NCBI RefSeq assembly: GCF_009914755.1
Contig: NC_060929.1
DNA: 64,000 bases
Source of the DNA: the human T2T-CHM13v2.0 reference genome, Homo sapiens
Strand: one strand, 5' to 3'
Shown: one piece after another, positions 1 through 64,000 of the stretch
How the letters are laid out: each line of letters starts with the position of its first letter
How positions within the stretch are numbered: position 1 is the stretch's first letter
The notes under the pieces: model-generated
Told to the model about the DNA's origin: nothing
Seen by the model: the letters and a program-made list of their open reading frames with translations, nothing else
Database searches by the model: none
Program-made: the position numbers and the translations under genes

Positions 1-145
<145 letters not shown>

Positions 146-210
146 TGGGATTTTAGCTTATGTTTGGAAAGGGAAGTAAACGTTTTTGGCTAAAATGGTA
201 TTTTAATTAT

Positions 211-494
211 TCTTTTTTTTTCTGAGACAGAGTCTTGCCCTGTCACACAGGCTGGAGTGCAATGGTGTGATCTCGGCTCAATGCAACCTCCATCTCCTGG
301 CTTCAATCTATTCTCCTGCCTCAGCCTCCCCAGCCGCTGGGATTACAGGTGCCTGCCATCACGCTCAGCTAATTTTTGTATTTTTATTAGAGACAGGGTT
401 TCACCATGTTGGCCAGGCTGGTCTTGAACTCCTGACCTCGTGATCCGCCCGCCCAAAATGCTGGGATTACAGGCGTGAGCCACTGCAGCCGGCC
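211..494 (-). mobile_element. Alu (AluS-like), antisense
   Basis: poly-T then gagacagagtcttg...gctgggattacaggcgtgagccac. Confidence 0.92.
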
Positions 495-643
495 TCTTAT
501 TCTTTATGATATGTTTATCACCATGTTTTATAAATAATTGGTTATAATTCCATATTCTTATGTCCGTAAACCTTTCTGAATTTTTCTAACATGTAAATGA
601 CTTTTTTCTAGAAGTTAGGAAGTCATACAGAATAATGTATTCT

Positions 644-932
644 GGTTGGGTGCAGTAGCTCATGCCTATAATCCCAACACTTTGGGAGGCCAGGATCGCT
701 TGTGGCCAGGAATTTGAGACTAGCCTGGGTAACATAGTGAGACTCTGATTCTACAAAAAAATAAAAAATTAGCTGGTGTACTGGCACGCACTTGTAATCT
801 TAGCTACTCAGGAGGCTGAGGCAAGAGGATTGCTTGAACCCAGAAGTTGAAGGCTGCAGTGAGCTACAGCTGTGCCAGCGCACTCCAGCATGGACAACAG
901 AGAGAGACCCTGTCTCATAAATAAATAAATAA
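644..932 (+). mobile_element. Alu (AluJ-like) ending about 20 nt upstream of a POLK acceptor
   Basis: diverged Alu dimer with (TAAA)n tail. Confidence 0.9.
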
Positions 933-951
933 CATATTGTATATGTTATAG

Positions 952-1123
952 GGTAGAACTGTTACCATTAAGTTGAAGAATGTGAATTTTGAAGTAAAAA
1001 CTCGTGCATCTACAGTTTCATCTGTTGTTTCTACTGCAGAAGAAATATTTGCCATTGCTAAGGAATTGCTAAAAACAGAAATTGATGCTGATTTTCCACA
1101 TCCCTTGAGATTAAGGCTTATGG
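952..1123 (+). CDS. POLK: DNA polymerase kappa, internal coding exon (little-finger/PAD region, GRTVTIKLKNVNFEVKTR...LRLRLMG)
   Basis: ttatag|GGT acceptor and ATGG|gtatga donor; translation matches the Y-family polymerase kappa sequence and joins the next exon in frame. Confidence 0.96.
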
Positions 1124-1194
1124 GTATGACTTTTTCATTTTTTTGTTTTTCCTTAAATCTGCTAGATTTTCCCAAATAATCAACTTTGGGAATA

Positions 1195-1410
1195 CAGGGG
1201 GCCCCCAACTTAACAATGGTTCAACTTAATGATTTTTCAACTTTGCGACAGTGGGAAAGCTGTATGCTTTCAGTACACTCTTGACTTACAAGGTGGTTAC
1301 ATCCCGATAAACCCATCATAAATTGAAAGTATTGTAAATTGACTTATTATGTTTTCAATTTACAGCGGGTTTATCTGGATACAATCCTACTGTAACTCAA
1401 TGAGCACCTG
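1195..1410. mobile_element. Tigger-family MITE (MER47-like)
   Basis: ta|cag...ctg|ta ends; internal inverted match ttacatcccgataaaccc / gggtttatctggatacaa. Confidence 0.65.
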
Positions 1411-2042
1411 TATTCTCGCCTTCATTTTATTTCTTAAACCTGTTTACGAAGTTCTTCCTTTGCTGCTGCCATTTGTCTTAGTTATTAGACCCTGATGTGT
1501 GAAGCCATGATCATTAGTTTAATTCCAGTAAGGGTCAATTAAAGTTGTTATTTTCCTTATAACTTAATGAAATTCTTGTGGCCAGGTGTGTTTCAAAATT
1601 CAAAACTTTTCAGATTTTAGAAAGCAAATTCAGTGCATGTAGAGTATATTACGTTGTAATACTTCTTTGTGGATCTGGGGCAACACCCCCTGTTCAAACA
1701 CATTAATATTTCTGTAGCAAAACAAAATATTCAGAGACTGTAAAGACTGATGACATTAATTTAGTCATCAGGTATCACTTGTTGCTTACAATTTTCAGAA
1801 CTTTTTGGATTTTGGAATTACAGATAAAGGATTGTGACATTGTGAAATCACATCTCCAGCCACTACATGGTAAAAAGTAACAAGCCATGTTTCCAAAGTG
1901 TACTGGTTGAAAGTATATATGTGGATCACCACTCCAAATGCACATTTTACTAGTAAGGAGTGGGTCACTAGCCATAATTTTATTTATGAAAGATATAGCA
2001 CACACTGAAATCAACTGAATAAAGTGTTAATTGAAAGAGCCA

Positions 2043-2347
<305 letters not shown>

Positions 2348-2359
2348 GCCCAAGAGCAG

Positions 2360-2995
2360 ATATCTATAGAAGCTTAATTCATAATTGCCAAAACTTTGAA
2401 GCAAGCACGATGTCCTTCGGTACGTGAATGGATAAATAAACTGTGGTACATACAGACAGTGGAATAATATTCAGCACAGAAAATAAATGAATTATCAATT
2501 CATGAAAAGACACGAATGAAACTTAACTGCATAATGTTAAGTAAAAGAAGCCAGTCTGAAAAAGCTAAATACTGTGTGATTCCAACCATATGAGATTCTG
2601 GAAAAGGCAAATATGAGTACCATAAAAAATAATTGATTGTCAGGAGTTAAGAGGGGCAGGAGGTATAAATAGGCAAAACACAGGAATTTTAGGGCAATGA
2701 AATGATTCCGTATGATTCTATAATGACACGTCATTATAAATTTGTCCAGCGCCCAGGATGTATTCCAAGGGTGAACCCTATGTAAGCTATGGACTTTGAG
2801 TGACAATGTTGTGGCAGTGTAGGTTTATAGATTGTAACAAATGTACCACTCTAGTGCCACATGTTGATAGTTGGGGTGGTGGAGGGGTGTGCATGTGTAG
2901 GGAAAGGGGATCTTTGGGAACTCATTGTACCTTCTGCTCAATTTTGCTGTGAACCTAAAATTCCTCTAAAAAATAAAGTCTATTAGAAAAAAAAG
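2360..2995 (+). mobile_element. old L1M (L1MC-like) 3' fragment
   Basis: gaatggataaataaactgtggtacat... ending in aataaa and an A-rich end. Confidence 0.7.
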
Positions 2996-3295
2996 AGCTA
3001 AAGAGTCTGTATAGTTGACTCCAGTTAGTTACTGGTATTAATTTAATGGTATTATGTGTCACATATGAATTAAAATCCTACATCATTATACTAACTCCAA
3101 ATAGTTAATATTTAATGATATTCTTTTATAAAGGAAGGTAAATCTGTACTTATAATACCAGCTTTGAAATGTTACTTATAGTTTCTCTCTAGCCAACCTT
3201 TTGTATATGTCATAGCACTAGACAAAATGTTTTTATGCATTGTGAGTGAATTGGCTTTGTTCAATTTGAAATTGATTGTGATTGGTTTAATTTAG

Positions 3296-4252
3296 GTGTT
3301 CGGATATCTAGTTTTCCCAATGAAGAGGACAGGAAACACCAACAAAGGAGCATTATTGGCTTTTTACAGGCTGGAAACCAAGCCCTGTCAGCCACTGAGT
3401 GTACATTAGAGAAAACTGACAAAGATAAGTTTGTAAAACCTCTAGAAATGTCTCATAAGAAGAGTTTCTTTGATAAAAAACGATCAGAAAGGAAATGGAG
3501 TCACCAAGATACATTTAAATGTGAAGCCGTGAATAAACAAAGTTTCCAGACATCACAACCATTCCAAGTTTTAAAGAAGAAGATGAATGAGAATTTGGAA
3601 ATATCAGAGAATTCAGATGACTGTCAGATACTTACCTGTCCTGTTTGCTTTAGGGCTCAAGGGTGCATCAGTCTGGAAGCCTTGAATAAACATGTAGATG
3701 AATGTCTTGATGGACCTTCAATCAGTGAAAACTTTAAAATGTTCTCGTGTTCACATGTTTCTGCTACCAAAGTTAACAAGAAAGAAAATGTTCCTGCTTC
3801 TTCACTTTGTGAGAAGCAAGATTATGAAGCCCATCCAAAAATTAAAGAAATATCTTCAGTAGATTGTATAGCTTTAGTAGATACTATAGATAACTCATCT
3901 AAAGCAGAAAGCATAGATGCTTTAAGTAATAAGCATAGCAAGGAAGAATGTTCTAGTCTCCCAAGCAAGTCTTTTAATATTGAACACTGTCATCAGAATT
4001 CTTCTTCTACTGTTTCATTGGAAAACGAAGATGTTGGATCATTTAGACAAGAATACCGCCAGCCTTACTTATGTGAAGTGAAAACAGGCCAAGCTCTAGT
4101 TTGTCCTGTTTGTAACGTAGAACAAAAGACTTCAGATCTAACCCTGTTCAATGTGCATGTGGATGTTTGCTTAAATAAAAGTTTTATCCAAGAATTAAGA
4201 AAGGATAAATTTAACCCAGTTAATCAACCCAAAGAAAGCTCCAGAAGTACTG
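3296..4252 (+). CDS. POLK: POLK large exon: PIP-like QRSIIGFL, Rev1-interacting KKSFF motif, two UBZ zinc fingers (CPVC...H...C)
   Basis: tttag|GT acceptor and ACTG|gtaagt donor; 957 nt open; overlaps ORF 3448..4290. Confidence 0.97.
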
Positions 4253-4820
4253 GTAAGTGTGTAATTGTTTTAAACTGCATGATTTTCTAGGAATATGTAT
4301 TATTAAAATTAATGAGATTGTTGTTAAATCTGAAACATATACTATTAAATGGGTAGTTTGTGTATGCCGCCATTTAGGGAAATGTTGGTTACATTGCCAT
4401 AGGTTAGAATTAACTCAAGCCTGTAGATTGTGAATTTGGGGAAAACTTTGGTTTGATCTTGATTTAGCACAGAATGAACTCAAAGGTTTAAGGAGCTGAG
4501 TGATCTAATCAAACAAATTCCTTCAGAGAACATCTGTGAAGGCACAGTGGTAAATTAACTATAACTGCATAACTAGAAAGCCTCTTTAACTTATTTTTTG
4601 GTAGTGCTGACTCTACCCAAATTTCACCAATAAAATTAAGTGTAATGCTAATAAAATTAGTAAATTACAAAGAAATTATAGTTTTTGGTGTGTTTACATA
4701 TGAACTATATAGTACTAAGGAAGTTTAATCAATAAGTTTTAACTTTTTAAATTTGTATACAACTTTTTAATTATTTCATATTATTCATTATGGAATTTCT
4801 TGACTTTCTTTCCTCTAAAG

Positions 4821-4863
4821 GTAGCTCAAGTGGAGTACAGAAGGCTGTAACAAGAACAAAAAG
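4821..4863 (+). CDS. POLK: POLK penultimate exon (GSSSGVQKAVTRTKR)
   Basis: pyrimidine tract then ctaaag|, AG|gtatgg donor; 43 nt; phases fit both neighbours. Confidence 0.93.
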
Positions 4864-5007
4864 GTATGGCTAATTTGAGCTTTAATAAAGCTGGCTACAA
4901 TATGAAAATTCAATTATTTTATAAATTATTAAGTAATCAATATTAAAAATGAATTATTTTCTAGAATCTCTTCCTGCATTTTAATTGTGTGTTCCTTTTC
5001 ATTCTAG

Positions 5008-5092
5008 GCCAGGATTGATGACAAAGTACTCAACATCAAAGAAAATAAAACCAAACAATCCCAAACATACCCTTGATATATTTTTTAAGTAA
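5008..5092 (+). CDS. POLK: POLK last coding exon ending in the C-terminal PIP box (HTLDIFFK*)
   Basis: ttctag| acceptor; reads RPGLMTKYSTSKKIKPNNPKHTLDIFFK; TAA at 5090-5092. Confidence 0.96.
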
Positions 5093-6900
5093 ACATTGAA
5101 CATTTTATCATTAATTTTTAATTGAAACTAGTTATTTTATAATCAATGAATTTGTTCTTTCTGATTTTAAGTTTGCAGATTTATTTAGTGAAGGCAAGTG
5201 CAATAATCCTTCCTCAGATGATGTTTGCTTTTCTAAGATACATATACTGATTCTGTGTATCTTTTTTATAACCATGAGAATTTTACTTCCATTATACATC
5301 AATTGGAAATCAATCCTGTTAAGAGATAATTCTTAAAAGGGAAATTAGGAATGGGATAAGAAGGTGATTTTTTTATTATTTTTATACTGAATATAAAAAC
5401 ATTTGTAAGGGCTCTCAAAGATTCACACATGCCTATATTATCATAAGAATTTTTCAGCACTTAACTACTTTGTTGGCATTGATCCTAGTGTCTTTAAATA
5501 CTTCATGAGCATTCATAATTAAAATTTATCTTAAGTTCTATGAAGAGTATTAATGTAACTAGCATAAGTGGTTTTCTTCAGGAAAATAAATATCACAGTA
5601 TTATCTGTGTTAAAATGGTTTTTGCCTAAAATATAATTTTTAATTTGGCTTTTCTTATTTAAAATTCCATTATCTTATGAATAAGCACTTGAATCAGTTT
5701 TTAAAATATTTAGTCTAAGATGATTCAAAGTAGTTTTATTTTAATACAGGACTTTTAAATGGCAGTATTTCATTTCTTGTCAATTATGTTGGTACTTTCC
5801 ACAAATCTATAAAGAAGGATAAATTGTACCATCATTTTATTATAATCCTCAAGAGAAAATGTGTAATTCAAAAGATTAATGTGTATTAAAACACATTATG
5901 TATCTTAGTTACATTTCTATCAGTACTTTTATTAATATTTGTGAAAGAAGACAGCTTAATAGTAGTTAGCTTAAGTAGTTTCTCCAAGTACTTTTGTGCT
6001 ATCAATGAGTTCTTCTCAAAAAATAATTAGTTAGGCCAGGCACAATGGCTCACACCTGTAATGCCAGCCCTTTGGGAGGCCGAATGGGCAGATCACTTGA
6101 GGTCAGGAGTTTGAGACCAGCCTCGCCAACATGGTGAGACCCTGTCTCTACTAAAACGATAAAAAAAAAAAAAAAATTAGCCAGGCTTGGTGGCACACGC
6201 CTGTAATCCCAGCTACTCAGATGGCTGAGGCAGGAGAACTACTTGAACCTGGGAGGTCAAAGCTGCAGTCAGCCAAGATCTTGCCACTGTACTCCAGCCT
6301 GAAGAGCGAGACTCTGTCTCAATAATATAATAATAGTTATTATTTAATTGCAACATGAAGTTGGAAGCCATTTTCTGTTACTTCTTTAAGGAGCTAAATC
6401 TTTTATATTTTTGTTTTCTCTCCCCTTGCGTTTCATATTTTAGCTTATGATCTAAATATATATTTTGTATATTATAATATTTTAGGAATAGCTTAATTAA
6501 GAACTCACAGACTTTGACAAAGTGGTAACTAGACTTTTAATTACTAGATTCTTCAAATTAGGCTTAATGCCTGCTAGCATGCCAATCCAATCCCATGACT
6601 GATGTTATTATACACTATGGCAAATACAAAGTTGTAGTATTATGGTTCTTGATGGTGTGATTTACTTATGTAAATTATGTACAAATTTAAGTTCAATGAA
6701 ACACTGATTTAATGTACTGAAAGGTAAATAGTACCATAGTGAATTATTTTCTGTCTTGCCTTAGGTTTATTTTTATTATCTTCAATATTAGAATAAATGC
6801 TAAATTATTTTCATTTAAGGATTTATGTAGTTGAATATTATCATTTAGTAATATTTAATCATTTGAAATAAAATTTAAAGCTTTAATTGATCTAATAGAG
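5093..6900 (+). other. POLK: POLK 3' UTR with candidate polyadenylation signals (AATAAA at 5585, 6792, 6867)
   Basis: AT-rich sequence after the stop codon; AATAAA hexamers, the last followed by T-rich sequence; 3' end is inferred. Confidence 0.6.
6034..6335 (+). mobile_element. Alu within the POLK 3' UTR region
   Basis: ggccaggcacaatggctcacacctgtaa...gagactctgtctca. Confidence 0.92.
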
Positions 6901-7139
6901 ATGGTTTTCTACTTTTCCACTCTTCCTCCCTCTTATGCCTTCACTTTTGTTTTCTGTGCCCAGAATTTTCTTCACATTCTTTACTACCTGTTTTGTCTAT
7001 TATATCCAACCCATTTTCTTTTTATTATAATTTTGATTTGGGGCATTTGAAGAAAATACAGCAAAACTACAAGAACTGGTAATAAGCATGCATAATCTCA
7101 CCTACTTAGTGAACCTAATATAAACCTAATATAAAGAAC

Positions 7140-8200
7140 CACCGTATTTGCAATATATATAACTGGTGAAAAACTAGTGTCCAGAATATATAAATGATCC
7201 CTATGAATCAGTAAGAAAAAGACAGTCAATAGAAATTTGGACAAAAGACTTTATATGGCATTTCAAGTGAAAGGAAATCCAGATGACCAAGAAACATGAA
7301 AATATTCCCAGCCATATTAATATTTGAGAAGTAAAAAATAAAACTACAAGGAGGTATTACATCTTTACCTTATTTGCAAAAATGAAATGATCTAATGATA
7401 CTAAGTTTTGGTGATGATGTCAGCTCTTACATTGAAAACAATCACTGTGGAAAAATTTGTCCCTCAGTAAATTTAAAGATAAACATGCTCAAAACCTAGC
7501 AATTGCACTCTGAAGTATACATCTTTGCAGGTTATCTTTCATTACAGTTATTTTTTTCCCTGTCAGGACCCTAACTAATACAATGCCTTGGGAAAACTAA
7601 TGAACATGTATCCTAGGAAGCATGTACAAGAAAGTTCTTCCCAGTCAGGAAGGTGGCCAAGAAAAAAATTTTTTAATGTTCATAGCAGCACTGCAATATC
7701 CAAAAGTTAGAAATGAACCAAATATTCAGCAATGGTAGAATGGTTAAATTGTACCATGGCATTTATATTGAAACAGTAGAATTCTACACAGTGGTGAAAA
7801 TGAAGGAAATAGCTAACCACAACATAGATGAATATCACAGACATAGCATAGAGCAAAAGAAGCAAATCACAGAAGGATGCCATCAACATGATTCCATTTG
7901 TATAAAGTTTAAAACAGTATAAACTGAACAACTATATTGTTTTAAGGGTATATAGTTATATATATGAGATACAACTGTAAAGAAAAGCAAGTGTTTTGCT
8001 GTCCCCAGAACCAGAATAATGATTTCCTCTGTGGAGAAGTACAGCAGTGTGATTGGGGAGTGGCACCTGGTGCTTCTGGGATGCTGGCAATGTTCTATTT
8101 CTTGTCTTGGGTGGTGATTGCATGGATGTTCACTTTTAAAATACTCTTTATACATATATATTTTATATATTCTTGTTCATATATAACCTTTATAATAAAG
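7140..8200 (+). mobile_element. decayed L1M (L1ME-like) 3' fragments
   Basis: ccagaatatataaa...acaaaagact; cctagcaattgcactc; atgattccatttgtataaagtt. Confidence 0.55.
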
Positions 8201-8456
8201 AGAAAAAAATGGCAAAAACTGCTTTCGTTAACAAGATGATATTTTCCTCCAACTCTGCAGGCTAGCTAATTTCAATCGAGAAAAAAATACATTTTTTTCT
8301 TCTAGAACCTTGCTGAACACAGCAAGAAAGAGCCATCCCATGCAAAATTTTTAGTTTTTCTCCTAGCATTTCCCCTAAGGCTACAGCCTCAATCAGTATT
8401 TGGTCTTCTTTCCAAAGACAGCTGTTGACAGTTAGACCAAATATTTTTTTGCCGTT

Positions 8457-8989
8457 TGTGATGGTTAATATTGAGTGTCAACTTGATTGGATTAAATGAT
8501 GCAAAATATTGTTCCTGGGTGTGTCTGTGAGGGTATTGCCAAAGAAGATTAACATTTGAGTCAGTGGGCTCAAGAAGCAGATCCACCCTCAATCTGGTTG
8601 TGCACCATCTAATCAACTGCCAGCATAGCTAGGATAAAAGCAGGCAGAGGAAGGTGGAAGGACTACACTGGCTAAGTCTTCTGGCCTCCGTCTTTCTCCT
8701 GTGCTGCATGTCTTCTGCCCTTGAACATCAGACTCCAAGTTCTTCAGCTTTTGGACTCTTGGACTTCCACCAGTGATTTGCCAGGGACTATCAGGCCTTC
8801 AGCCACAGACTGAAGGGCTGCACCATCTGCTTGTCTGCTTTTGAGGTTTTGGGACTCAGACTGGCTTCCTGGCTTCTCAGCTTGCAGACTGTGGGACTTC
8901 ACCTTGTGATTGTGTGAGTCAATTTTCCTAAGAAACTCCCCTTCATATATACATCTATTAGTTCTGTCCCTCTAGAGGACCCTAATACA
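8457..8989 (+). mobile_element. MLT2A-type (HERV-L) solo LTR
   Basis: TGTGATGGTTAATATTGAGTGTCAACTTGATTGG start; ends ctctagaggaccctaataCA. Confidence 0.8.
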
Positions 8990-9129
8990 CCACCAAACAA
9001 GTCACCAGTTTTCCAGTCTGTGGTATTTGTGTCCCCACTCCCTAAATTCTTCTCTCCAACCCTAAGTCAATTTGTTATATTAGGCTTTGTTATTTGCAGT
9101 ACCCTATTTCTGTATCAGTTCAGTCACAA

Positions 9130-9602
9130 GCTTCCTGGTGCCTCTTCCTTGTTGAGTCACATGGGGACATGCTTAATTCTCCCAGAAATGTGTGACAGCA
9201 TGTGCAAAATATTGCCAACCAAGGAAGCTCAACCAATCCTTGGTGTCCAAGGTGTTTACTGGAAGTCAGTCACATAGGCATGCATCACCCATGTGACTGA
9301 CCTTACCCGTTGAGTCTCAAGACCCCAGGGGTGTAGTGATACCTCATGGCCCAGGGCTTCAGCCATTCAAAAACAGACATTCGCCATGATTCATACTGTT
9401 AGCATAAACTATCTCGTCAAACTAACAAAATGCAGCCCAAGGCCTCAGGCATACTAGAACACTATTATCAAACTGGAAATTCCACGAGCTCAGGTCATTT
9501 CCCAGGAGCTAGTCAAGGAAGGGCCAGTACGTGAAGACACCTCTCTTTGAAAAGTGCAGGGCTGGAGTAACCTGAGGCTGCTAGGTTAACCCTTTACTGC
9601 AT
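9130..9602. mobile_element. old ERV LTR fragment (MER21/MER68/MER77-like)
   Basis: ttgccaaccaaggaagctca...gttaaccctttactgca resembles recalled consensus; subfamily uncertain. Confidence 0.4.
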
Positions 9603-10739
9603 TAATGTCAAATTATTAGAATTGTATTCAAATAAAATATAAAAAAGAAAGATCACTTAGAGTAACTTTTTCCTGCCTCACTTGAATAATGCAGAGACAC
9701 TTCAAATTCGTAACATGTTTAGGGGGTCTCAAGGAGGATGGGCTATGCGTTTTGAATATATGCATATAAAACAACAAATGACATAGGCCTAATAATTTCT
9801 TTGCATGTGTATAATCCTCTCTTCAATGTAATTCAAAGGTCTCTTTTTTAATATCAGTCTTTACATTGTCCCTGTAATATAGAGCTATACACCTTTCCTC
9901 AATCTTTTGTGATAGTAGGAAAAGTAGCATTATAAGAAGTATTTATAAATTTAATTCACTCCACCAGAAATGTTTTATTTTAAAGTTAGCATGGGACTTG
10001 TGGTATCCGCAAGGTCAGTGTCCCCACTGAAGAAGTGGCCTTCTAGAGTAAGAAGTTTCAGCATCAACATGGGTAATGGAAGCCATATAACAGAACTTAA
10101 GAAGGAACTTTGTGCTAAGAAAATGTAGACAGTGGTTATAGGCATATATGTAAGAAGGCTGTAAGTTAAAGGCAAGAGAGATGTAGCAATTAATAGGAGA
10201 TATTTTTTCTGCCATCATTAACAAATGTATTTGTTTACTACTCCTTACTTTTTAACTCATCCACCTTGTATCCACTGCTACCTCTGCCAACCCTGTATCT
10301 GTTACTGAATTCTGTCTACTCTTGTAGGGCCTCTTGAAAATGAAAATATCCATTTGTTTCCATCTCTTTTGTCAAGCCCTTATCAGTTGTCTAAACTCTT
10401 GACTTTCCAACTGATTTGTCAGTTTTCCCTGCTCTAAACCATCTTATGCATTTTTTACAGATTAGCTATAAACAGCATTCCCATAATAGCACTCTCATGT
10501 CAAAAAAAAAAAAAAAGCAGTTTTCAAAAGCTCTCAACTGTCTCCAAGATTTAGCAGTGGAATGAGTAGGAAAAGGGAGTGATTTTTAGTGTATGATTAT
10601 TTATGTGGTGTAAATGCTCCCACCATGACAGATTTCAAGTTATGTGATGTCAGCCAGTTCACAAAATTCCTGAAACTTTAACAGCTCTTGCAAGCCAATA
10701 CAAGCTAGCTCCTATATATCACTGTCCATGATGCACTCT

Positions 10740-11150
10740 AAACACTGGCTTGGCATTCAGGGTTTCCTGAACAGACCAAGCTGTTTCTCCTTTCTGGCAT
10801 CTGTGCTCCATTGTTCCCTCTGCCCAGAATATGCTTCCTGAATGCCCCTTTTCTCTCTCCCACCTACATAATTACTCATCTTTCAACTCAGCTCAAGGGC
10901 CACCTTCAGAAAAGTGTTCCTTGCCCTCTGGAAAAATTGATCAGTCACTATTTTTTGCTCCTGTTTCCCTACAAAGACCCTGAAACATTCTTTGCATGGC
11001 CCCCGATGTTGGTTTCTCCCTACCAGATTGTAGGCCCCAAGAGATCCTGGGCTATCTTTCACTTATCTCTGAATTCCAAGTATGAAGTGTATGGCCTGGC
11101 ACACAGTAGATACGGAGAGTCATTTGTTGACATGTAAATGAATAAATAGT
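10740..11150 (+). mobile_element. L2 3' fragment
   Basis: gttccctctgcccagaatatgc...gcctggcacacagtag...tttgttga..tgaat. Confidence 0.6.
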
Positions 11151-11464
11151 ATGTGTCCAAAAGTGTTTACTACTATCTTATTGTTTTTATCTGGGAAGAC
11201 AGAATGGTGGCTAAGGGCTGCTGTCACACTGGGTCCTAAAGAGTGGACATTCCAGAAAGAGACAATTGCATTTATTTCCCTTTATTAGATAATGGCTTGC
11301 TTTATACATGTTTTATTATTATACTGTGTCGTTTTGGAGTGGCTTGGGAGTATTTGGAAGAAGGCTTAAAATATGACTATTAACCTGGGGCTAAAAAAAA
11401 CTGTTTTTGAGGAAATATTTCATTTAAAAAAATCATACCTGGTGTACCTGGTGCTGAACTGTTG

Positions 11465-11750
11465 TTTTTAGAGACAAGGTCTCACCGTCACCCAGGCTGA
11501 AATACATTGTCATGATCATAACTCACTGCAGCCTGGAACTCTTGGGATCAAGATCCTCTCATCGCAGCTTCCCAAGTAGCTGGGACTACAGGCTGGTGCC
11601 ATGATGCCCAGCTAAGTTTTTGTATTTTTTTGTTGAGATAGGATCTTGCTATGTGGCCTAGATTGGTCTTGAACTCCTGGCTTCAAGCATTCCTCCTTCC
11701 TCAGTCTCCCAAAGCTCTGGGATTAACAGGCATCAGCCACCATGCCTGGC
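11465..11750 (-). mobile_element. Alu (AluJ-like), antisense
   Basis: gagacaaggtctcac...gccaccatgcctggcc. Confidence 0.88.
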
Positions 11751-12184
11751 CCTGGTACTGAATTTTCTTTGAAGTAAGGTTCCATTTTGAAAAGCAGTGA
11801 TATATTTGAACACACTTTGTGTTGGTAGGATTTTAGTAAACCTCACAGAGAGGTGATGCTTATTTCCCTGGAGAAAAAACTGTTCTTTAATTGTATAATT
11901 AAGGACTAATCGCTTTTGCTTTGTAATACATAACTGAATTAAGTTGTTCAAGAAAAACTCAAATGACATCATGGTGACTATTGGCAACATGATTCCATTT
12001 ATTAAGCAAACCATAATATTGAACTGTTCCCCTTACCAGTACGAGGTAATTGTGATAGTCTTACTTTGTAACTGCTGCTGTCTACAGAATGCTCAGGGAG
12101 ATTAAAGATAATTCAGAGGCAAATGGTACTAACCCTTCTAACCTCAGCCTGTAAAGTGTAGTATGATTTCAAACTCTTTCCTGT

Positions 12185-12186
<2 letters not shown>

Positions 12187-12228
<42 letters not shown>
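12187..12228. repeat. (CA)n microsatellite
   Basis: about 20 CA units with one interruption. Confidence 0.95.
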
Positions 12229-12230
<2 letters not shown>

Positions 12231-12902
12231 CCTCTGCCAACCACATACCTATCATTGAGTTCTGTCTACTCTTGTAGGGCCTCTTGAAAACACTTCTTTC
12301 CATTTCTTTTATCAGGTTCTTATCAGTTGTCTAATATCTGGCCTTCTAACTCATTGCTTAGCTTTCACCAGTTTCTTTCCCTGCTTTAGATCATCTTGTG
12401 CATTTTTGTAGACAATACTTTCCTAATATCACTCATGGTCTTGGGTGTCTATGGAGAGAGTGAGAGAGAGAGAGATTCCCTAAATTGGAGACAAAAAGGA
12501 AAAAAAAGTTGGGTCACTTCTAGGATCAAATCTAGTTCTCTTTTATGAAGGCTCAAAAGTTTTTTCCCTCTCAGAATATGCTAAACTTCAAATGTGATCT
12601 CTGAAACCATCCGCAAGTCTGAGATACGCCATGGTTTTTTGGGTTTTGCTAGCAATTCTGGGCAGAGATCCTGGTTGTCCTTCAACATTCTACTTTTCTG
12701 CCATATTATTAGAATTTTAGCTTGGCACATGATCACCCAGAATAGACTAATGTATTTCATCAATTCTTTATAAACCACTAAGAAATAATACCTAAGATAG
12801 GGAGTCTAACAGGTTACCACTGCATAAATATGGGACACCAAGGTTTATACCTTCAGAGCAAGGATAAAGGAGAAATCTTCCATGAAGAAAGAGGGAGCAA
12901 AG

Positions 12903-13862
12903 TGTAGGGGTGGGTTGCCCCTACACACCTGTGGGTGTTTCTCGTAAGGTGGGACGAGAGATTTGGAAAAGAAAAAGACACAGAGACAAAGTATAGAGAA
13001 AGAAATAAGGGGAACCGGGGAACCAGCGTTCAGCATATGGAGGATCCCGCCAGCCTCTGAGTTCCCTTAGTATTTATTGATCATCTGTGGGTGTTTCTCA
13101 AAGAGGGGGATGTGTCAGGGTCACAAGACAATTGTGGGGAGAGGGTCAGCAGACAAACACGTGAACAAAGGTCTTGGCATCATAGACAATGTAAAGGATT
13201 AAGTGCTGTGCTTTTAGATATGCATACACATAAACATCTCAGTGCTTTACAAAGCAGTATTGCTGCCCGCAGGTCCCACCTCCAGCCCTAAGGCGGTTTT
13301 TCCCTATCTCAGTAGATGGAGCATACAATCGGGTTTTATACCGAGACATTCCATTGCCCAGGGACAGGCAGGAGACAGATGCCTTCCTCTTGTCTCAACT
13401 GCAAGAGGCATTCCTTCCTCTTTTACTAATCCTCCTCAGCACAGACCCTTTACGGGTGTCGGGCTGGGGGACGGTCAGGTCTTTCCCTTCCCACGAGGCC
13501 ATATTTCAGACTATCACATGGGGAGAAACCTTGGACAATACCTGGCTTTCCTAGGCAGAGGTCCCTGCGGCCTTCCGCAGTTTTTGTGTCCCTGGGTACT
13601 TGAGATTAGGGAGTGGTGATGACTCTTAAGGAGCATGCTGCCTTCAAGCATCTGTTTAACAAAGCACATCCTGCACCGCCCTTAATCCATTCAACTCTGA
13701 GTTGACACAGCACATGTTTCAGAGAGCACGGGGTTGGGGGTAAGGTCACAGAATCTCAAGGCAGAAGAATTTTTCTTAGTACATAACAAAATGGAGTCTC
13801 CTATGTCTACTTCTTTCTACACAGACACAGTAACAATCTGATCTCTCTTGCTTTTCCCCACA
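12903..13862 (-). mobile_element. HERV-K(HML-2) solo LTR, LTR5_Hs type, 960 bp
   Basis: reverse strand begins TGTGGGGAAAAGCAAGAGAGATCAG and ends CCCACCCCTACA; perfect 6-bp TSD GCAAAG at 12897-12902 and 13863-13868. Confidence 0.96.
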
Positions 13863-14179
13863 GCAAAGCAATTTGCATGCTCAGCCTTGGCACTGGTTGG
13901 AAGGAGGGACTGCCAGTGAGAATTTGAACCATAAACCAGTACACATGTAGGCTTGTAATCTGAATTCACACAAATGGTATCATCCTAAAGAGCTCAAGCA
14001 GAAAATGTAATTAAAGTGAGGTTAGTATTGCCCCTAGTGACTGGCAGAAGCATATGCAAATCCTCTATGGAAGAACTCAACTTCAATTCAGGCAGACAAC
14101 TTAGTATCTCAATTAAAAAGATGTGATAATGTGAAAAATAGGTGTTACAGAATTGATGACTACAATGTATCTCCCATCC

Positions 14180-14875
<696 letters not shown>

Positions 14876-15267
14876 GGACATAAAGATTATTAAGACATGT
14901 TTGTCCTCAAAAAATGGAGAGCCACCCCAGGGACAGTTTCTATTCAATGTAGGGAGGGCTATAATAGATGAATATACAAAGTGGGAGTCTAGGGAGAAAT
15001 CGTCTGGTAGAGGAGGGCAAAGAGAAATCTAGGAAGATGTTTTTAAAAATATGGAATCCTTGAACAGGACCTGGTTTTAAAGGTTTACTTCAGAATTGAA
15101 CATATTTTTTTAGTCTAGACCTTTAGGGGAAAAACTTAAAGCTTTCAGGACTCAAAGACAAGTTACTGTTCCCATGGCTAAATTGCATTCCATATTTATT
15201 TGACAAATACTTATTGCAGGTCGGGTACTGTTTTAGCCACTGGAGATGCAGTAAGAAACTTAATTAA

Positions 15268-15607
<340 letters not shown>

Positions 15608-16312
15608 TAGTTGTGGAAACCGACACTAAACAAATAGACATTTCAGTGGTAAGTGTTACAAAGGAAAGAGACAACAGCATAAGGGAATGGAACATGAAGG
15701 TAGGGGACACTTTTAGAATAAGATGATCCGAGAAGGCTCCTCTGAGGAAGTGACATTTAACCTGAAACCTTAATGATACGAAGGATCAAAACTATTTTAA
15801 AAATTCGGAAGTGGAGGTGGGGGAGAGAAGTTCTAGGCAAAGGGAGGAAATAGAAGCTGATGGCTCTCCACCAGGAAACAGTGGATGAAGAATGGAGAAG
15901 AATTGTAGGGCCCAAGATCAGAGAGATGAGTAGGGCCAGATCATGTGGGCAAGCTTTTATGTATTAGCACGCTTAGAATTAATATTCTGCTTGAGAACTA
16001 ACCTGATATTTGAAACAGAGTGAAAAAGAAAATACCTCCCACAGTATACTTCATAGCTTCTTATTTAGCCCAAGCTGTCAGGGAAATAAAGTCCAGCTAT
16101 GGCTAAGTTTCACATAATGCACTGCTTTGGAGTTTTTGTCTCATCTGTTAGAGTAAGATAAGTACCACATACTATTATAAGGCTATATAGCATAAAATGA
16201 TGATGCATTTTCTCCTGTCATTGATAAGAGGATTTTTTTAAAAGTAAATTTCTTGGTTTAGAATTTGAAAGCAGTTTCAAACTTGGATAACACAATTCAG
16301 ATCTTTTTTTAA

Positions 16313-16627
<315 letters not shown>

Positions 16628-17662
16628 TGATTTTTAGAATTTTACTTGTAAACATGCTACATATACATATAATTTGGTGCCCTGTTTTTCCATTTACATA
16701 TTATACTTTCCATATTAGTACATTGTCTGATATTTCTGCATAATACTCAATTCAACTTACCTGCTATTGTTTTTATCATATCTCTATTACAAACATTAGG
16801 CCCATTTCCCTTTTTTAAAAGAGGAAAGTTTGAGGTTATGGGCGGTGTTCTGATAAAATAAATAATATTTTGTCATGTTTGTTTTTTCATTGATTAGGAA
16901 ACATTGTTTTGAATTTAATGCCTCAAATTTGGTGCACAATAATTTGAAGGGAAAAACTGACAAGTTTGAAATGAACATTGATATTACATAATTTACATTA
17001 AAATGATACATCTTTTGTAAATTTGTAAGAAGAATAAATAAATGAAAACCTGATTACCTTTCTTATTTGAAGTTTATTTGGGGGGTCAGAATTTGACTTG
17101 CTTCTGTATTATTTCACTTTTCAAAAGAATCCGCCAGGAAAGATTAAAATTCATGGTCTTCAAATGAGAAATCAAGTCTTACTTTATTCAAAAGAAAATG
17201 TTGGAAGCCCATTTAGAAATGATTTAATATTGAAGTTCCTATAGTGTTAGTTATAAATTCAACCTTGACATTTCTCAAAATTATACAAAGAAGTGGTAGA
17301 GTAGAGCTGGGAGTTCATTGGGGCTTGTAGATTTTGCAGGAATTTTTTTTTTTAATGTGTTAAAACAAATTTTATTTACAATAACAGGCAGCAGCGGGAT
17401 TTGGCCTGGGGATGGAGCAAAGTGACCCCCTGCTGTAGAGCAAGGTGAGTGAGTCACGCCCTTGACAACACATTCTTAGAAGTCATGCTCGTTAGGGGCA
17501 AGTTCTGTTTCTTCCACCAACGTCTTCAAGCCTCAGAATCCTTTTCTATCAAACGGGGCTAATAATAGAATACACCATACCTCAGAATTAAGTGAGGCTG
17601 TGCAAAAGGTGCTTAATTCTGTGCCTGAAATGTAGCAACAGACAATAAATCCATCTAACAAC

Positions 17663-17722
17663 AAATTCTTATGAAGAAGGTATTACAATAAATTCTTATG
17701 AAGAAGTTATTACAATAAATTC
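17663..17722. repeat. 27-bp tandem duplication (2.2 copies)
   Basis: aaattcttatgaagaag(g/t)tattacaat x2 then aaattc. Confidence 0.9.
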
Positions 17723-17901
17723 AGTGACAAGCAATGATGGCAATGGAAATAAAAATGGAGAAGCAGATGTAATTAAGAGATTTGAGAAGTAAAATTGGCA
17801 GTTCCTGGTGACTAAAGCATGTGTTAATGATAGTGATAGTGATATCCTTGGACCATTAGTTGTTCAGCTTTGAATACCCTCCCCAATTTCTCTGCTTATT
17901 C

Positions 17902-18414
17902 TTTTTTTTTTTTTTTTTAGTATTTATTGATCATTCTTGGGTGTTTCTCGGAGAGGGGGATGTGGCAGGGTCATAGGATAATAGTGGAGAGAAGATCAGC
18001 AGATAAACACGTGAACAAAGGTCTCTGGTTTTCCTAGGCAGAGGTCCCTGCGGCCTTCCGCAGTGTTTGTGTCCCTGGGTACTTGAGATTAGGGAGTGGT
18101 GATGACTTAACGAGCATGCTGCCTTCAAGCATCTGTTTAACAAAGCACATCTTGCAGCGCCCTTAATCCACTTAACCCTGAGTTGACACAGCACATGTTG
18201 CAGAGAGAACGGGGTTGGGGGTAAGGTTATAGATTAACAGCATCCCAAGGCGGAAGAATTTTTCTTAGTACAGAACAATATGGAGTCTCCTATTTCTACT
18301 TCTTTCTACACAGACACGGTAACAATCTGATCTCTCTCTCTTTTCCCCACATTTCCCCCTTTTCTATTCGACAAAACCGCCATTGTCATCATGGCCCGTT
18401 CTCGATGGTCGCTG
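17902..18414 (-). mobile_element. 5'-truncated SVA (SVA_A-like): SINE-R region plus poly-A only
   Basis: poly-T, tatttattgatcattcttggg; LTR5-like sequence lacking an internal block (aaaggtctctggttttcctagg junction); then env-derived ccgccattgtcatcatggcccgttctcgatggtcgctg. Confidence 0.9.
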
Positions 18415-18439
18415 GATGTTTTATTTTCCAGAGAACCAA

Positions 18440-19181
<742 letters not shown>

Positions 19182-19381
19182 TAAGAGTTTCATGTGCTCT
19201 TATCTCCTATATCGTGACTCATGCTCCGATTTATTGTCTGACTTTAAATAAGTCAGTCACTTAATCTTTCTGCACTTAAGTTTTTAAAGCATGGAGTGGA
19301 TCATCTATGCCTTGGGAATAATGTGTAGCATAAACTGAGGCAGCTGTTAAGCAGTTCGAAAGCTGAAAGCGATTTAAGTCT

Positions 19382-19429
19382 GCCCCCGCCCCCCCCCGCC
19401 CTCCGCCCCGCCCCCGCCCTCCGCCCCGC
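19382..19429. repeat. C-rich GC-box array (CCGCCC x6; G-quadruplex-capable on the - strand)
   Basis: gcccccgcccccccccgccctccgccccgcccccgccctccgccccgc. Confidence 0.8.
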
Positions 19430-19432
19430 GTG

Positions 19433-19530
19433 TAGGGTCTTGTTGCTCTGTTGCACAGGCTGGAAGGCAGTAGTGCAATCACAGACCTCCTCAGGCTCAG
19501 GTGATCCTCCCACCTCAGCCTTCCCAGTAC
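19433..19530 (-). mobile_element. Alu fragment, antisense
   Basis: agggtcttgttgctctgttgcacaggctgga...gatcctcccacctcagcc. Confidence 0.75.
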
Positions 19531-20915
19531 TCAAGCCTCTTAACGGGGCACACCATCCAAGCCTACTGGCTGGGACGGCCTTATTTCCTAAACCAGGCTT
19601 GGAAGCTATACACCAATTCATCAATATAGTGTTCATTCAGTCATTCTAGAACTATTTTCAAGGGCTTAACTATTTGCTAGGCATGTTCTAGATGTAGGGT
19701 TGGAGAGAACAAGACAACCCCTGTTCTGGTGGAACATTCTGTTGTGGTGGAGGGGTGATAGACAATAAAATAAGTACGCAAATAAATGAATAAGATAATT
19801 TAAGGTAAGTGCAGTGAAGGCCATGAGACAGGGTAATGTGGTTGGAGTCAGGCTGCCTGGGACAATTCTATAACTTACAAAGCATGAGCAAGTGGTATAA
19901 CTTTTGAAGATCTCAGTTTCCTCATCTGTAAAATGGAGGAATCATGCCTACATCAACAGATTATTTGTTTTATATAAACCCTAGGGCATTCTAATAGTTG
20001 GAGATCAAGCAAAGGAAAAAGAGCCAGTAGAAAAGACTAGAAAGCGAAAGTTGGTTTACCAGACCTCTAGAGAAGAACATGTTACATGGAGTGTGTGTTC
20101 CTCTGTGTCAAAGTTGCCAAGAGCTCAATGCACATGACGGAGGTATGATGACTGGGTTTTGGCAAGGCGGAGTGACCTCAACAAGAGCAGTTTCAGTAGA
20201 GGGGTGGGAAAGATGTCTGATTAGCATGGGTTGAGACAAGACTGTGAGATGAAGAAATGGAGACAGCAATTATAGAATACTTAAGTTTGGGGTAATGGAA
20301 AGTTGAAAAATGCAGCAGCAGTTGGAAAGGAAGCTGGGGTCAAGGGAGGGTTTTTTATGCATAGGGTATTATGGCATCTCAGTATTTTTTGAGGGGAGTG
20401 ATCCACTGGAGAGAGATTAAGTGATCTAGAGGAAAGAAGAGATAATTTCCAGGAGATTGACATATGAAACACTTGAAAAGATAAAAGGGGATGGGATCCA
20501 GAGCCCAAGTGTAGAGGTTGGCCTTTCCTAGGTACAGGGATGCTTCATCCTGCATATATAAATGAAGGTAGGTTGGTAGACTCACCTAGGTGGGAAGATG
20601 TGGGAATTCGTGTCCTATTACTTCTGTTTTCACTATGAGGCAACGGTATTAACTGAGAATTAGGTGATGGTAGTGGGAGGAAGTAAATTACGTAGATTAG
20701 TAAATTCAGATATTTGAGGAGAAAGGAAAGGATATGACATGTTGAAGAAGGGAAGACTAGGGAAATGTAGAGGCTAGCTAGTCGTGCTGAGATTAGTGGG
20801 GAAGAATTTAAGAGACCTGTTAGCATGTGTATCAGTCAGGACAAAGTAAGCTTTTCCTGCAGCAATAAATGACTCCTACATCTGAGTGACTGGACTTAAA
20901 AACGATCTATTTCTG

Positions 20916-21035
20916 ACTGGGTGTGGTGGCTCACACCTATAATCCCAGCATTTTGGGAGGCCAGGTGAGAGGATCACTTGAGACCAGGAATTCAAGACCA
21001 GCCTGGACCACGTAACGAGACCCTGTCTTTACATT
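20916..21035 (+). mobile_element. Alu monomer (FLAM-like)
   Basis: single left-arm monomer. Confidence 0.8.
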
Positions 21036-21124
21036 TAAAAGAAAGATATATTTCTTGTTCGTGTAGCATGTCCAAAATAAGTTGGCGAGGGTCTCTCATC
21101 TTCTTAGTCTCTCAGGAACCCAGG

Positions 21125-21608
21125 TGTCAAGGATCATAAAGGGGTTGAGATTTTACCCTACTTGTAATCTCACAAGTTAGCTTGCTAGGTGATAGAGATG
21201 CTGGCAGAAGACACTTCTGGATCAGAGTTGATGAATTTCATTACTCATAGCAGTAGCAGTAGCCAGAGTGTTAGCATTTGTGTCAGTTCTCCAAGCCCCA
21301 ATTCCCACAGGGAGATATAAAGATGCCAAATGACACCTGCACACACAGTGGGTTGTGTTACAGAAAAATCCTGCGCTTAGGGAACCCAAATCTTTTGTAA
21401 TAGTCAGTAAGCATGCCTTACCATTGCTTTCTTCCAAGGCTGCAAGCAAACCTGCCCTTTGCTCCAGAGGAAGATATTATCTCTGTCTGTCAAGGCTTTT
21501 CACTATACAAACATCCTTGAAAAGGTAGTAAAGAGCAAAGCCAGTCAGTGCTTTTGCTTGTAAGATGTGCAGAAATGTGAGAGACCCAGGGAGAATTGTG
21601 TCCCAATA
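21125..21608 (-). mobile_element. ERV1 LTR (MER67-like) nested in an old MaLR
   Basis: gagattttaccctacttg...gatgtgcagaaatgtgagagaccc..ggagaattg resembles recalled consensus. Confidence 0.45.
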
Positions 21609-22547
21609 CCAAGTTGATGGAGGTACCACCATCTTGTAACCCCTTCATTTAAACACATGGCTTCCAGTGTTGATAAGGCAGGGAAAAGAGACCTAGAGGG
21701 TGACACAGGCTTTTCACTGACTCAGCCCCAAAGTGACATGCCATCACTTGTGCTTTCAGTCCATTGGATACACCTCAACTATCCAGGCTGGGTTATGGGC
21801 TTACACATGTGACCAGGTAGAAGAGAAGAAGCAGATATTGATGAACACTAGCAATGTCTACTACAGTATGGCTGTGTGTTTTTCTCCAGTACCATTTAGC
21901 TGTTCAGGTACAGAAACAAAGCAAGTAGCAGTTGGATTTAATCTCAGAATTAGGATTCTGACCAACTAGTCTAATGGAGGAAAAGAATGGTGAGGGAGGT
22001 AAGTGTTTGCATAGAAGTGATTTCATAGGTGGACCATGTGCTATGGTCTGAATGTGCAAAATAAATTTCTGTTTTTTTAAAATTACTTAGTGTCAGGTAT
22101 TTTGTTATGGCAGCAAAAACAGACTGGCACCATGGAATCTAAACATGGTAAGGAGGGAAGTAAGGACATAGAGATGAAGAATATGAAAAAGGGCTAGAAC
22201 TGTGGACTGGAGGACTTCATAAGGTTGCAGAATTTCTGGACTTGGAGAACTAGAGCAGCTGAGCTGAATGGATGAGAAGTTGTGGTCAAAGAATAGGATT
22301 CTGGAAGTCAAGATTTCAGAGGTAGTGCAGTTTGAGGGATGATTAGTTCAGGAATGTGTCTCTGAAATTTGATGGCTAAGGTCAGATCTGGGGAAGATTA
22401 TTAGAGGTGACAGAGTCAGGGAACTAAGAGGCCAAGGTGTTGGATTAATCATCTGTGAGGAGGTTGAAGTCACCTAGAATGGTGACAAGAGTAGGGGTAG
22501 GAACGAAGAGAAGGATCCAGGTAATAGAAAGAATGAACATGTGAATC

Positions 22548-22736
22548 TGCATGAGTCTACTCAGGCTGCCACGACAAAGTACAGCAGACTGGATGGCTCA
22601 AACCACAGACAATTATTTTCTCACAGTTCTGGAGGCTACAAGTCCAACATCAAGATGTTGGAAAAGTTCAATTCTTCTTAGGCCTCTCTCCTTGGCTTAT
22701 AGATGGCCACCTTCTCCCTGCCTTCACCTGGTCTTC

Positions 22737-22779
<43 letters not shown>

Positions 22780-22958
22780 TAATCTCTCTTCTTATAGGGA
22801 CACCAATCATTATCAGATTGGAGCCCATTTATATGACCTCATTTTACCTTAATTACCTCTTTAAAGGCCCTATCTCCAAATATAGTCAACATTCTGAGGT
22901 ACTTGGGGTTAGGACTTCAACATAGGAATTTTGGAGGGACACAATTCAGCCCATAACA
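22548..22958 (-). mobile_element. MLT1B-like MaLR LTR containing (TG)n at 22739-22777
   Basis: ttttctcacagttctggaggct...gggacacaattcagcccataaca. Confidence 0.8.
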
Positions 22959-23759
22959 ATATTTCCCAAGAAGATACTCCTTGGTTGGTCCTTGATTGGA
23001 CTTGGCAGTATCCTGAAAGGTCTTTGCTTCGGCAAAAACTTGGGGAACATTGAATGTTATGATGGTACCATTTAAAAAACAAGGAAACCCTTAGGAAACT
23101 AATCCACAACACATCTACAGAAACCTCTCTTACGGTCCTTTCTGTTTGGAGATGGTATGTTATTGACTCCTACTTAACCTCAATTCTGGTCTTACCCCTT
23201 ATGTTGGGCTGTCCTCTGAGAGCCCTCTACTCCCCTACATAACAAAAAACTCAATAAACCCTGGAATCTTCTCTGTGATAGTTAATAAAGCCTACCATAT
23301 GAATGTGTATATGTGTGTGAAATGTGATGTTTATAGTAGATGTCAATCTACTTCTATGTGTTTTTATATAAATGAGAATAAAACATTTTAATCCCCTTTA
23401 ACTTTGTGTCTGTATGTATGATGGGCTGCATTTTGAAATCTTCATGCAGGCCTGGCCTCGGTATAGAGTTCTGAAGACAACAGTTTTATCTCTGTAAGCT
23501 GTAGGAGCATTTGGACTCCTCCCTGCCTAATCTTGTACAAGGTTTTTTACAAACAATGCCCCCTGGGAAGTCTATGGCCGCCTTCTGACCTTCTAAGCCA
23601 GATACCAGGTTACTGACTTCAGGGTGGTCCTCATGAATAATGTTTTGTTTGGGGCCAGGAACATTTTTAAGGATGTGAAAGCGCTTGCAGCATGAGGAGA
23701 AAATGAAATCTTGATACTACAGTTTTGTAAGATATTGAAGCGAAGTTCCCATGTCTTAA

Positions 23760-24008
<249 letters not shown>

Positions 24009-25759
24009 TGACTTCTCCAGTAATGGCTTGGATTTACACAGGACATCTGAAATAATAATAAAAATAAAAATCATGGTGCTGGCTGAGATAAGGGAGAGCT
24101 GCTTTGTTGGTAATCCCGGGGTGTTTAAGCTAAAAGGTGGAGTCAAACAGTGGAAGAGGCTCTGGGTGTTTTAATTCCTCTTCCAAGAAGGGGAGTGCAC
24201 AGAATCTTCATGCCTATCTGTTCAAAGTCTGTGGGTGGGCAGTAAAGCCAGCTGTCAGGGTTGCAGGCCCGGACTTGGTCCTGGATTGTCGCCTGTGGAT
24301 CAGTTTGGCCTCACACATTCTGGAAAGGCAGAACATTTTTTTGCTATACAATCTGGGTTGTTTTCTTGCCAATGATGTCCTTTGTGGTTCTGTTTTTCCA
24401 AATTTAAAAATCTAAAGAGGCGTGTGGATTTTCATTATACTGGTTTTGAAATGTAGTGCGTCTCCCTCTTGGGCAATGAGGCCTTATCTAAAACCTGGCT
24501 CTTACTTGTTCTTTAAGTGCCGGGTTTTAGCGGAGGGAAAGTCCACTGCCATAAATTTGGATTCTTTACTGCTTGCTTTTGTGAGGATTTCCTGATAGTC
24601 CTTTGAGGCCAGGTTTATCAAAGTGAAGGTTGGAGGCTGTGTCAATTGCTTAGGACAATTTGTGGAGTGGTTCAAGGTGGGTGTGGCAGAGGTGGATTTA
24701 ATGGTATACGAAGCATAAGCTTCAGGGCCCTTGCTTGTACAGGCCCCTTGTAAGGCACTGAGAGGGCTCTAGTAATATGTTCCTATGACTATATGATTTT
24801 GTAAAATCTGAAAAAATGTAAGGCATTTTAACTGCAATTATTTAAGCTTTCTGACTCTGGCTTTAAGGAAGACTCCCTAAATAGTCTAAACTCAGGTTTC
24901 ACAAAACCTGTGTCTGTCGCAGGCAGTAAGGTCCTAGAAACTGAAGCTGCAGAATCTGAAATCATGTCCCACGTGCAGTGGAAGAATGTTGTGCATGTGG
25001 CGGCAGTAGGGGGGTGGTGTGGCTTTGTGCTTATGTGTGGGGATGAGTGTGGGGATTGGTATGTCTGTGTATAATGTGTGTGTGTGATGTGTTATGGGTG
25101 TATATATAGTGCTCATGTTCCATAGATATCCTAGAATAGGAAAGCAGCAACATTTTGTAGCGTAACAATTTTAGGGACAAAAAGAAAAAAAAAGAAAGGA
25201 ATCAAGAAAGGAAGGAAAGGCAGAAAGGAGAAAGGATGGAAAAGAGGAAAAAGAAAAGAAATAAGCAAGTCTCTTTGAAGGGAATATTTGTATAGTTTCA
25301 AAAATATTTGTGGATAGATATCTTTGAAGATTATTATGACCGTGGAAGGTTAACTGTGGGAGTAAGTGAAGCAATAATCACTTTTCCAAGTAGCAGGAAA
25401 TAGATTCTCTAGTATACTATTCAAAACATTTAACATTTTTCCATATACAACTTTCTGTTATTTTAAACTTTTTCTTAATATTAAAGTACTTGGGAGAGAT
25501 ACTACAATCTGATATACTTTAACTTGCAGTGTGGCAAGTTATTATAAACTCCTAATGAATTGTATTATACTTTCTAATGACATCTGTTTACTGTTTACAG
25601 CAAATTGTTGACATGGTTACTTGTAGAGTTCCTTAAAACCAGTGATGATGGAGATTTTAAAAATATAAGTAATTTTATTGAATTATCTTGGGTGCAATTT
25701 TGGCTTACATCCTTATTCACAAGTAAAATTAATAGTGGAGCTTATAAGCCCATATTTGA

Positions 25760-26120
<361 letters not shown>

Positions 26121-26164
26121 TAACTCATGTTTTGTTGAACTTATTTTATCACTGGTTTAGCTAT

Positions 26165-26593
26165 TGTGAAAGTTTTCAGAATCAAAATGGAGTCACCGAT
26201 ATTAAGAAAACCTTGACAAATAGAGCTGGGGAAGGCCATGAATACAGGGTTCTCATGCTTGTATACCTGATAACAAAAACTACCACAAAAGACTGCAAAA
26301 CCCACAACCTTGCACAAACGCCATCACAACCTTACACAGAAAATATTCTGCAAGGACATCTGTGCAGCAACTGCCTAAGACTGGCGTCAGCTTGTTGTTG
26401 AACTTTGTAGCAAAGGATAATTATTTCAAAACAATTATATAATCCTCATTTTTTCCTTTAAAAACCTTTGTCTTCTTTTACTTCCCTAAATACACACATA
26501 GTTTTACTATGACATGCATATTCCCGTTGCAATGCTTTATTCCCAAATAAATATATTTTCTTTTGAGAGTATCTCTTATTATTTAGGTTGATG
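26165..26593 (+). mobile_element. ERV solo LTR (LTR47/MER72-like)
   Basis: TGTGAAAGTTTTCAGAATCAAAATGGAGTCAC start; aataaa near the end; ends tttaggttga. Confidence 0.55.
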
Positions 26594-27373
26594 CTACCAA
26601 GAAAATCAAATATTTAAATGGTTCTCATTTTTTTATTATTTATGTATAACAAAGAATAGTAAAGCCATGCCCAGACATCTTATTTGGGAGCAAAAGCAGT
26701 GTCTAGAATATGGGGAATATGACACATATCACTTCCGAGCATAACTTCCATTATCTGAAATGTATTAGACTGTCTCTGGGTATCCCAGGAGCATCATGTT
26801 GACTTTCCTTTGGAGCAAGATAGTCATAGCTTTCTTTCTCTGCCTTCTGTCTTTCTTTCCTTCCTCCTTTCTTCACTCCTTTTATCCCTTCCTCCCTTCC
26901 TTCTTCCTTTCAGAAGGAATTTATTTGCTTCAGTAAAATTTACAGTCCAAAAACTTAGAGAAGAACGAACACGAGTGGATTGAATATCTAGGAAAATTTC
27001 CGCTATGCATTATTAGTATATTCTAAGCAGAAAAATTTACCATTATTAATGATTGCATAAGGGGGGAATCCAACTTTTACTTTCTAAACAAAACCCATTA
27101 TATTGCTACAACATAATGCTACAATACAGTACAATATAAGCTGAAACAAGAATTTCATCTTGCGGCGTGTCCTTCAGTGGACTGCCAAATTCTCTGATGT
27201 TATCTCATAATGAAGGCAGAATTCGGCTGGACACAATTCTCATAACTTTCAAAGGTAAAGGCAAAGAGTGGAGCCAAACAATCAAAATAGAAACACTTGA
27301 TAGAAAAGTGTGGCCATTCAAGAAACAGGAAACCTAAAATCACTGAATAATGATCAGATGACTAAAAACATAA

Positions 27374-27499
<126 letters not shown>

Positions 27500-28539
27500 T
27501 GAGTAGAACAAGTTGGAGCATAACCAATGTACAGGGAGAATCTGATCATTCCAGTTAGACATCTTTTCTTCACATACACACAAAATATTTTAATTGGCAG
27601 TGTTCGTTTTGGAAAGGTCTCTTCATAGAGAATATACATATATGTGCTCTTTGAATTTGGGGACTAAATTGTTTCCCCTTTACCTATGGGACCTGGGTTT
27701 TTGCTTATTTTCTCATATTGACTTTATGGCCAATAGCATGCATTTGTAAAAGCAAGATCATTGTCCAGAGTATAATCTGGAATGTGGAAGACAGAAGCTA
27801 ACTGGCCCCAGAGACATCAAATATTGACTTTGCTCTATGAACTCTGATAATAAATAGGTGTATTAAACAGCTCAGGGGTAAGCCCAGGAGCACACACACA
27901 ACTTTATGCCATCACTTTCTCAGGCTCCATCGTCTCCATGATCAGCTCCCCTACATTTTCTAGCTCCTCACCCTCTTTTCCTGGTCCTCTGTCTGGAAAG
28001 CCAAGGCTGTGGTCTCCCCGCTCTGCTGTGTACTTCCCACAAATAGGTCTGCCTCCAGGACCAAGTAGGGGAGGGTAACAAGAGAACATTTGGATTCTCC
28101 CTCCACGCTGCTTTATGACCGCAGTTCCTCTGGTCAGAGAGAAAGATTCCCCTATGTCAGAGTTTAGGGTGCTTGCCCAGCCACTGCTGCTACCCCTACC
28201 ACTGTCAAGTTGTAGCTTTGGGAGTGGGGCTTGGCTTGGGGGAGGGGGCAGGGCCAGTAGAGAAAAATGAAGCAGAGAATTTCCCCTACCTTCTCTGTTC
28301 TATAGGAGCTCCCTTCTCCTCTTTAGACCAGAATGAGAGAGCTTCTCTTGGAAATCTTTCTGACTGTGCCCAGGGCACAGTTCCATGATTTGCACTGCCT
28401 TGAGTCCAAGTTGGAAGGTATGGAAGGAAAAGAAAAATCAGGAAAGTCACTGCAGGATTGTCCTTACTTTGAGTTCTGATTTTTTCCCCAATCCACCTGA
28501 TACCATTTACAGAGTCCTCAGCTGTTCCATGCATTCTTT

Positions 28540-28588
28540 TTTTTTTTAATTTTAATTTAAAATTTGTGTGGGTATATAGTAAGTGTAC
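28540..28588 (-). mobile_element. 49-bp L1 3'-end insertion with 16-bp TSD
   Basis: GTTCCATGCATTCTTT at 28524-28539 and 28589-28604 flanks poly-T plus the reverse of acacttactatatacccaca. Confidence 0.75.
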
Positions 28589-29302
28589 GTTCCATGCATT
28601 CTTTCCAGAGATTTTATTTGTTTTGGTGGCAGAGACAGAGTGGACTGTGCTTACTTCGTTTTAACAAAAACCATAACCCCAAATCTCTAACATACCAAAG
28701 TAGCGGGAATCATACAGCAAACACCTATGTATCCATTGCCCATATTAGATTGCATCTTTTCTTTTAAACAGAATATCTGAGGATTGCCATGTTTCTAATA
28801 TGTTAAATACAGGACTGGTTTGTGTCAGAGTGCAAATCAATTATTCCTGAAATGATGGAGAGATATTTCACCAACTTGTTCTCCTTGAGGTTTTTCTAAA
28901 CATCTATTTGTATTACCTTGTCTCTGAAGCATGACTATTTCTCTTAACTTTGCCTGAAGATTGAAATAATGTCAGGTGGGAAATATAGTAATTCCTGGTG
29001 TGTCTCTTTTTCCTGCTTTGAAGGTTTCACTAAGTTAAATATATTTATAACTAATTAAATCATCTACAGTGGCATTACTCTGTAACTAGTAAAATGTTTT
29101 TCATAATTCAACCAAGGTCATGTTTGACCCAATCTGGCAGCTTCTTTATCTGAATGGTGAGCCTTGAGTTTGACTTCTTCTAAGTTCTAACACCATTTGC
29201 AAAGAGCCAACAGTTGATCCCCTTCACCATCAATATTTATTCAGTGGCTGTTGTGCATATGTCTCAGTGTCAACTACTGAGGATTCAATTAGACAGAAGT
29301 CA

Positions 29303-29450
29303 TTGCTATTTAAAGTGTAGTCCCAGGACTTGAAGCATGCACATCACCTGCAAGCTTGTTAGAAATGCAGGATCTCAGGCCCCACCCCAGGCCTTAATCA
29401 GAATCTGCATTTTTAAAAAATTCCTAGGTGATTGTTTTTGGGAAGCACTG
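29303..29450. mobile_element. MER5A-like hAT MITE
   Basis: gcttgttagaaatgcag..tctcaggccccacccc...aatcagaatctgcatttt. Confidence 0.75.
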
Positions 29451-30154
29451 GTATGAAATAGAGTCATGGCTTTGCAGGGCCTACAGTCTATCTGGGGAGC
29501 AAGGACAGAGACTGTACCAGCTGAGTACCATTCAAGGCACTGCATGCTAGGGACCAAAGTGAGCAGCAACCCCGAGTCCTGGGAAGAGGCAGACTGGATA
29601 AATGGAGGCTCTTACTCCAGACAGGTGTAAAGAATCCCAGGTGGGTGCAAGTGGTGCTCAGAGGATAAAAACATCTGCTGACAAAGCTTCTTACCTCTGG
29701 GAAGCTCCTAACATGGAAGTGTTCCCCAGAGGAAATTATTGGCCTCACCTATGACGAGACTGGCAATGAGGACAGGTTATCAGTGACTATTGAGCAATGT
29801 ACACTTTACAGAGCTTCGTGAGCCAACTGTGAGTGTAATTTGTGACACATGGTCTTAAGTAGTCTCAGGCATGCCAGTTTTATATCAGAAGAATTTCTTT
29901 TATGGAGGTTCTTCTCGGGGAGTTTACACCTGTGAGCGGTGATTCATTGCCTCTGAGGAACAATGGCTCCACTCTGAGTTTGTGGTTTTAGAGACTCAAG
30001 TTGATTGCAGCTTGAATTCCCAGCTTTTAGATTTTATGATCGGAGCTTCGAATTTTAAAATGTAGGCTGCTTTGAAATTAGGAATTACCTTTTAGGGAAA
30101 AATAGATCTCCTATCAAAGAGTGATTTGTCACCTGTCTCAAATATTTCTGGTGG

Positions 30155-30487
<333 letters not shown>

Positions 30488-30710
30488 TGACTTGTAGGGA
30501 ACTCCAAATTAAGAGGTGGAATTGTGTTTAGGGAACATGTTTTGAAGAACCTCAAGTAGTCAGTCATTGTTCATCATTTCTCTTTGGAACAAAGAGTCCA
30601 GAAATGAAGAGTCTTCTTCATGCTGGAATTGTAAACCTACAAATGGACTAACTCACCGTCTAGAGTGATAGCTGAAATATAAATTTGATAGGATATGCAC
30701 ATTAAGAGTG

Positions 30711-30930
30711 GGGTTTCTCAACAGTGGTGCTATTGACATTTTGGGCCTGATAATTCTTTGTCGTTGGGGCTGCCCTGTGTATTGTAGGATGTTTAGCAGT
30801 GTCCCTGGCCTCTATCCACTAGGTGCCAATATTAACCTCCCCCCACCCACGGCATGACAGTAAAAAATATCTCCATACATTTTTCCAAATGTTTCCTGGG
30901 GGCAAAATCACCCCCAGTTGAGAATCACCA
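30711..30930 (+). mobile_element. MER20 DNA transposon
   Basis: tttctcaac...tattgacattttggg..gataattctttg...caaaatcacccccagttgagaa. Confidence 0.8.
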
Positions 30931-32603
30931 GTTTAGAGTTATGCCTCAATAATTTGGGACTTGCTGTTTTACTCTCCCAACATGAATTCTACTGAGAATA
31001 AGAGAATACATTAATGCAACTTGGGGGCAGCCAAAATAAATGCCAAAAGGCTTATGTACTTTACAAATAGAAGTGTACTGCAGGCCCTCATTCCTTAGTC
31101 ATTTACTCATACTGTGTACATCTAACAAACAGTTTCCAGATCACAAACACAACTGATTAGAAAAGGCAAATAAAATGTAGTGTGAGAGCTTCCTTTGGGT
31201 AGGCACTTGTACTGAGGAAATGGATTACTTTTTCATGGAGCTAAAGGAAACAGAAAAACAGACACTTGAGTTTGCAGATAAGGAAGCTGAAGCTGAGAGT
31301 TAGAACTAAGTTCACCAAGATCCCCGTACTTGAAAGTGATAGAAAGTGACCAGAATTTGAGATTAGTTCTGCTTGATCCTGAAGATCAGGCTCATAGTGT
31401 CTGCCCTATCCTGCTTCTGTAACTTAGGGCCCGGGGTGCAGATGCATTTTTTTGCTTATTTCCCTCGAATCTCACCTCCCTAAAATAACCAGTGTTAACT
31501 GCTGGCTATGCTTCCTTCCACACTTTTCTCCTTATTTGGTAGACAAGTCAGCATACAACTGCCCACAGCATCCCTACAGGTCACTAAGTCCTGGTCTCTT
31601 TCAGTCTCACAACTTTATGCACATGTGTTTGCACACAGACAAATCTAAATAATTTTGTGTAAATAAAATATTTTAAGTAGCATCTATATAAATGAGATCC
31701 TCTTTATAACTTGTGTTTTTTTCACCTGTGTGTACCCTCTCCTCCTCTGGTAACCATACTTAACAATCTGAGATATGTGTGTTTATTTCTGTACTTTTCT
31801 CCTGCTCACATAGTCATATCTATATTGATCAATCGACCTACCTACCCACCAACCCACCTATAGATAGATATAGATATATACATATACATGTATGGGGTTT
31901 TGTTAATCACTCCTTTTTAACAAATGGGATTATATCATATTTATTGTCTATCTTATTTTCCATATTTAGCAAAGCTCATGGAAATGTTTCCAAGTCAATT
32001 GTTGTAGCACCAATTCATTATTTTTAATGCTTGCATTATATAGTCTGACTATTCCATAACTTATTTAGCATTCCTATGTTGATAGGCTTTTATCTTGCAC
32101 TCAGTTTTTAGTGTTACAATTACTATCCTTATATATATAGAATTAGGTACTGACATTTTTATTTTCATGGGATAGATTCCCAGGAGTGGGATTGCTGGTT
32201 GTATTTTTAATTCTGATAGATATTGCCAGATACTTAAACAATAATCATTTCCATTTCCTTTCTTTGTCCATTTTTCTGAGTTTGTCTTTTTCTCCTCCAT
32301 ATGTAAGTGTGCTTCATGCATTAGAGAATAACCATTTATCTTTATTAAAGATACATTTTTAAAAATCTGTCATTTTTAATTGACTTTATTATCTATCTGT
32401 TCTAACTCTGGATTAAGAGACTATACATTATAGTCTGGATTTTATTCTAATATATTTATTGTTTGTGTGCTATTTTGTGAGTATGGTATGATATAGCTTT
32501 TCATTTTATTTTCTTCCAGATGGAGAACCACTTGCCTGTACCACTTATTAAGTATAACCATTTTTCCCCATAGGACCGAAATATCACTTTTGCTGCATAT
32601 TAA

Positions 32604-33239
<636 letters not shown>

Positions 33240-35259
33240 TGAGGAAGCAGCCAGATTCCTTCTTCCCATTCTACTCCCTCATCCTGGCCAGAGTGTGGAT
33301 AGTATCCTATCCCCTCTAGTAATCAGAATGTGTACCTAAATTTTATTTTATTATACTTGGCCTTTTGGGAATATATTTGACCCAAAGCTATACAGTAATG
33401 AGCCTTGAAATACAATGCAGTTTTACTGCATTTGTCAATATTCCTTTTCTTTACATAAGGAGATATATAACAATACCAGCTACTACTTAACGAGTATCTA
33501 TTAATGTAGGTACAGAGGAAAGCTATTTACATACATTATTTCAGTAAGAGGTCTTGGGCCTGGCACCTACCAATGCTCAACAAATCATTGCTGAATGAAT
33601 GAATGATCTCATTAACCCCTACAATAATCCTATAAGGTAGAAAATATTTTGCTCATTTGTAGAGGAGAGGAAGTTGAGATTCAGAGACCAAACACCTGAT
33701 CAAAAGTCTCACAACTAAAAAGTGAGAGCCAGGACTTGAAGCCAGGTCTGGCTGAATCCAGCCTTCATGCTGTGCTGTCTCCCTTCTCAGACTAACAGTG
33801 GGTATTGGTCATGTCAGGGACTGTCCTTCCCCCGGAATATCTCCCTCTAGGCCTTGTTTTTTTTTTTTGTTTGTTTGTTTTGTTTTCTTCATACAGGAGT
33901 AGCTTTTGTGCACTTGGCATTTTGATTTCTCAGCAGTAGAATATACTTCATGAATGGGATTTCCTTTTCTCTGTGCCACCAGAATACTACACCATAAAAG
34001 TTTCTTTAGAAGCTGGTCAGTAATAGTCACTTCATTTCACCTGTTTTTAAAAATTTTGACATTTGTTTTCTGACCTTAATCTTAAAAACAACAATATTAA
34101 TGATAAGAAGTATTTCTTCAAATTAGGTCTATAAACTTCTTTGACTTCCTCTACATATGATTAAACAACTATACATTTACAGCTTAGAGGAAGACAGACT
34201 TGGGCTGTGGTCTGGTTAGTACCACCATGCACTAGCTGTGTGGTTTTAAGCAAGCTCTTCAATTTCTGAAACCCCCAGTTTCTCCATCTATACAATGGAA
34301 ACAATAAAATCTACTTTATGGTAACAACAAGGGTTGATAGGAGAAGTCTTGTCCCACATATAATTTTTTTTTAAATCAGCAAACCTCCATTCTTTGATAT
34401 ATAATGATTGACATTTCCTCAATCTTATGTAAAAGTACCTATGCAAATGCGCTTCGTGGTAAGCCATTCCATAACCCCCTTTCGTTTATGCCATTCCTAT
34501 GTAGCAATATTGTAATAGCCACTGCTGAGATGCTTAAATGAGCTAATGACTATAAAGCACTTAGCAACAGGCCAGGCACATTGTAAGTGTTCACTGTTGT
34601 AACAATTGTTATAGGATAAAATATCCTATCTGATTTTCTCAAAGTGACAATCATAGTCAAATGCTATTTAGTATCAGAATAAGGAAGTTGAATCTTCCTA
34701 ATTTTATCCATGCCAAATAGAGGTGTGGCCAATGAATGAATTCCATTCAGTTCAGTTCAGCAGATATTTGTTGACGGCCTGTTATGCATAAGACACACAG
34801 TTATTTTCCCCTTCAATGTGCCCTGATTGCTTCCATGAAAGATGGTAGTGTGTGGGAAGGATCAGGCAGGCTGATGGGGTTCAGAAACCAAAGCAGGTTT
34901 GCGGGGAGCCTTCCCCACTTCTTGAGTTTCTGCTGGCCAGCAGCCTTCCTGTCCAAAACTCTTTTCAACTGATTCTGGGCATGTCCTCTTCTCTCACCTT
35001 CTTCCTCCTCTATCTGTTGGGAAAAAGGGTTGGCAGCAAACTGCAGAGAGTAATGTCCAGCTGCAAGATCTTAAACTGAGTTCAGAGACATACAAGGAAT
35101 GAGCAAATAATGAGTCCACTGGGTCATCTAGGGAAAGAAGACTCTTTGAGTCTGAGCCCAACTTTAGTCTCTTAAGAAAACTAAATTGATGAATAGAAAA
35201 CACAGAAAAAATCTACTTTTTTTCTAAGATCTGTGAGTGGGTCATACCTGTTGACAAAA

Positions 35260-35480
35260 GTCAGTTGGAATGGTAGTTGCCAGGAGCTAGGAGGAAGGGA
35301 AAGTGGGAATTATTGTTTAATGAGGACAGAATTCCAGTTTTGCAAGATGAAAAGCGTTATGGAGATGGATGGTAGTGATGGCTAGACAACCATGAGTATA
35401 CTTAATGCCACTGAGCTATACACTTAATAATGGTTAAGATGATAAATTTAGTTATGTGTACTTTACCATAATAAAAAAAA
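35260..35480 (+). mobile_element. L1MB-like 3' fragment
   Basis: cagttttgcaagatgaaaa..gtt.tggagatggatggtagtgatgg...cttaatgccactga. Confidence 0.7.
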
Positions 35481-36726
35481 TTGTGGGGGGAAATGCCAGT
35501 TGCAACTGGGATCAGAAGCTCAGGGTCTATTGATTTACTGCTGGGTTTCCCATTTGCATCTGCTTAAAGGTATTGTGGAGTTTGTGAAATATATTTGATA
35601 TTTAAGGCATCTTCACCTTCACAGTGTTACTCTCTTGCCTAGTTTCTTATCAACAGAAAGTGATTGAGAGCTTGTGTACCTGCCAGGTTTGGTAAAATCC
35701 ATCTCTTTGGCCTGGAGGGAACTCCAAAAGCTAACAAGGAAAGCTTTCCTGGAAGGAGGCCCTTAAAACAAAATGGATTTAACTAGGCCAGGGGGAATTT
35801 GGGTGGGGAGAGATGGAGGTTGCTGGGAAACCTTCTGAGATTTCCCCCAACTCCACAGCCATAAAAATCATTGAGGCCTTTCCAGGGGAGAGAGATTAGA
35901 GCAGCCAGGAGTTATGAATAAAGTATAGATATTTTGAATCTACATGTAAATGTCCATCTGGTGATCAAAAATAAATACTCAGACTAACATGTTTGGGGAG
36001 GGAGAGAAATAGAAAGGCCTCACACGCCATTCATATATTTGTTGAATATTTACAAGAATTTGGTGGTACAATGTTGGGTTGGTTTCAGCTACGAATATGG
36101 TAGACTTCCATTGGTTTAAAGTCTCTGGAAGTCAAAATACAAAGAAGCTTCTTTTTCTGGGAGGGAAGGGGATAGTGAGTAGAAGGGGACTTGAGAAGAC
36201 ACCTGTTTTCTTATATAGACCCAAGGCAACATTTAACAACTTTAGATTTCATCAAATCTATTGTTTCCCATCTGTGAGGGGAGAACTAACCCAGTGTCTC
36301 CCACCCCACCAGTGCCACTTTTTCATATTTAACACACTGCTTTTTTTTTTTAACCTCATGACACATATTTTTTTACCTCTGAAATTTCTAGTTATTCAGG
36401 GTTTCCCCTGCCTCAAGTGCCTGATCCCGGGGTGATGGGAAATGTTGTAGGCAGGAACATGCACTGGAGGCCCACCAGCGCCTCTCCTCAGGGGCTCCTA
36501 AGAGCGACACATCTCAGGGATCCCTGTGGTAAAGGAAGGTCAGGTTGAACTTTGGATACCCACTTAATGGCTATTTATGAAATTTTTGCTGAATTTGATA
36601 ACATCAAATTTGATTACTTCATCTTCTCAATAAACTTAAAAATAATTTATAATAAACAATCCCAATCCCTCAGACTTAACATGCAAAAAAAAAAATTAAA
36701 TGCATTGAGTTAAAACATATCAGGTT

Positions 36727-37007
<281 letters not shown>

Positions 37008-38897
37008 TTATAATTAGGTTAAATAGACATCGAGTTAATAGAGGAAAAAAAGAACAGGAATCCTGGACCCTTCTTCTTTTAGTACTTAAACGGGCAGGAT
37101 CCTGAGCCAGGGAGTCTTTGCGATTTGCCCAAGGCCTGGAGCCCAGGGCTCTGACACCAAGCTCCACCATCCTCCTGGCTGGAAAAGCTTCCTGCCTTCC
37201 AAGTAAGGGAGGTCCTATGAGACTGCCCTGGATAGAGGCCTATTTGAATGTGATGAAAAAGGATTGGGTAGTTAAAAAAAATAAAGGACATGATAAGAAA
37301 CTATATTGTTTAAAAACCACATATATCTTTGAAATTCCTGTTATTTTGTCTAATAATATGTACTCAATGAGAGAAAAGATTTATATCTCATTATGCTATA
37401 ATCTCATCTTTATGCTACCTTTTCATATATTTATTACAGATTATTTTAAATGTCTTTACTTTGTGTAATTTTGCTTTTACATCTTTTTCCTGGACGATAA
37501 CTGTTTTAAAGGGCTTCCAAAGTTCAAACTAATAGTGTTTCCATGGAAAGGAAAGATGTTTCATCTGTGGTAACTGTAGTCTTTTCTCAGAACCTTCCAT
37601 CTCTTAGCAGGTGAAGCTTTCTTTCACTCTGTTATCTATGCAGTAATGCAAAGCTTTGTAGCAACCACGGGTAAAAGAAAAGTGCCATTTTAAAGTTGAA
37701 CAGATTAGTATTGTTACCAAACTGATAAATATGTATTAGTTAGAATTCTTTCTGTTGTAAAGACAAAAATCCATCTTGATCGAGATTAAGCAAAGAAGGT
37801 AATTTATTAACTTCGAACTAAAGAGTTTGAGGGTGTATCTTGCCAGCTTCAGGCATGGCTGGACCCAGCTCTTTCTTTCTTCATTTCTTAGCTGTCTGCC
37901 TGTCAGCATTATTCATAGGTATACTTTTCATATAGTAGGAAAGATAGCTGTTAGCAGCCTCAGGTTTAATATCCTTATGGATTTCAATCCATAAGAAATA
38001 AAAATAATCTGTCATTAAATGTTTATGTATAAATCTCAGGAACAACTCTGGCCCTACCTGAATCATATGCCCAATCTCGAACCAATCACTGTGACGACAG
38101 GGTTATGTAATCACTTCATGTGGCAGAAGGCAGGCAGGTAAGGCCTGGAAATGGACAGCACAAAATGGGCTAAATGACAGGGTGTGTGTATGTATGTGTG
38201 GTTGTTCTGCAAAGTAAAATGAAAGTGCTGTTACTAGAAGAAAGGTAAATATAAAGGCAAAGCAACAAATGCCACACTAGGGCACAAGACCTTCATGTAT
38301 TATTTGTGGTCTCTGTGCATAAAGAGCTAACAAAAGCACTTACCTTCTGCATGATAATTTAAATTTTGATTAACTTTTTGCCTCTGTGTCCTTGCAAACT
38401 AAATAAAGATAGATTATTAACTATGTTACTAAGCAGCATAGATTGTGATAAAATTACCTCTAATTGGTAAATTCCATCTAGACTGGGAAGAACTACAGAT
38501 GAATTATAAATTCCAGAAGGGGAAACCATCTTTTGGGCTTCTCTGAGTGCAGTGACTCTTGGAACTAGGCATCTCTCTCATGGGGACCCTGAAAGCTGTG
38601 CCTAAGGAGTTATTCAGGAGATATTTATTCTTGTGGGGCATGAGCCTTCTAAGCCAGGATGGCTCCGACCCATCCAATGTGGATCTTGTCACTTTGCAAC
38701 TAAGCGCTCATCTGGGGGTCCAAAGACAATACCTCCTGGACAGCTATGTGGACCGTGTCATGAAGAGAAAACAGCTGATAGATACTGACAAGCTGTAATT
38801 TGTGCCCACATCTTCTGAGAAGACTGGTGCCAGATGTTGCCTGTGATAACTTTATGAGTCTGAAATGTTTAGTTGAACCTTAAAAGACTCACTGGTG

Positions 38898-39210
38898 GGC
38901 TAGGCGCGGTGGCTCACACCTGTAATCCCAGTATTTTGGGAGGCCGAGGCAGGTGGATAACTTGAGGTCTGGAGTTTGAGACTAGCTTGGCCAACATAGT
39001 GAAATCCCGTCTCTACTAAAAATACAAAAAATTAGCTGGGCATTGTGGTGCGCGCCTGTAATCCCAGTTACTTAGGAGGCTGACGCAGGAGACTTCCTTG
39101 AACCCAGAAGGCAGAGGTTGCAATGAGCCAAGATTGTATCACTGCACTGCAGCCTGGGCAACAGAGCAAAACTCTGTCTCAAAAAAAAAAAAAAAAAGAA
39201 GAAAAAGAAA
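38898..39210 (+). mobile_element. AluS with about 16-bp TSD aaaagactca(c/t)tggtg
   Basis: full dimer; TSD starting at 38882 and 39211. Confidence 0.93.
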
Positions 39211-40789
39211 AAAAGACTCATTGGTGGACATTGAAGTTGCTCATAATTCTCTGACATAGGCAGTTGATTTAAGGAAGCCATCTAGTCAAAGGTGACAGAA
39301 ACTCAACCCAAACCATAGTAAGGAAAGGAATTTATTGGCTCATTCAATTAAAAATCTAGCCATGGATTCAGGTATGTCTGAATGCAGGAGATCAAATGAT
39401 GTCAGCAGGGCTCTTTATCTCTTCCTAGTTTTCAACTCTGCTTTTCACTGTGCTGACTTCATTCTTAGGCAGGGTCTTCTTATCAGGTGGCAAAGAGGAC
39501 TACTAACAGCTAGCTGATGGCTCTAGAATAAAAATAGGATATGCCAAAAAAATATCTCATGGTTGGCTCTCATAGGCCTAGCATGTGACCATCCCTGAAC
39601 CAAGCACTGTGGCCAAGGGATAGGTGGTAGAAGAGGCAGGAGCCTATAATTAACAGCTCCACAAAATGAGCCAGGGGTCATTCTCCAGTGTAAAAGATAG
39701 CAGGCAGGAATCAGGTAACAAGTGCTCTTTTCTTCTGTTCCAGTGCATTACCAACCTTTAAAGGCCTTCTTCCACCATTTCTCACCACCCGCCTTTCCAG
39801 CCACAAACACACTCATGCTGAGTTATGTACCCCCATATATAAGCAGCACTCGGTTACTACATTACATTATAATTACTTGCTTATGTGTCCATCTCTCCTT
39901 TTGGACTCTGAGCTTGAGGATGGGCAATATATTTCTCATCTTGGTCACTCTATTGCTTAGCACATTATCTGGCATATTCATAGGCGCTCAACAATTGTTG
40001 AACAAATGAATGAATTATTTATGAGGATATGTGACCAGATGTTTTCATCTGGTATATAATCACTGTCTCTTGTTCCCTCTTTTTGATTTGTTTACATGAA
40101 ACTTTACCTGTAGTCACTATTTGCAGATATTTATATATCAAACACAATGATTTTTGGTCTGTCATTTCCAAAGAGTTGCTCATGACTCAAGATTAAATTT
40201 TACCCTTCAATTAGTGCCTACCTTGAAAGCAGAAAACTGTGGTTCCAAGCAGTCTCTGTTTCTTTCCTTTGCCATTTCTTAGTGATTTCCTGAGAATGAA
40301 ATCACTAAACCCTTTGAAGGGCTGGGGATGTAGATCTCATTGGTGACATATGTGGCCCAAGAATGATGAATTAGGTGAACTTTTTGGTGCAAATTTGTTT
40401 CTCCAGCTTCCATACATGCATAAATACAGACCTCTGTAGGACTGATCTTTATAGATTTGTTTTTGTCTTCGCTTTTTGCCATTTATTATTTCAGCATTTT
40501 TTCTTCCTTTTTTTCTCCAGTTATTGGGGGCTCCTATGTTGTTATCTCAGGTTAACAGTGGCCGTGATCTTTTCATTACCCTATTTTATCAAGTGTTAGA
40601 TGAGGCTCATATCTATTTTTTAACATTAAGACACCTTGCTAAGCTTTCAGTTAGTAACACACTAAGCCAATCTGTGAGTGTTTTCTTCTCTTTAATTGAA
40701 GAAAATACTTCTGCTACCGTATTGCCACCACAACTTCCTTTTCCTTATTTTAATTATCTCAAGTTACAACATTACATTTTCTGTGGATC

Positions 40790-41222
40790 TGTTATAGTTT
40801 GGCTATGCTTTGTCCTCACCAGAATGCATGTTGAAATTGGATCCCCAATCTGGTGGTGGTAGGAGGTGGGACCTATTGGGAGATGTTTGTGTCATAAGGG
40901 TGGATCTTTCATGAATGGCTTGGTGACATTCTTCAGGTACTGAGTTCTCACTCTGGTGGGACTAGATTCATTCTCATAGGAATAAATTAGTTCCCACAAA
41001 GGTGGGAGCTAGGATGCTCTTGGGTTTTGTCCCTTCACACATGCTTGCATCCCTTTGACTTTCTCTGTCATGTTATGACACAGTGTGAAAGCCCTCACCA
41101 GAAGCCAAGACCATGCCCTTGAACTTCCAGCCTGCAGAACTGTGAGCTAAATAAACCTCTTTTCTTTATAAATTACCCAGCCTGAGGTATTCTGTTATAG
41201 CAACACAAAGCAGACTAAGACA
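40790..41222 (+). mobile_element. MSTB-like MaLR LTR
   Basis: tgttatagtttgg...aaataaacctcttttctttataaattacccagcct...gactaagaca. Confidence 0.85.
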
Positions 41223-41971
41223 GGTCTTTCACTTTTCTTGATGACATTTTGGCTATGGAAAATATAGTCTCCATTGGCAACATGAAAAGTAGGAGGAATT
41301 CCATAATCAGAAAATTCTATATTTGAGCTTATCTTCTAAAAAAATCAAACCTAAACATTTCTCTTCATCTGTATTCTCTGGGTAATGCCTCATTTCTTGA
41401 TTCCATTTTGTATTGACCTATTCTCAAGAGTTTTCCTATTGATTCTTAGTAGATGTTGTAGATAAATCTATGAAGAAGAAAGGAAGGCCTAAGGAGAAGC
41501 AGTTAATCAAATGTCATGTCTGAATGAGCCACATAAATAATAAGCCCCAGAGTAAGGGAAGGCTTAGTATAATGTGCAGGTGCCTGAGACAGGGTCTGAC
41601 ACATAGTAGCTTCTCAGTAAATGGTGAAATAACTATGGAATAAATAAAGTTCATAATATTGCTATATTTAAAAGGGAATCTTGTCATCTGACTGTGATGT
41701 TGCACCTCTCCTGATGCTTGAGAGGACCTTTTCTGAACAGTATTTGTGTGCCACCATGAAACAGATTTCATGCTGATGTGGAGTCTCCCACAGTTTTGAG
41801 TGAAAACCCAGAACCTGATCTGATTTGGAGTCAGAGATAGCATCATCTTCCTCCCTGAAGAAGGGCCATCTTGGACTCCCCATCATCCTTGAAATGTCGC
41901 TAGCTTTGTCCATTGTCTTGCTTGTTCACTAAGACTGTAATAAATGCTTGAGGTTTGTGATTGATTTTTAG

Positions 41972-42136
<165 letters not shown>

Positions 42137-42685
42137 TAACAATTGGCATGTAGATTTGGTGAGGGCGTTTTAGTCAGCAGGAGAGTTAAATTGCTACTGT
42201 ACTCAGAGAGAATCATGAACTATCCAGGCAAAATCCTTCCACTGTTGCTCTGGGTTGTCCAGATTGGCAGTTTTTGCTTCATAAATGTTTGTGAAGTCGA
42301 TAGACCACATGGATTTTTCCATGATCAACTCCACCCCTCTTCTCTCCTCCCATGAGGTCTCCTGGAGGCTCAGCCTTATATGAAAGGGGAGGGGAAAACC
42401 CTGGGGTAGACGTCCATATCTATATGTACACCTTTGATGACTTTCTTGGAGAAATTCCTAGATATGGAATTGTGGGTCAAAGGCTTCTGCACATTTTAAA
42501 ATCTTTGAGTATACAATATTGCTAAAATGATCTCCCAGAAATCTTTCACCATTTTACCCTCACAGAGGTCAAATGGAATTTCTTTTGTTGCTCCATGTTT
42601 TGCTAGCAATTGGTAGCAAAGTTAGAACAAGGAGCATGGATGATTTTTTTCCTACTGGTTCAAAAAACTATACCTTTTTATTTAA

Positions 42686-42988
<303 letters not shown>

Positions 42989-44038
42989 TAAATGTGGAAG
43001 GGTTGGAGGAATGGCTTTCAAGAAAAGAGTGGGAGGAAAACAAAGGTGTTAGTGCCATGGAGTGTAAAATGTGATGCTGAAAGATTCTTACTTTATTCTT
43101 CAAAGTATCCCACAGCACTTCATTTGTTAATCCATTCATTTATTCGTGCATTCATTCAAATAACGTTGTTTAATATGTACTGTATGCCAGATGAAGTATG
43201 TATTCTTATTCTAGAAGCCTACAGGGCAAGAAAGGCATGCAAAACAAATAATGTATTGGGCTACATGCAATAATAGAAGTCTACAGAGAATGCCATGAGA
43301 ACACAGAGAAAGATGTTTTTCAGAAATTACAGTTTTCACAGAAGAGTTGATATATTATCTGGGTCTTGACATTGTAATGAACGTTGGCAGGAGGGATTTT
43401 GAGGATGGCATGAGTATAAAGTATTTCAGAGGGAAAAGTCCAAGTAAAAGAACCAAGGCAAGAGTATGGTGTGTTCCGGGCTGACAAGCTCAGGGTGGCA
43501 GAAATTGAGGATAGGAGTGCTGGGAAAGCTGGAAGCTTAGTGGGCCAAGGCAGACAGACGATGAAAGGCCATGCTTTACAAGAGGGAGGGTTTGGCTTTG
43601 CTGTGGTTGCCAGCAGATACCTTGAAGGGTTTTAAGCAGTGAAAAGGGATGGGATTCATCTTAGGTGTGGGCAGGTAACTGTCACAGCTGTTTGAAAGGT
43701 AGACTGGTGCCAGGAGAGCCCAGAAGTGGGGAGGACCAGTCAGGTGACTGCCAAAATGGGGGAAACAAGACCTATGGAAGGCTTCTCACTGAGACACTCA
43801 TGAGCAACAAACAGGATGAAGTGGTAGGAGGAGGTAGAGTCCACAGGACTTGTGACCAGGACTTGGGGAGAGGGAGGACTTTCTGCCCCCAGCTGTCTGG
43901 CTTGGGCTGTTGTTGGGGAGTACAGTGGGGGAGCAGGTGAGTGAGGTAGGTAATGAGGGCTTGAATGGGTTTGTTTGAGGCACTTGGGAGGTGGGTACAT
44001 TCAGGTGGAGTGTTAGCGAGCTGGAAACTGGTTCTGGA

Positions 44039-44421
<383 letters not shown>

Positions 44422-45724
44422 TCACTTCTCAACCTATGGTCCAGTAACTTTTTGTCTGGCTGTTTGGAAACTCAGGTCAGTGGGGTCCTCTTGGATTTCA
44501 CAGTTTAATGTTCTGATCATTTCTAAACTTGATGCCTCTCCTGAGAGCTACGGAAAGAACTAGTATCATAATCATTTACCTTAAGATACCATTGATTGTA
44601 AGGCACACCATTATTTTATGTAACACTCAGAAAAAATAATGCTGCCATTTAACTATGACAAAAAACTTTATTATCACTTAAAATATTTATTTTATGCTGC
44701 CTATTTGAAGATGTGTTTAGACTTTTAGTTTTTTACATGCATATATAAAGGAAAAAATAAGCAAGATAACTCAGTTAATTGTTTCTAAATTTCATGCTGA
44801 ATTAGATTCTTCTAAATCACTTTCTTATTCAGTCTTGACAATTTCTTTCTTTCTTTTTCTTACTTTCTTTTTTTTCTTATAGCGTCAGGGTCTTGCTTTG
44901 TCACCCAGGCTGGAGTACAGCGGCATGGGAGATGCAGCATTTCTTAAAGAATGCCCCACTGTTGTTTCTAAGATTTTCTTCTAAGCCACTGATACCCATT
45001 CCAATGTAATGCATGTGCTCAAACAACGACAATTATACCCACCTGGTTGACTGAGCTAGCACTCATGACCTAATCACCTTGTAAAGGCCACCTCTTAATC
45101 TTATTGCATTGGGGATTTAAGTTTCAACATGAATTTTTGGAGGGACACAAATATTCAAACCAGAACAGAGATCAAGTCCTGTAGTCACAGGATTTATAGT
45201 CTTAGTTATTTATAGTCTTAGCTATGCTTTCCCTGTTCTATTTAAACATGTTTAAACCACTGGAATATGTGCATGCATGTGGATTTCATCTTCCTTTTAG
45301 CAACTTTGGAGTCAGGGCACATTGGGGAAAACTCATAAAGCCCAGGAAACTTTAATTTCAGATTATAATAGGTTTCATTTGCACAAAATTAAGGGCACAG
45401 TGATAATAATATTATCTTTTTGGATATCATTCATAATGTTTGTCCAGTTGTGGGCTGCCTCTGTTTCCTGATACAAGCTGTTGCCAGATCAGTTAGAGTG
45501 ACCCATGTGAATGCTCTAGAGCCGTGGCTTCTAGACATTCTTGGTAGCAAACCCATATCAGTAAAGAAAGTTTGATCATGTGGCTATCACATATACATTT
45601 ATAATTCAATTAATTCATTATAAAGCATATGCTAGAAATATAAATTTTTAAAATTCAAGATAAAAAATAAATAGCAGTTTTGTATTTTCTCTAAACTCAA
45701 AGAATTATTATTATTTATTATTAT

Positions 45725-45842
45725 TAGAAATAGGGTCTCATTATGTTGGTCAGGCTGGTCTCAAACTCCTGGCTTCAAGTGATCTTCCCATCTCAGCCTC
45801 CCATGCAACTGAGATTACAGGTGTGAGCTACCATGCACAGCT
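45725..45842 (-). mobile_element. Alu monomer (FLAM-like)
   Basis: (TTA)n tail plus a single monomer. Confidence 0.8.
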
Positions 45843-46246
45843 CAAAGGATGATCTTAGACACATCTGATGGATTTTACTACCAGTTTCCTTTTTGTTCCT
45901 CTGCATATATGTACAATATATTTTTCATAGCTGCCCCAAATTCACTTAACTATTCTGTAGCTCTTGGATATTTAGTTTCAATTTTTGTTTATTATAGGTA
46001 GTGCTGTCACAGACCTCTTTGTATATAAACCTTAGTCTGAATTCCTCACAATTGCCTTTGGGTATATCCTTAGAAGTAGATTGTAGGGTCCAAGATATGA
46101 AACCTTATCAGGCTCTGGGTATATTAAAGACATGAATTGTTTCCTTTACACTTTATTTTAATAAATGTTTTTCCCACTGGGACTTGTCTTTTTGCATCTA
46201 TTTTCCTGGAAAAATGAGAAGAAAGATTATGGGGAGAAATGCCTTT

Positions 46247-46554
<308 letters not shown>

Positions 46555-47100
46555 GGAGAAATGCCTTTATAAGCAGATGGCTGTCCCAGGCACCCAGGTA
46601 AAGCAGCCTGGAATATAATTTTCCCACCTTGTTGGAATGGGAACACTGGTTTCTACACTCTTGTGTTCCTGTTAACATGATTGTTTATACCTAATTAGCT
46701 ATGAGTAAAGCCTTCTGAATTTATCTAAGGCAGTTGTTAAGCAGAATAATGTCCAAGGAGGGAAATCATTAGGGAATGGGGAAGGAATTCTGCATTTCTT
46801 CCAAATATTTTTAGGAAATTCTACATGAGGAAAGGGAAATAGCCAAGTAGCTATTGTGTGGGACCAGCTCCTTCTTTTTCCTCTATGTTTTGGCCTGAAT
46901 TAAACTCTTACTTTGTCCTTCTAGTATTTGTCTTGAGTTTCAGGAAACTGAAGTACTGAGATTTTTTTAATTAATGTTATTTTTTAAAATGTCATGTAAC
47001 ATTTAATCAGTTGTAAAGATTAAAGTTATACTTGGTACAAACGTACTTCTAATTTTGTGTGTTTCATACTGTACTATAATTCCTTATTTCTGAGATTATC

Positions 47101-47402
47101 TTTCTTTTTTTTTTTGTTTTGAGATGAGGTCTCACTCTGTTGTCTAGGCTGGAGTGTGGTGATGCAATCCTATCTCACTGTAGCCACAACATCCTGGGCT
47201 CAGGTGATCCTCTCACCTCAGCCTCCTGAGTAGCTGAGACTATAGGCATCCACCACCATACTCGGTTAATTTTTTAAACTTTTTGTAGAGATGGGGCTTT
47301 GCCACGTTGCCCAGGCTGGTCTTGAACTCCTGAGCTCAAGTATTCTGCCTGCCTCAGCCTCCCAAAGTGCTGGGATTACAGGCCGAGCCACTGAACCCAG
47401 CC
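47101..47402 (-). mobile_element. AluJ-like, antisense
   Basis: poly-T plus diverged dimer. Confidence 0.9.
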
Positions 47403-47663
47403 ACTTTGACACTTTTCAGCTGAGGTTTAGTTTTCTTATCTGTAACATGTGGATAATATTAACCCTGCCCTTATAGCATTGTGTGATTTAACTGTGCCAA
47501 AGCATATAGTCTTGGCAGTACAAGTTGACACATAGTTGTTCAATAAATGCCATCCATTATTAAGAGTAATGCACAAAAGGCATAGAGAAAGCATGTTGTT
47601 TGTCAAGTAATTTCATTCCATGACAAAGGGCAATTAAATTTAACTTATTTTTCCTTTTGTTGG

Positions 47664-47762
47664 AATGGAGAAACACCATTCTTTCTGAGTGTTGAAGGAG
47701 GTCATGAAGAGTGCAGCAAAGTGCTGCTGACAGCAGGAAGTGACACCAACATTCCAAATAAA
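47664..47762 (+). pseudogene. ANKDD1B: silenced ankyrin-repeat exon of ANKDD1B (NGETPFFLSVEGGHEECSKVLLTAGSDTNIPNK); acceptor GG instead of AG
   Basis: 99 nt, phase 0, stop-free, ankyrin consensus; donor gtatgt intact; pyrimidine tract intact but followed by tGG|. Confidence 0.85.
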
Positions 47763-49527
47763 GTATGTGTTCCAGACCATGTTCACTCATGCAGTGGGAA
47801 GGAGACTTAAAATGTTCTTTGGAAACACTGGTCCTACATTGATCCACTCACTGGTACTTTAGAATTAATATTTATAATATGCTTTGTTTTTGGTAAGAAT
47901 TAATGATTTACCTCTAATATTCCCCAGTTACTGTGTCCTCAAAAGCAATGCCATTCTTTCTATTCTTTTGGGGAAGGAATAATTGAAAATGGGGCAAAAT
48001 GAGCAAGTACTTGTCACTTCTTAGAAACAGACACTCTATTCTACTTTGTTTTTTCATAGCAACTAGTGCACGCTTGGCTTATACAGAGAAGACGCTGAAA
48101 AAAAAGTTTATTGTGTGAAAGCTCAAGTGGTCAGCCTGGTGCAGGAAGAAGGAAGGATGGTGCCTTCCTCTAAATGCAGAATACTTTTGTATGTAGTCAT
48201 TGTGCTAAGAACCTTTGAAACTTTTGAGACTGTGTTATTATTTTTATTTTTTTAGATCACAAAAATAGAATTTGGAAAAGTTAAGGAAATCATTCAGAAT
48301 CATACAACTAGTCAATAGCAGTGCAAGGATTCAAACTAATGTCTGACACCAGTGCCTCAGCTTTTAACCCCTGCAATGGCTTTGTCTTCAGATGGTTTAG
48401 TTTCTTTTTCTGTTTTTCTAATTAATTGTAATGAAAACTCATGACAAAAAATTTGAATAGCACCAAAGGGTATATGATAAAAAAGTGTCTTACTCCAACC
48501 CCACATCGCAATTTTACTCCCCAGAACTAACATCCTTAATAGTTTATTTAGTCTTCCAGGAATTTTCCATGAATCCACATGGAAAATGTAATTAAATCCA
48601 TACACATATATATACCAACACTGTATAAACAGTAGCACAGTATATAATATATGCTGCTCTGCACCTTGGTTTCTTTTGATTGCCAATATATTTTAGAGAT
48701 CTTTATATCCACACAATATATAAACAATTTCTTTTCAACAAGTACAAATTTAAACACGCAAGAATAAATTCCCAATCAAGAATAAAGTCCCAAACTGGCA
48801 TGTTTGATACCCTGTATTCTGCTGGTGGGAGTCTATATTTGTATAATCTTTCGAAAAGCAATTTGTCACTTTCCTTTTAACCACACATGGAAAATTATGT
48901 TAAGGAAATAATTTAAAAGGCAGAAAGCTAGCTGCATGCATTCAGATAGATGATAAAGTTAGCTCCAATAGCCAAGAACTAGATACAACATATACGTGGA
49001 ATGAAAGGTAGGAGAAGGCTGAAAGAAGGTTTGGTGCATCTACTTGGAAAATTATGTAGCTGTTAAAAATTATAGTGATAAATACTAAAAATATGTTGCA
49101 ATATTGAACATGTTAATCATAGAACACTAATTGAAAAAATATAGTATAGTAAATATTAATATAATATTGGATTTATATATACATGCACAGGGATTGTGAG
49201 AGAGGAAAATCAAAGTAGTGTGAGTTGATTCCCACTGAAGTTGCAAGGTTATTGATGCAATAAATAAACACAAAGTTAAGAATTCATGGGAGGTGGGAGG
49301 AGCCAAGATGGCCGAATAGGAACAGCTCCGGTCTACAGCTCCCAGCGTGAGCGACGCAGAAGACAGGTGATTTCTGCATTTCCATCTGAGGTACCGGGTT
49401 CATCTCACTAGGGAGTGCCAGACAGTGGGCGCAGGCCAGTGTGTGCGCGCACCGTGCGCGAGCCGAAGCAGGGCGAGGCATTGCCTCACCTGGGAAGCGC
49501 AAGGGGTCAGGGAGTTCCCTTTCCGAG

Positions 49528-49743
49528 TCAAAGAAAGGGGTGACGGACGCACCTGGAAAATCGGGTCACTCCCACCCGAATATTGCGCTTTTCAGACCGG
49601 CTTAAAAAACGGCGCACCACGAGACTATATCCCACACCTGGCTCAGAGGGTCCTACACCCACGGAATCTCGCTGATTGCTAGCACAGCAGTCTGAGATCA
49701 AACTGCAAGGCGGCAGCGAGGCTGGGGGAGGGGCGCCCGCCAT
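49528..49743 (-). CDS. L1 ORF0 (71 aa, MAGAPPPASLPPCSLISDCCASNQ...RHPFL)
   Basis: antisense ORF in the L1 5' UTR, ATG at 49743-49741, contained in track ORF 49528..49812. Confidence 0.8.
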   Translation of the reverse strand: MAGAPPPASLPPCSLISDCCASNQRDSVGVGPSEPGVGYSLVVRRFLSRSEKRNIRVGVTRFSRCVRHPFL

Positions 49744-50198
49744 TGCCCAGGCTTGCTTAGGTAAACAAAGCAGCCGGGAAGCTCGAACTGGGTGGAGCCC
49801 ACCATAGCTCAAGGAGGCCTGCCTGCCTCTGTAGGCTCCACCTCTGGGGGCAGGGCACAGACAAACAAAAAGACAGCAGTAACCTCTGCAGACTTAAGTG
49901 TCCCTGTCTGACAGCTTTGAAGAGAGCAGTGGTTCTCCCAGCACGCAGCTGGAGATCTGAGAACGGGCAGACTGCCTCCTCAAGTGGGTCCCTGACCCCT
50001 GACCCCCGAGCAGCCTAACTGGGAGGCACCCCCCAGCAGGGGCACACTGACATCTCACACGGCAGGGTATTCCAACAGACCTGCAGCTGAGGGTCCTGTC
50101 TGTTAGAAGGAAAACTAACAACCAGAAAGGACATCTACACCGAAAACCCATCTGTACATCACCATCATCAAAGACCAAAAGTAGATAAAACCACAAAG

Positions 50199-51215
50199 AT
50201 GGGGAAAAAACAGAACAGAAAAACTGGAAACTCTAAAACGCAGAGCGCCTCTCCTCCTCCAAAGGAATGCAGTTCCTCACCAGCAACGGAACAAAGCTGG
50301 ATGGAGAATGATTTTGACGAGCTGAGAGAAGAAGGCTTCAGACGATCAAATTACTCTGAGCTACGGGAGGACATTCAAACCAAAGGCAAAGAAGTTGAAA
50401 ACTTTGAAAAAAATTTAGAAGAATGTATAACTAGAATAACCAATACAGAGAAGTGCTTAAAGGAGCTGATGGAGCTGAAAACCAAGGCTCAAGAACTACG
50501 TGAAGAATGCAGAAGCCTCAGGAGCCGATGCGATCAACTGGAAGAAAGGGTATCAGCAATGGAAGATGAAATGAATGAAATGAAGCGAGAAGGGAAGTTT
50601 AGAGAAAAAAGAATAAAAAGAAATGAGCAAAGCCTCCAAGAAATATGGGACTATGTGAAAAGACCAAATCTACGTCGGATTGGTGTACCTGAAAGTGATG
50701 TGGAGAATGGAACCAAGTTGGAAAACACTCTGCAGGATATTATCCAGGAGAACTTCCCCAATGTAGCAAGGCAGGCCAACGTTCAGATTCAGGAAATACA
50801 GAGAACACCACAAAGATACTCCTCGAGAAGAGCAACTCCAAGACACATAATTGTCAGATTCACCAAAGTTGAAATGAAGGAAAAAATGTTAAGGGCAGCC
50901 AGAGAGAAAGGTCGGGTTACCCTCAAAGGAAAGCCCATCAGACTAACAGCGGATCTCTCGGCAGAAACCCTACAAGCCAGAAGAGAGTGGGGGCCAATAT
51001 TCAACATTCTTAAAGAAAAGAATTTTCAACCCAGAATTTCATATCCAGCCAAACTAAGCTTCATAAGTGAAGGAGAAATAAAATACTGTATAGACAAGCA
51101 AATGCTGAGAGATTTTGTCACCACCAGGCCTGCCCTAAAAGAGCTCCTGAAGGAAGCGCTAAACATGGAAAGGAACAACTGGTACCAGCCGCTGCAAAAT
51201 CATGCCAAAATGTAA
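50199..51215 (+). CDS. L1 ORF1p, 338 aa, open
   Basis: full length; REKG, ARR and YPAKLS motifs intact. Confidence 0.96.
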   Translation: MGKKQNRKTGNSKTQSASPPPKECSSSPATEQSWMENDFDELREEGFRRSNYSELREDIQTKGKEVENFEKNLEECITRITNTEKCLKELMELKTKAQELREECRSLRSRCDQLEERVSAMEDEMNEMKREGKFREKRIKRNEQSLQEIWDYVKRPNLRRIGVPESDVENGTKLENTLQDIIQENFPNVARQANVQIQEIQRTPQRYSSRRATPRHIIVRFTKVEMKEKMLRAAREKGRVTLKGKPIRLTADLSAETLQARREWGPIFNILKEKNFQPRISYPAKLSFISEGEIKYCIDKQMLRDFVTTRPALKELLKEALNMERNNWYQPLQNHAKM

Positions 51216-51278
51216 AGACCATCGAGACTAGGAAGAAACTGCATCAACTAACGAGCAAAATCACCAGCTAACATCATA

Positions 51279-55106
<3,828 letters not shown>

Positions 55107-57161
55107 ACAATGAAATCACATGGACACAGGAAGGGGAATATCACACTCTGGGGACTGTGGTGGGGTCGGGGGAGGGGGGAGGGATAGCATTGGGAGATAT
55201 ACCTAATGCTAGATGACATGTTAGTGGGTGCAGCGCACCAGCATGGCACATGTATACATATGTAACTAACCTGCACAATGTGCACATGTACCCTAAAACT
55301 TAAAGTATAATTAAAAAAAAAAAATTAAAAAAAAAAAAATTAAAAAAAAAAAAAGAATTCATGGGAGCCATGAAATATTCAGAATGTGGAGAATGTGGAG
55401 AGCTGTGCCTCTACAGTCATTACACAGGTGCCTCCTTGTCCCCAGTCGGTATCCCCCTTCAAGTTCCTGGGAAGGCTTCCCAGGTTAGCAAGACTCTGTC
55501 AGGCTTACTCCATTATTTTGTACACTGCCTTACCCTTGTCCTTAATTATTTTGCCCTTAAGTATTTTGCTTTGTAGTGATTTTCATATGCACACGTTCTC
55601 CCCATCCGACTGAGACTTCAGGCTCCATATTGCCCCTGTCCTTACAGCCAGTGGTCTCAGCTGCTCTAGGCAGCCTGGAAATGATCGTGAATCCATTTTT
55701 TAGCTTTTACTTTTAGAATTTTTCCCGAGTTCATCAGCACACTTCTCAATCAACAACCTCAGCCCCCACTAGCTATCCACACCTATCTGTCCAACCCAGT
55801 GAAAACCCTGGGGAGAAAAGCAGTGTGAAGCAAGAAGCCAACAGCAAGAACACACACGAGCCCGGGATGGGTTGGACTTTGGTTTGCTTTCACATTTGTA
55901 GGTGATTGCTGTGTTTGATCTTGGACACACTTCACCTGCTGACACTGAGTCTTGGTTTCCAGGAGATTGCTTTTGTGCTCCCTCCCACCTCCCCATCATC
56001 AAGGGGAGTGGGTAAAGGGTTGAGTCATTTCTAAGGAGGATGTTGGAGTGAGATTATGAATGTAGTTGACACCTGGCTTCCTCCATTTGTGTTGGGTGGA
56101 GGGGCTGCCCAGAGTTAGGGCAACAGGCTCTCTTTAGGGCCCTATTAACTGCCCTGGGTCCAATAAAGGCTTTTGTAGGTCCTAAAAACTCATTCCTGGA
56201 GGTCCTACCTCACATTTTATCATACATATTTAAGTGCTCCCACATTCCTCTTTACTTTTTTTTTTTTTTTTTGCTGGTAATTGCTCTAAAAGGCTTTTTT
56301 GTTTTTGCTTTTTGCAATTATTTGGCTATGACAGACTCACCTAATTTATGATTCACTCTGATTTCTTAGAACTCTGTGTGCATAATTGGGAATTTGAGGG
56401 AGGTGAAAAAATGCAACCTACAAATTGTTTATAAATATGAATATTTTATGAATATTACATTTAACAATCAATGAAGTATGAATGTCAATTAAATATTTAT
56501 TCACTTCAATTTTGTGGTTTTCTTTTGGTATCGTGGAACCAATAATTTTTTTATGTTTTACATTTTAACGGTTTCTTTGGCACATAAAAAGTCTGTAGGC
56601 CCTACACACGGAGCCCATGATGCCTAGAGGTAAATGCTGTGGACTCCTACTACAGGGTTCCTGCTTTGAGTTTCTTGTAAATTTGTTTCTGCTTTAGGTG
56701 GCTTCTGATCTTCCCAGGGAGGGCACTTCTGACCATTCTGATCTCAGTTTAAATGTCACCTTATCCAAGAAGGCTTTGTTGATCAGCCATTAGAAAGTAG
56801 CCAACAAGTCATGCTATTTTATGTCTTGCTGTAGAACTTACAACTAGCTGATGTTATTCTTCTAACAACATCTAGAATCTAAAAAGCAGATTTAATTTAA
56901 GTCCACTGATCTGCTGATCTACAAGTCTACCAATCTATGGATCAATTGATTGTCCACCACCACTGAAATGTAATGTCTGAGATCTCGTCAGTGTTGTTTA
57001 CCAACATATCCCTCCACTATCTAAAATAGTGCCTGGCACAAAATAAGTGCTCAATATATTTTTTGTGGAATGGATAAAATAATAGTTACGGTTACCATAC
57101 ACATTTACTGGCTCACGTATCCTCCCAGTAGTATTGTGATTTCAGAGAAAGAAGGGGGTGA

Positions 57162-57666
57162 TGTGGTAGGCAGGGTCAGGTTCCCCACCCCAGAGATGTT
57201 CACATCGCAATTCCCGGAACCTGTGAATATGTTATGTTACATGGCAAAGGAGAATTTAAATTGCAGATGGAATTAAGGTTGCTAATTGGCTGATCTTAAA
57301 ATGAGATTCTCCTGGATTACCAGGTGGGCCCAATGTAATCATAAGGATCCTTTAAAGAGGAAGAGGGAGGCAGACGAAGATGTCAGTGATGCAATGTGAG
57401 AAGGCCTCAGCTAACTGTTGCTGGTTTTGACAATGGAGCAAGGGGGTGTGAGCCAAAGAACATAGGAGGCTTCTAAGACCTGTAAGAGACAAGGAAGTGG
57501 ATTCTCCTGAGAGCCTCCAGAAGGGAACATAGGTCTGCGAACTTCTTTTTTTAGCCCAGTGGGATCCATTTCGGACTTCTGACCTCCAGAACTATAAAAT
57601 AAAACATTTTTATTAAGCCACTAATTTTATGGCAATGTCTTATAACAACAATAGAAAACTAATATA
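57162..57666 (+). mobile_element. MLT1D-like MaLR LTR
   Basis: tgtggtaggcag...gaacctgtgaatatgtta...gacttctgacctccagaact. Confidence 0.85.
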
Positions 57667-57799
57667 GGGGCCATTTTTACAGGCAAAGACAAAGAGGCCC
57701 GTACTTGACAGGCCACATATCCAAGGTCATATAGGCATTTAGCATCATGCAAGCTAGATTTCAGTTGGTCAGAGATATACAGGTCATTGCTGTTGGCAT

Positions 57800-58355
57800 C
57801 TGTTCCATTATCTATTGCTTCCTAACAATCCAACCCAAAGCTCAGTGGCTTAAAACAACAATGTATTATTATTTTCATGGCTCTGTGGGTTGACTGGGCT
57901 CAGCTGAGAGGATTCTTAGTTTGAGTTTATTATGTGATTACAGTTGGAAGTCAGCCAGGATTTTGAAGGCTTACCTGAGCCCAATACCCAAGAGAGTACA
58001 CTCACATGCCTGGCAGTTAATGCTGGCTGTCAGGTGGGAGCTCACCTGGGCCTCACCATGTGCCTCAGCCTACAGCCTGGGAACTGGCCTCTAAGAGGAA
58101 CGATTACAAGAGCAGGCATTACAAAAGGCAGAGAGCAGCAGCTGCCAGGCTAGTTAGGGGCCATGCCTGGAACTGGCACGCTGGAATTTCTGCCATATTC
58201 TATTGGTCAAAGCAGTTACAGGGTCGACCCAGATTCAAGGAGGTGGAGAAATAAACCCCACCTCTTGATGAAGGGAGTGGCAAAGACATATTGCAGAGGA
58301 GCCTGTGGGACAGGAGATACTGATGCAGCCATTTTGGGAAAGCAATCTCCAACAG
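57800..58355 (-). mobile_element. old MaLR LTR (MLT1H/G-like)
   Basis: cagtggcttaaaacaacaa...tgactgggctcagctg...ccagattcaagg. Confidence 0.65.
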
Positions 58356-58828
58356 CATCCTTATTTGGAAGATGTGAAAATACTTTGTAGCAATCTTACA
58401 ATTAATCAGTCAACAACCAATTCATTGACTTTGTATTATTGCAAGGCACCATGCTGGGCCATTTGGAGGATGGCAGGAGTGCCAGGAGCAGACCATCCCC
58501 TCAAGCAGTGTGCCCGACTCCTTGGGCACTAAGCAAAGACAGCTGAGCACAGGGAAGGAGAGGCGCTGAAAGGGCCGAGTAGGAAGATGATGAGGGAAGC
58601 TGCAAGTAGAAATTATGCTGAGCATTGAATGTCTGCCTAGCACAGGGGAGACTGGCAGTAAACAGGGCTGCAGGAAACAGTCCTTTCTTGGGGCTAATAC
58701 CAAGTCACCTATTTGGTTCAAAGAGGGGTTTTGCTGAGGTGTATGGAGAGAAGACCTGGTTCTAGTCCACTTCCTACTTCCTGGGAGAAGGGAAATGAGG
58801 CTTTAACTCATATTTGCCCTAGGCATAG

Positions 58829-59379
58829 TGTCTTAGTCAGCTCAGGCTGCTATAAAAAATACCATAAAATTGGGTGACTTAACAAACATTTATTTCTCAT
58901 AGTTGTGGAGGTTGGAAGTCTGAGATCAGGGTGCTAGCAGATCAGGTTCTGATGAGGCCCTCTTCCTGGTTTACGGACAACTGTCTTGCTGTATCCTCAC
59001 ATGGCAGAAAGAGAACTAGCCAGCTCTCTGGCCTCTTTTTGCAAGGGCATGGGTCTCATTCATAAGGGTTCCACCCAGGGTTCATCTGGATTCAAAGGAG
59101 TGAAGAAAATAACCCTGCCTCTTGATGAGGGGAGTGGCAAGGTTATACTGCAGAGACTGTGGGAAAGGAGATACTGATGCAGCAATTGCGGGAAAGCAAT
59201 TTCCAGCAGCATCCTTAATTGAAAGACCTGCAAATACTTTGTAGCAGTCTTACAATTAATCAGTCAACAACGAATTACCTAATAACCTCCGAAAGTCCCC
59301 ACCTCCTATCATCATCACATTGACATTAGAGTTTCAACATATGAATTTTGGGAGGGACGCAAACATTCAGTCTGTTGCA
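58829..59379 (-). mobile_element. MLT1A-like LTR carrying a ~200-bp internal insertion
   Basis: tgtcttagtcagctcaggctgctata...tttcaacatatgaattttggg...aacattcagtc. Confidence 0.8.
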
Positions 59380-59476
59380 CACGTGTTCCCTAGGGCTCTG
59401 ACACTTTTATGGGAGACACTTAGAAAAAAACAATTAGGAAAAAACCACAATTGCTTTTGTACCATCCTAATAATAG

Positions 59477-59822
<346 letters not shown>

Positions 59823-59828
59823 TAAATA

Positions 59829-60105
59829 CAGCCATGCATCTCTGAATGACAGGGATATGTTATGAGGAATGCCTGATTTCATTGTGTGAACATAAATAGA
59901 GTGTACTTACCCAAACCTAGATGGTACAGCCTACAACACACTATATGGTATATCTATTGCTCCTAGGCTACAAACCTGTACAGCATAGTAACATAGTAAC
60001 ATAGTTAAGTACTTGTGCCATAGGAATTTTTCAGTTCCATTGTAATCTTATGGGACCACTTCAAGTCTGTCATTGACCAAATCACTGTTAAGTGATGCAC
60101 GACTG
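59829..60105. mobile_element. Tigger3-like MITE
   Basis: ta|cagccatgcatc...gatgcacgactg|ta terminal inverted repeats with TA flanks. Confidence 0.75.
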
Positions 60106-60167
60106 TAGTTGTACTATTTCATTGTATTAACTGATTACCATGTCATAAACACCAGAAAACATGCTGA

Positions 60168-60326
<159 letters not shown>

Positions 60327-61552
60327 TGACACGGGCTTTGGTCCTGGCGCCGTGAGGTTGGCTGTGTCAGGGAGATGCCCCTTGCAGATACGTGTAGGAG
60401 ATGAGATGTTTCACAAGGGAGGAATTCTTTCTGGGAAGGCTGGCTGACTTCTTTTGGAGGCTGAGTCTTAATCTTGAGAAATAAAATCCGAGGGATGAAT
60501 TTTAGAAAGTCATTGAAGTTCCTGAACAAAATGAAATCTTTGTGTTTTAAATATTTGTATTTGCCGCAAAAAAGCTTTCTCATACGTCTAGAGATGCCAT
60601 TACTCTTGTATTAATTTTATTAGTCTGGGAAAATAATGAAGCAGCTGTACATATCAAGAAGAGTGATAATTTTTCTCCCTTCACTGAATGTTCTTGTTTT
60701 TCTTTTGAAAGTCAATTCTTCATACTGATTTAGGTTTTCTGACGTTTGAATTGGCTTTGGCAGAATTAACAAAGGTCCTCTGTGCTGGAATTAAACAAGA
60801 AACATGCCTCTATTTTTCCACTCTATTTTCATTTCTCCGTTGAGAATATGATTTCCTCTGATCTTGCTGAGCCATTACTATTTATTGTATTAACTCAAGA
60901 GGAGGGATGTGGTTTAAATCATGTCAGATAGTTTTTGGAGCATGGTGTTGGGGGAATTGACTCTGAACTTACCTGGTTCAGTCCAAGGACACTTCCTGTT
61001 TCTCAGGAGGAGCTGGGCCCCTGCAAGGTGGGTGGCCCCGGCAAGAAGGCCAATGCCCACTTCTTTGCAATGTGGGATGCTTTCTCGTTTTTCATGCTTA
61101 GTGCTTCAAGGAGGTTATTCCTGAGCAGAAGAGACCTACACAGAAATTCTTCCTTTCATGCTGCTCCCATAGCCCTGCTCACATCATCTGTCTGCTCTGA
61201 CCCTTGCTGGCCTCCGACAGTCTCTGACTTACTCAGCTGTGGTCTTCTACCTGTCCCCTCGTCTCCCCTCCCTCCATCTGCTGGTGACACTCTTGCCAAC
61301 TCACTGTGGTCTCTCTTCCATCCATCTACCCCCATCTCCTGAGACAGAGCCTGGTGCAGATGGTAGAGTCAGAAAGGTCTGGGTTCAAGTCCTGTCTCTG
61401 CCACTTCCTTGCTGCATGGCCTTGTGGAAGTTACTGATCCTCTTTGTGTCTCATGTATGAAGTGGGGAATATGAGATCAAATGTCTAGGGTTATTGACGT
61501 GATTTTTGAAAAACTGTCAGCCTGGTGTTTAAAACAGAGTATAAACTGTTAG

Positions 61553-61770
61553 GGCAGCCTGGGCAACATGGCAAGACCCCATCTCTACAAAAATTTAAAA
61601 ATTAGCCAAGCACAGTGGTGCATGCCTGTAGCCTCAGCTACTTGGGAGGCTGAGGTGGGAGGTTCGCTTGAACCCAGGAGTTTCAGGTTACAGTGAATGA
61701 CGATGACTCCATTGCCCTCTAGCCTGGGCAACAGAGTGAAACCCCATCTCTGAAAAAAATAAATAAAAGA
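61553..61770 (+). mobile_element. 5'-truncated AluJ/FRAM
   Basis: gcagcctgggcaacatggcaagacccc...A-rich tail. Confidence 0.85.
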
Positions 61771-63078
61771 AACAGTTGGGGAAGTGAATGTGTAATAAGC
61801 ACCACGATGAGAATGTGCTGAGTGTGTCTGATGCGTATCATTAATATCAGCTATTCCACTTGAGCGACGCTGCCCTTGTCCTAATCACTCACCCTCGTAG
61901 GCGCCTGTTCCCTCTCGCCACTCGCTTCACACTCAGCTCGGCTCCGGATCTGCACAGTGTCACTGGATCTTCAGCCCTTGCTGTCACACCCCTGTCCACC
62001 TTCCCCTGGTGCCCCGCCTCCCTCCCTTATCATGCTGGATGCCCCTCACCTCCCTCTCTCTCATGCCTTAATCGCTTCTGCCCTCACTTCCCTTCGTTGT
62101 TTCTTCCCTCCCTTTTCGCCCCGCTCAGCTGCCGTCTCTACTCCTGGAGGCATGTCTCCTCTCATGTCTCCACAGGCCAGTGGCAGCTGGGTGGGACTGT
62201 AGCAGCACAGGAGCCTGGAGGCAAAGTGTCGGGGGTAGATACAGGCCCTGTGGCCTAGCAGGGCTGGGTAAGAAGCCAGTGGTTGGGATAAGTGAGAGGG
62301 GCCGGGGGCTCCATGAAGGGCTGTGGCTGGGAAGACAGGTGGTTTAGCCACAAAGGAGAACGGGAGAGCAGGCTGCAGAGGGCTTGGTGACCACCTTGTG
62401 GCTAGACTCCGTGCGGGGAGAGCTGAGCATGAGGATGGTGCCCCTGAGTAAGGGGGACACGAGTCCTACAGGGCACACTGAGGAGTCGGGGCTCCAGAGC
62501 AAATCAATTCAGGAAATTCCAAATGTGCAATGATTTTGCCCTTGTGGCTACTCTTATTGCCCTTTAGCTTTTTGAAGTCTCTGAGAAGTCCTGTGGTTCA
62601 GCCTATTTAACACTTACTTATCCTTCATATTTGAGTTTAAATGTCAGTTCTTCAGAATAGTCTTTTCTGACCTCCTGAAAGGTCAGCCTTCCCCCTATCC
62701 CCACACTGGCTCTTCTACTTCCAAAGCACTTAATTGTATACTGTATTTGTGTGACTTAAAAAAATTAATATTTGCTTACCTGACTAGATTGGAAGATTCC
62801 TGAGAATGAGTTTGTTCACACTAAATCCCTAGCAACCTGAAAAGAGCTTGGCCCATAGTAGGTGCTTAGTATGTTGTTCCAGAAAGAACAAAGGGGGTGG
62901 GCCGATTGCTGGGGAACGAGTTTGTTTCAAAGCCTTGGGATGACAATAAATGCTGAACACTTACTAAGGGTCACCACTGGGATGGGCAGTTTCGGTACTT
63001 GGGAGATCATCAGGAAATAGCTGCTGAAATGAGTTGCTTTTTGATTTGAATGTTGAAGCCAGAACCTTCTGGATTTGA

Positions 63079-63237
<159 letters not shown>

Positions 63238-64000
63238 TAGTTTCAACACAGTGTGTGTTTATGGGGAGTTTTGATTAAGTTCAAGGTACCTAAAAATTCC
63301 TGGGAGGAACATGAGCATCCTTTTTATCCTTTTCCTTCTGTAACTCTCACTCCATCTCCATGACCACACACATACTTTCGTCTTTCTCAGCCACACAACT
63401 GGAGTTCAGCCATTGCGTGATTAAATCCTTCATGTTTAACAGGCCCAGCATTTTTGATAGAAAAACAGTAGCTCAGAGCTAAATGGCCAGAGGCTCTTTA
63501 AATCAAAAGCCACTCCCCCAGAGTGAAATATTGTAATTGGCAGGGAGCCTTTCCCCCACAAGAAGGAAGCTTTGTTTCTATATTAAAGACAGTAAATGTA
63601 TCTTCTCTTTACCTAAAGGCAAAAGAGGCCTCTTGGAATAAAAGAAAAATCACTCCAATTTCAGTCAACTGGAGCAGAATCAAATGACTCGTTAAAGTAA
63701 TCCATCACTGGCTGGAAATGGGAATGCCGCAACGGAATGATGAAGGGAATGGGGGTGGGCACTGAATGAGCCTGCTCTCTGGGGCTCTTCTGGGGCTGGC
63801 CTGCCCTCTTCCAGGATATGTAGGGGAGTGGGAAGAGGAGCCTTTCCAGGGTCCCGAGGCCAGATGAGACCTTCTGGCTGCCTCTTCCCAGAGAAGGCTC
63901 TGCGGTGCCCTTCCGGCTAGGGAGGAGCCATGGTGCAGTGGGCATGCCTGCCTGTCCTAATACACTGTGAAACCAGAGCGTTGACTCAGATCTCTGCAGT

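What the first reader, a model, noticed from the sequence alone, without database searches (positions are those of the whole stretch)
47636..47768. Hidden ankyrin-repeat exon of ANKDD1B switched off by an AG>GG acceptor change
Seen: 47664-47762 is exactly 99 nt and stop-free. It reads NGETPFFLSVEGGHEECSKVLLTAGSDTNIPNK, a full ankyrin repeat (G-x-TP, G-H, LL-x-x-G-x-D-x-N) with the same size, phase 0 and register as exons 3, 4 and 6-9. It has a good donor (AAA|gtatgt), a branch-like tttaac, a pyrimidine tract and about 35 nt free of AG, but 47662-47663 read GG. The next AG (47669-70) would shift the frame, so there is no simple rescue. It is too short for the ORF track. Inference: an ancestral exon lost by one substitution, shortening the ankyrin stack by one repeat without a frameshift. 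The intact frame suggests a recent loss, possibly lineage-specific or still polymorphic. Whether it has been described before cannot be judged here.
Basis: partly seen in the sequence, partly recalled or inferred. Interest (0 to 1): 0.9.

Follow-up and report, generated by a model that had tools for sequence, protein, structure and literature searches.

The report
Lost ankyrin exon in human ANKDD1B
Intron 7 of human ANKDD1B still holds an intact 99-base exon for one ankyrin repeat that gorilla, monkeys, rodents, birds and lizards all use, but humans cannot splice it in because its acceptor reads GG instead of AG.

Summary
Window 47664-47762 is a 99-nt stop-free ankyrin repeat (Pfam Ank 25.3 bits, cut-off 21.1). 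It has a GT donor, a pyrimidine tract and a branch-like site, but GG where the acceptor AG should be.

It is the orthologue of a real exon. The peptide is 32/33 identical to a segment of gorilla, orangutan and macaque ANKDD1B models, lying exactly between the exon 7 and exon 8 equivalents. It is present in 108 of 127 ANKDD1B cluster representatives, including marsupials, birds and reptiles. It is one of the most conserved repeats, with 13 invariant columns of 33.

No human protein holds it, and human models join exon 7 directly to exon 8. So the loss is in-frame, removes one repeat, and dates after the gorilla split.

Three things are not shown. The base in chimpanzee or any ape could not be read, because no primate DNA was available. 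There is no evidence on polymorphism. There is no RNA evidence.

The intact frame does not indicate a recent loss (P about 0.95-0.98 under neutrality). Human ANKDD1B also carries three substitutions at deeply invariant sites and a common nonsense allele (PMC11576641), so the gene looks to be eroding. This is a new member of a known kind, of moderate interest.

The parts
47664..47762 (+). Relic exon 'eX': 99 nt, phase 0, one complete ankyrin repeat. It is the orthologue of the exon between exons 7 and 8 in other amniotes.
   Evidence: sequence, frame; Pfam Ank 25.3 bits; 32/33 identical to gorilla, Pongo and macaque, flanked by the exon 7 and exon 8 peptides; collinear hit of the 561-aa monkey protein, residues 267-302.
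47662..47663 (+). GG where the 3' splice-site AG is required. This is the only visible defect of the exon.
   Evidence: All nine annotated coding exons checked have AG. That the ancestral base was A is inferred, not read.
47639..47661 (+). Branch-like tttaac (47639-47644) followed by the pyrimidine tract ttatttttccttttgtt. The acceptor context is otherwise intact.
   Evidence: There is no AG between 47629 and 47663.
47763..47768 (+). Donor gtatgt, the same intronic hexamer as the donor of exon 7.
47669..47670 (+). First AG downstream of the branch site. If used, it gives a 92-nt out-of-frame exon with a stop after 5 codons, which would act as a possible low-level poison exon.
   Evidence: The -3 base is G and purines separate it from the pyrimidine tract, so it is probably weak (inference).
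47745..47747 (+). Codon ACC (Thr, repeat position 28). This is the only residue at which the human relic differs from all orthologues, which read I, V, A or L.
   Evidence: 59 distinct orthologous peptides: I 43, V 14, A 1, L 1; codon place.
42857..42955 (+). Annotated exon 7 (...[11 protein letters not shown]), the upstream neighbour of eX in orthologues.
   Evidence: Hub table.
60213..60311 (+). Annotated exon 8 ([14 protein letters not shown]...), the downstream neighbour of eX in orthologues. It is joined directly to exon 7 in human proteins.
   Evidence: Hub table.

Best explanation
Window 47664-47762 is a formerly coding exon of ANKDD1B. It encoded one of eleven ankyrin repeats, sitting between today's exons 7 and 8. 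Every ankyrin exon of the gene is one repeat long (99 or 105 nt) and phase 0. On the lineage to humans, after the split from gorilla, the acceptor AG became GG; an A>G change at 47662 is inferred. Without an AG the spliceosome cannot define the exon, so exon 7 is joined to exon 8. The protein loses exactly 33 residues in frame (561 to 528 aa, eleven repeats to ten). The relic has since drifted neutrally and carries one substitution at a buried hydrophobic position. Shown here: the orthology, position, conservation and use of the exon in other species, its absence from human models, and the GG. Inferred: the ancestral AG, that GG is the cause rather than a later decay, and that the change is fixed.
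For:: the translated segment finds 43 proteins with E<=0.001 among 44 candidates. All are mammalian and nearly all are named ANKDD1B. Fifteen catarrhine entries (gorilla, Pongo, macaques, Cercocebus, Rhinopithecus) are 97% identical (32/33). None is human.

in 12 of the 14 proteins fetched, the peptide sits between ...[14 protein letters not shown] and LNISSLQ-type sequence, which are the human exon 7 and exon 8 equivalents. The other two are isoforms that skip a neighbouring exon.

108 of 127 cluster representatives hold eX. Scores fall cleanly into two groups, at least 22/33 or at most 14/33. Holders include marsupials, birds, lizards and a turtle.

eX has 13 invariant columns of 33 in 36 amniote orthologues, against 7 for exon 8.

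the 561-aa monkey protein maps exon by exon and collinearly onto human chr5. eX is the only segment that is not annotated.

human isoform X2 reads ...INEMNELNISS..., a direct exon 7 to exon 8 join.

Hub table: none of the 6 RefSeq transcripts has an exon at this place.

the paralogue ANKDD1A keeps ten 99/105-nt AG...GT ankyrin exons collinear with e3-e11 including the eX slot, so the longer stack is the ancestral layout.

human has 3 deviations at columns invariant in 34 non-primate amniotes. Gorilla, Pongo, Cercocebus, macaque and gibbon each have 0, which points to relaxed constraint in humans.

PMC11576641 (passage seen) lists ANKDD1B as a polymorphic pseudogene whose loss-of-function allele rs34358 has frequency 0.507.
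Against: No ape or other orthologous DNA could be read, so the AG in species that include eX is an inference from their gene models. Those models are themselves predictions.

19 of 127 orthologue representatives also lack eX. They include the only gibbon model and one Pongo isoform. The exon may therefore already have been skippable, or those models may have been built on the human one.

No RNA-seq, population or archaic-genome data were available. Low-level use, a segregating A allele, or use of the cryptic AG at 47669-70 are not excluded.

The chimpanzee and bonobo state is unknown. No Pan-named cluster appeared, and clusters at 90% identity hide their members.
Confidence: 0.85

Rival explanations
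1. The exon was already an optional cassette in the primate ancestor. Humans lost only the long isoform, and the GG may be later neutral decay rather than the cause.
For:: eX-less models occur in 17 non-human representatives, among them Pongo X4, Nomascus, Marmota flaviventris, Loxodonta and Puma. Several of these sit beside eX-bearing models of the same or a sister species. Other 99-nt ankyrin exons (e3, e4, e6+e7, e8, e10, e11) are likewise skipped in predicted isoforms of macaque, gorilla and others.
Against: eX is among the most conserved repeats (13 invariant columns). All six Macaca fascicularis and all four gorilla representatives seen hold it. Several eX-less entries come only from UniRef and may be projections of the human model; that is my inference and was not tested.
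Confidence: 0.12
2. The exon is not fully dead in humans. An A allele may still segregate, or the segment may enter some transcripts through the cryptic AG at 47669-70 and act as a poison exon that triggers decay.
For:: the donor, pyrimidine tract and branch site are intact. The first AG after the branch site would give a 92-nt exon with a stop after 5 codons. Only one human assembly was read.
Against: None of the 6 RefSeq transcripts (hub table) and no human protein (0 of 43; two human representatives lack eX) includes any part of it. The cryptic AG has G at -3 and purines in front of it. Searches for ANKDD1B with sQTL found 0 papers.
Confidence: 0.1
3. It is a chance open frame that merely looks like an ankyrin repeat, or a stray duplicated fragment that was never an exon.
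For: The segment is short (33 codons). A home-made HMM of the other repeats of the family did not detect it.
Against: It is 32/33 identical to an ape exon and lies in the collinear place. Only 1 of 268 intron frames hits Ank. The only 100% match in the whole human genome is the segment itself.
Confidence: 0.01

Closest known systems
Human transcriptomic conserved deletions (htCONDELs), e.g. HMMR exon 4 (bioRxiv 10.64898/2026.09.16.752114; abstract and passages seen)
   Same: Conserved protein-coding sequence is removed from human transcripts by a change in splicing, and the DNA itself is not deleted.
   Different: Those events were defined from RNA of human-chimpanzee hybrid cells and are often partial. 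Here the acceptor AG is gone, the loss is probably complete, the chimpanzee state is unknown and no RNA was examined. ANKDD1B occurs 0 times in that main text, and its tables could not be seen.
ANKDD1B as a polymorphic pseudogene (rs34358 nonsense allele, frequency 0.507; PMC11576641, passage seen)
   Same: It is the same gene, and it is another sign that ANKDD1B is under weak constraint in humans.
   Different: That lesion is a segregating stop codon in the death-domain part of the gene. This one is a splice-site loss that removes one ankyrin repeat in frame. CHM13 carries the Trp codon at the QWSG site; that this site is rs34358 is my recollection.
Paralogue ANKDD1A (chr15 of the same genome)
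   Same: It has the same one-repeat-per-exon layout: ten 99/105-nt AG...GT ankyrin exons collinear with e3-e11. Its sixth exon shares the Cys17 and Ser26 that are invariant in eX.
   Different: All ten exons have AG acceptors. Identity of the sixth exon to eX is only 11/33 and is not the reciprocal best (14/33 to e7), so repeat-by-repeat orthology is only suggestive.
Exon skipping caused by mutation of the 3' splice-site AG (textbook mechanism in human genetic disease; my own knowledge, no call)
   Same: A single change in the invariant AG abolishes exon definition, and a symmetric exon is skipped in frame.
   Different: Here the change appears to be carried in the reference human lineage rather than being a rare disease allele.

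Membership tests
Ankyrin repeat (Pfam PF00023) | Score at or above the curated gathering cut-off | tested here: met
   25.3 bits against 21.1. The score is 22.4 bits when the whole 74-aa open frame is given.
Ankyrin repeat (Pfam PF00023) | Full 33-residue unit matched end to end, with the G-x-T-P start, the G-H turn and the LL-x-x-G-x-D-x-N tail | tested here: met
   Profile positions 1-33 of 33 are matched. G2, T4, P5, G13, L21, G25 and N29 are invariant in 59 orthologous peptides and are present in the human segment.
Orthologue of the ANKDD1B exon between exons 7 and 8 ('eX') | High identity to the exon of close relatives | tested here: met
   32/33 to gorilla, Pongo, macaque and Cercocebus.
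Orthologue of the ANKDD1B exon between exons 7 and 8 ('eX') | Collinear place, same length and same phase | tested here: met
   The hit lies at residues 267-302 of the 561-aa protein, between the exon 7 and exon 8 hits. The segment is 99 nt and phase 0 like its neighbours.
Functional U2-type exon in human | AG at the 3' splice site | tested here: not met
   GG at 47662-47663.
Functional U2-type exon in human | GT donor, pyrimidine tract and branch-like site | tested here: met
   Donor gtatgt, tract ttatttttccttttgtt and tttaac, read by eye. No splice-site scoring program was available.
Functional U2-type exon in human | Presence in human transcripts or proteins | tested here: not met
   0 of 6 RefSeq transcripts (hub table). 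0 human entries among 43 eX-bearing proteins. Both human representatives lack it. RNA-seq was not available.
htCONDEL (human versus chimpanzee splicing loss of conserved coding sequence) | The sequence removed is conserved coding sequence | tested here: met
   13 invariant columns of 33 across 36 amniote orthologues.
htCONDEL (human versus chimpanzee splicing loss of conserved coding sequence) | Chimpanzee allele includes the sequence and the human allele does not | not testable with these tools
   No Pan DNA, protein or RNA could be reached. Searches show no Pan-named cluster.

The most novel reading that the evidence does not exclude
The acceptor loss is fixed and specific to humans, with chimpanzee and bonobo still including the exon. 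It would then be a complete, single-base 'transcriptomic deletion' of one of the most conserved repeats of ANKDD1B, and the first step of a decay that continues today with the roughly 50% nonsense allele. The human reference protein (ten repeats) would differ in scaffold geometry from that of every model organism (eleven repeats). That would matter for interpreting the 5q13 lipid, diabetes and migraine association signals and any mouse model of them.
Probability: 0.5. Interest if true: 0.55.

Novelty: new member of a known kind. Interest (0 to 1): 0.45.

Why it matters
ANKDD1B lies in a much-studied association region and carries a common nonsense allele, yet its function is unknown. The finding shows that the human reference protein lacks a whole repeat that gorilla, monkeys, rodents, birds and reptiles keep under strong constraint. 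This has three consequences:
- Animal orthologues are not structural equivalents of the human protein.
- The gene appears to be under relaxed constraint in humans.
- Pipelines that project human annotation onto other genomes cannot see such exons (my inference).

It is also a clean, directly testable case of conserved coding sequence lost from the human lineage through a single splice-site base. In the searches made, no paper describes it. These were: ANKDD1B alone (85 papers, 25 listed); with 'human-specific' (1); with 'sQTL' (0); with 'chimpanzee' (3); and with 'splicing' (17). Only listings were seen, plus passages of PMC11576641 and PMC6034262.

Tried and rejected
- **Representative search.** The whole-library search with the 33-aa peptide was swamped by long multi-repeat ankyrin proteins, because scores are summed over 7-28 stretches. 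It said nothing about orthologues.
- **Home-made HMM.** A model of the nine other repeat types found the seven annotated ankyrin exons but not eX (1.7 bits). It does not generalise and was replaced by the Pfam control.
- **Chimpanzee and bonobo.** No Pan-named cluster appeared. Clusters at 90% identity hide their members and no tool lists them. No primate DNA collection is on hand.
- **Structure prediction of the 561-aa and 528-aa forms.** The tool accepted no jobs, so no model was made.
- **Multi-term paper search.** It was badly framed with min_terms 2, and the 25 papers listed, of 7,847 that matched, did not mention ANKDD1B.
- **Rfam on 46500-49000.** 0 matches.
- **Search for 'one repeat per exon'.** 0 papers.
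- **Rescue acceptors.** In-frame open alternatives exist at AG 47584-85, 47590-91 and 47710-11. They have only 5-6 pyrimidines in the 20 nt before them. The first two would add 24-26 junk residues and the third would keep only half a repeat. All were rejected as realistic acceptors.

Full report
**Observation.** Window 47664-47762 is 99 nt without a stop and reads NGETPFFLSVEGGHEECSKVLLTAGSDTNIPNK.
- It is preceded by tttaac (47639-47644), a pyrimidine tract and then GG at 47662-47663. It is followed by gtatgt.
- Annotated exons 3, 4, 6, 7, 8 and 9 are all 99 nt, phase 0 and one ankyrin repeat long. Each is flanked by AG and GT.
- The curated Pfam Ank model matches the peptide over all 33 positions at 25.3 bits, against a cut-off of 21.1.
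- As a chance control, I sent all 268 stop-free frames of at least 33 codons in intron 7, both strands, to Pfam. Only the frame holding this segment hits Ank.
- A home-made HMM of the other nine repeat types did not find it (1.7 bits). I take this as a weakness of that model, which recognised only the types it was built from.
- The only 100% match in the whole genome is the segment itself. No Rfam family matches nearby.

**What it is.**
- Translated with seven upstream codons to reach the tool's minimum length, the segment finds 43 proteins among 44 candidates. All are mammalian and nearly all are named ANKDD1B. None is human.
- Fifteen catarrhine entries (gorilla isoforms X3-X5, Pongo X1, macaques, Cercocebus, Rhinopithecus) are 32/33 identical.
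- In 12 of the 14 fetched proteins the peptide lies exactly between the equivalents of human exon 7 (...[10 protein letters not shown]) and exon 8 (LNISSLQ...). The other two are isoforms that skip a neighbouring exon.
- The 561-aa Cercocebus protein maps onto human chromosome 5 exon by exon and in order. This segment is the only unannotated piece.
- Human isoform X2 joins exon 7 directly to exon 8.
- A second search with the gorilla protein listed the best 120 of 812 hits. Across the 127 ANKDD1B cluster representatives from both searches, 108 hold the repeat. Scores separate cleanly, at least 22/33 or at most 14/33. Holders include marsupials, birds, lizards and a turtle.
- In an alignment of 36 full-length amniote orthologues the repeat has 13 invariant columns of 33. 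That is as many as the best-conserved repeats and almost twice exon 8's 7.
- The paralogue ANKDD1A on chromosome 15 has ten AG...GT ankyrin exons of 99 or 105 nt, collinear with e3-e11 including this slot. The longer stack is therefore the ancestral layout. Repeat-by-repeat orthology with the paralogue is only suggestive (11/33 identities, with Cys17 and Ser26 shared).

**Mechanism.**
- The donor, pyrimidine tract and branch-like site are intact. The single visible defect is GG where AG is required.
- Neighbouring AGs give no usable rescue. AG 47627-28 gives a 134-nt out-of-frame exon. AG 47669-70 gives a 92-nt exon with a stop after five codons. The in-frame options lack a pyrimidine tract.
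- The exon is therefore skipped, and because it is symmetric the protein loses exactly one repeat (561 to 528 aa). PMC6034262 (passages seen) counts ten repeats in the human protein, so the ancestral protein had eleven.
- That the ancestral base was A is inferred from orthologue models that splice at exactly this boundary. No primate DNA could be read with these tools.

**Timing.**
- Gorilla, orangutan and macaque models keep the exon, so the loss falls on the human lineage after the gorilla split. Whether chimpanzee and bonobo share it is unknown.
Only 10 of 297 possible single-base changes make a stop. At 0.6-1.6% lineage divergence the frame stays open with probability 0.95-0.98 (the divergence figures are general knowledge).
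- The relic shows one amino-acid change, Thr at repeat position 28 (codon 47745-47747). All 59 distinct orthologous peptides have I, V, A or L there. This fits drift after inactivation but proves nothing by itself.

**Context.**
- I took the 158 columns that are invariant in 34 non-primate amniote orthologues. The human protein deviates at 3 of the 127 it covers (A96V, A341V, D417G in 561-aa numbering).
- The other primates compare as follows: gorilla X3 0/144, Pongo 0/158, Cercocebus 0/158, macaque 0/143, gibbon 0/145, Saimiri 1/151 and lemur 4/158.
- Gorilla X5 shows 8 deviations, but these come from an alternative C-terminal reading, not from substitutions.
- PMC11576641 (passage seen) lists ANKDD1B among polymorphic pseudogenes, with the rs34358 nonsense allele at 0.507. 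CHM13 carries Trp at the QWSG site; that this is the rs34358 site is recalled.
- Together these suggest relaxed constraint on the gene in humans.

**Against, and open.**
- Nineteen of the 127 representatives lack the repeat. Two are human. The other seventeen are Nomascus, Pongo X4, Mandrillus, both Rhinopithecus species, Cebus, Prolemur, Otolemur, Sciurus, Marmota flaviventris, Choloepus, Equus przewalskii, Catagonus, Puma, Trichechus, Loxodonta and Hippopotamus.
- Several of these have an eX-bearing model in the same or a sister species. Other ankyrin exons are also skipped in predicted isoforms. The exon may therefore have been skippable before it was lost, or those models may follow the human one.
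- All orthologue evidence rests on predicted proteins.
- There are no RNA, population or archaic data.

**Comparison and novelty.**
- The event belongs to a known kind: lineage-specific exon loss through a splice-site change.
- The closest named class is the 'human transcriptomic conserved deletions' of bioRxiv 10.64898/2026.09.16.752114 (abstract and passages seen). That main text does not mention ANKDD1B, and its tables were closed.
- None of the ANKDD1B literature searches turned up a description of this exon.
- I rate it a real, well-supported and apparently undescribed case of moderate interest.

Noticed in passing
window 49284-55388 (+), about 1.5 kb downstream of the relic exon in the same intron: A full-length L1 element lies in sense orientation. 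The ORF1 frame 50091-51212 is open and has all three L1 ORF1 Pfam domains. The ORF2 frame 51252-55103 (endonuclease plus reverse transcriptase) is interrupted by one in-frame stop. It looks young. Its subfamily and its presence in apes were not examined.
   Followed up: partly
window 23970-23972 (exon 2) and 63124-63126 (exon 9): The human protein reads Val (GTT) at two columns that are Ala in all 34 non-primate amniote orthologues and in gorilla, Pongo, macaque, Cercocebus and gibbon. A third such change, D417G, is seen in human isoform X2 outside the window. Whether these are fixed or polymorphic is unknown.
   Followed up: partly
window 32721-33029: The 105-nt intron between exons 4 and 5 is open in frame, so retaining it adds 35 residues. 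The same retained-intron form appears in human X2, Pongo X1 and Saimiri X3 models.
   Followed up: no
proteins P0003-P0044 and P0195-P0278 (table): Predicted isoforms in macaque, gorilla, camel, otter, ground squirrel and others each skip one or two of the 99-nt ankyrin exons (e3, e4, e6+e7, e8, e10, e11). The gene's symmetric one-repeat exons appear to be freely skippable, at least in gene models.
   Followed up: partly
L011-L013 (G000 C15:62726671-62754028): ANKDD1A has ten AG...GT ankyrin exons of 99 or 105 nt. One of them, at C15:62743422-62743520, was found only by the Pfam scan and not by tblastn with the ANKDD1B protein.
   Followed up: partly
L008 (G000 C5:76147700-76148300): The death-domain exon of CHM13 reads ...IRAIEEQWSG with the Trp codon intact. 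The single TAG reported inside that match is the acceptor region just upstream, not a nonsense allele.
   Followed up: yes
P0042 (Tupaia, 1335 aa) and P0043 (Camelus ferus, 866 aa): These two database models fuse DNA polymerase kappa domains (PF00817, PF11799) to ANKDD1B. They are probably read-through mis-predictions across the adjacent POLK and ANKDD1B genes.
   Followed up: no
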